This document shows, piece after piece, positions 1 through 64,000 of a DNA stretch of 64,000 nucleotides. A model generated the notes under the pieces. It saw nothing but the letters and a program-made list of their open reading frames with translations. It did no database searches and was not told the DNA's origin. A program made the translations under genes and the position numbers. Every line of letters begins with the position of its first letter. The stretch's first letter is position 1. Source of the stretch: Thermodesulfovibrionales bacterium (GTDB taxonomy: Bacteria; Nitrospirota; Thermodesulfovibrionia; Thermodesulfovibrionales; UBA6898); the NCBI GenBank assembly GCA_044450345.1, contig JBIOIY010000004.1:32001-96000 (forward strand), given 5' to 3'.

Positions 1-80
1 ATTTCACCTGGGACAGGATCGCCGAACAATATGAAGATTTCCTCCTGAAGGCAGTGCAGCGGCAAGGCCGTTTTCTGTGA
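1..80 (+). CDS. 3' end of a probable GT4 glycosyltransferase (partial)
   Basis: Frame from nt 3 reads FTWDRIAEQYEDFLLKAVQRQGRFL*, the typical GT-B C-terminal F(S/T)W..IA..Y helix; TGA at 78-80. Confidence 0.6.
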   Translation, partial: FTWDRIAEQYEDFLLKAVQRQGRFL

Positions 81-90
81 TGAGATGTCC

Positions 91-1296
91 TTATTCTGTG
101 TAGATTATCGCTTTGATCTTCTCCTCATCTCTCAACTTGGCAGCCAATTTCACTGATTCCTTCCTGTCTTCTGACTTTCCGATCAACACCCGGTAGAGAG
201 TCCCGTTGTCCTTACCGGTGCCTTTGCTCATGAAGGTATCGTATCCCTTGGCTTTAAATTGTTTAGCGAGCGCTGCGGCATTACTTTCACTTTTGAACAC
301 GCCGAGCTGGACGGAATAGGTCTTCTTCCCGGCTGTTTTCGAAGAGGACTTTTCCGGGGAGGCTGCGGGCGCCGGTACAGGCACCTGCTCCTTCTTTGCG
401 GCTGTTGAGGGTGCCGCCCTTTGGGCCGGGGCCGGAGGCGAAGGGACCGCCTTACTTTCAATGACGGGTTGCTGTTTCTGCTGTTCATTTGACGGGGTGG
501 GTGACTCGGCGGGGGATTGAGCAGGCGAAGGAGAAGGCGCAGGAGCGGGTGCTTCGGCCTTCGGCCTTGCTGCCGTACTCATGGGTTTCACGGAGACGGA
601 TTTTTTTGTTCCGGTGTAAAAGAGGAAACCTGCAATACCGGCTATCACGATGACCAGACCGGCAGCAACGACAGGGGAATTGCTTTTCTTTTTCCTGCGA
701 GGCGTTCCCTCTTTAGGAGAGGCATCGTAAGAAAAGTCAGGAGCGATCTCCCGAGTCGGCCCGCCAGTACTTTCCCGCTCTTCATCGAACTCAGGTATCC
801 CGGACATTTCAGGGGCCTCAAGCCGGGCGCCTTTGCCCTGCTGTGTGGCAGGAGCATTTAAAAAATCAGGCGTGCCACTCTCTTCTTTTTTGGGCACCCG
901 CTCTTTTTCCTTGACGTGCAGCACGATGGGGGCCTTTGTAGAGAGGACCTTCACTGTTTTTTCAAGTAGCTTACCCGGAGTGCAGGGGACATCCAGAAAA
1001 TCGGCGACCCCGAAAGAAGCAACGTCGCGCAAGTCAATGCCGCTGGAGGGAGAGGTCAGCAAGATGATAGGGACCTTTTGCAGCGACTCGAACTCGTGGA
1101 TCGTTTTGCAGATTTCAAGCCCTGTTTCATCAGGATTTATGAATATGAGCGAGGGGCTGACTTTCTGCGCCATTTCCGTGCCGACGTCGCCGCCGGGGAC
1201 TGCAAAAACAAGATATCCTTCCGATTCAAGAGTCGACGCGATGAGCTGCTCTGTTTCGCTGTCTGCGTCGATTACAAGGATTGTTTTGCTTGCCAT
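91..1296 (-). CDS. Pseudo-receiver domain - TM helix - Pro/Ala linker - SPOR domain protein
   Basis: N-terminal REC fold (KTILVIDAD...LESEGYLV...VPIILLT) with the phospho-Asp position reading N (LIFIN); TM VVAAGLVIVIAGIAGFLFY; C-terminal YSVQLGVF...LYRVLIG SPOR motif. Confidence 0.85.
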   Translation of the reverse strand: MASKTILVIDADSETEQLIASTLESEGYLVFAVPGGDVGTEMAQKVSPSLIFINPDETGLEICKTIHEFESLQKVPIILLTSPSSGIDLRDVASFGVADFLDVPCTPGKLLEKTVKVLSTKAPIVLHVKEKERVPKKEESGTPDFLNAPATQQGKGARLEAPEMSGIPEFDEERESTGGPTREIAPDFSYDASPKEGTPRRKKKSNSPVVAAGLVIVIAGIAGFLFYTGTKKSVSVKPMSTAARPKAEAPAPAPSPSPAQSPAESPTPSNEQQKQQPVIESKAVPSPPAPAQRAAPSTAAKKEQVPVPAPAASPEKSSSKTAGKKTYSVQLGVFKSESNAAALAKQFKAKGYDTFMSKGTGKDNGTLYRVLIGKSEDRKESVKLAAKLRDEEKIKAIIYTE

Positions 1297-1337
1297 GGTA
1301 AATCCCCCTTCAACTGGTTATCGGTATTCAGAGGGCC

Positions 1338-2366
1338 TCAAAGAGGTTCCCAATACTTGGAAGGCATATCTTGCGCGAGTTTGAGCGCGCCGTTTGATCC
1401 GGCAAACAGGGGCTCTTCGACGCATGATACCCTGCAGGGGCCGTATTCTTTCAGGGCGTCCTGGAGATATTCGCGGAGACCCCTTATAAGGCTGCCGCCG
1501 CCCGCCAGGACGATGTTGTTCTTTATCCTGACCTGGAATTCAGGATCGAACCGCGCGATCATCTCGGTCGTGGTCTCGGTGAGCGCCGGGAGAATGCTTT
1601 CGCAGGCCCTTTTGATCTCGTTCTTGATATCGTGCATGACCGGCTTGCCGTCGACGGGTATCTCCACCAGGACCTCTTCGGCCGTGTTTCCTACAAAACT
1701 GTATTTTTCTTTGAACAGACGCACCATGTTCTTGTTGAACTTCGAGTTCGGATACTTCTCGCTCAGATAACTGAAGAGCTGGTCGTCGATGTAATCCCCT
1801 GCGTTCAGTATGGTCTTCTGGTCTTCCTCGGCAGGGATCGCCCCGTGCATGATGCAGAAATCCGTTGTGCCGGCCCCTATATCGATTACGAGCGAGTTGT
1901 TCAAAAGGTTCATACCGTATGCGACCGCAAAGGGTTCGGTCACGACCATCAGGGCGTGGACGAATTCGGTCACGGCCTTTCTGATGGCGAGCTTGTTCAC
2001 CTTCAGGGTGTCGGCGGGCACGCCTACCACGGCGTGGATCTTCTGTTCCGGGTCAGGGCCTGCGAGCTCGATGAGGTGTTTTATGATCTCTTTCACGGCC
2101 TCTTCATTTTTGTCGATACCCTCCTTTATCACGCCGTGCTCAAGAGGCCTGCAGACGTCGAGGGAAAGCCTGTTCTGCAGGGCCTCGGCGCCGAACAGCA
2201 CCGGCTTGCCGACCACCTGCATCGAGATAAAGTCCTTGGGCCATCCCACGAAACTCTCGATCCACTCCCTCTTGCTGTTGCTTGCGGAGATGGCGCTCCT
2301 CGATGTACCGAGGTCGATCCCGACGAACAGGATATTATCTTTTTTCTGCGGATCCGTTTGCCTCAT
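1338..2366 (-). CDS. mamK-like: MamK-like actin family ATPase
   Basis: Actin motifs GIDLGTS, DIGAGTTD, LAGGGS; MamK-type features VGWPKD, AVVGVPA, VVTEPFAVAYG, PAEEDQ, KEKYSFVG and a C-terminal LAQDMPSKYW; AAGGAG SD upstream. Confidence 0.85.
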   Translation of the reverse strand: MRQTDPQKKDNILFVGIDLGTSRSAISASNSKREWIESFVGWPKDFISMQVVGKPVLFGAEALQNRLSLDVCRPLEHGVIKEGIDKNEEAVKEIIKHLIELAGPDPEQKIHAVVGVPADTLKVNKLAIRKAVTEFVHALMVVTEPFAVAYGMNLLNNSLVIDIGAGTTDFCIMHGAIPAEEDQKTILNAGDYIDDQLFSYLSEKYPNSKFNKNMVRLFKEKYSFVGNTAEEVLVEIPVDGKPVMHDIKNEIKRACESILPALTETTTEMIARFDPEFQVRIKNNIVLAGGGSLIRGLREYLQDALKEYGPCRVSCVEEPLFAGSNGALKLAQDMPSKYWEPL

Positions 2367-3384
2367 AACTCAGTTCTCCTTTATTTAGGTAATCCAGTAT
2401 CCCGGCCTCAAGATAATGGGCGATGTTCTCTCTGTGCCCCGGGGTGTTGAGCAGCTGTTCCTCCTCCTTGTTGCTGAGACAGGAGACCTCCGCCAGCACT
2501 GCCGGGATGTCCACCCCGAGCAGGACAACGAAGGGCGCCCTCTTGACCCCGAAATCATACGCGTTTCCGTTGTCTTTCTTGAAGTTCAGGAAAAGCTTTT
2601 TCTGTATCGAATATGCGAGGCCTCTGGACTCCTGCGTCTTCAGCCTCTCGCCCAGTTTCTCGATGATCTCCTTGAAATCGCTCAGGCCGTACTGGGAACC
2701 GGCGTTCTCCTGCTCCGCAAGACGCTGGGTGCCGGTGTCGGAAGAGGGGCCGAAGTAATAGGTCTCGATTATGTTGATCGGCTTGTGAGGAAGATAATTA
2801 AGATGGATGGATATGAAGAGGTCCGTCTTCTTCGACATTGCGAGATCGACCCTCTTGTTGAGGGGCATGGTGACGTCCTGGTCGCGGGTCATCAGCACAT
2901 TAAAACGGCCGTACTTGTCGAGGCGGTCTTTCAGCCTTTTTGCGATATCCAGGGTGATGTCCTTCTCCAGCGTGCCCATTATTCCCTTTGTGCCGGAGTC
3001 TGCGCCGCCGTGTCCTGCGTCTATCATGATCGTTTTTACCCCTAAGCCGAAGGTGCGGCTGACGGACATATCGGGGTTGGTGATAAAGGCCCTGTAATCG
3101 GCCGCGTTTGCCTTGGGGCTCTGAGGAGGGGCCATGTGCTTTATCTCGCCTGCGGTCAACTGCCTCTCCGAAAGGAAGGAGTTGGAGACATAAGACCCGT
3201 GGACGAGGATCGCGACCGTCGAAATGAGCAGGGTCAGAAAAAACTTATTGAGAACAAAATGTTTTGAACGGGATACGGCCCAGTCGCCTTTGCCGATGAT
3301 CCTCAGGTTCTCTTCATAAACCCCCCTCAGCATCTCCTGCTTTATCCTGAGGTCGGTCCTTTTCCGCGAAAAAATAGAGATCAT
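2335..3384 (-). CDS. N-acetylmuramoyl-L-alanine amidase (Amidase_3) with N-terminal TM
   Basis: IMIDAGHGG, EKDITLDIA, MTRDQD, LFISIHLN, PAVLAEV zinc-amidase motifs. Confidence 0.92.
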   Translation of the reverse strand: MISIFSRKRTDLRIKQEMLRGVYEENLRIIGKGDWAVSRSKHFVLNKFFLTLLISTVAILVHGSYVSNSFLSERQLTAGEIKHMAPPQSPKANAADYRAFITNPDMSVSRTFGLGVKTIMIDAGHGGADSGTKGIMGTLEKDITLDIAKRLKDRLDKYGRFNVLMTRDQDVTMPLNKRVDLAMSKKTDLFISIHLNYLPHKPINIIETYYFGPSSDTGTQRLAEQENAGSQYGLSDFKEIIEKLGERLKTQESRGLAYSIQKKLFLNFKKDNGNAYDFGVKRAPFVVLLGVDIPAVLAEVSCLSNKEEEQLLNTPGHRENIAHYLEAGILDYLNKGELSYEANGSAEKR

Positions 3385-3427
3385 AACGTTAGCATCACTT
3401 TACCAATTTGCGGGAAAAAATTCAATG
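3374..3427. repeat. 54-bp direct repeat, copy 1 (amidase start and upstream region)
   Basis: 51/54 identical to 7502-7555. Confidence 0.9.
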
Positions 3428-3651
3428 GAATACCTTTGCGGTAAAAGGTTTTTCGGCCCGATCAGGGCTTTCTGATCATCATCGAAAAGTAAGAAATATT
3501 CTCGACAAACGGGCGTGACACTTATGACACTTTATTGGCGGGGCCTCTTTTTGCCCGCCAGCGGGTTTAGAAGCTGCGCGTCCCTTGTAGAATTCGTCGC
3601 CCTTCAGTGTCCGCAGGGTAAGAGGAATCAGCAGGCGAGTTTCATCACTGC

Positions 3652-4671
3652 CTACCCGTGCAGAAACTTGCTGATTTTTGCGGTAAAGAATTCCCTGCTG
3701 CAGATAGAGGTTATCAAACTATAGAGGTCTCCATTGCTCACTTTCCTAATGCGCATTACGGCCTTTCTCTTCTTCAACATCTTCGGCAGCAGCCTGAGTG
3801 CATCGAGTTTCGCCCTAACGTAGAGCTTTAGTCTCCCGTGCCTGACGACGAAAAAAAGAAATTCCAGGAGCGTCCCGAGAATATAGGCCGGAAGGCAGCG
3901 GATGAAGACCCACGAAGGGATGTTCTTCATTCTGGTCAGTTCACTGTTTCTCAATGAATAAAACACCGCGGTATCACTCATGTTTCCGATCGTGGAGCGG
4001 ACTTTGTGATGAACAACGGCTGAAGGGACGTACTTCACCTTCCAGCCGGCCAACTGCGCCCTCAAATTGAAATCGGCGTCTTCGTAAATCAAGAAAAAAT
4101 CCTCGTCCAGAAACCCGATCTCCTCGATCATTTTCCTCCTGTACATGGCAGCACCTGCACATGCACCGAATACATATTCGTTTTCATTATACAAGTGAGC
4201 AGGCTTGCCTTCGCCGCGCTTGAATCCTTTCAAATTAGACGAGAAGCCGTCTCCTGCGCTGTCAATCAAATCCGTGCCCGCAACGAGCATCTTCGTCGCG
4301 CAGATACCGACCGAGGTGTCTTTTTCCATCGCCGAGACAAGACCTGCAAGGCAGTCCTTGTCCGCTTCTACGTCATTGTTGAGGAGCATTATGAAACTGC
4401 CCTTGGCGTGCTTGATGCCCTCGTTGTTGGCGCCTGGGAAGCCTATGTTTGAGGGCAGCGCAACCACCTCGACTGCCGGGAAGTTTTCTCTAATATATTC
4501 TACTGAACCGTCAGCAGAGCCGTTGTCCACTGCAATTACCTCGATATCCTGAAGGGACTGGGCAAAGACGGACTCAAGGCAAAGCCGCAATAATTCCCGG
4601 CCGTTATAGTTGACGATGATTATCGAGATAAGCGGAAAACCCGTATATTTTTCTTTCTGAATAAATTTCAT
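3652..4671 (-). CDS. GT2 family glycosyltransferase
   Basis: ISIIIVNYNG, VDNGSADGS, LLNND, GFLDEDFFLIYEDAD; ATG at 4671 chosen to avoid overlap with the upstream gene. Confidence 0.9.
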   Translation of the reverse strand: MKFIQKEKYTGFPLISIIIVNYNGRELLRLCLESVFAQSLQDIEVIAVDNGSADGSVEYIRENFPAVEVVALPSNIGFPGANNEGIKHAKGSFIMLLNNDVEADKDCLAGLVSAMEKDTSVGICATKMLVAGTDLIDSAGDGFSSNLKGFKRGEGKPAHLYNENEYVFGACAGAAMYRRKMIEEIGFLDEDFFLIYEDADFNLRAQLAGWKVKYVPSAVVHHKVRSTIGNMSDTAVFYSLRNSELTRMKNIPSWVFIRCLPAYILGTLLEFLFFVVRHGRLKLYVRAKLDALRLLPKMLKKRKAVMRIRKVSNGDLYSLITSICSREFFTAKISKFLHG

Positions 4672-4678
4672 AAGTAGT

Positions 4679-5812
4679 TCACTGAATACTAAGGAGTGCA
4701 CCAAGGTATCTTTCGACAACCTCGAAGATCACAACGTCGGGTTTCTCCTGCTCAATCACCCGAAAATCCATCTTCGGTTTCCAAACATATACGCTCCTTG
4801 AGAAATTCTCTGACAGATACGGAATCAGCCCATCAGCAAAGGAATCTCTGAACATTACAAGCTTAGGCAGGCCTTTGTCGTTTGTCATTGCTCCCACAGT
4901 ATCGCATCCTGCCATTGATTCATAAGCTACCGGTATTGGTCTTGCCTCTTTCGCCATTTTGGGCTCAAGTATTATTTCCGGGTCGGTTATCGACCCCTGG
5001 ATGTTAATAAAGCCGGCCAGATCCGCTATGTCTCTGTTATTGCCTAGCCGGACAACAAAATCGGAGAGCTTCATTGGCGCCACTATGGGATAGAACGCTT
5101 TAACGTGCGTCATGATTTCTTCATATCCGAGGAAAGCGCCGAGATTGTTCCAGTGCGTGTCAGTTCGGTAATAAAGGGGATAAGAGTGAAGGCTTTTGTT
5201 TGACAGGAGTTTTTGGCGGAGATCGACAAGGTCTACGCCTGTCGCAATGAGACACTCGCTAACCTGGCCGATCCTGGTTATTTTGCCCCCCTTACGTGCT
5301 ACTGACAGAGGTAATTTTTCGGGATATATCGTGTGTTTGTTGGGTATTATCGCGACAATGAAATGAATTTTATTCGCCCGTAGCCGTTCATTCAGTTTTA
5401 TAATTTTATCTTTTATTTGCGCGAGTTCATCCGCAGTAAAGTTGGCTTCCCCGGCATAATCTTTCAGATTCACCCCGTCTTTAGGGTCGTCATAAAAGAG
5501 CCATTTGTCCTCTCCTATAACTACACGCTCTGTTGGTGAAGTGGCTGCCAGCCTGACATGCGACAGGCTGTTGAGTCTCACAAGGTAATTGCGAAAACCG
5601 AAGTGGTCATTGAAATACATTTCGTATTCTTTAGGGTAGCTCAGTACAGCACCAAGGCTGAAACGCTTCAGCACCGGTTTTTCGGAAAGAGTCCTGTTCT
5701 CAGTGCCTGGCTTCTCAGGAAATAGTGACAGGGTCATCTGTAGGAGCGGCAGCCACAGGATGATCATAAATAGTCCCCCGGCAAAAAGCGCACTTTTTTT
5801 AGAGATCTGCAT
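4679..5812 (-). CDS. AlgJ/AlgX-like SGNH polysaccharide O-acetyltransferase component
   Basis: ENRTL, YFNDHFGFR, IPNKHTIYPE, YYRTDTHWN, FRDSF motifs; directly downstream of the MBOAT gene. Confidence 0.85.
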   Translation of the reverse strand: MQISKKSALFAGGLFMIILWLPLLQMTLSLFPEKPGTENRTLSEKPVLKRFSLGAVLSYPKEYEMYFNDHFGFRNYLVRLNSLSHVRLAATSPTERVVIGEDKWLFYDDPKDGVNLKDYAGEANFTADELAQIKDKIIKLNERLRANKIHFIVAIIPNKHTIYPEKLPLSVARKGGKITRIGQVSECLIATGVDLVDLRQKLLSNKSLHSYPLYYRTDTHWNNLGAFLGYEEIMTHVKAFYPIVAPMKLSDFVVRLGNNRDIADLAGFINIQGSITDPEIILEPKMAKEARPIPVAYESMAGCDTVGAMTNDKGLPKLVMFRDSFADGLIPYLSENFSRSVYVWKPKMDFRVIEQEKPDVVIFEVVERYLGALLSIQ

Positions 5813-5814
5813 CG

Positions 5815-7272
5815 TCAGAACCTGAAGTAAATGAACGGGTTATAAGTACCGCCGGACAGCAGGACTATGCAGGCCATGAGGACTGAAAAAAGCATCACGA
5901 GCCCTACGAAATCGTATGCAGTTGACATTATCGTTCCGCGCCCTTTTCCATTAACAGGCGTATTAGTGAGCGCAAGGACCATCCGGGCGACCGTGGGGGT
6001 GCTTCCGATCAGGCCGCATAAAATGACGACAACAGTCTTTACATTCAGCAGGTCGTTTATGGGGATACGTGTGGCGCTGCCGAATCCGAACATGACCTTG
6101 AGGTACTGCGCGGAGGCCACCACGGTCTCTGATCTGAAAAAGACCCAACCGATAAGCACAACCAGCAAGGTATAGCCGCGTCCCACCGGACTTGGTGCTG
6201 ATTCAATGAACCTGCCGAACCGCGTCCTCTCCAAGGACAGAAAAACGCCGTGCCACAGTCCCCATATGACAAAGGTCCAGCTTGCCCCATGCCACAGGCC
6301 ACAAAGAAAAAACACCACTAGGAGATTCAGATATGCCCTGTATGGCGAGACCCGGTTTCCGCCAAGTGGAATATACAGATAGTCCCTAAACCAGGTGGAC
6401 AAAGATATATGCCACCTCCTCCAGAATTCCCGTATCGAACGGGAGATGTAAGGGTAATTGAAGTTCTCTAGGAAATGAAAGCCGAACATTCTGCCGAGCC
6501 CGATAGCCATATCCGAATATCCGGAGAAGTCGAAATAGATCTGGAGGGCATAGCAGAGAGCGCCCAGCCAGGCAGCCCCAGGGGACAGGGCTGAAGAAGG
6601 GGTCCTGAAGATTTGGTCAGCCACGGAAGCGACTGTATTTGCGATAATCACTTTCTTGCCAAGGCCTATAATAAATCTCCGGACCCCGCTGAAAAAGAGT
6701 TCGGGAGCAATTACACGATCTGCTATCTGACCGGCGACATCTTTATAGCGGACGATCGGCCCGGCTATTAATTGCGGGAACAACGCCTTGTACATCGAGA
6801 AATTAATAAGGCTCCTTTGTGCCTTAACATCTCCCTTATAGACATCGATAACATACGAAAGCGCCTGAAAGGTGAAGAAGGAAATGCCTATTGGGAGATG
6901 GACTGAAGGGGCCTGGACCGCATGCCCGGCAAATCTGACGACCTGATTGATATTGCTTATTACGAAGTTAAAATACTTATAAAACACAAAGACCCCTAAA
7001 TTAAAGGACAAGGCTGCGATAAAGCCGGCTTTTGCCTTCCTGTCTCCCCCTGCTGTTCGGAGTTCTTTTTGTTTTTCGATGAATATCGCGAAGTAATAAT
7101 TGAAGACCATGTAGGCGACCATTACGAGCACATACTTGCCCTCTCCCCAAAAGTAAAAGACCAGGCTTGCGGCAAGAAGAAACATATTCCTCAGGTCTCT
7201 CCTGATGAGGAAATAACCCGACAGTACTATAGGCAGGAAGAAAAAAAGAAATATGACTGAACTAAACACCAT
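5815..7272 (-). CDS. algI: MBOAT O-acyltransferase (AlgI-like)
   Basis: MVFSSVIFL, LPIGISFFTFQ, FPQLIAGPIVRY, FWRRWHISLS, GLWHGA, YNPFIYFRF. Confidence 0.93.
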   Translation of the reverse strand: MVFSSVIFLFFFLPIVLSGYFLIRRDLRNMFLLAASLVFYFWGEGKYVLVMVAYMVFNYYFAIFIEKQKELRTAGGDRKAKAGFIAALSFNLGVFVFYKYFNFVISNINQVVRFAGHAVQAPSVHLPIGISFFTFQALSYVIDVYKGDVKAQRSLINFSMYKALFPQLIAGPIVRYKDVAGQIADRVIAPELFFSGVRRFIIGLGKKVIIANTVASVADQIFRTPSSALSPGAAWLGALCYALQIYFDFSGYSDMAIGLGRMFGFHFLENFNYPYISRSIREFWRRWHISLSTWFRDYLYIPLGGNRVSPYRAYLNLLVVFFLCGLWHGASWTFVIWGLWHGVFLSLERTRFGRFIESAPSPVGRGYTLLVVLIGWVFFRSETVVASAQYLKVMFGFGSATRIPINDLLNVKTVVVILCGLIGSTPTVARMVLALTNTPVNGKGRGTIMSTAYDFVGLVMLFSVLMACIVLLSGGTYNPFIYFRF

Positions 7273-7501
7273 GAGTCTAAATCCCTTTAATGAAATACCC
7301 GCCGGATTTCAGAGAGTTGTCTTTCTCGTAAAGAAATTTCGCGACCTTAGCTGGATCTTTCATTAAAACCCTCTTCATTAAGTAGTATTTTGCCTCTATT
7401 TCCCTGAGCAGCTATTTTTTTATCCACCGGATCGTCTTTAGCTACCCCTCCCGGAAAGAGATCCGGGGCTCCCACGAAAGGAAGTCGCGGTTACTCAAAA
7501 T

Positions 7502-7555
7502 ATAGAGATCATAACGTTCGCAACACTTTACCAATTTGCAGGAAAAAATTCAATG
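7502..7555. repeat. 54-bp direct repeat, copy 2 (dead copy of the amidase 5' end, reads MISIF*)
   Basis: 51/54 identical to 3374-3427; minus strand ATG ATC TCT ATA TTT TGA. Confidence 0.85.
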
Positions 7556-7771
7556 ACGGTAATGTTATCGCGGTGAGCCGACGGCCCTGATGGGTGTCGG
7601 GATTCTCGTCCCGCCTATTCCCCGGGGAAAAAGGTCCCTGATATCCCGTAAAAAAATTTTGCTCTATCAAGGCGCCACTGACATAATTTTCCTGAGATTT
7701 GCGGTATTCTTTGCAGTATCGATTGCCCGCGCACTGGGGATTTTTTACAGACAATACGGAGGGTGTGTGTT

Positions 7772-8062
7772 ATGAAACGAATTGTCTTGATGATTCTATT
7801 TTTCCTTGTGGTTCCTCTTTTGATCTCAGCCTGCGGGGGAAGCAGCGCTTCAGGATCAGACAACACGCAACCTCCTGCTGACGGGGTTCATGCCTTGGAT
7901 AACTGGCACTGGCGAAATCCTTTACCGCAAGGCAACGCCCTAAACAGAATAGCTTTCGGCAATGACATCTTAAAGGAAGGGAGTCCCGAGGGGGAGATTC
8001 ATGTCAGGATTATTTGTCAAAGAGTTTTTCAGAGTTGGGCGGGTCAGAAAATCTCTCAATAA
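7772..8062 (+). pseudogene. Truncated lipoprotein (start of a beta-propeller/BNR-like repeat protein)
   Basis: GGAGG SD, lipobox LLISAC, then WHWRNPLPQGNALNRIAFGN, normally the first blade of long propeller proteins; the ORF then runs into the convergent gene. Confidence 0.55.
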
Positions 8063-9545
8063 CATTTTTGTAAGCGATCAGTTGAGATTGTTGTACTTCA
8101 ATAATTCCATTATTTATATCATTTAAGCACTCTTGCACAATATGTGTCGCTATTTCCTCGTCATTATACTCCCTGATTTGATATTCCACCATCTCTATTC
8201 TGGAACTGAATTCACGATATTTTCTATTTTCTAGGACACCGCATGACGCCAAAGACACCCGTGGCATATTGAAGCCGTCAACTTTACTTATGAGATCATA
8301 AACCATGTCTAACTTTTCCATATTACAGGTCTCAAAAATATTGTCCCATTTGGCAGGAAGACGACCTCTATGAGACAAAAATATCAAATCAAATCCCAGC
8401 CTATTACTCAGTTCAATGATCTTGTCAACTTCGTGTGCATTGCCTAAGGTGATAACACAGGCCAGGTTAACTGTCTTTATCTCACCTTTACCCAGTGCGT
8501 CCGAGATGTATAACAGTTTTTTATAGACATTTTCCCATTTAGAGCCTCTCCTGATACTTTCATACGTCTCTCTTGTAGCTCCGTCAACAGAAATTGACAG
8601 CGTAATATTATTATGTCTGATTTCTTTCCAGATTTTAGGGGTAAAAACCGTCAAATTTGTGATCAGGTTTATGGTAATTCCACGGGAGGAGAAAAAGTCA
8701 GAGCGCAGCAGATCTACGAATTCATCAAATAGAAAAATCTCTCCGGCGCCTGAAGTAGTTATGCTTTGCAGATCGCCGGACGAAGCGATCCGTTTAATGT
8801 TGTTTACGGCATCCTGAACGGCCTTTCTGTTGACAACCTTGACGTCTTCGCGACATATAGTGCATTTCAGATTACAGCCGTCACTTATGTCGTACACTAA
8901 TTTAGAAGGTGCGAAATCCAATTCAGTTTTTCTATTGTTAATGGCATTCAAGGCACGTATGCTTGGCGATTCTTGCACAGCCGCACCATTCAAATAAGGG
9001 CATATATGCACACGACAAAACTTTCTATGATTGTCTTCCAGAAAAGCTTCACGATATTGACGTATTTTGATCCCATTCCACAACTCGTCATAAGACTGTT
9101 CATTTATATTGCCTATTGAGTAACTTATGCTGGCAAGCCAGCTGGGACACTGACACGTATGCACATCCCCCGATGCCATGATATAAAGATTGTTCCAGGG
9201 AAAGTAGCATTTTTCCGTGATCTGACGCTTATCGCTGATAAGAATAGGACTGGAGGACAACTCTATATCTGTTCCGGAGACTTTTACCCCAATAATGTGC
9301 GGCTTATTATCATCCTTAAGATAATTCTCCGCGTTATACACAAAAGAATGTTTTCCATTACCCTTCCCGGCCTTTAACAGGTCCTCACGAAACTGGGAAG
9401 CTGCAATGCTTGCAACACGTACAGCGTCGATATATACATCAAGATTGATGGGCCTGTCCGGTTCATCCTTTTTATAACACCAGCCAAATACCGTTTTATC
9501 ATTAAATCCATCCAAATATCCTTCGTATGCTATTTCTTTTCTCAT
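8010..9545 (-). CDS. Radical SAM protein with a SPASM-like domain placed before the SAM core
   Basis: CNLKCTIC (CxxxCxxC), GAGEIF, ISVDG...YESIRRG; upstream CYFPW...GDVHTCQC...IGNI...C...C; AT-rich. Confidence 0.8.
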   Translation of the reverse strand: MRKEIAYEGYLDGFNDKTVFGWCYKKDEPDRPINLDVYIDAVRVASIAASQFREDLLKAGKGNGKHSFVYNAENYLKDDNKPHIIGVKVSGTDIELSSSPILISDKRQITEKCYFPWNNLYIMASGDVHTCQCPSWLASISYSIGNINEQSYDELWNGIKIRQYREAFLEDNHRKFCRVHICPYLNGAAVQESPSIRALNAINNRKTELDFAPSKLVYDISDGCNLKCTICREDVKVVNRKAVQDAVNNIKRIASSGDLQSITTSGAGEIFLFDEFVDLLRSDFFSSRGITINLITNLTVFTPKIWKEIRHNNITLSISVDGATRETYESIRRGSKWENVYKKLLYISDALGKGEIKTVNLACVITLGNAHEVDKIIELSNRLGFDLIFLSHRGRLPAKWDNIFETCNMEKLDMVYDLISKVDGFNMPRVSLASCGVLENRKYREFSSRIEMVEYQIREYNDEEIATHIVQECLNDINNGIIEVQQSQLIAYKNVIERFSDPPNSEKLFDK

Positions 9546-9661
9546 GATTTAATCTTAGGACAAAACATTCAAACTGTACTCCCTCTCTGGGATTTCTATG
9601 GATGCAATTATATCATTTCACAGAGTGTGGTGTCCAGGAAGCGTTTTATGAAGTGACTTCG

Positions 9662-10570
9662 TTAAGATGTCTTTCGTAGCCAGATACTCCCTCCAGGGTT
9701 CATCAAGCATAGGGGCATCCATTTTTCAAATTGCTCTCTATAGAAATATTCGAGATAAGTATTAAAAAAGACAATTTCAAAGGCATTATTATATTGAAGA
9801 AAGGCTTTGAGAATATACGCTTCATTCCAGGCAATCCCCTGGTAAATCCATTCTTTGTTGTATTCGAAAGGATAGAACACATCGTGAAAGTGAACAAGCA
9901 CACCTTTGGATAAACTCGGCAAGATATCAAATATTATAGCATTCACATCACTTCCAACTTTTGATACGTGAGTCGAGTCAATGAACAATATGTCGTCCTC
10001 TGACAATTCACGGAAGAAGTCCAATTCAACATTTTGCAGGGTTTTAGGAAGGATGCGATATTTTGATCTATCCCCTTCTTTCATTAATGAAAATAAATTA
10101 GTATATGGCTCAATAAATGCAATATCAATGCCGTTCTGAAAAAAAATTTCATTTGTATCCATCATGACACACGACGAATATCCTGAACCCACTTCAATAA
10201 TTTTTTTAGGTTTTGCTTTTCTGATCATCGAATAGAGACATATGGCATCAGAATACGAGTAAGCTGGATTATTAAAAAAATAGCGCAGAGAGGGATTTTT
10301 TTGAGGAGTAAAAGGCATCTCTTTATAGAATGTCACGAACTCCCTGAAGTAATTAAGCTGTTTTTCTGTATTAAGATCAATTCCGGGCAGATTTTCCGGA
10401 ATGCTGCCCCAAATTTTATCTTCCCTGCTTCTAATGTCATCGAGCGAAGGTATCGGAGAATAGAAATGTCCCGGCGGAACATGAGTATAGCCCTGCAACA
10501 AAGAGTCTCTTTCATCCTTCAGCTTTTTGATTTGTGGTATTTTTAAGGCTAATTCCTTTAAGAATCGCAT
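9662..10570 (-). CDS. Class I SAM-dependent methyltransferase (Methyltransf_24-like)
   Basis: PPGHFYSPIP, IIEVGSGYSS, LFIDSTHV, HFHDVFYPFEY, WNEAY. Confidence 0.88.
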   Translation of the reverse strand: MRFLKELALKIPQIKKLKDERDSLLQGYTHVPPGHFYSPIPSLDDIRSREDKIWGSIPENLPGIDLNTEKQLNYFREFVTFYKEMPFTPQKNPSLRYFFNNPAYSYSDAICLYSMIRKAKPKKIIEVGSGYSSCVMMDTNEIFFQNGIDIAFIEPYTNLFSLMKEGDRSKYRILPKTLQNVELDFFRELSEDDILFIDSTHVSKVGSDVNAIIFDILPSLSKGVLVHFHDVFYPFEYNKEWIYQGIAWNEAYILKAFLQYNNAFEIVFFNTYLEYFYREQFEKWMPLCLMNPGGSIWLRKTS

Positions 10571-10768
10571 AACATTGCCCTCCCTATTTTGTCATGTATC
10601 CCGATTTTGGGCTAACTTGTTCAGGGCATCCGGACACCTTACGATAAGTCCTTTCCCGTTGAAGTTAACGACTATTATGCTGACTATCCTCAAAAAGACA
10701 TATCCTGGCATGGGAACGCTTTTTTTGAATAGCAGCTGACTGTCGTATCTCTTTCGTCCATAAAAACT

Positions 10769-12883
10769 TCATGGAGTGTTTTTCCCCCTCTTCTTTCGAG
10801 CCTTAACGAACATAAACCCTCCGGATGTGCCGAGTGAATTATCCTTTACGAGCAGGTTCCGCATGAGCAGCATTGCCGCATTAAAGGCCTTGATCTGTTC
10901 CGAGGAAAAAGTTAAGAGAAACTCCCTAAAGTCTTTGCCTACCCGCTCCTCGGTCTTTTCATACTTTTCGATGTCATACCAGTTATAGCACGGCCCCATA
11001 CAATTTTCGGCGATAACTTCTTCAAAATATCTCTCGAACCTTTTCAAGACCTTGTCAAAAGGCTCAAGCCCCACATGTCCATCGACCAATAGGTGTTGTT
11101 TTTCGCTTTCGGGCAATCTGCAGTAATCTATGTCGTCCGCCTCAATACCGTGCAACATAACCCCGTCATCCTTCAGTAAGCGCAGCCATTCGGCAAGATA
11201 CACATCTTTCACCTCGTTCTCTATGTGTCCCAGGACATCGAGACTTACTACAAAGTCAAACGATTTATCGGGATAAGGGATGTCATACCCGTCACAGAGC
11301 ACAGCCTCATCATACCCAGCGAGAAGCGCCTGTTCCAGGCCTTTTTCGGAGAGATCCGCGCCCACAAGGTAAGTCCGCTTGCTTTTCAAAAGATTGAGAG
11401 TCCCTGAGCCGCAGCCTACATCAAGTGCAGAAGCACCTTCTGTAACATTGTTGTATATCCAGTATTGTTTCACGTATGCAATATTGAATCTGGAAGTCGG
11501 ATCACACTTAACGATGTTGGGGCCATGGTTCCAGACAAATTTATCCGCATAAAAAGCGTTTATATCGTCGATGCCGAGTTTCTTATAGACAGAGTTTACT
11601 GCGGTCAGTTCTTTATTGCTCGTATGTTTCCTAATCTTTTTTTTTGCGCATGAAATATCGCAACCTGCAAGAACGGATTTGTAAATCTTTTCCACCGTAA
11701 ACGCCTCATCTTCCAGTCGCACAGGAAGATGAATATTTGACCTCAGCGCTTCCAAAACAGAAGGCTGATCCGCAATCCTCCTAATTATTTCCGCAAGTCC
11801 ATCGGGATCCTGAATCGAAAATATAAAGCCGTTTTCCCCGTTTCTTATAAATTCATAAGCGCTTCCTACCATGTCCGACGCGATCACGGGCACTTCATAT
11901 GCAAGACTCTCGATTACGACAAGTCCGTAGCTCTCCAACGTGGAGGACGGGACGAGCACGACATCGACCTCATTCAGTATATTCGGCAGTTCATCGTGAT
12001 TGAAGCGGCCCATAACTTTGATCCGCGGGTCTTCCGACTCTGCGTTGCGGAGGAAGTCGATAGTACCATCAATGCCAATAGAGTTCCCGTAAATATTGAG
12101 CCTGATATTTGGGGATGTCACACCCTTGAACGTGTCAACGAGGAGATTAATCCCCTTGTACCTGCCGACAACTCCCATGTAGGCAAAGATAATCGGCGCC
12201 CCCTCCTGTCTGGTTCGCTTTTTTGATGCGACGTATCGGTAATCCACCCCGTGGTTGACGTGGTGGATCGGCTTGTCCCAGCCGTTTGCCCTGAATATTT
12301 CTATCAGGAACCTCGACGGCGCTATACGCGCATCAACTGAGTCGAATAATATTCTGGCATTGCGCAGCCGCACAAAGATCGAATCATCGACCCCGCACTG
12401 GGCCTGACATTTTTTGCCTTCCTCTGGAGAATTGCAGGAAGAATAATCAGGTTTGAAGAACCGCCCCCTGGCGCAGATAAGCCAGAAATCCGTAATCGTC
12501 AATACCACCGGAATGCCGATTTGCTTTGCCGCAGCGACAACATACGATAGACGCATCGGATGGGCTATATGGATGACGTCTGGTCGCTCCTTCTTGAGGA
12601 TATCCCTCACGTCTTCCAGCAGATCGTCGTATATCCTGTAACCCTGATCAATCGGGATCTCCTTGTGCCGTATGCAGTCAACCGGGATACCCTCGAAGGC
12701 GTAAGACCGGTAAAGTATGTTGCCGACAGGCTGGAACTCGTCGGCCTGATCGTCGACACCGTATGTCAACACCTTCACGGTATTCCCCATCCTCTGCATC
12801 TGTTTCGCTATGTTGAGGACATAACGCTCTGTCCCGCCAAAGAATTTAGGGAAAAAATCGTGGACCACATAGAGAATCCTCAT
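10769..12883 (-). CDS. GT4 glycosyltransferase fused to a C-terminal SAM methyltransferase
   Basis: GGTERY, ESYGLVVIES (GT4); LDVGCGSG, PYPDKSFD, DVLGHI (methyltransferase). Confidence 0.88.
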   Translation of the reverse strand: MRILYVVHDFFPKFFGGTERYVLNIAKQMQRMGNTVKVLTYGVDDQADEFQPVGNILYRSYAFEGIPVDCIRHKEIPIDQGYRIYDDLLEDVRDILKKERPDVIHIAHPMRLSYVVAAAKQIGIPVVLTITDFWLICARGRFFKPDYSSCNSPEEGKKCQAQCGVDDSIFVRLRNARILFDSVDARIAPSRFLIEIFRANGWDKPIHHVNHGVDYRYVASKKRTRQEGAPIIFAYMGVVGRYKGINLLVDTFKGVTSPNIRLNIYGNSIGIDGTIDFLRNAESEDPRIKVMGRFNHDELPNILNEVDVVLVPSSTLESYGLVVIESLAYEVPVIASDMVGSAYEFIRNGENGFIFSIQDPDGLAEIIRRIADQPSVLEALRSNIHLPVRLEDEAFTVEKIYKSVLAGCDISCAKKKIRKHTSNKELTAVNSVYKKLGIDDINAFYADKFVWNHGPNIVKCDPTSRFNIAYVKQYWIYNNVTEGASALDVGCGSGTLNLLKSKRTYLVGADLSEKGLEQALLAGYDEAVLCDGYDIPYPDKSFDFVVSLDVLGHIENEVKDVYLAEWLRLLKDDGVMLHGIEADDIDYCRLPESEKQHLLVDGHVGLEPFDKVLKRFERYFEEVIAENCMGPCYNWYDIEKYEKTEERVGKDFREFLLTFSSEQIKAFNAAMLLMRNLLVKDNSLGTSGGFMFVKARKKRGKNTP

Positions 12884-15453
12884 ACGCAGTTCCCAAAGAT
12901 AGCGCCGATCCTTGACGAGGCGTCGTCGCCTGTCTTATGAAATGCGGAAAAATCACCGAGGTTGGCCCCGAGGACTACACCGGCAAGACTGTGCAACGAA
13001 AGGACAATGTCTTTTATCTCAATATCAGCAAACTGGCGACGCACCAGGAAATTATTAAAGCTATAAAGGGTTGAATAGAATTGTTCCATGAGCACATCCG
13101 GCGTTGCCAAGATCCTATTGTCGCAGGTACCATAAGCTTCCATCAGATCCCGCAGCACCCTTTCCATGCTCGGCTCCCCGCGATATCCATCTCCGGCGGA
13201 GTGAGAGGAGATGATATGCTGCAATGTCGCTACGAGAGGGACATCTTCTTCCCCTCCATGAAGATCAGCCTGGGCGAGCATGTTGAATGCAGAGTCGAGT
13301 TTTCGGTAAGTAGAATATATGTACTCGAGCATTTCGGAAAAATCTCTTATCCCGATTTCTTGCCAATTGACCGGCTCGACGTTAAGCAGTTGAATCAAGG
13401 CCTTTCTGTCAATATAACTTCTCTTGAAATAATATGCCGCCTCTCTGGTATGTGAGTGTATCACGCCCACCGACGACAGAAAGCCTATTTTGTACCCGCT
13501 TCTTACCAGACGCAACCCCAGATCCAGATCTTCAGCATAGGGCAAGTCGTTAAACTCATACTTCGCGAATACGTCCCTCCTGATACAGGAGCAGATATTG
13601 TCTATCTGTGATATCCTCCTCCTGTCACCGTGACCCAACTCCTCCAAATTTTTTTTGCGCAGAGAGACGATCTCGTCTTTAGGGTACCTCAGGAAATTCT
13701 CATAATGGTTCCATATCTGCCAACACGCAAAAAAATCAGCGTCGCTGCGGGGCACTTGTTTCGCTGATACGGCGGCGATTTTCGGATCATTCTTCATACC
13801 CCTGACCATATCGGCAAAACACGTTTCGCCGATGGGTATCGCATCCTGAGAAAGGAAGACAATAAAGTCTCCTGTTGCATGCCGGGCCCCATAGTTTCTG
13901 GTTTTTCCGTGGCCAAATTCAGAAGGAAGGATAGAAAATACCTGTGATCCGAAACGACCGGCCAGGTCAATGGTATCATCCGTGGAGCCCGAATCGACCA
14001 CGATTATTTCCACGTCTATGCCTTTCTGCATCCTGATCCTTTCGAGGACCTGCCTGAAGTCAGTCCCGCCATTTTTTGTCGGTATGACCACCGATACCTT
14101 TACGCCGAGGTTTTCCACCCCATTGCATTTGACATCCGGAACCTTAAAGAGTTCGGTCTTTATGGAGGAACTGGCCTTTACCTCGCGGAACTGCCTTTTT
14201 ACCTTGCCGAAGAAAATTTTTATCCCGTCCTTCTTTAACGTCCTGATTCCTCTTAATACCTTATGGTAAGCCTTCCACCGACTCGATCCGACCGGTGCCA
14301 CTACACTCTTTATATTTCTGCGGTACCATTCCAAAATCATCCATCCTATGCCTGACCGCACCTCTTCGATGTAAGCAATTTTGACTGTTAATTCTTCCCT
14401 GGTTTTTTGCAGTTCACGCCCGACTTCACGCAATTCCCCCGCAGTCGCATTAAGTTCTTCTCTGAACTTTCGGCTTTCTTCTGCGGCATTCCGCAATTCC
14501 TCTTTTATTTTTTCAAGATCTTCCTCTTTGTCCTGCAGTTTATCCATCACCTCGCGAAGTTCAATGTCCTTTTTCTGTAATTCCTCGTCCTTTTTCCGTA
14601 ATTCCTCCCAGCTTCCCTTGACGCCCTGTGCGAGAAGTTCTCTAATCTGCAGGTCACGGCGACCAAGCTGTTCCTGCTTTTTCAGGAAATAACCATATGC
14701 GACCTGAGCCGTTCTCCCTGATCCATGTTTTTTGAGGACCTCAATATATTTAATTCTTGCTAAAGCCGGGTCAGAATGCGCGATCTGAAAATCTCGGCTC
14801 CACTGATAGTATTTCGCCGTCGGTGATGCTATGTGCTGAAATGGATATGTACGGGACATTCTTATCAGGAGGTCCCAATCTTCAAAGATTTCGAAATTAA
14901 CATCAAACAGACCTACCCGGTCAAAAATCTCCCGATGGATCAGGAGACAAATTAAGGGTATGTAATTTTCGAAAAGCAGAATATCCGGCGAAAAGTCCTC
15001 GGAAAAGAAAACCCCCTCGTTGATCGGGATAAACCTTTTCTGCATGGGGTCGTAGTGAGACCGTATAATGTCCGCATCTGTGTATGCGATCCTGTAATCG
15101 CTGTTTTCCAGAAACTGCAAAAGCGTTTCCACATGATCCGGATAAAACTCATCGTCGTCATCGAGAAACCCTAGGAATTCGCCTTTTGCGTTCTCGATCC
15201 CGACATTCCCGGCATGTGCGCGGCCGGTATTTTTTTCGAGTCTTATGTAGTTGCACGAGACATCCCCGAGAATCCCTCTGATTTCCTCGACGTCCAGGTC
15301 GCAGCCGCCGTCATTGACAAGGACGACCTCTATCGGCCGGTAGGTCTGCGCAGCGATGCTCTGCAAGGCTTTTTTGAGCAGCTTGGGCCTGTCTTTTGTC
15401 CTGACGATTATGGAAACCAAAGTCATGCTTTCTTCCAATATATTATTCCTCAT
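12880..15453 (-). CDS. Bifunctional GT2 - coiled coil - GT2 glycosyltransferase
   Basis: VSIIVRTKDRP...FLDDDD; heptad-rich EELRKKDEELQKKD...; second VSVVIPTKNGG...FGHGKTRN...LSQDA (rhamnosyltransferase-like). Confidence 0.88.
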   Translation of the reverse strand: MRNNILEESMTLVSIIVRTKDRPKLLKKALQSIAAQTYRPIEVVLVNDGGCDLDVEEIRGILGDVSCNYIRLEKNTGRAHAGNVGIENAKGEFLGFLDDDDEFYPDHVETLLQFLENSDYRIAYTDADIIRSHYDPMQKRFIPINEGVFFSEDFSPDILLFENYIPLICLLIHREIFDRVGLFDVNFEIFEDWDLLIRMSRTYPFQHIASPTAKYYQWSRDFQIAHSDPALARIKYIEVLKKHGSGRTAQVAYGYFLKKQEQLGRRDLQIRELLAQGVKGSWEELRKKDEELQKKDIELREVMDKLQDKEEDLEKIKEELRNAAEESRKFREELNATAGELREVGRELQKTREELTVKIAYIEEVRSGIGWMILEWYRRNIKSVVAPVGSSRWKAYHKVLRGIRTLKKDGIKIFFGKVKRQFREVKASSSIKTELFKVPDVKCNGVENLGVKVSVVIPTKNGGTDFRQVLERIRMQKGIDVEIIVVDSGSTDDTIDLAGRFGSQVFSILPSEFGHGKTRNYGARHATGDFIVFLSQDAIPIGETCFADMVRGMKNDPKIAAVSAKQVPRSDADFFACWQIWNHYENFLRYPKDEIVSLRKKNLEELGHGDRRRISQIDNICSCIRRDVFAKYEFNDLPYAEDLDLGLRLVRSGYKIGFLSSVGVIHSHTREAAYYFKRSYIDRKALIQLLNVEPVNWQEIGIRDFSEMLEYIYSTYRKLDSAFNMLAQADLHGGEEDVPLVATLQHIISSHSAGDGYRGEPSMERVLRDLMEAYGTCDNRILATPDVLMEQFYSTLYSFNNFLVRRQFADIEIKDIVLSLHSLAGVVLGANLGDFSAFHKTGDDASSRIGAIFGNCV

Positions 15454-15465
15454 TTAAATAGTTCT

Positions 15466-15492
15466 CTGGATTCCCGCCTCAGCGGGAATGGC
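15466..15492. repeat. ATTCCC-N-GGGAAT palindromic repeat (dRS3/REP-like)
   Basis: ctggattcccgcctcagcgggaatggc; its reverse complement matches the unit at 37152-37178. Confidence 0.75.
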
Positions 15493-15602
15493 GGCAACAT
15501 GATATCCGAAATTCCCTGTAAGTACGCGTTCTTATTATATTGGATGAGGCCCTAAAATTTCCATGACGGTTCAGGTCTGCGGAAGAGGGGGACGACGGGA
15601 AG

Positions 15603-16982
15603 TCAGTACGCCCCTTCTCTTTTTATGACGATCCGCACGGTCTTGAGAAGGATCACGATGTCGAGCCAGAGGTTCCAGTTTCTGACATACCACGAATCCA
15701 GCGACATGCGGTAATCATAACTCGTGTTGCTTCTGCCGCTCACCTGCCAAAGGCCTGTTATCCCCGGCTTTGTCAGCAGGATGGTATAATCACGGTCCCC
15801 CATCTCCTGCTTTTCTCTGGGCAGGTACGGTCTGGGGCCGACGAGGCTCATCTGCCCTTTCAGGACGTTGAAGACCTGGGGCAGTTCATCGAGGGAGGTC
15901 GATCGCAGAAACCTTCCTACCCTTGTCACCCTAGGGTCCTCGCTGAGCTTCCAATGAGTGTCCCATTCGCGCTGTGCTTCAGGGTCTCCGTCGAGTAGCC
16001 CGGTCAGACTATCCTCCGCGTCTTCGTACATGGTCCTGAACTTGTAACAGTTAAAGGACAGGCCTTTTTTGCCTATGCGCTCCTGAGAAAAAAAAGCCTG
16101 CCCCTTTGAGTCAAGTCTGATCAGGGCCGCAATGACGGCCATGGGTATCGATAGGAGGGGCAGCATCAGGACGCTCATGATCATATCGAAACACCGCTTG
16201 ATAAAGATGTTCAACGGGTTGGAGAGGTTGTTCTTCATCTCGAAGGCAAATGCCTCCTCATGGAAGAAATGCTGAAGGTTCGTCCCGGTGACGGCGATGC
16301 CGAAAATGTCCGGAACGAAAAGAATGCGTTCGACCTTATGCTGCAGACCGTTGATGAGCCCTTGCAATCTCTCCTTGCCGGCCCCGGGCATGGCGATAAA
16401 GAGGTCCTCGATATTACATCCCTTTACATATTCTGCGGCCCTGTCTATGCCCCTGTGGACCTTTATCCCGTCTATTCTCATACCGTATTTCTTGGGGTCG
16501 TCGTCTACGAAACCAAGTATTTCATAACCGTAATTAGGTTCTTTCTTGAGCGCCCTCACAATAAGCTTCCCTGTCTCTCCTGCTCCCAGGATGAGGACCC
16601 TGCGCTTGAGAAGACCGAATCGTCTAAGGACCTTCTTCGAGATGGTCCGTATGAGCGGGAAGACTATGAGCGAGACAACCCCCATGACGACTACGACCGT
16701 CCTGGACATATCCTCTCCCAGTTTCCCTATCGATGAAACGGTGAAGACGCCGACTGTGGAGAAGAAAGAGACTTTCCATAGCGCCTCTATTTCGTCCCAG
16801 AACGAGAACCTTTTTGTATACATGCCCTCATAATATAAGAAGAAAAGCCAGACGAGAAACACCCACCAGACGTCGCCGATGCCCTTGTAAAAGAAGACGC
16901 GCGGGAAGCCGTAATAAAAAAGAGGAAGCACGTCGGTCCTCATAAATACCGCGATACGGAATATCGTCAGGACGGCGACCAC
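15603..16982 (-). CDS. wbaP: Undecaprenyl-phosphate sugar phosphotransferase (WbaP-like); true start probably further upstream
   Basis: ILGAGETG, KRCFD, KFRTM, DPRVTRVGRFLRSTSLDELPQ, MSLVGPRP, KPGITGLWQVSGR. Confidence 0.9.
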   Translation of the reverse strand: MVAVLTIFRIAVFMRTDVLPLFYYGFPRVFFYKGIGDVWWVFLVWLFFLYYEGMYTKRFSFWDEIEALWKVSFFSTVGVFTVSSIGKLGEDMSRTVVVVMGVVSLIVFPLIRTISKKVLRRFGLLKRRVLILGAGETGKLIVRALKKEPNYGYEILGFVDDDPKKYGMRIDGIKVHRGIDRAAEYVKGCNIEDLFIAMPGAGKERLQGLINGLQHKVERILFVPDIFGIAVTGTNLQHFFHEEAFAFEMKNNLSNPLNIFIKRCFDMIMSVLMLPLLSIPMAVIAALIRLDSKGQAFFSQERIGKKGLSFNCYKFRTMYEDAEDSLTGLLDGDPEAQREWDTHWKLSEDPRVTRVGRFLRSTSLDELPQVFNVLKGQMSLVGPRPYLPREKQEMGDRDYTILLTKPGITGLWQVSGRSNTSYDYRMSLDSWYVRNWNLWLDIVILLKTVRIVIKREGAY

Positions 16983-17037
16983 ATCGACAAAAAAAACGGC
17001 AAGGGCTTCCGCAGCGGATTTGACCCTGTGTATGGAC

Positions 17038-17775
17038 TTAATAAGTGCCTCCCATAAGTGTTGCGGTGACCCTGCCCACCGCCACCTTAGTCTGCATTTT
17101 GACGGGGACGCGTTTCTCGTCGTCCGTGAGCCAGATATACATGTCGCCTCTTTTGTTGAAGATGCCTTCCGACTTCAGAAGCGGTTTTATGACGATGGTA
17201 TCGAAGTTCCCGACTTTGGTGCCGATTCTTTCCTTCCTGATGACCTGGACTTCTACGTTCCACAGCTTCTTGTTGTCAAGGACATCAACATAGACGGATT
17301 TACCCACCTCAGCCTTCAGCGTTCTGACATAGTAAAAGCCGGAAAGCGGATCTAAGGTTTTGTCCCGTATCTCTATGTCTTTCTTCTCTCCGGTCAAGTG
17401 GTCGGTTAAGGAGGCCCTGTGCTTGGTGCCGTCGAAGACGACCTCTTTGTTCCTTTTGTATCTGCCTTCCCTGATCCTGACCCTGTAATTCCGGGGCGTG
17501 CCGATTACCGCACGGGGGCCGGGCGCTGAGAGTTCCGCCTCTATCTTGTCGTCTACCGTGTAAAATACGGAAATCCAGTCGGCCGACCGGGCGGTCGAGA
17601 CGATCCTCGTTATCTCATTTTCACTTCTGACCTCGAGGGTCGCAGTCCCGGTTTTTATTCCGGCCCATGTGAGGTCGTACACCAGCCTCTCCGGCACCCG
17701 GAAGCCCGAGGCATAGGTGAGGGCGGAAAAGACAAAAAAAAGCGCCAATAGGCCGATACGCGCGCATTTTTTCAT
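17038..17775 (-). CDS. Exported DUF3108-like protein
   Basis: Signal peptide; ERLVYDLTW.GI..G, DPLSGFYY, IWLTDD..RVPVK. Confidence 0.75.
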   Translation of the reverse strand: MKKCARIGLLALFFVFSALTYASGFRVPERLVYDLTWAGIKTGTATLEVRSENEITRIVSTARSADWISVFYTVDDKIEAELSAPGPRAVIGTPRNYRVRIREGRYKRNKEVVFDGTKHRASLTDHLTGEKKDIEIRDKTLDPLSGFYYVRTLKAEVGKSVYVDVLDNKKLWNVEVQVIRKERIGTKVGNFDTIVIKPLLKSEGIFNKRGDMYIWLTDDEKRVPVKMQTKVAVGRVTATLMGGTY

Positions 17776-17851
17776 ATCAGGATTATTTCCCCGACCGGCG
17801 ACTTCATGAGACCTCCTGGAGAATTGCAGATTTTTTCTGCTATATTAATCT

Positions 17852-18580
17852 ATGTTGATTATTCCTGCAATAGATTTAAAAGACGGGTGCTGTGTGAGAC
17901 TCCAGCAGGGCAAGAAGGAAGCGGTGACCGTCTATTCCAAAGACCCCGTCCTTACCGCCAAGAGGTGGGAGGCAGGCGGGGCCGAAGTGCTTCATGTCGT
18001 TGACCTTGACGGCGCCTTCAGCGGAGGCCAGAAGAACTTCGGGAGCATCCTGCAGATAAGAAAATCCGTAAAGATGGTGATGGAGGTCGGCGGCGGGATA
18101 AGAGACATTGCGGCCGTAACCAAACTTCTTTCCGCGGGAATCGACCGCGTCATAATAGGGACATCTGCCATAGAAGACTCGGCCTTTGTGGTCGAGGCCT
18201 GCAATAAATTCCCGGGAAAGATATTTGTCGGAATAGATGCGAAGGACGGGAAAGTGGCGGTGAGGGGATGGGAAGAGGTGAGCACTGTTGAGGCGAAGGA
18301 ACTTGCCGAACGGGTCGAGACTGTCGGCGTTGCCGGCATAGTCTATACGGACATTTCGAGAGACGGCATGCTTACCGGCCCTAACATTTCGGCCCAGCAG
18401 GAGATGGTCGGTACGGTCACTATTCCGGTGATCGCCTCGGGCGGCATCGCGACGATAGATGACATAAAAGGGCTTTTGCAGATAAAGGGCCTTTGGGGGG
18501 CGATAACGGGCAAGGCGATATATGCCGGCTCGCTCGATCTTCGCGAAGCAATACGCCTGGCTGCGGATGCTGTCGACTGA
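17852..18580 (+). CDS. hisA: ProFAR isomerase
   Basis: [46 protein letters not shown]. Confidence 0.96.
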
Positions 18581-19437
18581 TGCTCGCTAAACGAATCATC
18601 CCCTGTCTCGACGTAAAGGACGGCCGCGTGGTCAAGGGCGTCAGTTTTGTAAACTTGCGGGACGCCGGCGACCCCGTCGATAATGCGAAATTTTACGACG
18701 AACAGGGTGCCGATGAACTGATTTTCCTCGATATCACCGCCTCTCATGAAAAACGGAAGATCATACTCGACGTGGTGGAACGCACCGCCGAGGACGTTTT
18801 CATGCCCTTGACCGTCGGCGGCGGGATAAAGACCCTCGACGATATCCGGGACCTCCTTAACGCGGGATGCGATAAGGTCTCGATCAACACGACCGCGGTG
18901 AAAGACCCTTTCTTTATCAGCAGGGCGGCCGAGAAATTCGGGAGCCAATGCATTGTAGTGGCGATAGATGCCAAGAGGGTAACGTCCGATATGTCCGACT
19001 TTACAGGCGAGGGCTGGCTGGACGACCCCGCTCTTAAAGACGTCCGCCTTACACTTCCTGCCCCCCCTGTTCCCCGGGGCAACGGGAGGGTGTGGGCTAT
19101 CTCGACGCACGGCGGCAGGAAGATGAAGCGTATCGATGCGGTCAAGTGGGCAAAGAAGATGGAGGAACTCGGGGCCGGCGAGTTTATGCTGACAAGCATG
19201 GACAAGGACGGGACCAAGGACGGCTACGACATCGAATTGACGCGGACCATATCAGAAACAGTTTCCATCCCGGTCATCGCCTCGGGCGGCGCCGGAACTC
19301 TTGCTCACCTCTACGACGGACTCGTCAGTGGCAAGGCGGATGCAGTGCTTGCGGCGTCCATCTTTCACTTCAGGGAATTTACCGTCAAAGAGGCTAAGGA
19401 ATATCTCCGCTCAAAAGGGGTCGCGGTAAGGCTGTAA
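18580..19437 (+). CDS. hisF: Imidazole glycerol phosphate synthase cyclase subunit
   Basis: [48 protein letters not shown] overlap with hisA. Confidence 0.96.
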
Positions 19438-19542
19438 ATCCCTTCGCCTCTCATTTCATTCGAACTCATTTTTTACCCTTGCTATTGCCGTTTGATATGA
19501 TAACCTGTAATCATAAGTCGAACTATTTACGGAGGAAAAATT

Positions 19543-19722
19543 ATGAAGATGGAACTTGAGGGCACGCTTTTGAAGTTCACGCCGGAAAACGACAGGGAAA
19601 AGGCGGAACTGAACCAGCTCTGGACGATAGTAATCGGATGCGTGAGCGAAGGCAAAAAACTGGTCCCTGTCGGTCAATACCTGCCGGGCATAAAGGAAGT
19701 TGCGGTATTCAACATAGAGTAG
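19543..19722 (+). CDS. Small hypothetical protein, 59 aa (not in ORF track)
   Basis: GGAGG at 19531-19535; MKMELEGTLLKFTPENDREKAELNQLWTIVIGCVSEGKKLVPVGQYLPGIKEVAVFNIE*. Confidence 0.75.
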   Translation: MKMELEGTLLKFTPENDREKAELNQLWTIVIGCVSEGKKLVPVGQYLPGIKEVAVFNIE

Positions 19723-19979
19723 AAGACAAGAAAAAAATCGGGGTCGTCGCCTATTCAGGCTATAAAGGAGAGGAGACGCCCCGATCTTTTTTGCTCGGAG
19801 ACGTCAAAGTAGATGTCGTCTCAGTTATAAGGTCGTGGATAGAAGAGTCGTTGCAGGACAAGGGACGAAGGAGATTTTTCAAAGTCAGGGGCGGCGACGG
19901 AGTTACGTATACGCTATATCTCGACGAAGTCCAAGCCGAATGGTTTTTGGCCGGAGAATGCATTATTAAGGTCTCATAA
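19638..19979 (+). CDS. Small conserved hypothetical protein (start uncertain, probably near 19719)
   Basis: VVAYSGYKGEETPRSF...W...RRFFKVRG.DG..YTLYLD....W looks like a real beta-rich domain. Confidence 0.6.
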   Translation: MRERRQKTGPCRSIPAGHKGSCGIQHRVEDKKKIGVVAYSGYKGEETPRSFLLGDVKVDVVSVIRSWIEESLQDKGRRRFFKVRGGDGVTYTLYLDEVQAEWFLAGECIIKVS

Positions 19980-20026
19980 TTGAAAAGACATTTTATTGAA
20001 AAATCTCCCCTGACCCACTCCCGGGG

Positions 20027-20086
20027 ATCATAACTCCCCCTTCCCCCTCTTAGCTTAAGAGGGGGTGCCGGAGGCGGGGGCGTTAT
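20027..20086. repeat. Palindromic intergenic repeat, core form of family A
   Basis: atcataactcccc...ccccctcttagcttaagaggggg...gggggcgttat; same ends as 29252-29374 and 57568-57691. Confidence 0.8.
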
Positions 20087-20101
20087 TCCCTTATGAGAAT
20101 A

Positions 20102-21349
20102 TTAATGAACCTCTCCCCGTAGCTTTCGTATGCGCTCGACGATAGGCGGGTGCGAATAGTAGAACTTCGCATAGAGCGGATGCGGATGAAGGTTCGAGAG
20201 ATTGTCCTTCGAGAGCTTAATCAGGGATGTTGCGAGGCTCCCGGGGTCTCCCGTCAATTCAATTGCGAAACGGTCCGCTTCGTCTTCGTGCCTTCTTGAA
20301 AAGTAACTCGACAGCGGCGTAAAGGGGAAGGCGGCAATGCCGAAGAGAAATCCGATGATGATCAACTTTGCGAAGAAAGCTTCCCCCTGAAGATTGAACA
20401 TATCTGAAAGAACATCCGACCTGAGGATCAGAAAGGACAGATAGGCGCCTGCCAGGGACATGCATTCGAAGAGTACGATCCGTTTTAAGACGTGCTTCTT
20501 TTTCCAGTGTCCGGCTTCATGGGCAAGTACGGCGAGAATCTCGCTCTGCGCCATCATCTCCATCAGCGTATCGAACAGGACGATCCTTTTCACCCTTCCG
20601 ATCCCGGTGAAATAGGCGTTTGTGTGGCGGCTCCTTTTCGACGCGTCGATAGTGAAAACGCGGCTTACGCGGACCCCGACCTTCTGCATCATCTCCCTGA
20701 TCTTTTCTTCCAGTTCACCGCCTTCCAAAGGGGTGAACTTGTTGAAGAGCGGTTCGATGACGTAGGGGGATATATACATAAGGAATATGCTGAGGACGAA
20801 GAAAAACCCCCATACGAAAAGCCACCAGTACCCCGGGCTCTGCCGTACGATGGAAAGCCCGCCGAGCGATATGGTCCCGAGAATGACCGTCGACAGGAAG
20901 AGCGATTTGATCAGGTCGGCGACCCAGAGCTTCCAGGTCATGGTATTGAACCCGTATTTGTTTTCTATCCGGAACGTCGAGTAAAGGCTGAAGGGGATGG
21001 TGAGCAATGTATTGGCGAAGGTCAAAACAAGGAAAAATACAGCGCCTTTCATGACAAACGGCAGGCCAAGGGAACCGATCCAGCGGTTGTAGAGGCTTAG
21101 TACCCCTCCGTAAAGAAAAATTATTATGACTATATTGCCGAAGATGGACTCGATGAAAGAAAGCGAACTCGTCTCGATGGTGTATTCATGAGACTTCCTG
21201 AGCACCGACTCATCGATATATCCCTCGAACCCTTCCGGGACGAGCATGCCGTATTTTTTCATATAACTGAGGTTCAGGAATTTGAGCCAGTATTCGAACC
21301 CCTGGACAAAGAGATACGCGCACAATATGGCGAGCTGGTATTTTTGCAT
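20102..21349 (-). CDS. M48 family (Ste24-like) zinc metalloprotease
   Basis: NAYFTG, AVLAHEAGH (HExxH), HEDEADRFA, YYSHPP. Confidence 0.93.
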   Translation of the reverse strand: MQKYQLAILCAYLFVQGFEYWLKFLNLSYMKKYGMLVPEGFEGYIDESVLRKSHEYTIETSSLSFIESIFGNIVIIIFLYGGVLSLYNRWIGSLGLPFVMKGAVFFLVLTFANTLLTIPFSLYSTFRIENKYGFNTMTWKLWVADLIKSLFLSTVILGTISLGGLSIVRQSPGYWWLFVWGFFFVLSIFLMYISPYVIEPLFNKFTPLEGGELEEKIREMMQKVGVRVSRVFTIDASKRSRHTNAYFTGIGRVKRIVLFDTLMEMMAQSEILAVLAHEAGHWKKKHVLKRIVLFECMSLAGAYLSFLILRSDVLSDMFNLQGEAFFAKLIIIGFLFGIAAFPFTPLSSYFSRRHEDEADRFAIELTGDPGSLATSLIKLSKDNLSNLHPHPLYAKFYYSHPPIVERIRKLRGEVH

Positions 21350-21450
21350 TTTCCGCGACCTGAAGGAATAGTATAGCACTTGCCGGAGGGATATCCGAAA
21401 ATGGCCGTTTCATCGGTTATAATAGAAAATCACGTTGAAAGGAGTCTCAA

Positions 21451-21876
21451 ATGACCACAGTCAAAGAAGGAGATACCATCAGGATACATTTCGTAGGCAA
21501 ACTTGCCGACGGCACTGTTTTCGATACGTCGGAGGGCGGGGCCTCACTCGAAATAAAGGTAGGCAGTGGAGAATTTCTCCCGGGGCTCGAAAGGGGCGTC
21601 CTCGGCATGAGCGCCGGAGAAAAAAGGACGATACGGATTGCCGCGGGAGAAGGCTACCCATACCATAAGGAAAGGGTCTTCGAGTACGACCGGTCCAGGC
21701 TGCCCGAGGGCTTTATTCCGACAGTGGGCGGGCAGTTCCAGATGTTCCGCGCAGACGGACAGCCGGTAACGGTGACGATCAGCGGCTTGGGCGATAAGAC
21801 GGTCACGCTGGATTGCAACCAGCCCCTCGCCGGTAAGGACCTGGTGTTTGATATCACCCTCGAGGAGATCCTATAG
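21451..21876 (+). CDS. FKBP-type peptidyl-prolyl isomerase (SlyD/SlpA-like)
   Basis: GKLADGTVFDTS, LPGLE.G..GM, LDCNQPLAGKDLVF. Confidence 0.9.
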   Translation: MTTVKEGDTIRIHFVGKLADGTVFDTSEGGASLEIKVGSGEFLPGLERGVLGMSAGEKRTIRIAAGEGYPYHKERVFEYDRSRLPEGFIPTVGGQFQMFRADGQPVTVTISGLGDKTVTLDCNQPLAGKDLVFDITLEEIL

Positions 21877-21887
21877 AAGCTCCCTGA

Positions 21888-22925
21888 ATGGCAAAGAGAA
21901 TTAATCTAAAATCTCTCCCGAAGGACGGCCTCCATCTGTTTATTGAAGAGGCCGGTCTCCCCCGCTTCCGGGCGGGGCAACTCATCCACTGGATATATCA
22001 GAAGTATGTTTCAGATATCGCCGGCATCACCGAGTTTTCGAAGGAACTCAGGTCCACGCTGAGTGGTCTGTCATATATAAGCGACCTGCAACTTGCCGGG
22101 AGGCTGAAGTCTTCGGATGGCACGGAAAAGTTCCTCTTCTCCCTCGAAGACGGCGAAACGATCGAGAGCGTACTTATCCCTGATGACGCACGCCTGACGC
22201 TCTGCATATCATCTCAGGTCGGATGCGCGATGGGCTGCAAATTTTGCCTTACCGGGAAGCTAGGCCTGGTCAGAAGCCTGAGGGCCTTCGAGATCGTCGA
22301 CCAGGTGATCGCGGTGAACAGGCTTATCCTTCCCCGGAAGATTACGAATATTGTCTTGATGGGGATGGGAGAGCCGCTTGCGAACCTCGGTGAGGTTTCG
22401 GAGGCGCTCTGGCGGACCACCGAATATATCGGCATATCAAAGAGGAGGATAACCCTTTCGACAGCCGGACTTGTCCCGGGGATGGGGCTTCTCGCCGATA
22501 AGGCGCCCGAGGTGAATCTCGCGGTTTCGCTGAACGCCTCGACCGACCGGGTAAGGGACAAGATCATGCCGGTGAACAAGAGGTACCCGCTTAAGTCCCT
22601 CATCGAGGCCTGCAGGAGGTTCCCTCTCGGGCCGGGGAGGAGGATAACCTTCGAATATGTCCTGATAGGCGGTGTGAACGATTCTGTCGAAGACGCCCGG
22701 CGGCTTGTGGAACTTGTGAGGGGCCTTCGGTGCAAGGTAAACCTAATACCGCTGAACCCTCATGCGGGAAGCGCACTGAAGCGGCCGGCCGACACGACCG
22801 TGCTTGCGTTTCAGAAAGTACTTTCCAGCCACAGCCTTACCGCCCTTATAAGGGAGAGCAAGGGACAGGACATCCTTGCGGCCTGCGGACAGCTCAGGGC
22901 GGATTATCCGAAGAAGGGCAGTTGA
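21888..22925 (+). CDS. rlmN: 23S rRNA (A2503-C2) / tRNA methyltransferase
   Basis: CISSQVGCAMGCKFC, MGMGEPL, ITFEY, DILAACGQL. Confidence 0.96.
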   Translation: MAKRINLKSLPKDGLHLFIEEAGLPRFRAGQLIHWIYQKYVSDIAGITEFSKELRSTLSGLSYISDLQLAGRLKSSDGTEKFLFSLEDGETIESVLIPDDARLTLCISSQVGCAMGCKFCLTGKLGLVRSLRAFEIVDQVIAVNRLILPRKITNIVLMGMGEPLANLGEVSEALWRTTEYIGISKRRITLSTAGLVPGMGLLADKAPEVNLAVSLNASTDRVRDKIMPVNKRYPLKSLIEACRRFPLGPGRRITFEYVLIGGVNDSVEDARRLVELVRGLRCKVNLIPLNPHAGSALKRPADTTVLAFQKVLSSHSLTALIRESKGQDILAACGQLRADYPKKGS

Positions 22926-23024
22926 CCCGCCCTTTGGGGTGATTACTGAGAGAAGGTTGTCGTATATTTCTCTTTACTTGACGGACGGCCTTCTGATAGC
23001 TTAAAAAACAGTGACAATAAATTT

Positions 23025-23747
23025 ATGTGCCGGGAGGCAAATGGTTTGATAAGATCGAAGATTTTTCTTCTTGTAATTATTATCTGCCTTTCCGGGGCCT
23101 GCGCGACGACAGACAGGACGAACAAGGCGGAGGCGTACCATAAGCTCGGCATCGCATATCTCAATGAAAACAAGATCCAGCAGGCGTTCGTTGAATTCCA
23201 TAAGGCCTATGAACTCGATCCGCACAACAAGGAGATCCTCTTCGCAATAGGGACAGTCTATCTCCTTCACCTCGATGAGACGGACAAGGCCATCGAGTAT
23301 TTCGAAAAGGCTGTGAAGGAGGACCCGCTTTATTCGGAGGCATTCAACAGCCTCGGCTACGGCTTTGAAAAAAAAGGCGACTTCGAAAAGGCGATATCTT
23401 TTTACAGGAAGGCGCTTTCAAATCCGCTTTATCCGACCGCTGAAAAGGCATACATCAATATGGGCAATTCCTACTACCGGCTCGGCAACTTCGGTGCGGC
23501 CTTACAATCTTACAAGGAAGCGATAAAAAGGTCGCCGGGTCTTAGCCTTGCATACTGGAAGATCGCTCTTTGTCTTAACGCAATGGGCAGATACGGCGAC
23601 GCGTCGACTGCTGTTTCCGAGGCGGTAAAACTGGAGTACGGCGGCGACAGGGAAAAGGCGATCGAAGACCTCAGTCTCAGGAAGTTAAAGGCAAAAGGCA
23701 GTGAGGAGCGGGACATACAGGACTACATCGAGATCCTAAAGTACTGA
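23025..23747 (+). CDS. TPR lipoprotein (PilF/PilW-like); start approximate
   Basis: Lipobox LSGAC, TPR repeats, ALSNPLYPT; usual position after rlmN. Confidence 0.8.
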   Translation: MCREANGLIRSKIFLLVIIICLSGACATTDRTNKAEAYHKLGIAYLNENKIQQAFVEFHKAYELDPHNKEILFAIGTVYLLHLDETDKAIEYFEKAVKEDPLYSEAFNSLGYGFEKKGDFEKAISFYRKALSNPLYPTAEKAYINMGNSYYRLGNFGAALQSYKEAIKRSPGLSLAYWKIALCLNAMGRYGDASTAVSEAVKLEYGGDREKAIEDLSLRKLKAKGSEERDIQDYIEILKY

Positions 23748-23867
23748 CGGACCTGCCGCTGCTTCCCAGTCCAAGAATTATTTGCCTGTCCTTGATCTTC
23801 AGTGGTTGACATGCCCCCTTTTTGGATATATGATTTTTTTAAATTTAACCATCTGTAAGGAGGGAGT

Positions 23868-24830
23868 ATGAAAAAACTTGCATTTTTTCTCTTTGTTTTT
23901 ATTTCGGTATTTGTACTTCCCACGATGCTGTATGCGGAAATAAAAGAAGGAAGCTTCGAGGTCAACCCATACGTAGGGTATTATTTCCCATCAGGGGACA
24001 GGGCCGACAAGGGGGCTGCCGGCCTCCGTCTGGGATACAATTTTACAAAAAACTGGGGCTTGGAGGGCGTCTATGACCATCTTGCCTCGAAAGCGGAGCT
24101 ATACCATGCCAACGCCCTGTATCACATTATGCCGGATGGCGCTTTCAATCCCTTTGTTACCGCAGGCATAGGAGACGCCTTCATAAAAGACGGCACCCGT
24201 AACAAGTTTATGGGAGATGTGGGTATTGGCGTCAAGTATTCCTTTTCCGACAGAATTGCCGCCAGGTTCGATGTCAGAGAAGTCATGACGCAGTTCAGCT
24301 GTGTTCTGGCAACAGCGGGTGTTACTTTCACCTTCGGCGGAAAGACCCCGAAGGCGGTGCCTCCACCTCCACCACCTCCGCCACCACCTGCGCCTGAGGT
24401 AAAACCCACTCCGCCACCACCTGCGCCGGAGGAGAAACCCGCGCCTCCTCCTCCTGCACCTGCAAAAGAGGTGAAGATAATACTTGAGGACATCCATTTT
24501 GAATTCGACAAAGCGACGCTCACCGCTGCCGCCAGGGAAATCCTTGACAGCAATTTGAGCGTCATAAGGGATAATCCCGGCATTCGCGTCCAGATCGAAG
24601 GGCATGCCTGCCCGCATGGATCAGATAAATATAACATGGGTCTCAGCGAAAGAAGGGCGAATGCGGTGAAGGAATACCTCGTAAAGGCCGGAATCCAGGA
24701 AGAGAGGCTTACGACGATAGCCTATGGCAAGACAAGACCTCTTTGTGTCGAGGAGCCTACTCCTAAAAATAAAAACTCCGAGTGCATGAAATCTGACAGG
24801 AGAGTCCATTTCGAAGTCATCATGAAGTAA
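23868..24830 (+). CDS. OmpA family outer-membrane protein (beta-barrel, Pro linker, peptidoglycan-binding domain)
   Basis: Signal peptide, barrel strands, poly-Pro, IHFEFDK, YNMGLSERRA, RRVHF. Confidence 0.92.
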   Translation: MKKLAFFLFVFISVFVLPTMLYAEIKEGSFEVNPYVGYYFPSGDRADKGAAGLRLGYNFTKNWGLEGVYDHLASKAELYHANALYHIMPDGAFNPFVTAGIGDAFIKDGTRNKFMGDVGIGVKYSFSDRIAARFDVREVMTQFSCVLATAGVTFTFGGKTPKAVPPPPPPPPPPAPEVKPTPPPPAPEEKPAPPPPAPAKEVKIILEDIHFEFDKATLTAAAREILDSNLSVIRDNPGIRVQIEGHACPHGSDKYNMGLSERRANAVKEYLVKAGIQEERLTTIAYGKTRPLCVEEPTPKNKNSECMKSDRRVHFEVIMK

Positions 24831-24853
24831 AGATTAATAAAAGGCGGATAACA

Positions 24854-24896
24854 AGAAAGCCCCTGACTGCTTATACTGTCAGGGGCTTTCTCTTTG
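24854..24896. terminator. Bidirectional intrinsic terminator
   Basis: 14-bp stem agaaagcccctgac/gtcaggggctttct between convergent genes. Confidence 0.8.
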
Positions 24897-24917
24897 TGCT
24901 GCGTCCGAGATTCCCTC

Positions 24918-26096
24918 TTAAGGGTCTACCAGCATCGTAGAACCCGATATCGTTCCCAATGTCGCGGTGATTATGGTCGAGCCCTGCTTATGGTCGGCGG
25001 TGGCCAGACCCTTTGTTCCCGGCGCATTGCTTATGGTTGCGATCGAAGTGTCGGCGGAGCTCCAGGTCACAACTGTAGTAATATCCGCGCTGCTGCCGTC
25101 TGAATATAGCCCGGTAGCCGTGAACTGAACAGTGGCGCCGAAGTGAACCATCGGATTGACAGGGGTGACCTTTATCGATACGAGAGTGACGGCGGTAACC
25201 GTCATCGCTGTCTGACCGGTGATATTTCCGAACGTCGCTGTTATCGGGGTCGTACCTGCAGAAAGCGATGTCGCCAAGCCCCTGGACCCAGCTGCATTAC
25301 TGATCGAAGCTATGGCCGGGGCTGAGGAACTCCATGATACCACAGAAGTCAGGTCCTGAGTAGAGTTGTCCGAAAAAGTACCGGTTGCCTTGAATTGCTG
25401 GGTCATGCCTTTTACCACAGTCGGGTTTTTAGGAGTGACATCCAGCGAGACCAGCGAGGCGCCGGTAACCGTAAAAGAGGTGGAGCCGAAGATATCGCCG
25501 AACGTCGCTGTTATCGAGGTCGTACCCGCAGAAAGTGCCTGCGCCAACCCTTTAGAGGCTGCGTTATTGCCTATCGTTGCGACCGCTTGGTCCGAGGAAC
25601 TCCACGTTACCAGGGACGTCATGTCCTGAGTGGAGTCGTCCGTAAACGTACCGGTGGCCTTGAACGGCTGCGAGCCGCCGACCGCCGAGGTCGGGTTTGC
25701 AGGGGTGACCTCTATAGAGACCAGGGTAGCAGCGGTGACCGTAAGCGAGGTGGAACCCGAGACACTGCCAGAGGTTGCTGTTACTTTTGTGGTGCCTGCT
25801 GAAAGCGAGTGCGCCAATCCCTTTGTAGCAGCCTCATTGCTTATGGACGCTATTGCCTCGTCCGACAGACTCCACGTTACGGATTCAGTCATGTCCTGGG
25901 TCGTATTGTCCGAAAAGACGCCGGTGGCCTTAAACTGCTGGGCTGTCCCCAGCGCGATACTTGGGTCCACAGGACTCACCTCCAGAGACATAAGGACAGG
26001 AGGGCTGGGAGGGTTGTCTCCGCCCCCGCAGCCGCAGCCTGTCAGAAAAGCCGAAAGCAGTAGTGCAAAAAAGAGTAAGACGGCAGGTTTTTTCAT
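24918..26096 (-). CDS. Lipoprotein with four bacterial Ig-like (Big_2, Lig-like) repeats
   Basis: Lipobox FLTGC; four units of LVSI.VTP...QF.ATG.FSD...D.T..V.WSS. Confidence 0.88.
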   Translation of the reverse strand: MKKPAVLLFFALLLSAFLTGCGCGGGDNPPSPPVLMSLEVSPVDPSIALGTAQQFKATGVFSDNTTQDMTESVTWSLSDEAIASISNEAATKGLAHSLSAGTTKVTATSGSVSGSTSLTVTAATLVSIEVTPANPTSAVGGSQPFKATGTFTDDSTQDMTSLVTWSSSDQAVATIGNNAASKGLAQALSAGTTSITATFGDIFGSTSFTVTGASLVSLDVTPKNPTVVKGMTQQFKATGTFSDNSTQDLTSVVSWSSSAPAIASISNAAGSRGLATSLSAGTTPITATFGNITGQTAMTVTAVTLVSIKVTPVNPMVHFGATVQFTATGLYSDGSSADITTVVTWSSADTSIATISNAPGTKGLATADHKQGSTIITATLGTISGSTMLVDP

Positions 26097-26361
26097 TTTG
26101 TCTCCCTTTCCATTTATTTTTGTAGTATCAAAAATGACAGAAACGCAGCAGAAAAATGCCGCGTCCGGATGAAAAAGATCCGATTCAGACTAAAGCATAT
26201 GAGAAATTATGTCAACCCAATTATGAGAGGACGTATCCCTTCAGCCGTGGGTCAATTTTTTGGCATAGAGCTACCCGAATTGGGGTCACGAGGAGACGGC
26301 GGGACGTTGACAGAGAATCACATTGTCCTTATTATAATTGAAAATTTATGAGGGGGGGCAA

Positions 26362-27354
26362 ATGAAAAAATTCTTGCCTGGCTTTTTAATAACATTATTT
26401 CTGATTGCGTCGGCTGGTATCTCGTGGGCGGAAATAAGGGAGGGCAGCTTCGAAATCAATCCCTTTATGGGGTATTGTACGGGCGCCACGTCGCGGACCC
26501 TTTGTCATAGGGACTTCTTCGGCATTCGCGCGGGTTACGCGGTCACAAAGAACTGGGAAATAGAAGGAGCCTTTGATTTTGTCGATTCCGCAGCCGAAAT
26601 GTTTCATGCGGACGTGCTCTACAATTTCATGCCTGAAAAGAAATCTTTTCATCCTTTCCTCGTTGCGGGTCTGGGCGAGGCCCATGTGCGCCCGAGATTT
26701 AGTGAGTCCTATACGACCTTGATGGCTGACGTCGGGGCCGGCTTTAAATATTTTTTAAATGAGACCGTGGCGGTAAGGTCCGATTTCAGGGACGTTATAA
26801 CGCATTCCCATAACGCCGTCCTCACGGCAGGGCTTACCTTCGCGTTCGGGGGAAAGACACCAAAATCCGCAGTAGTGGCCCCGGCGCCGATCCCGGCCCC
26901 GACAACCGAAACCAAACCTGAACCGGCGCCTTCGCCTGCTCCCGCGCCCTCTCCAAAGCGCGAGCCTGCGGTCCCCGCTACCCCCTCGCCCGAGCCTCTT
27001 AGGATAATCCTGGAAGACGTGCATTTTGAGAATAACAAGGCGGCACTGACGCCTCTGGCAAAGGAGATCCTCGCGAAGAACATACAGCTTCTGAAAGAGA
27101 ACCCCGGGGTCAAGGTCGAAATCCAGGGGCACACCTCGGCGATCGGCAGCGCATTGTACAACATGAAACTCAGCTGGAAAAGGGCGGATATGGTGAAAGG
27201 CTATCTTGTGAAAGAGGGCATCTCCCCTGACAGAATGACGACAGTGGGATATGGAAAAACGCGGCTTGAGGTCCCGGAGTTGAACCCCAGGAAGAAGGAG
27301 TCGGAAGCTGCAAAGATAAACAGACGCGTACATTTTCAAATTATCGAAAAATAG
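26362..27354 (+). CDS. OmpA family outer-membrane protein, paralog of 23868-24830
   Basis: AEIREGSFEINP vs AEIKEGSFEVNP; FGGKTPK; IILEDVHFE; RRVHF. Confidence 0.9.
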   Translation: MKKFLPGFLITLFLIASAGISWAEIREGSFEINPFMGYCTGATSRTLCHRDFFGIRAGYAVTKNWEIEGAFDFVDSAAEMFHADVLYNFMPEKKSFHPFLVAGLGEAHVRPRFSESYTTLMADVGAGFKYFLNETVAVRSDFRDVITHSHNAVLTAGLTFAFGGKTPKSAVVAPAPIPAPTTETKPEPAPSPAPAPSPKREPAVPATPSPEPLRIILEDVHFENNKAALTPLAKEILAKNIQLLKENPGVKVEIQGHTSAIGSALYNMKLSWKRADMVKGYLVKEGISPDRMTTVGYGKTRLEVPELNPRKKESEAAKINRRVHFQIIEK

Positions 27355-27375
27355 TTTATAATTTAGTGAATGAAT

Positions 27376-27412
27376 CGAAAGCCCCCGGCGGAGATCAATC
27401 CGGGGGCTTTCG
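27376..27412 (+). terminator. Probable intrinsic terminator hairpin
   Basis: cgaaagcccccgg/ccgggggctttcg stem just after the OmpA stop. Confidence 0.65.
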
Positions 27413-27432
27413 CTATTCTGCGCTTTTGGATT

Positions 27433-29223
27433 ATGAGAAAACGTGCTTCCCTAATTGATGCATTGAAGTCCATCGCTCTACTGTCTGCGGTTATTGTTCT
27501 TTTTTCATGCGCCGCGGAGAGGGAACTTGTAATGCCTCCTCCTGTTCCCCCCCGGGCGACTCAGCCCCGGATGGCGGTACCGGAGCCTGCAGCGCCTGCG
27601 CCTAAGATGAAGACTTCCTTGCAATGCAGGGAGGACACAAAAAGAGTCTTTAATCGTTGCGGCATCGAGGCCCTTCCTTTCCTCAGGGCGACTTTCTACG
27701 ATATGGACGGCGACGGGGAAGAGGAGATGATAGTCGGCGGCAAGGAGGGGCACCTCAGGCTTTTTAAGAATTACGGCACTGAGACGGGTCCGGACTGGAG
27801 GGAAGTGGAAAATTATTTCAAAGGCATATCTGCCGGCGCCTTTTCTTCGCCCGCAGTCGGCGACATAGATAATGACGGAAAGCCGGAGGTGATAGTCGGG
27901 ACCGGCGGTTTTTCCTCGGACTCAGGCAGGGTCCTTATCTTCAGAAATATGGGGTCCCTCGCCGAGCCTGAATGGAAAAGGGTCGACGCGCCGGAGATAA
28001 GGGTAGGTAATGATGCGGCCCCGACCCTTCTCGACACAGATAATAACGGCCGGCCGGACATTGTCGTTGGCAATTCCGAGGGCAAACTCATTCTCTTCAG
28101 GAACGGTTCAAAAAACGGAAGGATAGTATTCACAAAAGATCGAAGTTTTTTTGGCGGGGTGCGTCTGGGGATGTATGCGGTGCCTGCAGCCGCCAGGTGG
28201 GGAGGCAAAGCCGTTATTATTGCAGGCAACGATATGGGGAAACTGTATCTCCTAGAAAAGACGAATGGAAAGAACGGCGTCTGGACACGGACCCTTCTGA
28301 AGATATCGACTCCCGGCTTTGCCTCGCCCGCTCTGATAAGGACGCAGGACGGGAAGGGCCACAACCTCATGGTCTCGGATGGTGACGGACAGATTTATTA
28401 TTACAAGAACAAAAGGGGCAACTACCGGGAATGGGAGACATCTTCCGGGCCCTTTGCCGGCCGGCTGTTTCCAGGCCCGGCATGCGCCCCGACAGTGGCG
28501 AATAACGGCATCGGAAGGGTCATCACGATAGGAAATATCCATGGTGAAATAAAGCTGTTTGTCCAGGACGCCTCGGGGGCGGAACTGCCGGTCGAAAGAC
28601 GTGACTTTTTCAGGGGCGTCAAGCTTTCCGGCTTTTCGAAGGGGGTTTTTGCCGAGTGGCAGGGACGCACGCTCCTTATCACAGGGCAGCAAGATGGCGC
28701 GGTCAGGGCATTTCTGAATTCGGGAAGTATCGATAGACCTGCGTGGGTCGAGCTAAAGGATTTCTTCAGGGGAATTCCGAAGATGATGCATGCTTCTCCG
28801 GCGGTATTCGATCTGGAGGGCGACGGGAAATGGGAACTGATCGTTGGTGATGTGAAGGGGCATGTCCGAGGCTTCCGCTATGAATCAGGGCCTGACGGGA
28901 TGCCGCAATGGGAGGAGATGAAGGGGATCTTTGATGAGGTGAAAGTCGGGGGCTATGCGGCCCCGTCGCTTTTCAGGGAGGGAGACAGGCTCTCTCTTCT
29001 TGTGGGCGAGCAGGATGGAAGGATACGCGTATTTGAGGCCGATACCGGCGGCAATATGCTTGCCGTGTTCCATAAGGACGGTTTTCTCGGGGACATCCGC
29101 GTAAAAAAACACAGCTCTCCTTCGGCCATATCAAGGGAAGGCCTCGTAGAGATAGCTGTCGGAGATTATGACGGCAACCTCAAGCACTATTCATGCAATA
29201 TGGTCTCAGTCGAGGTGAAGTAG
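27433..29223 (+). CDS. FG-GAP/VCBS repeat lipoprotein
   Basis: Lipobox VLFSC; repeated D.DGDG..E.IVG motifs. Confidence 0.82.
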   Translation: MRKRASLIDALKSIALLSAVIVLFSCAAERELVMPPPVPPRATQPRMAVPEPAAPAPKMKTSLQCREDTKRVFNRCGIEALPFLRATFYDMDGDGEEEMIVGGKEGHLRLFKNYGTETGPDWREVENYFKGISAGAFSSPAVGDIDNDGKPEVIVGTGGFSSDSGRVLIFRNMGSLAEPEWKRVDAPEIRVGNDAAPTLLDTDNNGRPDIVVGNSEGKLILFRNGSKNGRIVFTKDRSFFGGVRLGMYAVPAAARWGGKAVIIAGNDMGKLYLLEKTNGKNGVWTRTLLKISTPGFASPALIRTQDGKGHNLMVSDGDGQIYYYKNKRGNYREWETSSGPFAGRLFPGPACAPTVANNGIGRVITIGNIHGEIKLFVQDASGAELPVERRDFFRGVKLSGFSKGVFAEWQGRTLLITGQQDGAVRAFLNSGSIDRPAWVELKDFFRGIPKMMHASPAVFDLEGDGKWELIVGDVKGHVRGFRYESGPDGMPQWEEMKGIFDEVKVGGYAAPSLFREGDRLSLLVGEQDGRIRVFEADTGGNMLAVFHKDGFLGDIRVKKHSSPSAISREGLVEIAVGDYDGNLKHYSCNMVSVEVK

Positions 29224-29251
29224 ACTTAATCCACCCTCTGTGTCCCCCCTT

Positions 29252-29374
29252 CGGAAATCATAACTCCCCTTGACCCCCTCTTATCTTTTCACCTCAGCGA
29301 ATCCGCCTGAGTGCGGAAAGAGGGGGAGAGGCGCCCTGCCTGCCGGCAGGCAGGGCGCCTGGGGGCGTTATCTT
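29252..29374. repeat. Family A composite palindromic repeat, expanded form
   Basis: Near-identical inverted copy at 57568-57691; perfect 32-bp palindrome at 29329-29360. Confidence 0.9.
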
Positions 29375-29453
29375 CCGCTTTGCCGCAACGTTCTTCATCA
29401 GTGATATAATTATATATATTCTTAACTCTTGTATTATTAAATAGGGTGTGAAA

Positions 29454-29717
29454 GTGGAAAAAGATACTGAAATCATTCTCTATACGGCTCCTAACTGAAC
29501 CGACTGTCATGCACTGAAAGATTTTCTTTCGGCCAGAGGGGTTAAGTTCACCCACAAGGATGTCGGTACGGACAAATCCGCCCGGGAAGAGCTTATCGAA
29601 AGGCACGGCAGGATGGCCACCCCGACGCTCGTGATCGGCGACCGGGTTTTTTTGGGTTTCAGGCAGAACAGGCAAGAGATCGAAAAGATGGTAGACGAGA
29701 TCTTGAAAGGAAAATGA
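29454..29717 (+). CDS. Glutaredoxin-like selenoprotein (UxxC), not in ORF track
   Basis: GTG start; [11 protein letters not shown](29496-29498)[17 protein letters not shown]...[12 protein letters not shown] falls at the first Cys of CxxC; tRNA-Sec is in the window. Confidence 0.88.
29514..29532 (+). promoter_or_regulatory. Candidate bacterial SECIS hairpin
   Basis: ctgaaag-atttt-ctttcgg stem-loop beginning 15 nt after the in-frame TGA. Confidence 0.55.
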
Positions 29718-32179
29718 TGAGTGAAAAGTCGAAAACATTGGGCAGGATAGACCTTCCGGTCACCGGCATGTCCTGTGCCTCCTGTGCTGCCCATATCCAG
29801 GAAGGCCTTTCGGCGCTCGACGGCGTTCAGACCGCGTCGGTAAATTTTGCCGCTGAAAAGGCAACGGTCGTCTATGATAAATCAAAAGTAACGATGGACA
29901 GTTTCGTCAATATAGTGAAGGACCTCGGCTATGGCGTTTCGATATCTAAGATAACGCTTCCTATCAAAGGCATGTCCTGCGCATCCTGCGTGGAGGCCGT
30001 GCAGAGGACATTGAATTCTCTCGATGGAGTGGTTTCGGCATCGGTAAATTTCGCGACTGAGCAGGCGACGATCGAATACTTTCCCTCGCAGGTCGGGATA
30101 AGGGATTTCAAGAAGGCGATCAAGGACGCAGGGTACGACATCGTCGAGCCCGAGAAAGGCGAGGATGTCGTCGAAAAGGAGCAGAGGGAAAGAGAGGCCG
30201 CATACCGGGCTTTAAGGACAAAAGTGATCACCGGAGGGATCCTCACGGTCCCTTTACTGGTCCTCATGCAGTGGGACCATATCGGACTTTCGCGTCTGGT
30301 ACCATTGTCTCATCAGGCGAATTTTCTCCTTCAATTCATCATCGAAACCCCGATACAGTTCTGGATAGGATGGCGGTTCTATACCGGCGCCTTTTCCGCC
30401 GCCCGCCACAGGACGACGAATATGAATACTCTTATTGCGGTCGGCACTTCTTCCGCCTATATCTACAGCGTTATCGCGACTTTCTTCCCTTCTGTGTTTG
30501 ATATAAAGGGCTATTCGGCAGGGGTGTATTACGACACGGCCGCTACGATAGTCGTCCTCATCCTTTTGGGCAGGCTCTTTGAGGCGAGGGCAAAGGGACA
30601 GACCTCGGAGGCGATCAAGAAGTTGATGGGCCTCCAGCCGAAAACCGCGAGGGTCGTTAGAGACGGAGGGGAGGTCGATATCCCGATTGAAGAGGTCGAG
30701 ATCGGAGATATTGTGGTAGTGAGACCCGGCGAAAAGGTCCCTGTGGACGGGGTGATCAAGGAAGGGTATTCTTCCTTGGATGAGTCGATGGTGACAGGCG
30801 AGTCGATGCCCGTCGAAAAGGGGGCTGGAGACAGCGTCATCGGCGCCACGATAAACAAGACCGGGACCTTCAGGTTCGAGGCGACAAAAGTCGGACGCGA
30901 CACTATGCTCTCCCATATCATCGAGATGGTCCAGACCGCCCAGGGATCGAAACCTCCTATTGCGCGCCTTGCAGATCTGATAGCCTCGTACTTTGTGCCC
31001 GCGGTCATGGCCGCCGCCGCGCTCACCTTCGTTGCATGGTACTTCTTCGGACCCGAGCCTTCTTTCACCTATGCGATGCTCAATTTTATCGCGGTCCTCA
31101 TTATAGCCTGTCCCTGTGCGCTGGGCCTTGCGACCCCGACCTCCATCATGGTGGGGACCGGGAAGGGGGCGGAAAACGGCGTTCTGATCAGAAGCGGCGA
31201 GGCGCTCGAAACCGCCCATAAGATCACCACCGTTGTATTCGACAAGACAGGCACCCTCACAAAGGGTGAACCTGAAGTCACCGACATCGTCGAGGCCGGA
31301 CTGGGCCATAGCGATATCCTCCACTATGCGGCATCGGCCGAAAAAGGATCTGAGCATCCACTTGGAGAGGCCATCATAAATAAGGCGAGGGCAAATAATA
31401 TAGAGGTCAGGGAGCCTGAGGGATTCCAGGCTGTGCCGGGCCATGGCATAAGGGCGACTGTAGACGGAAAGGCCGTCCTTCTCGGCAACGAGAGGTTCAT
31501 GGAAGAGGAAAATATCGATATCGCCGGCCTTAAACATAAAGCGGCCGGTCTTTCGGAAGAGGGAAAGACGCCGATGTATGTCGCTGTAGACCTCAAGGCT
31601 GCAGGCATCGTGGCGGTTGCAGATTCTCTAAAGGACGATTCCATTGATGCGGTGAAGTCGCTCCACACTCTCGGCGTAGAGGTCGTGATGATGACCGGCG
31701 ACAACAGGCGCACAGGCGAGGCGATCGCGCGTCAGGCCGGCATCGACAGGGTGCTCGCGGAGGTCCTTCCCGAAGGCAAGGCAGGCGAGGTGAAGCAGCT
31801 CCAGTCCGAGTCGAAGGTGGTGGCCATGGTAGGGGACGGCATAAACGATGCCCCTGCCCTGGCGCAGGCGGATGTGGGCATTGCGATAGGCACGGGGACA
31901 GACGTTGCCATGGAGGCCGCGGACATCACCCTGATCGGCGGCAAACTCAAAGGGGTAGTTACGGCAATCTCTCTCTCGAAGGCCACCATGAGGAACATCA
32001 AACAGAACCTCTTCTGGGCGTTCGCCTATAACGTGGTCCTCATACCCGTGGCCGCGGGCGCACTCTTCCCTTTTTTCGGAATACTTTTAAATCCGATGCT
32101 GGCTGCGGCAGCGATGGGCTTTTCGTCTGTGACGGTCGTTACGAACGCCTTGAGACTCAAAAGATTCAAGGCAGCATAA
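29714..32179 (+). CDS. copA: Cu(I)-translocating P1B-type ATPase with two N-terminal HMA domains
   Basis: 2x [41 protein letters not shown] and MGFSS. Confidence 0.95.
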
Positions 32180-32214
32180 ACCTCTTTCGAGGGGCCTCAG
32201 CCGCCTGCGTGCAA

Positions 32215-33405
32215 CTATTTTTTCTTCCTGCTTTCCCTCATCGCCGCCTTTTTTGCTTCGTCGATTACTTGCAATAGCGGGATGCCGCTTTTCTTCGCCA
32301 GCGCCTTACAGTCCTCGTACTCCGGCGAACATTTCCAGATATCTCCTAACGAAGAGACTTTTATCCCGACCTTACCGTGTTTTGTCCTCACCTGACGGGA
32401 GTATCTCTCCATCGTGACCCTCGACGCCTCGTAATATCTGACGCCGATGCTGGTTGTTTCCCGGAGTATAAGATGGATCAGGTCGTTTCGTACCGCCTCA
32501 TTGCATAGCACGCTCAGCTTCACCCCCGGCCTCATTTTCTTCATGACTGTCTGGGTCAAAGATACATCGAGGGCTCCTTTCTCGAAAAGCAGATCAACAA
32601 GATGTCCGTATACCTGGGGGTTCATGTCGTCGATATTGGTCTCTATGACCGTCACAGAGTCGTGAGACGCTTCCCCGTTGAAATCACCTATGAATATCCT
32701 GAGGACATTAGGTCTGTCTTTAAGGTCTCTGCCGCCGGCGCCTGTCCCTGTCCTCTCGGGCACGAAAAAAGGCATCTCCCCGAAACCCCTGGCTAACGAC
32801 CTCAGTATCGCCGCCCCCGTCGGTGTCGTGTACTCAAACGGTCCGCCGGAGGAATAAACAGGAACGCCCTTCAGCATTGAGATGGTTGCAGGCGCAGGCA
32901 CAGGCAGCAGGCCGTGGGCCGCAGTCACATGTCCTCCGCCGAGGTTTACAGGTGAAGAGTAAACCGCCCCCACCCCAAAAAAATCGAGACCTATCAATGT
33001 GCCGAAAACATCCACGAGGCAGTCAACCGCCCCCAGCTCGTGGAGATGTACGCCCCTGTATGGTTCGCCATGGACCTTGGCCTCGGCCTTAAAGAGCCTC
33101 TCGAAGATCCCCATACCCTGCTTTTTGATGTTATCGGGGAGAGAAGCTCTCTTAATTGTCCGTTCTATATCTTCCCATTTCTTTTCCCCTGCCTGCGCAT
33201 TGCCTTTGTCCGTCAGCACTACATCAACCTTCGTGCAGGAGAGGGATGCACGTTTCGCTTTTCTTGCAGACAGAGTGTAACCGGTCACAGGCAGCTTCTT
33301 CAGCCCCCGTTCGATTTCTTTTAAAGGCATGCCGGCGTCCACGAGCGCACCCAGACACATATCACCGCTTATACCCGAAAAACAATCAAAATATGCTAAC
33401 TTCAT
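32215..33405 (-). CDS. larC: Nickel-pincer cofactor nickel insertase
   Basis: FDCFSGISGDM, AEAKVHG, HLHELGAVD, PVPAPAT, TPTGAA, ETNIDD, MKK.RPG, PEYED. Confidence 0.93.
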   Translation of the reverse strand: MKLAYFDCFSGISGDMCLGALVDAGMPLKEIERGLKKLPVTGYTLSARKAKRASLSCTKVDVVLTDKGNAQAGEKKWEDIERTIKRASLPDNIKKQGMGIFERLFKAEAKVHGEPYRGVHLHELGAVDCLVDVFGTLIGLDFFGVGAVYSSPVNLGGGHVTAAHGLLPVPAPATISMLKGVPVYSSGGPFEYTTPTGAAILRSLARGFGEMPFFVPERTGTGAGGRDLKDRPNVLRIFIGDFNGEASHDSVTVIETNIDDMNPQVYGHLVDLLFEKGALDVSLTQTVMKKMRPGVKLSVLCNEAVRNDLIHLILRETTSIGVRYYEASRVTMERYSRQVRTKHGKVGIKVSSLGDIWKCSPEYEDCKALAKKSGIPLLQVIDEAKKAAMRESRKKK

Positions 33406-33569
33406 TAATTGCCCCGGCAGTCGCCAATTCGTAGATCATCTCCCATCAAATATATCATACCCCGAATAGTTATTCCTCAAATCGTACAGGGCTTTCTTTA
33501 AAGAGGACCCGGGTCCGCCTTGCACTGGATATCGAATCACAACAGATTGATTCTGTTATAAATTTAAAT

Positions 33570-33585
33570 TGGCATTTCTTTTGTA
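33570..33585 (+). promoter_or_regulatory. Possible sigma54-like promoter
   Basis: TGGCAtttctTTTGTA (GG-N10-GT, non-consensus -12); aacaga/tctgtt inverted repeat at 33541-33557. Confidence 0.3.
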
Positions 33586-33754
33586 TAATTTTTTGCAGGA
33601 ATATTTAGATGAAATCGATGGTGATGCGACCAGTTCAGAGCTATAATAATTTAGATATTGTAAAAGGCGGGTTTGTATTGCGAAACCGTGGGGCCTGTGG
33701 ATAAGGACCTATAGTTATATTGGATCAAAAACCAAGGATAAAAAGGAGACTACG

Positions 33755-35890
33755 ATGAAGACTTGGAGAACGGTATTTCTGGCTTTGACTTTTTTGTTAT
33801 TGCCTCTATATTCACAGGCGGCAGGTTTAGGGGACATCCGCATAAGTTATATGGAAGGCGATGTCCAGATCAAGACGCCCGACACCGATGACTGGGGTGC
33901 TGCGTCGATAAACGGACCGCTGATGGAAGGTGACCAGGTCTGGGTCCCCGAAGGCGGAAGGGTCGAGCTGCAGCTTAATACCGGGACGTATATAAGGCTC
34001 GACCAGAATTCAGCTCTTCAGATACTTTCGCTGGATAAGGACACTACCCAGTTTAATGTCTCTCAGGGGCATGCATATATTTATTTTAGCGCTCCAAGGG
34101 GGAGGGTCCTCCAGGTCGACACCCCTGACGTGTCGGCCCGCGCCTTCGACAAGGCGGTCTTCAGGGTTGATATGTCCGACCAATACCAGTATACGGATGT
34201 ATCTGTATATAGAGGATATGTCGAAGCTGAAAACGAGGTTGGCAAGACAAGGATTGGTGTTGACCAGATGGTGTCGATAGGGCAGAACACCAATGCAGAG
34301 GGGGCCCCTATTGGCCCGTCGGATGAGTGGGAGCAGTGGAACAAGTCCCGAAACGACCTCATACGCGCAACGAAGGGTACAAGCTCGCGTTACCTTCCTC
34401 CGGAATTGAGCGCTTATTCCAATGAATTCGACACCGGCGGCAGGTGGGTCGATGTCCCGGAATACGGGCATGTCTGGACGCCGACACTATCCGTAAGTGT
34501 GAGTTGGGCCCCTTACAGAGACGGCAGGTGGATATGGAGGGGCGGTGAGTATATATGGGTGTCTTCCGATCCGTGGGGTTGGGCGCCTTATCATTACGGC
34601 AGGTGGGCCTTTGTGGCCGGTGTGGGGTGGTTGTGGGTTCCGCCTGTCAGGGGTGATGTATACTGGGGTCCGGGGTATGTCGGCTGGGTCAACACCGGGG
34701 ATTATGTGGCATGGGTCCCGCTTGCTCCGGGAGAACTCTATTACGGCCGCGGCAATTACGGCCGGCACAGTGTAAATATCACTAACGTAAATATTAACCA
34801 GGTCAACGTCACCAATGTGTATAAGAACGTGAATATCAATAATGGGGTGACGGTGGTAAACCGCAACACTTTCGCCACCGCCTCGCCAAAGATAGTCAAT
34901 GTTAACAAGACCGTCATACAGCAGCAGATTTTCGTAAAGAAAAATATCAGCGTCGGCGCGCCCGCGATAAAACCTACGAAGGAGAGCTATTTCGCGTCGG
35001 CGAAGCATATATCACCTGCCAAGCTTCCGCCCCAGCCCGTCAAAAACATGCAGGTGACGCAACTAAAACAGTCGCGTCCGTTTGTTAAGGATTCCGGGAA
35101 ATCGGTCTTTAACCCGGGTGCTAAACCTAAGTCTCTGCCGCTGAGTAAAGTCACCACACCGAGAACGCCCGGTAAAGTGATACCTCAGGTTAAGACCGTG
35201 CCGGGACTTCAAGGGAAGGCCGGGGTTTCAGGCGGCCTTGCACCGAGGTCGGAAAAAGGCCAGATCAAATCGTTGGAAAAGAAGGTGGTAACGCCCGAGA
35301 GCGGCCCTGCGCCTAAGGGAGAAAAGGGCCAGATTAAGCAGTATGAAAGAAGAGCGATAACGCCTGAGGGCGGCCCTGCACCGAAGGGAGAAAAAGGCCA
35401 GATCAAACCAATGGAGAAGAAAGTGGTGACGCCTGAGGGCAGTCCTGCACCGAAGGGAGAAAAGGGCCAGTTCAACCCTATAGAGAGGAAGGCGGTAACA
35501 CATGCCCCGACCCCTGCGCCTAAGGTGGAGAAGCGTGAGTTCAAACCTGTGGAGAGGAAGGCGGTAACGCCTGAATCGGCCCCTGCGCCTAAGGTGGAGA
35601 AGCGTGAGTTCAAACCTGTAGAGAGGAAGGCGGTAACACCTGCACCGACCCCTGCGCCAAAGGTGGAGAAGCGTGAGTTCAAACCTGTAGAGAGGAAGGC
35701 GGTAACACCTGCACCGACCCCTGCGCCAAAGGTGGAGAAGCGTGAGATCAAACCTGTAGAGAGGAAGGCGGTAACACCGGAAAGTGCCCCCCCACCGAAA
35801 GGCGCTATGCCTAAGGTACAGCCGGCCGAGAAGGTGAAGCCAAAGGTTGAGGAAAAACCTAAGGAAGAGAAGAAACCTGAACAAAAATGA
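33755..35890 (+). CDS. Exported FecR-like + DUF6600-like protein with Pro/Lys-rich repeat tail
   Basis: Signal peptide; FecR-like EGDVQI...N.PL.EGD..W; WAPYRDGRW...PWGWAPYHYGRW...VAWVPLAPGE. Confidence 0.85.
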   Translation: MKTWRTVFLALTFLLLPLYSQAAGLGDIRISYMEGDVQIKTPDTDDWGAASINGPLMEGDQVWVPEGGRVELQLNTGTYIRLDQNSALQILSLDKDTTQFNVSQGHAYIYFSAPRGRVLQVDTPDVSARAFDKAVFRVDMSDQYQYTDVSVYRGYVEAENEVGKTRIGVDQMVSIGQNTNAEGAPIGPSDEWEQWNKSRNDLIRATKGTSSRYLPPELSAYSNEFDTGGRWVDVPEYGHVWTPTLSVSVSWAPYRDGRWIWRGGEYIWVSSDPWGWAPYHYGRWAFVAGVGWLWVPPVRGDVYWGPGYVGWVNTGDYVAWVPLAPGELYYGRGNYGRHSVNITNVNINQVNVTNVYKNVNINNGVTVVNRNTFATASPKIVNVNKTVIQQQIFVKKNISVGAPAIKPTKESYFASAKHISPAKLPPQPVKNMQVTQLKQSRPFVKDSGKSVFNPGAKPKSLPLSKVTTPRTPGKVIPQVKTVPGLQGKAGVSGGLAPRSEKGQIKSLEKKVVTPESGPAPKGEKGQIKQYERRAITPEGGPAPKGEKGQIKPMEKKVVTPEGSPAPKGEKGQFNPIERKAVTHAPTPAPKVEKREFKPVERKAVTPESAPAPKVEKREFKPVERKAVTPAPTPAPKVEKREFKPVERKAVTPAPTPAPKVEKREIKPVERKAVTPESAPPPKGAMPKVQPAEKVKPKVEEKPKEEKKPEQK
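35240..35791 (+). repeat. Eight tandem 69-bp (23-aa) coding repeats
   Basis: APK(G/V)EK...ERKAVTP...P units counted in the translation. Confidence 0.9.
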
Positions 35891-35988
35891 GGTCCGCTGA
35901 GCAGCAGGAAACAGGACCCGCATGGTGGTGATAATCCGTCGGGGAAGAGAATACATCTCTCCCCCGACGTGCGTGAAAAGGAGCGCCG

Positions 35989-36705
35989 ATGGACATGACG
36001 GCAGAGGCCCTTCGTATCAAATCGCTTGAAGATCTCATAGAAAAAAACAGAGGCAGGACGGTCTTTCTCGAGCATGAAGTCAAAGGTCTTCTGAAAGGCA
36101 TGGGGGTGCCGGTGCCTGAAGGAGTATTCCTGGGCAGAGATGAGATCGCGGCAGGACCTCATGCCGCCCTGTCGTCTCTCAAGACACTGTCATATCCTCT
36201 TTTTGCAAAGGTTTCTTCATCGGAGATAACGTCGAAGACCGATGTCCATGGAGTAAGGGCCGGCATAAATAATGAGTCTGAACTGGCCCGGGCCATACAG
36301 GAACTATCGGGTATTGAACGTGCGGAAGGCGTGCTTGTGGAGGAGATGGCTCCGCAGGGAGTAGAAGTCATTGTCGGAGGGATTATCGACAGACAGTTCG
36401 GCCCGGTGGTGATGTTCGGACTTGGAGGAATATTTGTTGAACTGTTTAAGGACGTTTCGTTCGGTCTTGCCCCCCTCTCGGGGAAGGATGCATTGAGGCT
36501 TATCGGGGAAGTGAAGGGCTACAGGCTCCTGGAGGGCTTTAGGGGAAGACCGCCCGTTGATATTGATGCGTTAGCGGCTGTTATTGTGAAGGCTTCGGAA
36601 TTGACGGCAACCGGCCTGATTGAAGAGATAGACCTCAATCCAGTGGCTGTGTACTCAAAAGGCGCGTTGGTGCTCGATGCCAAGATATCGTTGCGACGAC
36701 AGTGA
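35989..36705 (+). CDS. ADP-forming acyl-CoA synthetase beta subunit (ATP-grasp)
   Basis: KTDVHGV, VLVEEM, FGPVVMFGLGGIFVE, EIDLNPV. Confidence 0.88.
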   Translation: MDMTAEALRIKSLEDLIEKNRGRTVFLEHEVKGLLKGMGVPVPEGVFLGRDEIAAGPHAALSSLKTLSYPLFAKVSSSEITSKTDVHGVRAGINNESELARAIQELSGIERAEGVLVEEMAPQGVEVIVGGIIDRQFGPVVMFGLGGIFVELFKDVSFGLAPLSGKDALRLIGEVKGYRLLEGFRGRPPVDIDALAAVIVKASELTATGLIEEIDLNPVAVYSKGALVLDAKISLRRQ

Positions 36706-36750
36706 AATCGCTTTAGCTGGGGGCGAGAATCTTCCCCCGTCATTGCCCAG

Positions 36751-37215
36751 CGGGGCTTTGCCCCGGACCCCAGTTAGCTGTGGAACCTCCTTCGGAGCTT
36801 CGATACAAGGAATGTTTATCCTTGAATTCGCTCGCCTAAAGCTCGCTATCAATCTCTTAGTGGATAAGAAAGCTAACGTAAAGAAGTCCGCCCCAACGAA
36901 AATGGAACCTCCTGCGGAGCTTCGATGCAAGGAATGTTGACTCTTTACATCTGCTCGCTCTGAACTCGCTATCCATCTCTTCACGGTTTCTTCTGTCGGC
37001 CTCGGTAGATTTTAGGAACTCGTCCGCCGTGGCGGACTCAGACAGCCTAAAATCTTTAACCCTCGCCCTCTGTTACAAACCTAAATTTTCGAAGGGGAAT
37101 AAAAGAAGTAAAAAACACGGTGTCATTCCGGCTTGTCCGGAATCCTTCTTCGTCATTCCCGCGCAGGCGGGAATCCAGGTCTTATTCAGTTAGCCGGGCT
37201 TTGCCCCACGCCCCG
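36751..37215. repeat. Cluster of intergenic repeats
   Basis: Degenerate ~78-bp direct repeat 36781-36858 / 36903-36981; 27-bp inverted match 37076-37102 to 44761-44787; GTCATTCC palindromes 37122-37145 and 37152-37178; gggctttgcccc at both ends. Confidence 0.75.
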
Positions 37216-37264
37216 ATTATCCTGCATTGCAGATCAAGTGGAAAAAGTTTATAAATAATGCGGG

Positions 37265-37558
37265 CTAATCCTTCGTCTCTGGCTTTAGTTCTTTATTCCC
37301 GTGATTGTCTCTGCCGCTTCGGTTACCTGTCTCGCCGTGCCGGGGCCGCATAAGGCGTCGGACAAAAAAAACTATGCCGAGAACGGCTGCAATCCAGAAT
37401 ACCGACAGGATTATGGTCATGCCTGTTCCGAGGCCGGGACGTTCGTCAATGACGTGGGCAAAGACATGAGGAGGACCGATAATGGAGACGGCGGCCCCGA
37501 TCAGTGCCACGCCGGCTTTTTCAAGGCGTTTCTTCATTTCACTTACCACCATCTCCAC
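37265..37558 (-). CDS. Small hypothetical membrane protein (start uncertain)
   Basis: Signal-like segment ending VFAH, then one TM; co-oriented with the upstream gene. Confidence 0.5.
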   Translation of the reverse strand: MEMVVSEMKKRLEKAGVALIGAAVSIIGPPHVFAHVIDERPGLGTGMTIILSVFWIAAVLGIVFFVRRLMRPRHGETGNRSGRDNHGNKELKPETKD

Positions 37559-38448
37559 AGTGCGATTACGAAGACGATGAGGAACGTAAAGGCCAGGTTC
37601 ATGTAGGCAAAGAAATAAAAGAGCCTTTCATGAAATGGTCGCGATGCTTTTACCGCGGTAACTGTGAGGGTGCCCGCCACCGGCATAGCAAGCACTTTTT
37701 CTTCTCCATGGGGTGCGGTTTTTAAAAGTTCGGTAAGGTCGTTCCCCGCATTATGTTTTTTTAAATGTGATCCGCCTTTCCAGAGCTTACTGCCCGTAAC
37801 ATCGTACAGGGTGCCGTTGTATGCGACATACGCCGGTCTTCCTTCTCTTCCGTCGAAATGGGACAGCTCCTCTGCCGAGTATTTCCCGTCGGTCTTTCTT
37901 TCGGCGTTCCTCCGCTGCCTCAGGCGCGGGCCGATAAATAGCGTCACGATCACGGCGCTTAATAACATAATCAGGAAGAGCGCTATCTTAACGCTCAGGA
38001 GGATGCCGAATCTCGTTGAATAAAAGGCCCTCCACGAAGGGATCCTTGCAATTGTGAGGAAGACGCCCGTGATCGAAATCAACGCCATAGATATCCAGCC
38101 CAGAAGAAGTTCACCCCTGGGGAGCCCTTTCGACGCGTAGGCCGGTTTGAGGAGTATATGGACGTATAGGATCGTCCCGAACCACATGATCGCGGTCATG
38201 AGGTGCACATATCCTACTATCAGGCGCACTACCTTCTGGACTTCAGTCAGGGGTTTGTAGACGCCTTCGATCTTAAGCTCGTCGCGATACTTCTTCCCTG
38301 CATCGGTCAGAAGGCCTCCTCCGTTCACATCTATATGGCAGTCTCCGCATTGACGTCCTGTTTGACGGGCGTATTCAGTTGTGGCAGAGGAAAACGCAGG
38401 CGAAAGAAGAATGGAGACCGCGAAGATGCCCCGGAGATATCGCTTCAT
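37543..38448 (-). CDS. Monoheme cytochrome c - CopD-like TM - cytochrome b5-like fusion
   Basis: CGDCH; TM block with YVHLMTAIMWFG; FDGREGRPAYVAYNGTLYDVT...HNAGNDLT...APHG. Confidence 0.78.
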   Translation of the reverse strand: MKRYLRGIFAVSILLSPAFSSATTEYARQTGRQCGDCHIDVNGGGLLTDAGKKYRDELKIEGVYKPLTEVQKVVRLIVGYVHLMTAIMWFGTILYVHILLKPAYASKGLPRGELLLGWISMALISITGVFLTIARIPSWRAFYSTRFGILLSVKIALFLIMLLSAVIVTLFIGPRLRQRRNAERKTDGKYSAEELSHFDGREGRPAYVAYNGTLYDVTGSKLWKGGSHLKKHNAGNDLTELLKTAPHGEEKVLAMPVAGTLTVTAVKASRPFHERLFYFFAYMNLAFTFLIVFVIALWRWW

Positions 38449-38468
38449 GGACAGACTTTTTAAAAAGG

Positions 38469-41087
38469 TCAATTAGCTGCCTCCTTCACGTAACGACTGT
38501 ATACGTGTCTCTTTTCGTCTTCTTCCGTCTTAAGCGACCCCCTCAGTCTTTCGTCGAGAAGGTTCCGCAGTATTATGGAGTAAAGCGGTCCCTGCGTGAT
38601 GCCGAGTTTCTTCAGGTCCCGGCCCTTCAGAAAAGGCTTTGTCTTTCTCAACTCGACAAGGAACTGAGATATCTCCCTCTTCTTTCGCGTATCTTTCGTT
38701 ATTGCCATCGAAAAAAGTATTATCTCGATGTCTTTCGGCGAAAGGAGATGATAGAGACGAACGGGATCGTTCAAGGGGAGCTTCCCGAGTATTTCCGCGG
38801 ATTCGGCGATGCTCTTCCGGATGATCTCCCTCGTCGCCCGGGGCGGGGCCAGCCTCTGGAGGGCTTCTGTCCTTTTCTCATCGTCGAGGTTGGAGAGGAG
38901 GGCGATCAGATAGAGTACCCCTCTGTCGACTTTCTCGTCCAGAAAGAGGAGGGTGTGCCATGCGAGGGTCTCATACATCGAAGAGAGCGTCGCCTCGAGT
39001 TTTTCGTCGAAGGCCAGGTCCTTGTGTATCACCTTCAGGAGCCCGTAGTCGGAAAGCCTCTTAAGCGTCTTTACAGGGTTCGTCTCGCTGAAGGCGATGA
39101 CAAGTTCGTCGAACAGCCTCGATCCCGAGAGCCGCTCGAACAGGTCCATCTGGATTGCGGACTTTATGAGGTTTTCGGTATGCCTGCTGAGTTTAAACCC
39201 GAACCTCTCGGCGAACCGTACCGCACGGAAGGCGCGTGTCGGGTCCTCGACGTAACTGAGGTTGTGAAGGACCCTGATAGTCTTTTCCCTCAGGTCGCGT
39301 TGTCCCCCGAAGAAATCTATCAGCAGGCCGAAGTCCCTGGCGTTCAGTTTTACCGCGAGTGTGTTGATGGTGAAGTCCCTCCGGTAAAGGTCTTTCTTGA
39401 TCGAAGACATCTCCACCTTGGGAAGCGCAGCGGGCGACTCGTAATATTCGGTCCTCGCTGTGGCTATATCCAGCTTGAGGCTGTTAAGTATGATGTTGGC
39501 TGTGCCGAACCGGTGGTGGGACCTCATCTTCGCCTGTAATCTTTCAGCGAGCTCCCTTGCGAAACGGATACCATCTCCCTCTATAACGAGGTCGATGTCC
39601 AGGTTGGCCTGGCCCAGGAGGAGGTCCCTTACCGACCCCCCGACTAGATAGGCGTTCGCCCCCATCTCTTCAGCCACCTTTCCGGCAAGCACGAGGATCC
39701 GGTATACCTCCTCCGGAAAGCGCTCCCTGAGCCAAGTCGAAAGGTTCCTGCCCGTCGTCGGCCTTTCGTGAATGCCTTCCTTGTCGAGGCGCCTTTTTCT
39801 GAGAAAGTCCTCGTAGATCACCCTCAGGAGGTCCGTTCTCGTAATGGCGCCGATGATATTTCCGTCCTCTATCACAGGCATAAACCTCTGGTTCTGCTCG
39901 ATCATGATCGCCTCGATGTCCCTGATCGGGGTCTCTTTTCCGACCGTGAGCGCATCGGCAGTCGAAAACTCTATGCATCTGTTCTTCTTGAAACCGTGGA
40001 ACAGGGCCTTCTCGACGATCTCCCGCGAGATCAGCCCCGCGTATTTTCCGTCTCTGAGAATGGGGAGCACGTTGACGCCGTATCTCGTCATCATATCCGC
40101 CGCCTCCCTGATGGTGCTGTCCCATTTAATAGTTATTACCGGGCTCGTCATGACGTCTAAGGCGACTTTGCCGTGCTTCACGTGGCTGTCGAGCAGCCTC
40201 CGGACCTTGTCCGCGGCCATTTCGAGCGACGCCTCTTTTATTGTGGCCGACGCTGCGGTAGGGTGACCTCCGCCGCCGAAATCCTTCATGAGTTCTGCAA
40301 CGTCCAGTTCCGGGGCCCTTGACCTCGCAACGAGCAGTATCTTGCCCCCCATCTCGAGAAGGATGATCACGGCGTCGATATCTTCCATCTCCATGACCCT
40401 GTGGGCGAGGTGGGCCGCATCGCCGACGTAAGAGTCCCTCGACGCCTTGGCAATAAGGACCCTCAGCCCTCTTAAGACGGTCTCTGTCGACGATGTAACG
40501 AGCTCGTTCAGGAGGTCGAGTTCCTGCCTGTTCAGGCCCATCTTTATGTAGCTTGAGACGATATTCAGGTTTGCGCCCCTTTTTAGAAGATACGCCGCTG
40601 CGAGGATATCCCTTTCAGTCGTCGAAGGGAAAAGGAGGGAGCCCGTCTCCTCATAGATGCCGAGGGCGAGTACCGTCGCCTCTATCGGCGTAGGGTGGAG
40701 CTTTCCGTCCCTGAGAAGTTCAACGAAGATCGTGGCGGTAGCGCCGACCTCTTCGACCATCTCCTGTTCTCCCCTGATGTCGTTTTCCCCGAAAGGGTGG
40801 TGATCGTAGATATGGACCTTGACATCACTGCGTGAGAGCAGAGCAGCCAGTGGGCCGAGCCTGTCGGCGTGTTTTGCATCCACGACGATGAGGTGGGTGA
40901 CCTGCGCAAGGTCTATGTCCCTGAGACGCCGGATGTCCGCAGGGTGAAACACCTCGAGAAAATCCCTTACCTTGCGTTCCTGAGAGCCGGGGAAGACCAT
41001 TGCCGCGTCGGGATATATCTTCTTCGCCGCCATCATGGAGGCAAGGGCATCGAAGTCGGCGTTTATGTGGGAGGTGATAAGTTTCAC
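38469..41087 (-). CDS. tRNA nucleotidyltransferase with DHH/DHHA1 and CBS domains (A-adding-type architecture)
   Basis: HINADFD, YDHH, GGGGHP; CBS pair; LVGGSVRD...DID, DLYRRDFTIN, EDPTR. Confidence 0.9.
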   Translation of the reverse strand: MKLITSHINADFDALASMMAAKKIYPDAAMVFPGSQERKVRDFLEVFHPADIRRLRDIDLAQVTHLIVVDAKHADRLGPLAALLSRSDVKVHIYDHHPFGENDIRGEQEMVEEVGATATIFVELLRDGKLHPTPIEATVLALGIYEETGSLLFPSTTERDILAAAYLLKRGANLNIVSSYIKMGLNRQELDLLNELVTSSTETVLRGLRVLIAKASRDSYVGDAAHLAHRVMEMEDIDAVIILLEMGGKILLVARSRAPELDVAELMKDFGGGGHPTAASATIKEASLEMAADKVRRLLDSHVKHGKVALDVMTSPVITIKWDSTIREAADMMTRYGVNVLPILRDGKYAGLISREIVEKALFHGFKKNRCIEFSTADALTVGKETPIRDIEAIMIEQNQRFMPVIEDGNIIGAITRTDLLRVIYEDFLRKRRLDKEGIHERPTTGRNLSTWLRERFPEEVYRILVLAGKVAEEMGANAYLVGGSVRDLLLGQANLDIDLVIEGDGIRFARELAERLQAKMRSHHRFGTANIILNSLKLDIATARTEYYESPAALPKVEMSSIKKDLYRRDFTINTLAVKLNARDFGLLIDFFGGQRDLREKTIRVLHNLSYVEDPTRAFRAVRFAERFGFKLSRHTENLIKSAIQMDLFERLSGSRLFDELVIAFSETNPVKTLKRLSDYGLLKVIHKDLAFDEKLEATLSSMYETLAWHTLLFLDEKVDRGVLYLIALLSNLDDEKRTEALQRLAPPRATREIIRKSIAESAEILGKLPLNDPVRLYHLLSPKDIEIILFSMAITKDTRKKREISQFLVELRKTKPFLKGRDLKKLGITQGPLYSIILRNLLDERLRGSLKTEEDEKRHVYSRYVKEAAN

Positions 41088-41118
41088 GGCATCTCCCCGT
41101 ATGTCCCGGACATACAGA

Positions 41119-42516
41119 CTATTCCCCGAAAGTCGCTACCCTGTTTCTGCCCAGGTTTTTTGCATTAAAGAGCGCCTGGTCGGCGCAAGAGATGAGATCA
41201 TCGTGGGTCCCGATCCGGTCGTTGGGAGTTACCGATATGCCGATGCTGACGGTAAGCCCCTCAGTGCTTTTGAGGCTTCTGAACCTATAATTCTCGACTA
41301 TTTCCCTGATCCTCTCAGCCTCTGACAGAGCGCCTTCCAGGGTCGTCTGGGGGAGGAGCAGGATGAACTCCTCTCCGCCGTAGCGGGCCAGCACGTCGCT
41401 CTTGCGCGAATGTTTATTCAGGAGCTGCGCGAATTCCTTGAGGACCGTGTCGCCTGTCCTATGGCCGTACCTGTCGTTGACCTTTTTGAAGTGGTCTATG
41501 TCGAGCATTAGGCAGCTTATGGGTAGCGCATACCTCTGTGAACGACTGAATTCCTCCATGATGCGGTGGTAGAAATATCTGATATTGTAGATGCCCGTCA
41601 GAAAATCCGTCAGGGATAATTTTTCGAGCCTGGATTTTTCGTCCTCGATCTGCTCGTAGAGAAAGGCGTTGTTGAGCGCGTTTGCGGATGTGTTCGCTAT
41701 GGTGTTGAGGAGCCTGATCTCGCTTTTGCTGAAGGCGTGTTCGGCCCTCGATGTCCTGAGGAAGAGCGTCCCTATCACCTTGTCCCTGAAAAATATCGGG
41801 ATGACGAGGATCGAGCGGATGCCGAGCGGCAAGAGGATATGCTTCACGCTTTTCATCAGCGGGTCGGTCCCTATATTTTTTACTATCACAGGCTTTTTTG
41901 ACGTGAGGGACTCGACGATCTCCGGGTATTTTCTGAGGACCAGCTTTATCCCCGACACCTGAGAGTCCTCGAAGCTTGCGACGACGAACGCAGTACGACG
42001 GCTCCAGTCGGCCCTGATTACGGAGCACCGGGTCACCGGCATAATCTCGGCGATCTTAGAGACGATCCTGAACAGGAGTTCTTTCGGATCGAGGGTGGAA
42101 GAGAGGAGTCGGGTGAGGGTCACGACCGTCTCGAGTTCCTTGACCTCCCCGCCGAGGGTCTCGATCATATACCTGTCCGCTATGACCGATTCAAGTTTGT
42201 AGTGAAGGTCTTTTTCGATATACGGCCTGTAGAGGTAACTCCTTACGTTGTGGGCTATAATGTTCTCGATGCCCTTCTTAATATCGCCGGCGACGATCAC
42301 GACGGATGGAAACTTCTTCGTCTTGGCAGCGACCGAATTAAGGAGGGACCCCTCGACTATGAGCACTGCCGGAGGGCTCTTGAGGACGTGGTCCAGAAAG
42401 GCGTCAGGTTCTTCGAAATAACCCGGCCTGTATGTCCTGTATTTCCCGAAATAAGCCTTCAGGAAAGTAAGGACGGCGTTGCTGCGTGCGAGTATCACGG
42501 TCTCTTTGCGTTTCAC
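41119..42516 (-). CDS. GAF-GGDEF diguanylate cyclase with degenerate N-terminal receiver-like domain
   Basis: TDFLTGIYN, DIDHFKKVND, RKSD I-site, RYGGEEF. Confidence 0.92.
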   Translation of the reverse strand: MKRKETVILARSNAVLTFLKAYFGKYRTYRPGYFEEPDAFLDHVLKSPPAVLIVEGSLLNSVAAKTKKFPSVVIVAGDIKKGIENIIAHNVRSYLYRPYIEKDLHYKLESVIADRYMIETLGGEVKELETVVTLTRLLSSTLDPKELLFRIVSKIAEIMPVTRCSVIRADWSRRTAFVVASFEDSQVSGIKLVLRKYPEIVESLTSKKPVIVKNIGTDPLMKSVKHILLPLGIRSILVIPIFFRDKVIGTLFLRTSRAEHAFSKSEIRLLNTIANTSANALNNAFLYEQIEDEKSRLEKLSLTDFLTGIYNIRYFYHRIMEEFSRSQRYALPISCLMLDIDHFKKVNDRYGHRTGDTVLKEFAQLLNKHSRKSDVLARYGGEEFILLLPQTTLEGALSEAERIREIVENYRFRSLKSTEGLTVSIGISVTPNDRIGTHDDLISCADQALFNAKNLGRNRVATFGE

Positions 42517-42687
42517 CCTCTGGCTCTCCCTTTGAGGTATTTAGTTTCTAATATTATTGTTATTTCAGGGCTGAGAGTCAATGATAGAGGCGGAGAACAG
42601 TGTCCCCCTGGTGTTTTATCCGGCCAAAATTTTTTTTCCGGACCCCTATAGTTTGACACCGGTCTGCCTATCTCTTATACTTCAATA

Positions 42688-43104
42688 ATGCTACGGATTG
42701 CAGTGATAGACGGCCAGGGGGGCGGCATAGGAAATCTCGTTGTGAAGAGGCTGAGGGAGGAGTTCAAAGACGCGGTCGAGATAATCGCCCTCGGCACAAA
42801 CGCGGCTGCTACCACGGCGATGATGAAGTCCAGGGCGAATAAGGGCGCCACAGGAGAAAACGCGATCGTCTGGAATTCAGACAGGGTGGATGTGATCGTC
42901 GGCCCCCTCAGCATAGCACTGCCCGATGCGATGCTCGGCGAGGTGACGGCCAGGATGGCTTCAGCCGTAGTGTCTTCGAAGGCAAGGACGATCCTTCTTC
43001 CTTTGAACCAGGAGGAGATCGAGATCGCGGGGGTGAACAAAGAGCCGCTCCCGCATTTGATAGAACACGTTATAGCGAGGATAAAGGAGATCGGACATGT
43101 GTGA
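42688..43104 (+). CDS. DUF3842 family protein
   Basis: IAVIDGQGGGIG, ALGTNA.AT, GATGENA, MLGEVT. Confidence 0.85.
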   Translation: MLRIAVIDGQGGGIGNLVVKRLREEFKDAVEIIALGTNAAATTAMMKSRANKGATGENAIVWNSDRVDVIVGPLSIALPDAMLGEVTARMASAVVSSKARTILLPLNQEEIEIAGVNKEPLPHLIEHVIARIKEIGHV

Positions 43105-43285
43105 GGCCAACGCGTATATTTACAGGGACGGAAGCGAGGAACTCTATCTCGAAAACGTCGACGTTATGAGACCCGAGGAGGGGAAGATCTTCCTTAAAAA
43201 CCTTTTCGGCGAGCAGAAGGTCTTTGAAGGCGAGATAAAAGAGATCTCGCTTCTGCGGCACAGGATAGTGCTCGAGAAAAAATGA
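43097..43285 (+). CDS. cooT: CooT family nickel-binding protein
   Basis: MCEANAY start, NLFGEQK, LLRHRIVL; 62 aa. Confidence 0.85.
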   Translation: MCEANAYIYRDGSEELYLENVDVMRPEEGKIFLKNLFGEQKVFEGEIKEISLLRHRIVLEKK

Positions 43286-43330
43286 TCCGGGGTGCCGTCC
43301 CCAGGCGGGTGACGGTAAAATGGGGGTAAG

Positions 43331-43873
43331 ATGACTGAGCTTATAAAGTGCATTTTTGATAAAATGCCGGCCGGGGTGATGGTCCTTGACAAGCGCCTGC
43401 AGGTCATCTTGACCAACAAATGGGCGGCCCTTTTTGTAAAGCGTTACCCTCTTCCCGATGAAATAAGGGACCTGAGCCGTCGTATTTTTGATGCGATCAA
43501 GTCGTCCCGGCTGAAGGAGTTGTTCCCGGGCGAGGTCTATTTCTATAAAAAAATAGAAGGTTCCGGGAGCAAGTGGACCTTCAAATTAGACGTATGTGAG
43601 TTTTCAGAGCCTTTGGTAAGCGTCTTTATCACTGAAGAGTCTATCTCCAACAAGATCGATCTGCTCAAGGTGAGGCGTCATTTCAAATTGACGCGGAGGG
43701 AGACGGATGTCCTTAGACGAGTGCTAAATGGATTCAAAAACACGGACATCGCCGAGGACCTCGAGATAACGGAGCAGACGGTGAAGGACCACTTAAGCAA
43801 TATCTACATGAAACTCGGGGTTGAAAACAGGTTTGCGCTGGCCCAATTTCTGCTGAATTTCCCGGAATCCTGA
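43331..43873 (+). CDS. LuxR-type HTH regulator with PAS-like N-terminus
   Basis: LTRRETDVL...G.KN.DIA..L.ITEQTVKDHLSNIY.KLGV.NR. Confidence 0.88.
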   Translation: MTELIKCIFDKMPAGVMVLDKRLQVILTNKWAALFVKRYPLPDEIRDLSRRIFDAIKSSRLKELFPGEVYFYKKIEGSGSKWTFKLDVCEFSEPLVSVFITEESISNKIDLLKVRRHFKLTRRETDVLRRVLNGFKNTDIAEDLEITEQTVKDHLSNIYMKLGVENRFALAQFLLNFPES

Positions 43874-43930
43874 AAAAGCGGTTGAGATGAAAAGGACCGG
43901 CATATCGCCGCAAAGGTGCCTAAAACCAAA

Positions 43931-44725
43931 ATGATAGACATCCATTGCCATATCCTCCCTGGCATGGATGACGGCCCCGGGTCCCTCAATGAGGCCCTGG
44001 ATATGTGCTGCACGGCAGTCGCCGACGGCATAAAGACAATAGTCGCCACACCCCATTTCAGGCCCGGGATGTATGAGTTCACGGGCCGCAAGGTCACAGA
44101 TACGGTGAACATCCTTGAGACTGCCGCAAGGGCCGAGGGCCTGGACCTGCGCATACTGCCGGGCGCCGAGGTCGCTGTTTCGCCGGAGACGCCCTCGTAT
44201 CTAAAAAAAGAGCGGTATCTTACCGTGAATAATAACGGGAGATATTTCCTTGCCGAACTTCCGCCGCTGTCCGTCCCTCCCAACTGGGACACGTTTCTGC
44301 TCTCCCTTATCTCTTCAGGTCTTACACCGATACTCGCCCATCCCGAGAGGAACGAGTGGTTTATGAACCATCCCGACGCGCTTGCCTCCGCGGTGGACAG
44401 GGGCCTGTTGGTCCAGATCACGGCGATGAGTATCACGGGCGGCCTGGGCGTCGAGGCAAGGGATTTCAGCGCGTATCTCCTGAGGCATAACCTTGTCCAT
44501 GCGATAGCGTCCGACGCGCACTCCCCGGACTTCAGACGGCCGGTGTTGTCAGAGGCGTACGGCATCGCCGCGGACCTCGTCGGGAGGGAAAGGGCCGGGG
44601 CCCTGGTGAATACCGTCCCTCAGGCGATCATAGAGGGAAGAGACATCCCGGACCTTGGGCCTGCCAAGTATGGGCATCCTGAAAATGCGCAAAAAAGAAC
44701 ATGGTTCACGAGATTATTCAGGTGA
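43931..44725 (+). CDS. CpsB/CapC-type PHP tyrosine-protein phosphatase
   Basis: IDIHCHILPG.DDG, VATPH, ILAHPERN, IASDAH. Confidence 0.92.
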   Translation: MIDIHCHILPGMDDGPGSLNEALDMCCTAVADGIKTIVATPHFRPGMYEFTGRKVTDTVNILETAARAEGLDLRILPGAEVAVSPETPSYLKKERYLTVNNNGRYFLAELPPLSVPPNWDTFLLSLISSGLTPILAHPERNEWFMNHPDALASAVDRGLLVQITAMSITGGLGVEARDFSAYLLRHNLVHAIASDAHSPDFRRPVLSEAYGIAADLVGRERAGALVNTVPQAIIEGRDIPDLGPAKYGHPENAQKRTWFTRLFR

Positions 44726-44733
44726 GGAAACTT

Positions 44734-44901
44734 GAGACGTAAGACGCAAGACGTGAATGGTTATTCCCCTTCGAAAATTTAGGTTTGCGACCGGGTCCGA
44801 GGGTAAAAAATCCGCGAGTGCGGAAAAAGCATGTATATTGTATGTCATTCCCGCTTGTCCGGAATGACGGGGAAAAAAGTAAAACGTGAGACGAAAGACG
44901 A
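44734..44901. repeat. Intergenic composite repeat flanked by heptamer tandem repeats
   Basis: gagacgt-aagacgc-aagacgt (44734-44754); 27-bp inverted match to 37076-37102; gtcattcc..ggaatgac hairpin 44844-44868; aaaacgt-gagacga-aagacga (44881-44901). Confidence 0.65.
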
Positions 44902-45226
44902 TATGAAAGATAAGACTAAATTCCTCGACGCAGCCATAGAAAAAGGCGGCTCATTATTAATTATCTACTTTTTTCTGAGATACTTAAGCCCGGACTAAAG
45001 GACCGACCATCCCCCCCTTTCCCGTCCTTTTCATGCCTGCGGCAGCAGTCGTAGCGGGCCAAAAGAATGATGGCAAAAAAGAAGGAGGGCCGTATAAAAT
45101 AAAGGACAAATACCCGGTAAAGGAACGGCGTTAGACGGAAAAGATTTCGGACAAGCAGGAATGACGGCAAGGGATGCGTAAAATCTTTAATGTGGTACCC
45201 CGTTGTATGATTGAGGAATCAAAGAA

Positions 45227-46735
45227 ATGAGAGCAGCGCGGCGCTTCCAAAAAGGCATTGCGATATGCCTCGTCCTTGTAGCTGTCTTTTCCCTTTCCTC
45301 CTCTTTCGCTTTTGCCGCCCAATCCGGGAAGGTCCCGCTTAGGATCATTATTGTGAAGAGCCCTTCCGAGGCCAAAGACATCCTTTCGAGGCTCAAAAAA
45401 GGCGTGCCCTTCACGAGGCTGGCCGCTGAAAGGTCCCTCGACAAAAGCAGGGGCAGAAGCGGCGACCTGGGTACGGTCGATGTCTCGCGCCTGGAACCAC
45501 CGTTGAGAAAGGAGGTGGCGAAGATGCAGGAGGGCGATACCAGCGGTGCGATAAGACTGAGGAAAAACAAATATGCGATAGTCCAGGTGCTGGACTTCTC
45601 CCATTATAGAAAAGGGGCGGCTGCGTTCAGGGCCGGGGACTTCACATCTGCCGAGACAGACCTCCTCGAGCATCTGAGACAGAACCCCGATGCCGTAAAG
45701 GCGAGGATCATGCTGGGCGAGATCCAGGAACAGAGGAAGGACTTTGAGAAGGCAGAGGCCCACTATAAAGCAGTCCTCTCCTATGACATAAAGAGCTGGA
45801 TCGCCTATGTGCGTCTGGGGAAACTCTATATGCAGAATGCCGAGTATCGGAAGGCCAGGGACATATATGCGCAGGGCCTCAGGTATATTCCGAAGGCAGA
45901 AGGTTTCAGGACAGGCATGAAAGATGCCGAAGCGCGCCTTGCCGGGGCCCCGGCTCCCGAAGCAGCGCCCGCGGCAGCATCGCCGGTTAAAGAAGTGGCG
46001 CCCACGCCCCCTGCCGCGGTCGAGCTCGCGCCGCCGCCTCCATCGAAGGCCGTCGCCGGCCGCACTTCTCCAGGCAGGGGCAAAGACTCCAGGAGCATGC
46101 ATCTAAGGATGGTCGTTTTGGGAAGCGAGTCCGAGGCAGGGGAGGTGCTTTCCGACCTGAAGAAAGGGAAATCTTTTGCGGTGATCGCAAAAGACAGGTC
46201 TATCGACGAAAGGACCAGGGGAGCGTTCGGCTATCTCGGAGAGGTGGATATAGGGACCCTTGATACGGCCATACAGGACGCGGTCCGGAATCTGAAGGTG
46301 GGGCAGGTGAGCGAAATAATAAAACTCGGTGAAGGTCGGTACGCAATCATGCAGTCGGCCGATTTTCATTATTTCAAGGAAGGGGAGAAGGCGTTTATTA
46401 AGGAGGACTTCAAAACAGCGGAAAAGAAGCTGCTGAAGCACCTGGAACTCAACGAGGACGATGCCGGGGCCCATCTCATGCTCGGGGCGGTCTACGAAGA
46501 GAGAAAGGATTATAAAAAGGCCGAGGAGATTTTCGAAAAAGGCATTTCATATCATCCGAAGGTGGTCCTGCTCTATCTGAGATTAGGCAAGCTGTATCAG
46601 GCCCAGAGACAATTCCAGAAGTCGAAGGACGTATTCGTCGAGGGCTTCAGAAACGTGCCGTCTTCGGAGCTGCTTGCAAAGGGCATCGAGATGGTGGACA
46701 TACTCCTTTATAACGAAAGCCAGAAAAAGCGGTGA
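45227..46735 (+). CDS. Exported protein with two (parvulin PPIase + TPR) modules
   Basis: Signal peptide; F..LA.ERS.D....GDLG and F..IAKDRS.D....GYLG, each followed by TPRs. Confidence 0.8.
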   Translation: MRAARRFQKGIAICLVLVAVFSLSSSFAFAAQSGKVPLRIIIVKSPSEAKDILSRLKKGVPFTRLAAERSLDKSRGRSGDLGTVDVSRLEPPLRKEVAKMQEGDTSGAIRLRKNKYAIVQVLDFSHYRKGAAAFRAGDFTSAETDLLEHLRQNPDAVKARIMLGEIQEQRKDFEKAEAHYKAVLSYDIKSWIAYVRLGKLYMQNAEYRKARDIYAQGLRYIPKAEGFRTGMKDAEARLAGAPAPEAAPAAASPVKEVAPTPPAAVELAPPPPSKAVAGRTSPGRGKDSRSMHLRMVVLGSESEAGEVLSDLKKGKSFAVIAKDRSIDERTRGAFGYLGEVDIGTLDTAIQDAVRNLKVGQVSEIIKLGEGRYAIMQSADFHYFKEGEKAFIKEDFKTAEKKLLKHLELNEDDAGAHLMLGAVYEERKDYKKAEEIFEKGISYHPKVVLLYLRLGKLYQAQRQFQKSKDVFVEGFRNVPSSELLAKGIEMVDILLYNESQKKR

Positions 46736-46883
46736 GGCGGACTCGGCCCCTCTGCCGCCCGCCGATCTCATCGAAATGTAACACCTCGTCTTTGTGATCC
46801 TGTCGCGGCCCAAATTGCGCATCGGCCGAAAATAAGTTGCGCGGGGAAGAAAAATTAAGTATTATCGAAGTGGTCATCTCAAA

Positions 46884-46981
46884 GGGAGCGCATCGGGTTC
46901 TGGTGTCCCGCCCGGCCTTCAAAGCCGGTGTTTCCTGCCACAAGCGGGAAGGGTGGGTTCGATTCCCACACGCTCCCGCCA
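46884..46981 (+). tRNA. selC: tRNA-Sec (anticodon TCA)
   Basis: Acceptor GGGAGCG/CGCTCCC + GCCA; TGGT D-loop; ccggc-CTTCAAA-gccgg anticodon arm; long variable arm; gtggg-TTCGATT-cccac T-arm. Confidence 0.93.
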
Positions 46982-47141
46982 AAAAAACTAATTAATTCAA
47001 GCAGTTCTATGGGGAGCGGAAATTTTTTCCTTTAAAATCAACTGTCCCCAGCAAACCTGAGAAATGGTGTCTTCTTTTCTGCCTGAGACCGTACGAAAGA
47101 CTGAAGATTTTATCATGCCTTTTTGATTAAAATTAAAAACC

Positions 47142-49556
47142 ATGTCAGATGCAGAGCGACTGAAGGCAGCGCTTGAAGAATGTGCCCACCTGAAAGAGGA
47201 AAACAAGAGGCTCAAATCACTCCTGGGCATCTTGGAAGAAAAGCCTGAAAGTCCCTCGCCTCCTCAGCCTATAGTTGGAACTTTGTCCCTCGACGACAAG
47301 GTCGCTCTTTTTCGAAATCTCTTCCATGGTCGCGACGATATTTACCCTGTAAGGTGGGAAGGGAAGGACGGAAGATCGGGCTATTCGCCTGCCTGTGCAA
47401 ACGAATGGAAACGGCCTCTATGCGTGAAACCGAAGATCAGATGCTCGGAGTGCGAGCATCGCGAGTTCCGCACTGTAACAAACGAATTAATCCAGAACCA
47501 TCTTTTAGGCAAACAGACCATCGGCGTTTATGCTCTTCTTCCGGATGAAACTTGCTATTTCTTAGCCACAGATTTCGATAAGGAGACGTGGAAAGAGGAT
47601 GCCTCGTCGTTTCTAAAAACTTGTCGTGACTTAAGCGTTCCCGCAGTCCTTGAGCGTTCGCGTTCGGGCAATGGGGGACATATCTGGATATTTTTCAATA
47701 TTCCAATTCAGGCGACATTAGCCCGAAAATTCGGTTCTGCAATGCTCACGTATACGATGGAAAGGAATCCTCAATTGGGCCTGGATTCCTATGATCGTTT
47801 TTTCCCGAGCCAGGATACCATGCCAAAAGGAGGATTCGGCAGCCTTATTGCTTTTCCGCTTCAGCGTGGGCCAAGAAACAAAGGCAACTCTGTTTTTCTC
47901 AATGAAGAATTTAATCCTTATCCTGACCAATGGACTTTTCTTTCCGGCGTCAAAAAAATGCACAAAGAAGAAGTCGAAGAAATTGTGCACACAGCTCAGC
48001 GCAAAGGAAAAATTCTCGGCATTAGAATGAGTCTGACTGAAGAAGGCGACGAAGATCCGTGGACTCTGCCCCCCTCCGGTAGAAAGATAGAAAAGACAGT
48101 TGAGGGCCCCTTCCCTGAGAAAGTCGCTATTATTTTGGGAAACATGGTCTATATTGAAAAGAAGGACTTGCCTCCAGCACTGGTCAACAGAATTATTCGA
48201 CTTTCGGCCTTTCAGAACCCGGAGTTTTATAAGGCACAGGCAATGCGACTGTCCACTTATGAGAAGCCCAGGATAATCTCGTGTGCGGAAGATTTTGGGA
48301 AACATTTGGGTCTTCCCCGAGGCTCCTTGGATGAAGTAATTGAACTGTTAGAGGTTCATGGCATCAAGGCAAATATTAGGGATGAGCGGTTTTCGGGAAT
48401 ACCGATAGATGCTGTCTTCAAAGGTGCCCTTCGTCCTCTTCAAAATGAGCCAACCGCTGAGATATTGAAGCATGACATTGGCGTACTAAGTGCACCTACT
48501 GCGTTTGGCAAGACCGCTATCGCCGCTTATCTAATTGCGGAGCGCAAAGTAAATACGCTGGTATTGGTTCATAGGAGGCTTCTTATGGATCAGTGGCACG
48601 TGCGACTGAAAAGCTTTCTAAATACACCATCTATTGGTCGCATAGGAGGAGGTCGCGGCGATAAGACCGGAAAAATCGACATAGGTATGATTCAAAGCCT
48701 GAATCGCAAGGGCATAGTTAAAGATATCGTAGCGGAGTACGGCCAGGTCATAATTGACGAGTGTCACCATGTTTCGGCCTTCAGTTTTGAGCAGGTTCTG
48801 AGGCAGATGAGGGCCAAATATGTCGTAGGACTTACGGCTACACCGATCAGAAAGGATGGGCATCATCCTATTATCGTTATGCAATGCGGCCCGATTCGTT
48901 TTCGGGTGGATGCCAGAAAACAATCCCGAGAAAGGCCGTTTGAGCATGTGGTAGTCCCAAGGCATACAGCATTCAGGACGCGAAGCACCGATGAGAGTAT
49001 TCAGTCGATGTATGCGGCCATGATCCACGATCAAGAACGCAATGACCTTATATTTAACGATCTCCTCAGCGCTCTTGAAGAGGGTTGTTCTCCGCTGCTG
49101 CTTACCGAGCGTACGGAACATGTGGATGAGTTTGCGGAACGGCTGAAGGGCTTTGCCAAAAACGTGATTGTACTCAAAGGTGGAATGGGGAAAAAGCAAC
49201 GAGCCGCATTAACTGCACAGATTGCTTCTATCCCCGACGGAGAAGAGAGGCTACTTATCGCGACTGGCAAATATATAGGCGAGGGTTTTGATGATGCCCG
49301 GTTGGACGCGCTCTTCTTGGCAATGCCGATTTCGTGGCGTGGAACTCTTCAACAATACGCAGGTCGCCTCCATCGCTTACATGATAACAAAAGAATCGTC
49401 AGAGTTTACGATTATGTCGATGTCCATATCCCGATGCTGATGCGCATGTATCAGAAGCGGCTTAATGGCTATAAGGCAATCGGATACTCGGTTCAGCCTA
49501 ATAACGCCGAAACCGGTGACAGCGTCCCAATTACTTCAATAGATACAGTCCTTTAG
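47142..49556 (+). CDS. AEP primase-like (TOTE-type) domain fused to an SF2 DEAD/DEAH-type helicase
   Basis: GYSPAC.NEW..C..C..C, ATDFD, ERSRSGNGGHIW; APTAFGKT, IIDECHH, GLTATP, GEGFD, QYAGRLHR. Confidence 0.85.
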   Translation: MSDAERLKAALEECAHLKEENKRLKSLLGILEEKPESPSPPQPIVGTLSLDDKVALFRNLFHGRDDIYPVRWEGKDGRSGYSPACANEWKRPLCVKPKIRCSECEHREFRTVTNELIQNHLLGKQTIGVYALLPDETCYFLATDFDKETWKEDASSFLKTCRDLSVPAVLERSRSGNGGHIWIFFNIPIQATLARKFGSAMLTYTMERNPQLGLDSYDRFFPSQDTMPKGGFGSLIAFPLQRGPRNKGNSVFLNEEFNPYPDQWTFLSGVKKMHKEEVEEIVHTAQRKGKILGIRMSLTEEGDEDPWTLPPSGRKIEKTVEGPFPEKVAIILGNMVYIEKKDLPPALVNRIIRLSAFQNPEFYKAQAMRLSTYEKPRIISCAEDFGKHLGLPRGSLDEVIELLEVHGIKANIRDERFSGIPIDAVFKGALRPLQNEPTAEILKHDIGVLSAPTAFGKTAIAAYLIAERKVNTLVLVHRRLLMDQWHVRLKSFLNTPSIGRIGGGRGDKTGKIDIGMIQSLNRKGIVKDIVAEYGQVIIDECHHVSAFSFEQVLRQMRAKYVVGLTATPIRKDGHHPIIVMQCGPIRFRVDARKQSRERPFEHVVVPRHTAFRTRSTDESIQSMYAAMIHDQERNDLIFNDLLSALEEGCSPLLLTERTEHVDEFAERLKGFAKNVIVLKGGMGKKQRAALTAQIASIPDGEERLLIATGKYIGEGFDDARLDALFLAMPISWRGTLQQYAGRLHRLHDNKRIVRVYDYVDVHIPMLMRMYQKRLNGYKAIGYSVQPNNAETGDSVPITSIDTVL

Positions 49557-49591
49557 AATCCTAAATAAACGTGAAAAAGGCAGTTTTAATT

Positions 49592-49609
49592 TATAGCACT
49601 AATGCTATA
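49592..49609. promoter_or_regulatory. Palindromic operator upstream of the toxin-antitoxin pair
   Basis: tatagca-ctaa-tgctata, 9 nt before the toxin ATG. Confidence 0.55.
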
Positions 49610-49618
49610 TACTAGAGT

Positions 49619-49972
49619 ATGCAGTGGAGTATTGAATACTATTTGACAGCCGAAGGAAAATGTCCTGTAAAAGATTTTGTCGATGGGCTTTCGCCCGAAG
49701 GTTAGGCTAAATATATTTTCATCACCAGATTGCTTCAAGAATATGGCGTGTTGGTGAAAGCGCCCTATGTGAAACAGTTCACCGGCCATAAGAAGCTTTT
49801 TGAGATCCGGATCAAAGACAAAACGGGAATCAGCAGAATCCTATACTTCACTCATACAGGAAAGAAGTTGATACTTTTGCACGGCTTTACAAAAAAAACG
49901 AACAAGACTCCGGAACGGGAGATAGACACAGCTAAAGAAAGGATGAAAGATTACCTTTCTCGGGAGGCGTAA
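49619..49972 (+). pseudogene. RelE/HigB (Gp49-like) toxin interrupted by an in-frame TAG at 49703-49705
   Basis: MQWSIEYYLTAEGKCPVKDFVDGLSPEG*AKYIFITRLLQEYG...LFEIRI...RILYF...LLHGFTKKT.KTP. Confidence 0.85.
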
Positions 49973-49973
49973 G

Positions 49974-50261
49974 ATGAAAAAGAATACCTATGAGGAGCAT
50001 GTAAAGGAGCTCCTGAAAAAGAAGAATGTAAGAGAGGAGTACGAAAAGCTTCTCCCCGAGTACGAACTTGCAAGGAGCATTATTGAACAGCGGCTCAAAA
50101 AAAAGATGACTCAAGAGCAGGTTGCAAAGAAGACCGGAATGCCACAATCAACGATCTCACGAATCGAAGGTCTTACACACGGATTGCCGAAGCTGTCGAC
50201 CCTTAAGAAGATCGCCAATGCACTGGACGCAAAGGTCGTCATTAAGCTTGAAGCAAAATAA
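49974..50261 (+). CDS. XRE-HTH antitoxin (HigA-like)
   Basis: MTQEQVA.KTG..QSTISRIE...P.LSTLKKIA.AL; directly after the toxin. Confidence 0.88.
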   Translation: MKKNTYEEHVKELLKKKNVREEYEKLLPEYELARSIIEQRLKKKMTQEQVAKKTGMPQSTISRIEGLTHGLPKLSTLKKIANALDAKVVIKLEAK

Positions 50262-50603
50262 AATTTTGCATACTTTAGTCGAGACTGTGAAACAAAGTGT
50301 CCCCGAATTGTCCCCAGTAATTTCCGGAAAAGGTGAAAGAACTTGATAATAAAGAACTATATAGACGTTTGAAGTGGGTTCGATTCCCACACGCTCCCGC
50401 CATTTCCCCTTGATCATGAAACATTTCCATCCTTACTATGTAAAATAAAACCGTGAACAGAACGCGTTTTTAGGGCTGGCTTTAGAGCTCTGTTTTGTGA
50501 AACTTGCTTCCTGAAACAAACACAGCCGGGACATGATCCAATGGTGTAGAGTAGAAATGGAATTAGGGGTTGCTGGATCAACAAAAGACTGAATGTGATC
50601 CTT

Positions 50604-52472
50604 TTATCTGACGCTCTCGAAAAACCCCCGGCCGTACTCCCTCGTCTCGATCCTCTCGTCGCAGATCACCACCCGTCCCCTGTCGTCCTTCGATCGTATC
50701 AGCCTCCCGAAGCCCTGTTTAAACTTGAGGATGGCCCTCGGCAGCGAGTAGTCACGGAAAGGGTTCCCGCCGGCTTTCTTTATCTCCCCGGTACGCGCTG
50801 CGACAATAGGTTCCGACGGCACTTCGAAAGGCAATTTTGTGATGATGAGGCAGTTGAGGGAATCCCCCTTTACATCCACCCCTTCCCAAAATGAGTCGAG
50901 GCCGAAGATAACACTGTTTGTGCTTTCCCGCATCTCCTGGAGCATCTTTTTGTTCGGGGCCGCCCCCTGCACCATAGGGTTCAGCCCCCCTGCGAGAAGT
51001 TTCCCGGCAGAAATCTCCCATGTCTTTCGCATTACATCTCTCGAAGTGAAGAGCACGAGAGTGCCCCCTTCTTCTTTTGAAGATTCCCTCACTATCACAG
51101 CGGCCAGTTTCTCGATGCCCCTTCCCTGCTGAAGGTCGATGCCCCTCTCGACGGCAATCCTGACCTGTCTGCCCATGTCGAAAGGGGAAGGCACGGCCAG
51201 TGTTTCAGGGCCGTCGAGGCCGAGGATGTTTTTAATGAGACCGAAGTCTCCGGCCACGGACAGAGTCGCGGATGTCAGGATGACCGGCCCGTAATCCGGC
51301 AGCAGATTGTCCCTGACGAAATCCGATGGGTATATGGGCGACATCCTCAGGGCGGTCCTCTTTGCCTCTGTCTCGGCCCACCTGACGAACCCGGCTGTCT
51401 CTTCAGCAAATATCTCCATGCCCTCGCAAAGAGACACCAGCTTGGCGACTGCGGCCTTCAGGTCAAGCTCTTCATCTTCGCTAAAAAGACCTGTAACGGA
51501 GGTCCTGATTTTTTCGAGGAGCGCCCTTATCGAGGCGGACAAGACCGAAAGGGGGCCGCCGAGTTCGAAAGTCCCCTTTATGACCTTCCTTGTTTCAGGG
51601 ATCTCCCTTGCCCTGCTGAAAAAGACCGCCGCCTCAACCTTCACGGCCTCAAGGTCGGGGAAGAGCACCGGCGTTTTTGAAAGGAGCCCTTTGTATATGC
51701 CCCTTTGGTCCACCCTCAGCAGTGTAGTAAGGATCCTTTCGAGTCCCCTGTCCGACAGGTTGAGCCCGATCTGCTCGGAGACGATGCTGTCGAGTGAATG
51801 CCCTTCGTCGATCACCAGTACCCCTGCCCCGGGAAGGATTTTTTTGTCGACGGGCATCATCGCGTTGATTGCGAGCAGGGCGTGGTTGGTCACCACAACC
51901 TGCGCCGATTCCCATTTCCTCCTTGCAGCGAAGTAATGACAGTCTTTAGCATACGCGCACTTTTTCCCGTGGCAGGCATCGGCATCGGCGCATACCCTTT
52001 CCCAGATCATGGGCCTCCCCTGCCCACTGCAGTCTTCTCTGTCGCCCGAAGATGTCGAAGCGGACCAATCGAGGAGACGCTTATGTTCGGCCGATTCTTC
52101 CTCGTTGTCGGGATGGAAGGCATTGATGCGTCTCAGACAGACGTAGTTGCCTCGCCCCTTTGCAATGGCATAGTCGAAATCCTTGAGGGCCGAAAGCAGC
52201 TTCAGGTCCTTTGAGACGAGCTGTTCCTGAAGGGTTATCGTCCTCGTCGAGATGACGGCCTTTTGCCCGGAAAGGATTATCGGGACAAGATAGGCAAAGG
52301 TCTTGCCCGTCCCTGTGCCCGCCTCGGCGATGAGAGTGCCGCCTGACTCTATGATGCGCGCGCAGGCGTCCATCATCTTCAGCTGAGGCTCCCTCAGCTC
52401 ATACCCGTCCAGTGCCGCTGCGACGGCGTGTACGAGGAAGTTCTCTGATTCCTGCTCAAGTCCTGAGATCAC
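50604..52472 (-). CDS. DinG/YoaA family ATP-dependent DNA helicase
   Basis: EAGTGTGKT, KGRGNYVC, IDEGH, TSATL, FWEGVD, QGFGRLIRS. Confidence 0.92.
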   Translation of the reverse strand: MISGLEQESENFLVHAVAAALDGYELREPQLKMMDACARIIESGGTLIAEAGTGTGKTFAYLVPIILSGQKAVISTRTITLQEQLVSKDLKLLSALKDFDYAIAKGRGNYVCLRRINAFHPDNEEESAEHKRLLDWSASTSSGDREDCSGQGRPMIWERVCADADACHGKKCAYAKDCHYFAARRKWESAQVVVTNHALLAINAMMPVDKKILPGAGVLVIDEGHSLDSIVSEQIGLNLSDRGLERILTTLLRVDQRGIYKGLLSKTPVLFPDLEAVKVEAAVFFSRAREIPETRKVIKGTFELGGPLSVLSASIRALLEKIRTSVTGLFSEDEELDLKAAVAKLVSLCEGMEIFAEETAGFVRWAETEAKRTALRMSPIYPSDFVRDNLLPDYGPVILTSATLSVAGDFGLIKNILGLDGPETLAVPSPFDMGRQVRIAVERGIDLQQGRGIEKLAAVIVRESSKEEGGTLVLFTSRDVMRKTWEISAGKLLAGGLNPMVQGAAPNKKMLQEMRESTNSVIFGLDSFWEGVDVKGDSLNCLIITKLPFEVPSEPIVAARTGEIKKAGGNPFRDYSLPRAILKFKQGFGRLIRSKDDRGRVVICDERIETREYGRGFFESVR

Positions 52473-52594
52473 CGGTGCGCCTTTCTTTCCTCATAGTATA
52501 TTTCGCGGCATTCTTCGAGGTGCATAGCATAGTCTCTTTCATGAGAGCTGTAGTAGGCACATTATCTCCGGACTTTTCCGGCAGGAAATTTTCT

Positions 52595-54373
52595 CTACTG
52601 TCCCGGTTTTATCCTGAAGTAGTCCACGATATCGTCCGGGCCTTCAGCGTTATCGACTACCGGGAAATAGAGGCTGAAGGTAGTTCCTTTTCCGACTTCC
52701 GACTGAAGATCAATTGCCCCGCCGTGGGCCTTAATAATTCCATAAGACATTGCCAACCCGAGTCCGGTGCCCTTTCCCGATTCCTTTGTAGTAAAGAAGG
52801 GGTCGAATATCTTGTCCCGTATCTCTCCGGGTATTCCGGTGCCTGCGTCCTGGATCTTGAGTATCGCATATTCCCCGGGTTCCAGAAGGAGCGGGCTTGC
52901 AATATTTCTCGTAATCTTCCCGGACGACGTTGAGATCGTTATGATTCCCCCGTTCGGCATTGCGTCCGATGCATTCACCAGGAGATTCACCAGTATCTGT
53001 TCTATCTGGTTGATGTCACCCTTGATGAAGGGGAAGTTCTCGGCGGCATGAAACACGACCTGGATGTTCTTTTTTGAGAGCATCCTTTCCAGGAGCTCAA
53101 GCGTGTCGCTTACGGCATGGTTGAGGTTGAGCAGCTTCATCTCAACCGAACCCGTACGGGCGAAGCTCAAAAGCTTTGTAACGATGACATGTGCTTTTAT
53201 CCCGGCCTTCTCGATGATGAGGGCCTTGCTGTGTATGGACGGGTCAACACCTTCTTCGTCGCTGATCAGCTCTGCATAACCCATGATTTGAGTAAGTATG
53301 TTGTTGAAGTCATGCGCAAGTCCTCCTGCGAGGATCCCCAAGGATTCCATCTTCTGGGACTGCAGAAGGTGTTCCTGGAGCCTTTTTTTGTCGGTGATAT
53401 CCCTGTGGAAAGACTGTATGACGATCTGGCGGTCGATTTCAATTGCCTTAGCACTGACTTCAACAAGCAGCTTTTTCCCGTCCTTTTTGAGGTGTTCTGT
53501 CTCAAAGACCAATGCGCTGTCGGCGAGCAGGTTTTTCATCCTCTCCCGAAAGGCGGCGCTGTTTTCTTCCCCTTCCAGGATGTGTATATTGGTACCTAAG
53601 AGGTCGTCCTTTTCGTATCCGTACATAGTGCAGAGGTTGTTGTTCGCATCGAGTATTGTCCCGTTCTCGTCGAGCACGAGGATCCCGTCGTTTGCATTGT
53701 CGAAGAGTTCCTGGAACCTCTTGTTGGAGAGACGCAGTTCTTCTGTCCTTGCCCTCACCATATCATCAAGTGCCTCCGCCTGCTTCTCAAGCTTTTTCTT
53801 TTCTTCGGCAAGGTCAAACTGGAGCTCTACTGCCTGTGCGGTAGCTTTTTCGCTGTGACTTCGTAAGGACAGCGCGATTGCAAACGTGGCAAGCAGGAAC
53901 GCGTTGTTCAGGATAAATGTGGGGATGTCCGTGATCGTGTCGAATACAAGTATCGGCACGAGGTAAATCAGATAGATCAGGGACATGCCGAACATCGCTG
54001 CGGAGAAGCTAAATGGAAAATATCCAAGGACGCAGACTATGAGAAGGATCATGCCTGCGTAGTAGGGTGATTTATGGCCGCCGAGGGCCATGATCATGGC
54101 CTCGATCGTTATGGCAGACAAGGCGGCGGCAACGAAGATGATCACATGCTGGCGTCCGCCGCTCTTCTTCTGATTGAGAATCAGGAGAAAAAGCAAGGCA
54201 ATTGTTATCGAAACCCTGTATATAAGGAACTGCGTGAACAACGTAGGGGTATAGAAGTAGTCAAGGACCCCGAGAAGAAGGAACAGGATCGCCCCGAGCA
54301 CAAGGATCTTGTTTATCCAATGTTGCAGGAGCGACAGAAACTGGTCTTTTATATATTCTTTTTTCTCATCCAT
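52595..54373 (-). CDS. Polytopic-membrane PAS sensor histidine kinase, no receiver domain
   Basis: About 6 TM helices incl. [45 protein letters not shown]. Confidence 0.92.
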
Positions 54374-54403
54374 GAAATTGCCCTATGAGAGTTCGCGGGG
54401 AAA

Positions 54404-55678
54404 TCATCTCACTTCCGTTCCACATAACTCCTTGCTCACCATAAAAAATAGGATCACGCCTGATTCTTCACGTGCGGTCGCCACGTTCTTTCTCTCTATC
54501 CCGGCATCCTCCAGTATTTTCCAGCAGTCGCTCTCCTGCCTTTGGTAGAAAGCATCCCAGTCCGAGACCCAGTGATAGTCGAACGTCGAGTATCTCTTGC
54601 AGTCCTTGAATGAGATTATCATAGTGCCGCCGGGATTAAGCAATTGGTAAAGCGCCCTGAACATCCTGACAAGGACAGCGCTCTCCAGGTAATCGTAGAG
54701 CCCGGTGCTGTAAATAATATCCTGCATGCCGAACTCTTTGAGGCTCCTTTCATGGCTTATCATCTTCAGGGCATTATACCTTCTGAAGGTAAAACGGTCC
54801 ATGGATATCCCCGTTGTAGACAGCCTGGAGGCAGAGAATGCAAGGGCATCACCGTCGAGGTCGACGCACGTGACATGGGAATTGTTGGCTTCTATGTCAG
54901 AGGAGATTTCAACGAGCTCCCTGCAGGAGCCACATGCTATGTCCAGTACTTTTGTTTTTTCATGTTTTCGCAGTTCTTTGAGGAGAAGGTCTTTCAAGGC
55001 CTCCTTTCTCCCCCTGACCGCCACTCCAAGCTCGGTGGAGAGGATGTATCTGTCTATGTAGAACCCTATGCCGGTCGATTGAGGCGTGTTCTTGTAGAAC
55101 GCTTCAAGCGTTTTGTAGTCGCCCGGATAGCCCTGGGGCCAGGTGAGTACGCGGCTCCAGAAATAGCTTTTGGCAGAGATCGGATTAGTCCTTCCCCTCA
55201 GTTTTTTCTGAGCTTCTTTTATCTGTTTTTTGTTGTCTCTGTTTTCTTCTTCGAAGAGTTCACAGGCCTTCTTCATATTCATGAAGGTTTGACGGGTCAG
55301 CTTCATGACCTCATCCTGATCGTGGCCAGGGATCAGACACTTTGCCTCGATGGTTTTCATCTCCGCAAGGAACCGGTCAATAGCGGCGGAAAGGGCTTCG
55401 GTCTCGATTGCCTCGAACATTAAGCCCACCCTGAGCATGGAGTCATTGATACGTTTCGTCCACTTTACTACACCGGCGTAGCTTCCTAAGCTGCTTTCCA
55501 TCGTAAGTGTGAGACCCGGCTCCAGCGGGAAATCGGTCTCGATACCTATCCCCGCCTCACTGAAATCATGAATTCTTCCCTTCACGCAAGTCCCTTTCTC
55601 AAGGTGACATTCCACGTCATCCGTAAAGGGTCTTCTGTAAAAACGTCTCATTTCTTCAACGTTAAATGGATCTCCCAT
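54404..55678 (-). CDS. PilZ domain fused to a SAM methyltransferase resembling PhcB-type signal synthases
   Basis: PilZ RxxxR (RRFYR) and DxSxxG (DFSEAG); PQGYPGDY, AVRGRK, VLDIACGSCRE, YSTGLYDYL. Confidence 0.8.
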   Translation of the reverse strand: MGDPFNVEEMRRFYRRPFTDDVECHLEKGTCVKGRIHDFSEAGIGIETDFPLEPGLTLTMESSLGSYAGVVKWTKRINDSMLRVGLMFEAIETEALSAAIDRFLAEMKTIEAKCLIPGHDQDEVMKLTRQTFMNMKKACELFEEENRDNKKQIKEAQKKLRGRTNPISAKSYFWSRVLTWPQGYPGDYKTLEAFYKNTPQSTGIGFYIDRYILSTELGVAVRGRKEALKDLLLKELRKHEKTKVLDIACGSCRELVEISSDIEANNSHVTCVDLDGDALAFSASRLSTTGISMDRFTFRRYNALKMISHERSLKEFGMQDIIYSTGLYDYLESAVLVRMFRALYQLLNPGGTMIISFKDCKRYSTFDYHWVSDWDAFYQRQESDCWKILEDAGIERKNVATAREESGVILFFMVSKELCGTEVR

Positions 55679-55747
55679 TACTTCCTCCTCAGGGAAATAT
55701 TTTTTGTCGAACCTTCTCAGAACGAAAGGGGCATCACCTCCTCAAAC

Positions 55748-55786
55748 AAAAAAAGCCGCGCTGTATTCTTGCCCTGGCAGCGCGGC
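55748..55786 (-). terminator. Intrinsic terminator overlapping the 3' end of the aptamer
   Basis: Minus strand gccgcgctg-N14-cagcgcggc followed by T7. Confidence 0.8.
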
Positions 55787-55842
55787 CGTCCGTATGCTGG
55801 ATGGCGTTCCATCCCTGTTAATAAGGGGTTGGCTTTATCAGG
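55773..55842 (-). ncRNA. c-di-GMP-I (GEMM-I)-like riboswitch aptamer, divergent
   Basis: Minus strand CCUGAUAAAGCCAACCCC...GGGAUGGAACGCC...GACGGCCGCGCUGCCAGG follows the GEMM-I pattern, with a closing P1 and an overlapping terminator. Confidence 0.62.
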
Positions 55843-55990
55843 CACTTTTTCCCATGCTTCTTCCTAATTAGGGATACTATACCCCCATTTAATCTGGAAT
55901 CGCAAGACCTTCGGCAATATCACGGCGCATTCGCCGACGCCTGAGTTCGTATCCTCTTGTGCGGTGGTAATGTGTTAAAATGAAAGCCTT

Positions 55991-57574
55991 ATGAAAAATG
56001 GAAAAGGAGTAGTGTATCTTGTCGGGGCGGGGCCGGGTGACATCGGCCTGCTGACGGTGAAGGGGCTTAAGTGCCTTCAGAAGGCGGAGGTCGTCATATA
56101 CGATTTCCATCTGAACGCACAGATACTCAACTATATCAGCCACGATGCCGAATTCATATATGCCGGCAAGCGCGGCGGCCACCACACAATGACCCAGGAC
56201 GAGATAAACACGACCATTGTCGCGAAGGCGAAAGAGGGAAAAAACGTCTGCCGTCTCAAGGGCGGCGACCCTTTTGTCTTCGGCAGGGGCGGCGAAGAGG
56301 CCCAGGTCCTTGTGCGGGAGGGAATCAGGTTCGAGGTCGTGCCGGGTGTGAGTTCCTCCATTGCCGCACCCGCGTATGCGGGGATCCCTCTTACCCACAG
56401 GCTTTACTCGTCCTCGTTTGCAGTTATCCCGGGCTACGAAGATACCACAAAAGAGGAGTCCTCCATCGATTGGTCGAAGCTTGCGACAGGGGTGGGCACC
56501 CTCGTTTTTCTCATGGCGGTCAAAAACATTGGGGTGCTTACGCAAAAGCTGATGGAGAACGGCCGGGACCCTGATACGCCTGTTGCCGTGATACGGTGGG
56601 GCACACGGCCGGATCAAAGGACCCTTCAGGGGAGACTGAAAGACATAGCCGATCTCGTTTTCGAAAGGGACATAAAACCACCCGCGGTCATGGTCGTCGG
56701 CGAAGTCGTGAACCTGAGGCAGGAACTGAAATGGTACGAATTGAAGCCGATGTTCGGCCACCGGATACTTGTGACCAGGGAGCATGCGGAGGGGTTCGAG
56801 GACCTGGAGGAACTCGGCGCGGAAGTCGTCCAGTTCTCGACGGTCGAGATCGTCCCTCCTCAGTCCTGGGATGGACTCGACGGCTGCATCGAAGGGATAG
56901 GCTCATACGATTGGGTGATCTTTACGAGTGCCAACGGGGTCAGATATTTCTTCAGCAGGCTTTTTGAGAAAGGTGTCGACATCAGGGATTTGAAAGGCCT
57001 GAAGATCTGCGCGATAGGTACTAAGACCGCCGGTGAGATAAGGAAATTCGGGCTGAAGGTCGACCTGGTCCCCGAGGAATTCAGGGCGGAGGGATTGATA
57101 GAGGCCTTTGTAAAAGAAGTAGGGGCGGGGTCACCCCGCCCCTACGTATTGAAAGGGACCAGGTTCCTTCTTCCCCGTGCAGAGGTCGCGAGGGAGACAT
57201 TTCCGGAAAAGGTCCGTGAACTCGGCGGCGTCATCGATGTGCCTGTGACCTACAGGGCGGTCAAGCCGGAGTATCACGGCAAAAGGATGAGGCGTTTTCT
57301 GAAGGAGGGAAGGATCACCATCGCCACTTTTACGAGCGCTGCCACGTTCAATAACTTCATGGAGATCATGGGGGAGGATTCAGACGAACTCCTCAGGAAT
57401 GTTGCGATAGCCGTCATAGGACCGGTGACTGCAAACGCCGTTAACAAGGCGGGGCTAAAGGTCGGGATAATGCCGGAGGAGGCGACGGTTGAAGCGATGG
57501 TCGAAGAGATAAAGAGATGGGCCGCAGGTAACACCCCTCCCGAAAGTTTTCGGGACGCCCCACTCTTAAGATAA
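55991..57574 (+). CDS. cobA-hemD: Uroporphyrinogen-III C-methyltransferase / synthase fusion
   Basis: VYLVGAGPGD, RLKGGDPFVFGRGGEE; ILVTRE, IFTSANGV, TFTSAAT. Confidence 0.94.
   Translation: MKNGKGVVYLVGAGPGDIGLLTVKGLKCLQKAEVVIYDFHLNAQILNYISHDAEFIYAGKRGGHHTMTQDEINTTIVAKAKEGKNVCRLKGGDPFVFGRGGEEAQVLVREGIRFEVVPGVSSSIAAPAYAGIPLTHRLYSSSFAVIPGYEDTTKEESSIDWSKLATGVGTLVFLMAVKNIGVLTQKLMENGRDPDTPVAVIRWGTRPDQRTLQGRLKDIADLVFERDIKPPAVMVVGEVVNLRQELKWYELKPMFGHRILVTREHAEGFEDLEELGAEVVQFSTVEIVPPQSWDGLDGCIEGIGSYDWVIFTSANGVRYFFSRLFEKGVDIRDLKGLKICAIGTKTAGEIRKFGLKVDLVPEEFRAEGLIEAFVKEVGAGSPRPYVLKGTRFLLPRAEVARETFPEKVRELGGVIDVPVTYRAVKPEYHGKRMRRFLKEGRITIATFTSAATFNNFMEIMGEDSDELLRNVAIAVIGPVTANAVNKAGLKVGIMPEEATVEAMVEEIKRWAAGNTPPESFRDAPLLR
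57119..57145. repeat. GTAG-type REP palindrome in-frame within the hemD domain
   Basis: GTAGGGGCGGGG-TCA-CCCCGCCCCTAC, 27 nt. Confidence 0.85.
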
Positions 57575-57691
57575 CGCCCCCAGGCTCCCTGCCTGCCGGC
57601 AGGCATGGCGCCTCTCCCCCTCTTTCCGCACTCAGGCGGATTCGCCGAGGTGAAAAGATAAGAGGGGGTAAAAGGGGAGTTATGATTTCCG
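57568..57691. repeat. Family A composite repeat, inverted relative to 29252-29374
   Basis: Near-identical reverse complement; contains the cobA-hemD stop codon. Confidence 0.9.
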
Positions 57692-57746
57692 GGGGGGAAG
57701 GAGGAGGTATGATCGTCCCTCCGCTTTTTTGTAGCATCGTATTCTG

Positions 57747-58529
57747 ATGATTGCAGATAATGACACATATGTGACCGACCCTTACAGACCGCGGTCCCTG
57801 TTCTCGAGGGTCTTTCTCAGTCCTAAATTTATGTTCTACCCTCAGTTCTTCTTTATCATATGGCTGAACGGGAGGAGGGCGGAGAAAGGTCTCTATGGAA
57901 GCAGGGAGTGGGCCGAGAGCAGTCTGGATGTGATGCGCGCTCTTGAGAACGTAGGCGTGCGTATCGAGATCACCGGCATGAACAACATAAAGAGATTCGG
58001 GGGCCCAGCGGTCTTTATCGGCAATCACATGAGCACGCTCGAAACGATGGTGCTGCCGTGCATCATCCAGCCGGTGAAGGAAGCCACCTTTATCGTTAAA
58101 AAGAGCCTTCTGACAATGCCTGTCTTCGGACATGTAATGCGGTCGCGTGACCCTGTTGTCGTCGGCCGTGTGAACCCAAGGGAAGACCTCAAGACGGTCC
58201 TTGAAGAAGGTGTAAAGAGGCTCCAGGCCGGAAGGTCCGTCATCGTATTTCCCCAGAGCACGCGGTCAGTGGTCTTTGACCCGGAGGAATTCAACAGCCT
58301 CGGGATCAAGTTGGCGTCGAGGGCCGGTGTGCCTGTTGTTCCTGTGGCGTTAAAGACCGACGCATGGGGTATCGGGAAACACGTAAAAGAGTTCGGGCCT
58401 GTGGACACCGGGAAAAGAGTCCATTTTGCCTTCGGCGAGCCGATGACGGTAGCGGGCCGGGGAGTCGAAGAACACCAGAAGGTGGTCCGATTTATACAAC
58501 AAAAGCTCGATGAGTGGAGCAAAGAGTAA
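57747..58529 (+). CDS. 1-acyl-sn-glycerol-3-phosphate acyltransferase family protein
   Basis: GNHMSTLE (NHxSxxE), IVFPQSTR. Confidence 0.85.
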   Translation: MIADNDTYVTDPYRPRSLFSRVFLSPKFMFYPQFFFIIWLNGRRAEKGLYGSREWAESSLDVMRALENVGVRIEITGMNNIKRFGGPAVFIGNHMSTLETMVLPCIIQPVKEATFIVKKSLLTMPVFGHVMRSRDPVVVGRVNPREDLKTVLEEGVKRLQAGRSVIVFPQSTRSVVFDPEEFNSLGIKLASRAGVPVVPVALKTDAWGIGKHVKEFGPVDTGKRVHFAFGEPMTVAGRGVEEHQKVVRFIQQKLDEWSKE

Positions 58530-58572
58530 AAAGTGAAAAATGAATGGTGAATAGAAAAAAGCAGAGGGTGCA

Positions 58573-58821
58573 ATGGACATAAGCAACGAAGACATTAAAG
58601 AGGTCCTGGTGGAGATACCCGAAGGCCATCGCCACGTTAGGACAAGGATAGTTCTCCAGGACGGCACGGAGTTCGTCTTTCAGGAGGCAGCGGTGGCAAA
58701 CATCGTGCGCGCCTTTATCACTGTGAAGACACACCCCGAGAAGGCCTCGGTCAGGCTGAAGGGAAGGCGTTCCGAAAAAGGGAAACCAGGCTACGCCGAA
58801 TGGCAGTTGGTCGAGGAGTGA
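58573..58821 (+). CDS. Hypothetical protein, 82 aa
   Basis: GAGGGTG SD; EIPEGHRHVR...QEAAVANIVRAF..VKTHP...GYAEWQL. Confidence 0.7.
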   Translation: MDISNEDIKEVLVEIPEGHRHVRTRIVLQDGTEFVFQEAAVANIVRAFITVKTHPEKASVRLKGRRSEKGKPGYAEWQLVEE

Positions 58822-58876
58822 GACGGCATGCCTTCTGTTTCTCTTATCCCGCACGGCGTGGTACATTAATAGTGCC

Positions 58877-58993
58877 ATGGCTCAGAAGATACTTGGGGTC
58901 GATGACGATATGACCGGTTATTTCATCGAAGAGCCCTTCAGCATAGAGGCGCTCAGGAAAAAGGGTAAAGAAATATTATATGGGCCTTCCTGA
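58877..58993 (+). pseudogene. Internally deleted response-regulator remnant, 38 aa
   Basis: MAQKILGVDDD joined directly to GYFIEEPFSIEALRKKGKEIL. Confidence 0.6.
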
Positions 58994-61106
58994 AATAGAC
59001 ACTTCCTTATTCCTCCTCATTAACAAAAATCTCCGGAACGGACTCTTCGATGTAGTGATGCCCTTTGTCTCGAACAATTCGAAGGTCATCTTCCTGCCCC
59101 TTCTTCTCTGGATAGTCGTCAGAGAGCGGTCCAAGGCATTGTCTTACGTGGTGATATCAGTCCTTGCGGTCGCCTTCGCAGACGCAGGAGGAGGGGTCCT
59201 GAAGAACCTGATCGCAAGGGTCAGACCGTGTAACGCCCTCGAAGGCGTCAATCTTCTCGTGGGGTGCGGAAAATCTTTCTCTATGCCTTCAAACCACGCA
59301 TCGAACGCCTTTGCATTCGCGATGGCCTTTTGGTCCCTGCGCAGGGATGTCGTGACCTCCTTCTTTGTCTTTGTCGCCGCAGTTATCGGCATATCGAGGG
59401 TGTATGTGGGCGTCCACTACCCCTTCGATGTGGTTGCGGGCACAGCGCTCGGCACCGGATGCGCATATGGGGCGAGGAGGCTCTTTCGATGGGCATCCGA
59501 TGTGTACAGACGGAGGGATTACGGCCAGGCCCTCTTTCTGATGGTCATGGCCTTCAGCCTCTTCCGTATTTATTATATCCTCAGCAGCCCCTTTGACCTT
59601 AGCGCCGACGAGGCGCATTACTGGGAATGGGCGAGGCGGCCCGACTGGAGTTATTATTCGAAAGGCCCGATGATCGCGTACCTGATCTATGCGGGGACAG
59701 CGGTCTTCGGCAACACTGTATTCGGCGTAAGGATATTCGCGGTCGTCCTATCTGCCTTGAGCAGCGTCGTGCTTTTCAAACTGGGAAAAAGGCTCTACGG
59801 CGAGAGGACGGGGCTTCTGGCGGCGCTCCTGGTCCAGGTGGTCCCCCTTTATTCGGTATACGGAGTTCTCCTGACGATAGACTCCCCTTTCATCTTTTTC
59901 TGGATACTTTCGCTCTACCTCTTCTGGAAGGCGATCGAAACTAAGCGTGCCGTTGCACCGGCCAGGGTAGACGGTAAAATAGCAGCTCCCCCTTCATCCC
60001 CCCCCTTGTCGGAGCGACCCTTCGCGGAGACCCGCTTCGGGAGAGGAGGGGATGAAGGGGAGGGCGACCGCATTGGCAACTGGATCTTGCTGGGTATTGC
60101 GATCGGCCTCGGACTTCTGACGAAGTATACCATGGCATTTTTTTATCTTTCCGGTTTGCTCTTCTTTGTCTTTCATAAAGACTCCCGGGAGTTCCTTTAC
60201 GGCAAAGGGCCGTATATCTCTCTTTTAGTAAGTCTTATGGTCTTCAGTCCGGTTATCATCTGGAACGCTGCCCACGGCTGGGTTACCCTGAAGCACACTG
60301 CGGGACAGGCCCACCTTGCAGACGGTCTTATGATCTCGCCAAAAGATTTTTTCGAGTTCCTTGGTTCGCAGGCCGGCGTGATCACCCCCCTTCTTTTCGT
60401 GGGTATGTTAGTCGCGCTCTGGAAGATGCGCAAAGACAGGGCGGGCGCGTTTATATTCTGGTTTTCCGTGCCCGTGGTCCTTTTCTTTGTCCTCAAAAGC
60501 TTGCAGGGAAAGGTGCAGGCGAACTGGGCGCTGCCGGGCTATGCGGCGGGGTTCATAGCATTTTCCGCATACTTTGCCGGAGGCGGGATGCCCTCAAAGG
60601 GACGCTCCAAAATACTTCCGGCGCTCGCGGTCCTGCTGGCTTTTACCCTTACCGCATTCGCTTATTTCCCCTCGGTCCTTCATCTCCCCAGGAAGATGGA
60701 CCCGACGATGAGACTACTCGGCTGGAAGGAACTGGGTCAAGAGACGGGCCGGATTTATGAAGGGCTCTCATCACAGGGGCCGGCATTCGTCTTTTCCGAC
60801 AGCTACCAGATGGCCAGCGAACTCGCCTTTTATATGAAGGGCAACCCGACGACCTACTGTATCAATCTCGGCAGGCGCATGGACCAGTACGACCTCTGGC
60901 CGGGCTTCGAAAATTATATAGGCTGCAACGCGCTCCTGGTGATGGATGATGACCGGGAATTTCCCCAGGAGCTGGCAAAGAGCTTCGGGAGGACCGAGAA
61001 AGTGGCGGTCGTCATAACGGTGAGGGGCGACAAGGTAATGAAATTTACGGTGTTCAAGTGTTATGATTTCAAGGGTATTAAATCCAGGCCCCCGGAGACT
61101 TTTTAA
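58980..61106 (+). CDS. PAP2 phosphatase fused to an ArnT/PMT-family (GT-C) glycosyltransferase
   Basis: K..IARVRP, SMPSNHA, SRVYVGVHYPFD; DEAHYWEW...YYSKGP, LLTKY. Confidence 0.9.
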   Translation: MGLPEIDTSLFLLINKNLRNGLFDVVMPFVSNNSKVIFLPLLLWIVVRERSKALSYVVISVLAVAFADAGGGVLKNLIARVRPCNALEGVNLLVGCGKSFSMPSNHASNAFAFAMAFWSLRRDVVTSFFVFVAAVIGISRVYVGVHYPFDVVAGTALGTGCAYGARRLFRWASDVYRRRDYGQALFLMVMAFSLFRIYYILSSPFDLSADEAHYWEWARRPDWSYYSKGPMIAYLIYAGTAVFGNTVFGVRIFAVVLSALSSVVLFKLGKRLYGERTGLLAALLVQVVPLYSVYGVLLTIDSPFIFFWILSLYLFWKAIETKRAVAPARVDGKIAAPPSSPPLSERPFAETRFGRGGDEGEGDRIGNWILLGIAIGLGLLTKYTMAFFYLSGLLFFVFHKDSREFLYGKGPYISLLVSLMVFSPVIIWNAAHGWVTLKHTAGQAHLADGLMISPKDFFEFLGSQAGVITPLLFVGMLVALWKMRKDRAGAFIFWFSVPVVLFFVLKSLQGKVQANWALPGYAAGFIAFSAYFAGGGMPSKGRSKILPALAVLLAFTLTAFAYFPSVLHLPRKMDPTMRLLGWKELGQETGRIYEGLSSQGPAFVFSDSYQMASELAFYMKGNPTTYCINLGRRMDQYDLWPGFENYIGCNALLVMDDDREFPQELAKSFGRTEKVAVVITVRGDKVMKFTVFKCYDFKGIKSRPPETF
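59989..60060. repeat. Palindromic repeat in-frame within the ArnT-like gene
   Basis: 13-bp inverted arms ccccttcatcccc / ggggatgaagggg. Confidence 0.7.
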
Positions 61107-62053
61107 TGATGATATCGCTTGTAATACCTCTATACAACGAAGAAGAGAACGTTCCTGAACTCCACCGAAGGGTGAAGTCGGTGATGGAATCTACGCGTAA
61201 GGAATACGAGATCATTTATGTAGACGACGGCAGCACGGACAGGACCCTCCCCTTGCTTGAGGAGATCCGGGCAGGAGACGGAAACGTGGTGGTCATCAGC
61301 TTCAGAAGGAACTTCGGCCAGACCGCCGCATTCGCCGCGGGGTTCGACTACTCGCGGGGAGACGTTATCGTCACCCTCGACGGCGACCTGCAGAACGACC
61401 CCGGTGACATCCCCCGCCTGGTTGAGGCGCTGAAGGACTGCGATATCGTGAGCGGTTGGAGGAAAAACAGAAAAGACCCGTTCCTGTCTAGGCGGTTTCC
61501 GTCGATCATCGCCAACCGGCTCATAAGCTGGGTGACGGGCGTGAAACTCCATGACTACGGATGTTCCCTGAAGGCATATCGCAGGGAGGTGATAAAGAAC
61601 CTGAACCTCTACGGAGAAATGCACAGATTCATCCCTGCGGTCGCAAGCTGGTACGGCGTGAAGATCGCCGAGGTCGAAACAACCCATCATCCCAGACTGA
61701 GGGGAAAATCAAAGTACGGGATCTCGCGGACCGTAAAGGTGGTCCTCGACCTGATCACGGTGAAGTTCCTGCAGAGTTTTTCGACAAAGCCCCTGCAGTT
61801 CTTCGGCCCCGTGGGCCTGGCGAGCGGCGCGGCGGGGTTTCTGATCTCGCTCTATCTGAGTGCCGGGAAGATATTCTTCGGCAAGGACATAGGGGGCAGG
61901 CCGCTCCTCCTCCTCGGTGTGCTTCTGATCATTGTAGGCATCCAGTTCATCGGTATGGGGCTCCTGGGCGAGATGATGGTCAGGGTGTACCACGAGTCCC
62001 AGAAAAAGCCGATATACGTCATCAGGAAAATCCAGGGTCATGAAGATAAATAA
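61106..62053 (+). CDS. ArnC/GtrB-like polyprenyl-phosphate glycosyltransferase (GT2)
   Basis: VIPLYNEEEN, RNFGQTAA, DGDLQNDP, YGEMHRFIP, two C-terminal TM helices. Confidence 0.92.
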   Translation: MMISLVIPLYNEEENVPELHRRVKSVMESTRKEYEIIYVDDGSTDRTLPLLEEIRAGDGNVVVISFRRNFGQTAAFAAGFDYSRGDVIVTLDGDLQNDPGDIPRLVEALKDCDIVSGWRKNRKDPFLSRRFPSIIANRLISWVTGVKLHDYGCSLKAYRREVIKNLNLYGEMHRFIPAVASWYGVKIAEVETTHHPRLRGKSKYGISRTVKVVLDLITVKFLQSFSTKPLQFFGPVGLASGAAGFLISLYLSAGKIFFGKDIGGRPLLLLGVLLIIVGIQFIGMGLLGEMMVRVYHESQKKPIYVIRKIQGHEDK

Positions 62054-62945
62054 GGCCGCTTTTTTTGCGCTTAAATTATTAGTCAGCGCGTTCTCCCTCT
62101 ATTTAGTTTTCTTAAAGGCCGACATCCACCAGATTATTTCGATGCTGCGGAAAATCGGCCCCGCCGCTTTCCTGCTGGCCTCGCTTCTGTATATGGTGTC
62201 GATATGCGGTGCGACGCTGAGATGGAAACTTCTCCTCCCGGATAAGTTCAGGTTCAGGAGGCTTTTTTCGCTCTATATGATAGGTTCCTTCTTCAGCAGT
62301 TTTCTGCCAGGCGTTATCGGCGGAGACGTTGTGAAGGCATATTACCTGAACAAGGACGCAAAGAAATTGAGCCTCACTCTCGCCTCTGTCTTTATGGACA
62401 GGTATCTGGGGTATGTGAGCCTTATGATCATCGGGATGGCGGCCTATCCTTTTGCCTTGCCGTTCTTCGGAGGATCCGGATACAAATGGACCATGCCCGC
62501 AATATTCATTGCCTTTGTAATCGGCAGTGTACTCTTCTTCGGGCTCAAGCTCGGCAGGAGGTTCAAGACGGTCTCGGAGTTTTATGAATACTTTGTCCTG
62601 CTGAAGGCAAAGAAAGACGTAATTGCAAAGGCGGTAGCGATATCCCTTGGCATACAGACGATGGGTTTTATCGCGGTGGCAGTCCTTGCATCGGCAATGG
62701 GAGAAAAGATACCGGTACTTCTGCTGTTCGTTGTCCTTCCCATTATCATTACGATTACATCGCTCCCCATATCGATATCGGGCCTGGGGGTGAGGGAAGG
62801 TTCTTTTGTCGTATTGCTCGGCCTCATCGGCATCCCACCGGCGGTGGCGACATCTCTTTCCCTTGCCTGGTTTTTTTCCACCTTTGTCGGCGGTGCCCCG
62901 GGGCTGATCGCCTATATAAGACAGCCCGGCAGCCGGATTAAATAG
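62040..62945 (+). CDS. Lysylphosphatidylglycerol-synthase TM domain (flippase-like) protein
   Basis: RW..LL, LPGVIGGD..K, MDR, LPISISGLGVRE. Confidence 0.85.
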   Translation: MKINKAAFFALKLLVSAFSLYLVFLKADIHQIISMLRKIGPAAFLLASLLYMVSICGATLRWKLLLPDKFRFRRLFSLYMIGSFFSSFLPGVIGGDVVKAYYLNKDAKKLSLTLASVFMDRYLGYVSLMIIGMAAYPFALPFFGGSGYKWTMPAIFIAFVIGSVLFFGLKLGRRFKTVSEFYEYFVLLKAKKDVIAKAVAISLGIQTMGFIAVAVLASAMGEKIPVLLLFVVLPIIITITSLPISISGLGVREGSFVVLLGLIGIPPAVATSLSLAWFFSTFVGGAPGLIAYIRQPGSRIK

Positions 62946-62957
62946 GCGGCCGCTCAG

Positions 62958-64000
62958 ATGGACATGCCAGGGGACCTCGAAGACTCAGACAAAAAATATA
63001 TCTGGCACCCCTTTACCCAGATGAAGGAATGGGCGGATGAAAAGCCTGTCATCATCGCCGAAGGGAGGGGCAGTCATCTTATCGGCGTTGACGGCAGGAC
63101 TTATATTGACGGCGTTTCTTCCCTCTGGGTGAACATCCACGGCCACAGGAAAAAAGAGATCGACGGGGCGATCAAGGACCAGATAGACAAGATATCCCAT
63201 TCGACACTCCTCGGGCTGGGCAATGTACCGGCGATTCAACTGGCCGAGAAGCTGGTAAAGGTAATACAGCGGTCTTTCGATGGTAGGGGCGACCCTATGC
63301 GGTCGCCCTCTTGCGGGCAGGCACAGGGGCCTGCCCCTACAAAAGTCTTCTATTCCGACAACGGTTCGACCTCTGTCGAGGTCGCCCTCAAGATGGCGTT
63401 CCAATACTGGAAGCACAAAGGGGTTTCAGGGAGAGACCGTTTCCTTTCGCTCAACAACGCGTATCACGGCGATACGCTCGGAGCAGTGAGCGTCGGGGGC
63501 ATCGACATATTCCACAGCGCCTTCGCTCCTCTTCTTTTCAATACGTACAGGGCGCCCTCTCCCTATTGCTACCGCTGCGAACTCGATATGAAATATCCCG
63601 GCTGCGGCCTCGCATGCCTTTCGAAGATGGAAGATATCCTCTCCGCCCATCACACCGGGATCGCGGCCCTCATCATAGAACCCCTTGTCCAGGCGGCAGG
63701 CGGGATGATCGTTTCGCCCCCCGGGTATCTGAAAGGCGCGAGGGAGCTATGTAAGAAGTATGATGTGCTTTTTATCGCCGACGAGGTCGCCACGGGGTTC
63801 GGGAGGACAGGGAAGATGTTTGCGTGCGAACACGAATCCGTCATCCCCGACCTGATCTGCCTCTCCAAAGGCATCACAGGTGGATATCTCCCCCTGGCGG
63901 TGACTGTAGCATCGGGAGAGATCTATAATGCATTTCTCGGCGAATTCAGCGAACTCAAGACCTTTTTCCACGGCCATTCCTATACAGGCAATCCGCTCGG
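62958..64000 (+). CDS. bioA: Adenosylmethionine-8-amino-7-oxononanoate aminotransferase (runs off the window end)
   Basis: [66 protein letters not shown]. Confidence 0.95.
63283..63340. repeat. GTAG-type REP doublet (REPIN-like) in-frame within bioA
   Basis: GTAG+gggcgacc/ggtcgccc hairpin, spacer, gggcaggc/gcctgccc hairpin+CTAC. Confidence 0.88.

What the first reader, a model, noticed from the sequence alone, without database searches (positions are those of the whole stretch)
91..3384. MamK-like actin in a peptidoglycan operon with no magnetosome genes
Seen: three co-oriented genes, amidase > actin ATPase > pseudo-REC/TM/SPOR protein; the first two overlap by 32 nt. The actin resembles MamK as I recall it (VGWPKD, EPFAVAYG, PAEEDQ, terminal P..YW) more than MreB, and there is no mreC/mreD or mam/mad/man gene in the window. 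Known: SPOR domains bind amidase-denuded glycan strands. Inference: a cytoskeleton/cell-wall module in which the amidase makes denuded glycan, the SPOR protein binds it, and its cytoplasmic receiver (phospho-Asp reads N, conserved Lys reads V) links to a MamK-type filament. This could be a non-magnetosome role for the MamK family.
Basis: partly seen in the sequence, partly recalled or inferred. Interest (0 to 1): 0.82.

Follow-up and report, generated by a model that had tools for sequence, protein, structure and literature searches.

The report
Actin filament gene paired with wall amidase
A relative of the magnetosome actin MamK sits, in a non-magnetic bacterium, in a small operon with a membrane-anchored cell-wall amidase and a wall-binding SPOR protein, and the amidase-actin pair recurs across many phyla, pointing to an undescribed internal scaffold that may direct where the wall is cut.

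Summary
Three co-oriented minus-strand genes are present: an amidase (2335-3384), a MamK-family actin (1338-2366, 32-nt overlap) and a pseudo-receiver/TM/SPOR protein (91-1296). The genome is a Thermodesulfovibrionales (Nitrospirota) assembly in which I found no magnetosome genes.

The actin passes NCBI's MamK model (418.7 bits, cut-off 400) and matches solved MamK far better than MreB. It belongs to a separate, well-supported clade (UFBoot 99), distinct from magnetosome-cluster MamK.

The invariant partner is the amidase, not the SPOR protein. The amidase lies directly upstream in 20 of 20 order-level loci. It also does so in 78 of 80 loci from at least six other phyla; the two exceptions have no upstream DNA. 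The amidase carries a conserved cytoplasmic tail motif. A complex prediction puts this motif in the actin's IA/IIA cleft (score 0.83, best control 0.00).

The REC/SPOR gene is a lineage-restricted add-on (15 of 20 and 27 of 80 loci), and orthologs also stand alone without the actin.

The best reading is a cytoskeleton-guided peptidoglycan amidase module, working like bactofilin-LmdC or FtsA-FtsN-amidase. I found no paper describing it. This scan had flagged the same module earlier on other DNA. All evidence is computational.

The parts
2335..3384 (-). Bitopic N-acetylmuramoyl-L-alanine amidase, 349 aa (AmiA/B/C-like catalytic domain)
   Evidence: Amidase_3 5.6e-42. The nearest solved chains are AmiB 3ne8, AmiC 4bin and AmiA 8c2o, aligned over residues 115-336 including the segment LAEQEN against LAESEN. 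It lies directly upstream of the actin in 20 of 20 and 78 of 80 loci.
3247..3384 (-). Cytoplasmic N-terminal tail of the amidase (residues 1-46) with the conserved motif ILRGVYE(E/D)NLRIIGK
   Evidence: The motif is present in all 21 aligned orthologs and in 58 of 77 upstream amidase frames across phyla. Residues 11-32 form the predicted interface with the actin.
3187..3258 (-). Predicted transmembrane helix of the amidase (about residues 43-66)
   Evidence: Hydropathy windows start at residue 42. The motif-to-TM spacing of about 24 residues is kept across loci.
2398..3030 (-). Periplasmic Amidase_3 catalytic domain (residues 119-329)
2335..2366 (-). 32-nt overlap of the amidase stop and the actin start, with a GGAG Shine-Dalgarno-like site at 2376-2379
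   Evidence: In 65 of 77 related loci the amidase frame ends 1-110 nt inside the actin gene.
1338..2366 (-). MamK-family actin-like ATPase, 342 aa, member of an amidase-linked clade
   Evidence: NF040964 418.7 bits against a cut-off of 400. MamK 5jyg 312 bits, BeeR 8r2n 155 bits, MreB 59 bits or less. The clade has UFBoot 99 / SH-aLRT 95. Phosphate-1, phosphate-2 and adenosine motifs are invariant in 19 orthologs.
91..1296 (-). Pseudo-receiver / linker / TM / Pro-Ala-Ser-rich linker / SPOR protein, 401 aa
   Evidence: Response_reg 1e-10 and SPOR 2.2e-14. TM at residues 205-231.
958..1281 (-). Cytoplasmic receiver-like domain (residues 6-113) without a phospho-acceptor Asp
   Evidence: Position 53 is N and position 103 is V against YycF. 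Across 16 orthologs the acceptor position is N in 10, S in 2, E in 2, K in 1 and D in 1.
604..684 (-). Transmembrane helix of the third protein
100..327 (-). Periplasmic SPOR domain (residues 324-399)
   Evidence: PF05036 54 bits against a cut-off of 21.

Best explanation
The core is a two-gene module, extended here by a third gene.

Gene 1 encodes a bitopic peptidoglycan amidase. It has a 46-residue cytoplasmic tail, one transmembrane helix and a periplasmic AmiA/B/C-type catalytic domain. Gene 2 is translationally coupled to it and encodes a MamK-family actin of a clade that has nothing to do with magnetosomes.

I propose that the actin polymerises under the membrane and binds the conserved helix in the amidase tail, in the cleft between subdomains IA and IIA. 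The filament would then decide where, and possibly when, the periplasmic amidase strips peptides from glycan strands.

Gene 3 is present in Nitrospirota. It encodes a bitopic protein whose periplasmic SPOR domain would bind the denuded glycan that the amidase makes. Its cytoplasmic pseudo-receiver may feed back on the filament or on another partner.

Shown by computation: the domain content, clade membership, strict synteny, motif conservation, and the absence of magnetosome-gene hits in this genome.

Predicted: the tail-actin contact.

Inferred: filament formation, positioning of amidase activity, SPOR binding of the product, and the cellular process served (septum splitting, shape or another local wall opening).
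For: (1) Family. The MamK model scores over its cut-off and there is a whole-length match to solved MamK.

(2) Separate clade. All amidase-linked actins form one clade, at 97 SH-aLRT in 127 rows and UFBoot 99 / SH-aLRT 95 in 68 rows. This clade is apart from Nitrospirota magnetosome-cluster MamK (100/100) and from the clade holding representatives closest to solved MamK.

(3) Synteny. The amidase abuts the actin upstream on the same strand in 20 of 20 loci of the order. It also does so in 78 of 80 loci from Nitrospirota, Thermodesulfobacteriota, Methylomirabilota/Rokubacteria, Aminicenantes, Gamma- and Alphaproteobacteria and Rhodothermota/Bacteroidota. In the other 2 the actin sits at the contig start.

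(4) Tail motif. It is conserved in 21 of 21 orthologs and 58 of 77 frames (8 of the 19 misses are truncated by a contig end), always about 24 residues before the TM.

(5) Complex prediction of actin with tail residues 1-46:
- The score was 0.83 and the best of 3 controls 0.00.
- The mark was reached by 116 of 157 solved complexes and 2 of 215 mismatched pairs.
- The runs agree in at least 91% of contacts.
- The partner pLDDT is at least 65.
- The interface is tail 11-32 against actin 122-129, 139-142, 150-156, 175-177 and 330-340.

(6) Interface positions 126, 129 and 139 are clade-specific. They read L/I/V/M, R/K and L/I in 56, 55 and 54 of 56 amidase-linked rows. In magnetosome-cluster MamK they read K/Q/R (18 of 18), L (17 of 18) and V (18 of 18).

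(7) Five magnetosome-bearing relatives lack the tail-bearing amidase. Their best hits are 36-40% identical, over the catalytic domain only.

(8) Precedent for the logic. Bactofilin BacA binds the N-terminal cytoplasmic tail of the bitopic M23 peptidase LmdC (PMC10945521, passages read).
Against: - Nothing is experimental, and no RNA data were found.
- The docking site is the cleft that actin-like proteins also use for contacts along the filament (my recollection of actin and ParM structures, not tested here). The tail might therefore bind only monomers or filament ends, or the model may favour 'helix in cleft' from memory of ParM-ParR or actin-WH2 complexes.
- My own alignments were used in the complex job, so its calibration holds only roughly.
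- 11 full-length upstream amidases, mostly proteobacterial, lack a strict motif match.
- The module is patchy: 41 of 201 genomes of the order by score class. It is therefore accessory, and its cellular role is open.
- The amidase keeps the segment that aligns with the regulatory helix of AmiB, so activation may need a LytM-type factor that the operon does not encode.
- REC/SPOR orthologs occur without the actin, so the third gene's tie to the filament is weak.
Confidence: 0.6

Rival explanations
1. The cytoplasmic pseudo-receiver of the SPOR protein is the link to the filament. The amidase only supplies denuded glycan for the SPOR domain to bind.
For: The three-gene order is kept in 15 of 20 and 27 of 80 loci. 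In one genome the downstream gene keeps a receiver but swaps SPOR for PilZ, which suggests the receiver is the part that matters next to the actin. All 5 genomes without an adjacent copy encode a REC...SPOR protein elsewhere.
Against: No REC/SPOR gene lies next to the actin outside Nitrospirota and a few 'delta' bins. REC/TM/SPOR-like proteins are found in 157 of 201 genomes of the order, against 41 with this actin. Close orthologs stand alone beside unrelated genes. The contact itself was not tested.
Confidence: 0.2
2. The direction is reversed. The amidase tail serves as a membrane anchor, nucleator or cap for the filament, and the filament's real cargo or task is something else, such as envelope or polysaccharide machinery.
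For: The predicted site is the IA/IIA cleft. In ParM this cleft takes the ParR helix at filament ends (recalled). The window's operon lies inside a polysaccharide gene region.
Against: The flanking genes differ from locus to locus. Only the amidase is constant. A catalytically intact amidase domain is kept everywhere.
Confidence: 0.12
3. The genes are co-expressed but the proteins do not touch. The pairing reflects shared regulation only.
For: All binding evidence is a prediction.
Against: A gene pair kept adjacent in 78 of 78 informative loci across phyla, with a conserved cytoplasmic motif on a periplasmic enzyme and clade-specific residues at the predicted interface, is hard to explain by regulation alone.
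Confidence: 0.06
4. A relic of a lost magnetosome cluster, or a ParM-like segregation actin of a mobile element.
For: The protein belongs to the MamK family. Magnetotactic relatives exist in the same order and family. Thermodesulfobacteriota copies nest inside the Nitrospirota branch, which hints at transfer or mis-binning.
Against: The clade is distinct from magnetosome-cluster MamK. No MamM, MamP, MamQ or MamA orthologs were found in the genome. There is no adaptor or centromere-like partner. The pair is chromosomal in complete genomes.
Confidence: 0.02

Closest known systems
MamK, the magnetosome-positioning actin (NCBIfam NF040964; solved as 5jyg, 5ljv, 5ljw)
   Same: Same family by the curated model (418.7 bits against 400). 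It aligns over its whole length at 312 bits and keeps the nucleotide-binding motifs and the C-terminal P..YW.
   Different: It forms a separate clade and is never next to mam genes. It is always next to an amidase. Surface positions 126, 129 and 139 are swapped. In the 201 genomes of the order, no genome has both types.
Bactofilin BacA with the bitopic M23 endopeptidase LmdC (Hyphomonas neptunium, Rhodospirillum rubrum; PMC10945521)
   Same: A cytoskeletal gene lies next to a gene for a bitopic peptidoglycan hydrolase in many species. In that system the hydrolase's short N-terminal cytoplasmic tail is the binding determinant (passages read). Here the same architecture and a predicted tail contact are seen.
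   Different: The polymer here is a nucleotide-dependent actin rather than a bactofilin. The enzyme is an amidase rather than an M23 endopeptidase. The tail motif is a predicted helix rather than a beta-hairpin. Nothing has been tested at the bench.
FtsA-FtsN-AmiA/B/C septal loop of E. coli
   Same: It also combines an actin-fold protein under the membrane, a bitopic SPOR protein with a cytoplasmic N-terminus, and AmiA/B/C-type amidases that make the denuded glycan bound by SPOR. The SPOR role is taken from the abstract of 10.1101/2024.05.13.594014 in the listing; the rest is my knowledge.
   Different: The actin is not FtsA: TIGR01174 scores 22.8 bits here, and FtsA is present in 5 of 5 relatives. 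The SPOR protein is below the FtsN cut-off (32.6 against 107.65) and carries a receiver fold. The amidase itself is membrane-anchored and carries the candidate actin-binding element.
Other non-magnetosome MamK relatives: BeeR (Verrucomicrobiota, PMC11929497) and saltatorellin (10.1101/817700)
   Same: These are MamK-like actins in non-magnetotactic bacteria whose cellular function is unknown (passages read).
   Different: BeeR-like representatives form the sister group of the whole MamK family in my trees, and the window's protein scores 232 against a cut-off of 530 on the BeeR model. No amidase partner is mentioned in the passages I read.

Membership tests
MamK family (NCBIfam NF040964) | Score over the curated cut-off; whole-length likeness to solved MamK | tested here: met
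   418.7 bits against 400. 312 bits to 5jyg over residues 7-341.
MamK in the functional sense (magnetosome actin) | Encoded in or with a magnetosome gene cluster | tested here: not met
   No mam genes in the window or its contig flank. tblastn with 49 ORFs of two magnetosome loci found only the actin itself and generic CDF, TPR and PDZ hits of 31% identity or less. The genome is 91% complete.
MamK in the functional sense (magnetosome actin) | Groups with magnetosome-cluster MamK in a tree | tested here: not met
   Separate clades at 99/95 and 100/100. The joint node has only 62/77 support.
MamK family | ATP-dependent filament formation | not testable with these tools
   Only the nucleotide-binding motifs and the residue aligned with MamK's EPF glutamate are seen to be conserved.
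MreB | Score over the MreB model cut-offs; mreC/mreD neighbours | tested here: not met
   88.5 against 293 and 74.5 against 365.75. The genome's true MreB (489 bits on PF06723) sits with MreC on contig C16. MreB is the outgroup in the trees.
BeeR | Score over the NF053558 cut-off | tested here: not met
   232.4 against 530.
Amidase_3, AmiA/B/C type | Catalytic domain with metal-binding and catalytic residues in place | tested here: met
   PF01520 144 bits. The GHGG, EKD, SIH and E..S.LSN stretches align with AmiB, AmiC and AmiA and are invariant in 18 orthologs. Which residues bind zinc is recalled, not tested.
Amidase_3, AmiA/B/C type | Auto-inhibitory helix over the active site | tested here: inconclusive
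   The segment LAEQEN aligns with LAESEN of 3ne8. No structure was modelled.
Amidase_3, AmiA/B/C type | Soluble periplasmic enzyme with a targeting domain (AMIN) | tested here: not met
   It has an N-terminal tail and TM instead. The genome's AMIN-bearing amidase is a different gene on C1.
Response regulator receiver | Receiver fold | tested here: met
   PF00072 42.2 bits against 30.2.
Response regulator receiver | Phospho-acceptor Asp and conserved Lys | tested here: not met
   N and V in the window. The acceptor is Asp in only 1 of 16 orthologs. The Lys is kept in most orthologs but not here.
SPOR domain proteins | SPOR domain over the cut-off, placed outside the membrane | tested here: met
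   54 bits against 21. It is C-terminal to the TM, with basic residues on the N-terminal side. Glycan binding was not tested.
FtsN | Score over the TIGR02223 cut-off | tested here: not met
   32.6 against 107.65.
Cytoskeleton-hydrolase module of the BacA-LmdC kind (works-like, not homology) | Polymer gene next to a bitopic wall hydrolase across taxa; the hydrolase's cytoplasmic tail binds the polymer | tested here: inconclusive
   Adjacency and architecture are met. Binding is only predicted.

The most novel reading that the evidence does not exclude
This would be a widespread, undescribed actin cytoskeleton of bacteria whose cargo is a cell-wall amidase. The amidase tail sits in the barbed-end cleft, as ParR does on ParM, so treadmilling or growing filament ends would carry or release the enzyme and draw lines of denuded glycan that SPOR proteins then read. 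The magnetosome MamK of Nitrospirota and this wall-cutting actin would be alternative descendants of one ancestor, since no genome of the 201 sampled has both.
Probability: 0.15. Interest if true: 0.9.

Novelty: new variant of a known kind. Interest (0 to 1): 0.72.

Why it matters
Bacterial actins with known jobs are few: MreB, FtsA, ParM-type and MamK. MamK is treated as a marker of magnetotactic bacteria. Here a large MamK-family clade is tied to a peptidoglycan amidase in at least seven phyla, and it comes with a concrete, mutable candidate interface.

If this holds, it adds a new way of placing or gating wall hydrolysis from inside the cell, next to bactofilin-LmdC and FtsEX-EnvC. It would also explain what 'orphan MamK' genes in non-magnetic genomes do, and it warns against using mamK alone as a marker for magnetotaxis.

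A cultured carrier with a complete genome, Roseithermus sacchariphilus MEBiC09517 (locus L166), makes the idea testable.

Tried and rejected
- **Magnetosome relic:** rejected.
- **MreB or FtsA substitute:** rejected. MreB and MreC are present. FtsA and FtsZ were not found in this assembly, but FtsA is present in 5 of 5 relatives, including the same genus. I therefore read the blank as an assembly gap.
- **The FtsA-model hit on contig C3:** it lies in a pilMNOPQ-like row by gene sizes only, so it is not FtsA.
- **Naming the 50%-cluster representatives:** I labelled representatives by NCBIfam scores and by likeness to solved MamK instead, so their organisms are unknown.
- **N-terminal extensions of long MamK-like proteins as possible fusions to amidase or receiver domains:** no Pfam domain was found in them.
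- **A conserved third gene outside Nitrospirota:** none found.
- **Promoter and terminator scan of 1-4000:** counts were at or below the shuffled expectation and gave nothing usable.
- **Expression:** no RNA holder was listed for the locus, and read laying was not used.
- **Literature (six searches):** these were for MamK with amidase or non-magnetotactic, MamK with Thermodesulfovibrio, actin-like with amidase, SPOR or tail, BeeR, and MamK-like or non-MTB. None gave a paper that links a MamK-like actin to an amidase. The two papers holding both words are unrelated by title and abstract. Subscription journals and supplements were not searched.
Full report
**What is there.** The window is G000:C4:32001-96000 of a 3.19-Mb, 86-contig assembly that is 91% complete. 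Named close relatives of the actin are Nitrospirota / Thermodesulfovibrionales bins.
- The amidase (2335-3384) matches Amidase_3 at 5.6e-42.
- The actin (1338-2366) scores 418.7 bits on NCBI's MamK model against a cut-off of 400. It scores 232 on BeeR and 74-92 on the MreB models.
- The third protein (91-1296) has a receiver domain (1e-10) and a SPOR domain (2.2e-14).
- The 32-nt overlap is real. A GGAG lies 10 nt before the actin ATG, inside the amidase gene, and a GGGGG precedes the third gene, 41 nt after the actin stop.
- Downstream a convergent GT4 gene closes the unit. Upstream, after 267 nt, come GT2, AlgX-like and MBOAT genes. The wider flanks are polysaccharide genes.

**The actin's family.**
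- Against solved structures the protein matches Magnetospirillum MamK (5jyg, 5ljv, 5ljw) at 312 bits over residues 7-341. BeeR (8r2n) scores 155 bits and MreB chains 59 or less.
- The genome's true MreB (489 bits on PF06723) lies with MreC on contig C16.
- The MamK model finds only the window's actin over its cut-off in the genome.
- tblastn with all 49 ORFs of two magnetosome loci found only that actin (43% identical) plus generic hits. These were to CDF transporters, TPR proteins and PDZ domains, at 31% identity or less. Nothing was found for the MamM ORF.
- So no magnetosome cluster was found in what is assembled.

**Two kinds of MamK in the order.** The MamK model was run on 201 genomes of the order.
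- 62 genomes score over the cut-off.
- 21 of them score 455-507 bits and 41 score 402-441 bits, the latter including this genome.
- Two more genomes have fragments.
- No genome has both kinds.

I fetched 18 loci from 17 of the 21 high scorers and 20 loci of the 40 other low scorers.
- High scorers are 42-45% identical to the window's actin. The one locus I scanned (L059) carries MamA, MamB, MamQ, MamM, MamP and a Mad28-like actin. The others share its pattern of gene sizes but were not scanned.
- Low scorers are 64-87% identical to the window's actin. All 20 have the amidase directly upstream, and 15 have the REC/SPOR gene directly downstream.
- Of the other five, one has a receiver-PilZ gene in that place and four have unrelated neighbours. 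All five encode a REC...SPOR protein elsewhere.

**Beyond the order.** A scan of one genome per species found at least 588 relatives, and the best 80 were kept. They come from:
- Nitrospirota;
- Thermodesulfobacteriota and 'delta' bins;
- Methylomirabilota/Rokubacteria;
- Aminicenantes;
- Gammaproteobacteria;
- Rhodospirillaceae;
- Rhodothermota/Bacteroidota, including the cultured Roseithermus sacchariphilus MEBiC09517.

The amidase lies directly upstream on the same strand in 78 of the 80. In the other two the actin starts within 75 nt of the contig end. REC/SPOR follows in 27 of 80, all among loci at least 73% identical to the window's actin. Elsewhere no third gene recurs.

**Trees.** Three trees were built.
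- A quick LG+G4 tree of 113 rows used 21 low scorers, 18 high scorers, 73 full-length 50%-cluster representatives and MreB. It separates the two kinds (99 and 100 SH-aLRT) inside a MamK family whose sister is BeeR-like.
- Phylum-wide loci were then added, giving 127 rows. All 45 rows labelled amidase-linked, plus one representative, form one clade (97). One of these rows, L142, has no upstream DNA and so is unverified.
- A careful tree of 68 rows gives UFBoot 99 / SH-aLRT 95 for that clade (28 verified rows plus P0121). Magnetosome-cluster MamK gets 100/100. The clade holding the representatives closest to solved MamK gets 99/94.
- The node joining the amidase-linked and Nitrospirota magnetosome clades has only 62/77 support, so their order of descent is open.
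- Rows left out were fragments and partial-length representatives. In one search about half the rows were dropped to keep the run short.

**The amidase.**
- Its nearest solved relatives are the division amidases AmiB (3ne8), AmiC (4bin) and AmiA (8c2o). The alignment covers the metal-binding and catalytic stretches and the segment that corresponds to their regulatory helix. The role of that helix is recalled, not tested.
- Unlike those enzymes it has no AMIN domain. It starts with 46 cytoplasmic residues and one TM helix.
- The genome has two other Amidase_3 genes, one of them AMIN-bearing, and three other SPOR proteins.
- The tail holds a motif, ILRGVYE(E/D)NLRIIGK, present in 21 of 21 orthologs. 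A nine-residue core of it is found in 58 of 77 upstream amidase frames across phyla. Eight of the 19 misses are cut by a contig end, and 11 full-length frames lack a strict match.
- In those 77 loci the amidase frame ends 1-110 nt inside the actin gene in 65. There is a gap of 12-86 nt in 8. The frame reads further in 4, which I did not examine.
- Five magnetosome-bearing relatives have only generic amidases, 36-40% identical over the catalytic domain, with no tail match.

- The model supports binding, with score 0.83 and best of 3 controls 0.00.
- The mark was reached by 116 of 157 solved complexes and 2 of 215 mismatched pairs.
- The three runs agree in at least 91% of contacts, and the partner pLDDT is at least 65.
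- Tail residues 11-32 touch actin residues 122-129, 139-142, 150-156, 175-177 and 330-340. By my reading of the actin fold this is the cleft between subdomains IA and IIA.
- Position 126 is L/I/V/M in 56 of 56 amidase-linked rows, but K/Q/R in 18 of 18 magnetosome-cluster rows.
- Position 129 is R/K in 55 of 56, but L in 17 of 18.
- Position 139 is L/I in 54 of 56, but V in 18 of 18.
- Caveats: the score is the model's own confidence, my own alignments were used, and helix-in-cleft complexes of other actin-fold proteins exist and may be remembered by the model. The same cleft serves contacts along actin-like filaments (recalled), so side binding to a polymer is not assured.

**The third gene.**
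- Aligned with YycF, the receiver has N at the phospho-acceptor position and V at the conserved Lys.
- Across 16 orthologs the acceptor position is N in 10, S in 2, E in 2, K in 1 and D in 1. The Lys-Pro pair is kept in most orthologs but not in the window's genus.
- The protein has one TM (residues 205-231) and a C-terminal SPOR domain.
- REC/TM/SPOR-like matches occur in 157 of 201 genomes of the order at E of 1e-9 or better. This includes families in which the amidase-linked actin was not found.
- Two close full-length orthologs stand beside unrelated genes with no actin or amidase nearby. One (34% identity by tblastn) is next to a radical-SAM gene. The other (29% identity by tblastn) is next to RibD and a class I aminoacyl-tRNA synthetase gene.
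- The SPOR protein is therefore an order-wide protein that often, but not necessarily, travels with the pair.

**Reading.** The constant unit is the tail-bearing amidase plus the actin. The simplest mechanism is that the filament recruits, clusters or gates the amidase through its tail. In Nitrospirota a SPOR protein would then read the denuded glycan.

This works like bactofilin BacA with LmdC, where the hydrolase's cytoplasmic tail binds the polymer (PMC10945521, passages read). It also resembles the FtsA-FtsN-amidase loop, but it is a member of neither.

Non-magnetosome MamK relatives are known only in passing or with unknown function:
- 10.1101/682252, passage citing Lefevre 2013;
- the Thiomargarita preprint;
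- BeeR;
- saltatorellin.

My six searches found no paper that pairs such an actin with an amidase.

**Earlier notes of this scan.** Notes on other genomes describe the same pair and reach the same reading. They are AI notes, not independent evidence. I repeated the key tests here on this window's own family.

Noticed in passing
Representatives P0125-P0148: A well-supported clade of 14 MamK-like proteins of 523-1232 aa carries the actin domain at the C-terminus. The N-terminal 190-900 residues have no Pfam match. Their organisms are unknown.
   Followed up: partly
Representative P0158 (768 aa): A single protein joins a full FtsZ (TIGR00065, 351 bits) to a MamK domain (446 bits). It groups with the representatives closest to solved MamK.
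   Followed up: no
L044:7242-7997 (genome G007): Downstream of the amidase-actin pair this genome has a receiver-PilZ gene where others have receiver/TM/SPOR. The same genome also encodes a REC...SPOR protein elsewhere.
   Followed up: partly
L173:3843-6011 (Rhodothermales chromosome OY760427.1): The amidase reading frame runs on through the actin gene as one 722-codon frame. A periplasmic enzyme fused to a cytoplasmic actin makes little topological sense, so I suspect an assembly indel. I did not check this.
   Followed up: no
L123, L124, L126, L127, L129, L133, L134, L136: Bins labelled Thermodesulfobacteriota, 'delta proteobacterium' or Syntrophaceae carry actins 77-79% identical to the window's and nest inside the Nitrospirota branch. 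This means either lateral transfer of the module or mislabelled bins.
   Followed up: no
G000 whole genome: Neither ftsA nor ftsZ (tblastn) was found in this 91%-complete assembly, although ftsA is present in 5 of 5 relatives. The division cluster is probably unassembled.
   Followed up: partly
L059:10811-12935 (genome G016): In the magnetosome cluster a 296-aa response regulator and a 415-aa Mad28-like actin lie just upstream of mamK.
   Followed up: no
window 47142-49556 (+): An 804-aa protein has a TOTE conflict-system archaeo-eukaryotic primase domain (2.7e-99) followed by a ResIII/DEAD helicase. It is a defence-type gene unrelated to the finding.
   Followed up: no
window 54404-55678 (-) and 41119-42516 (-): A PilZ-methyltransferase fusion and a GAF-GGDEF cyclase lie in the same window. 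This is c-di-GMP signalling near envelope genes.
   Followed up: no
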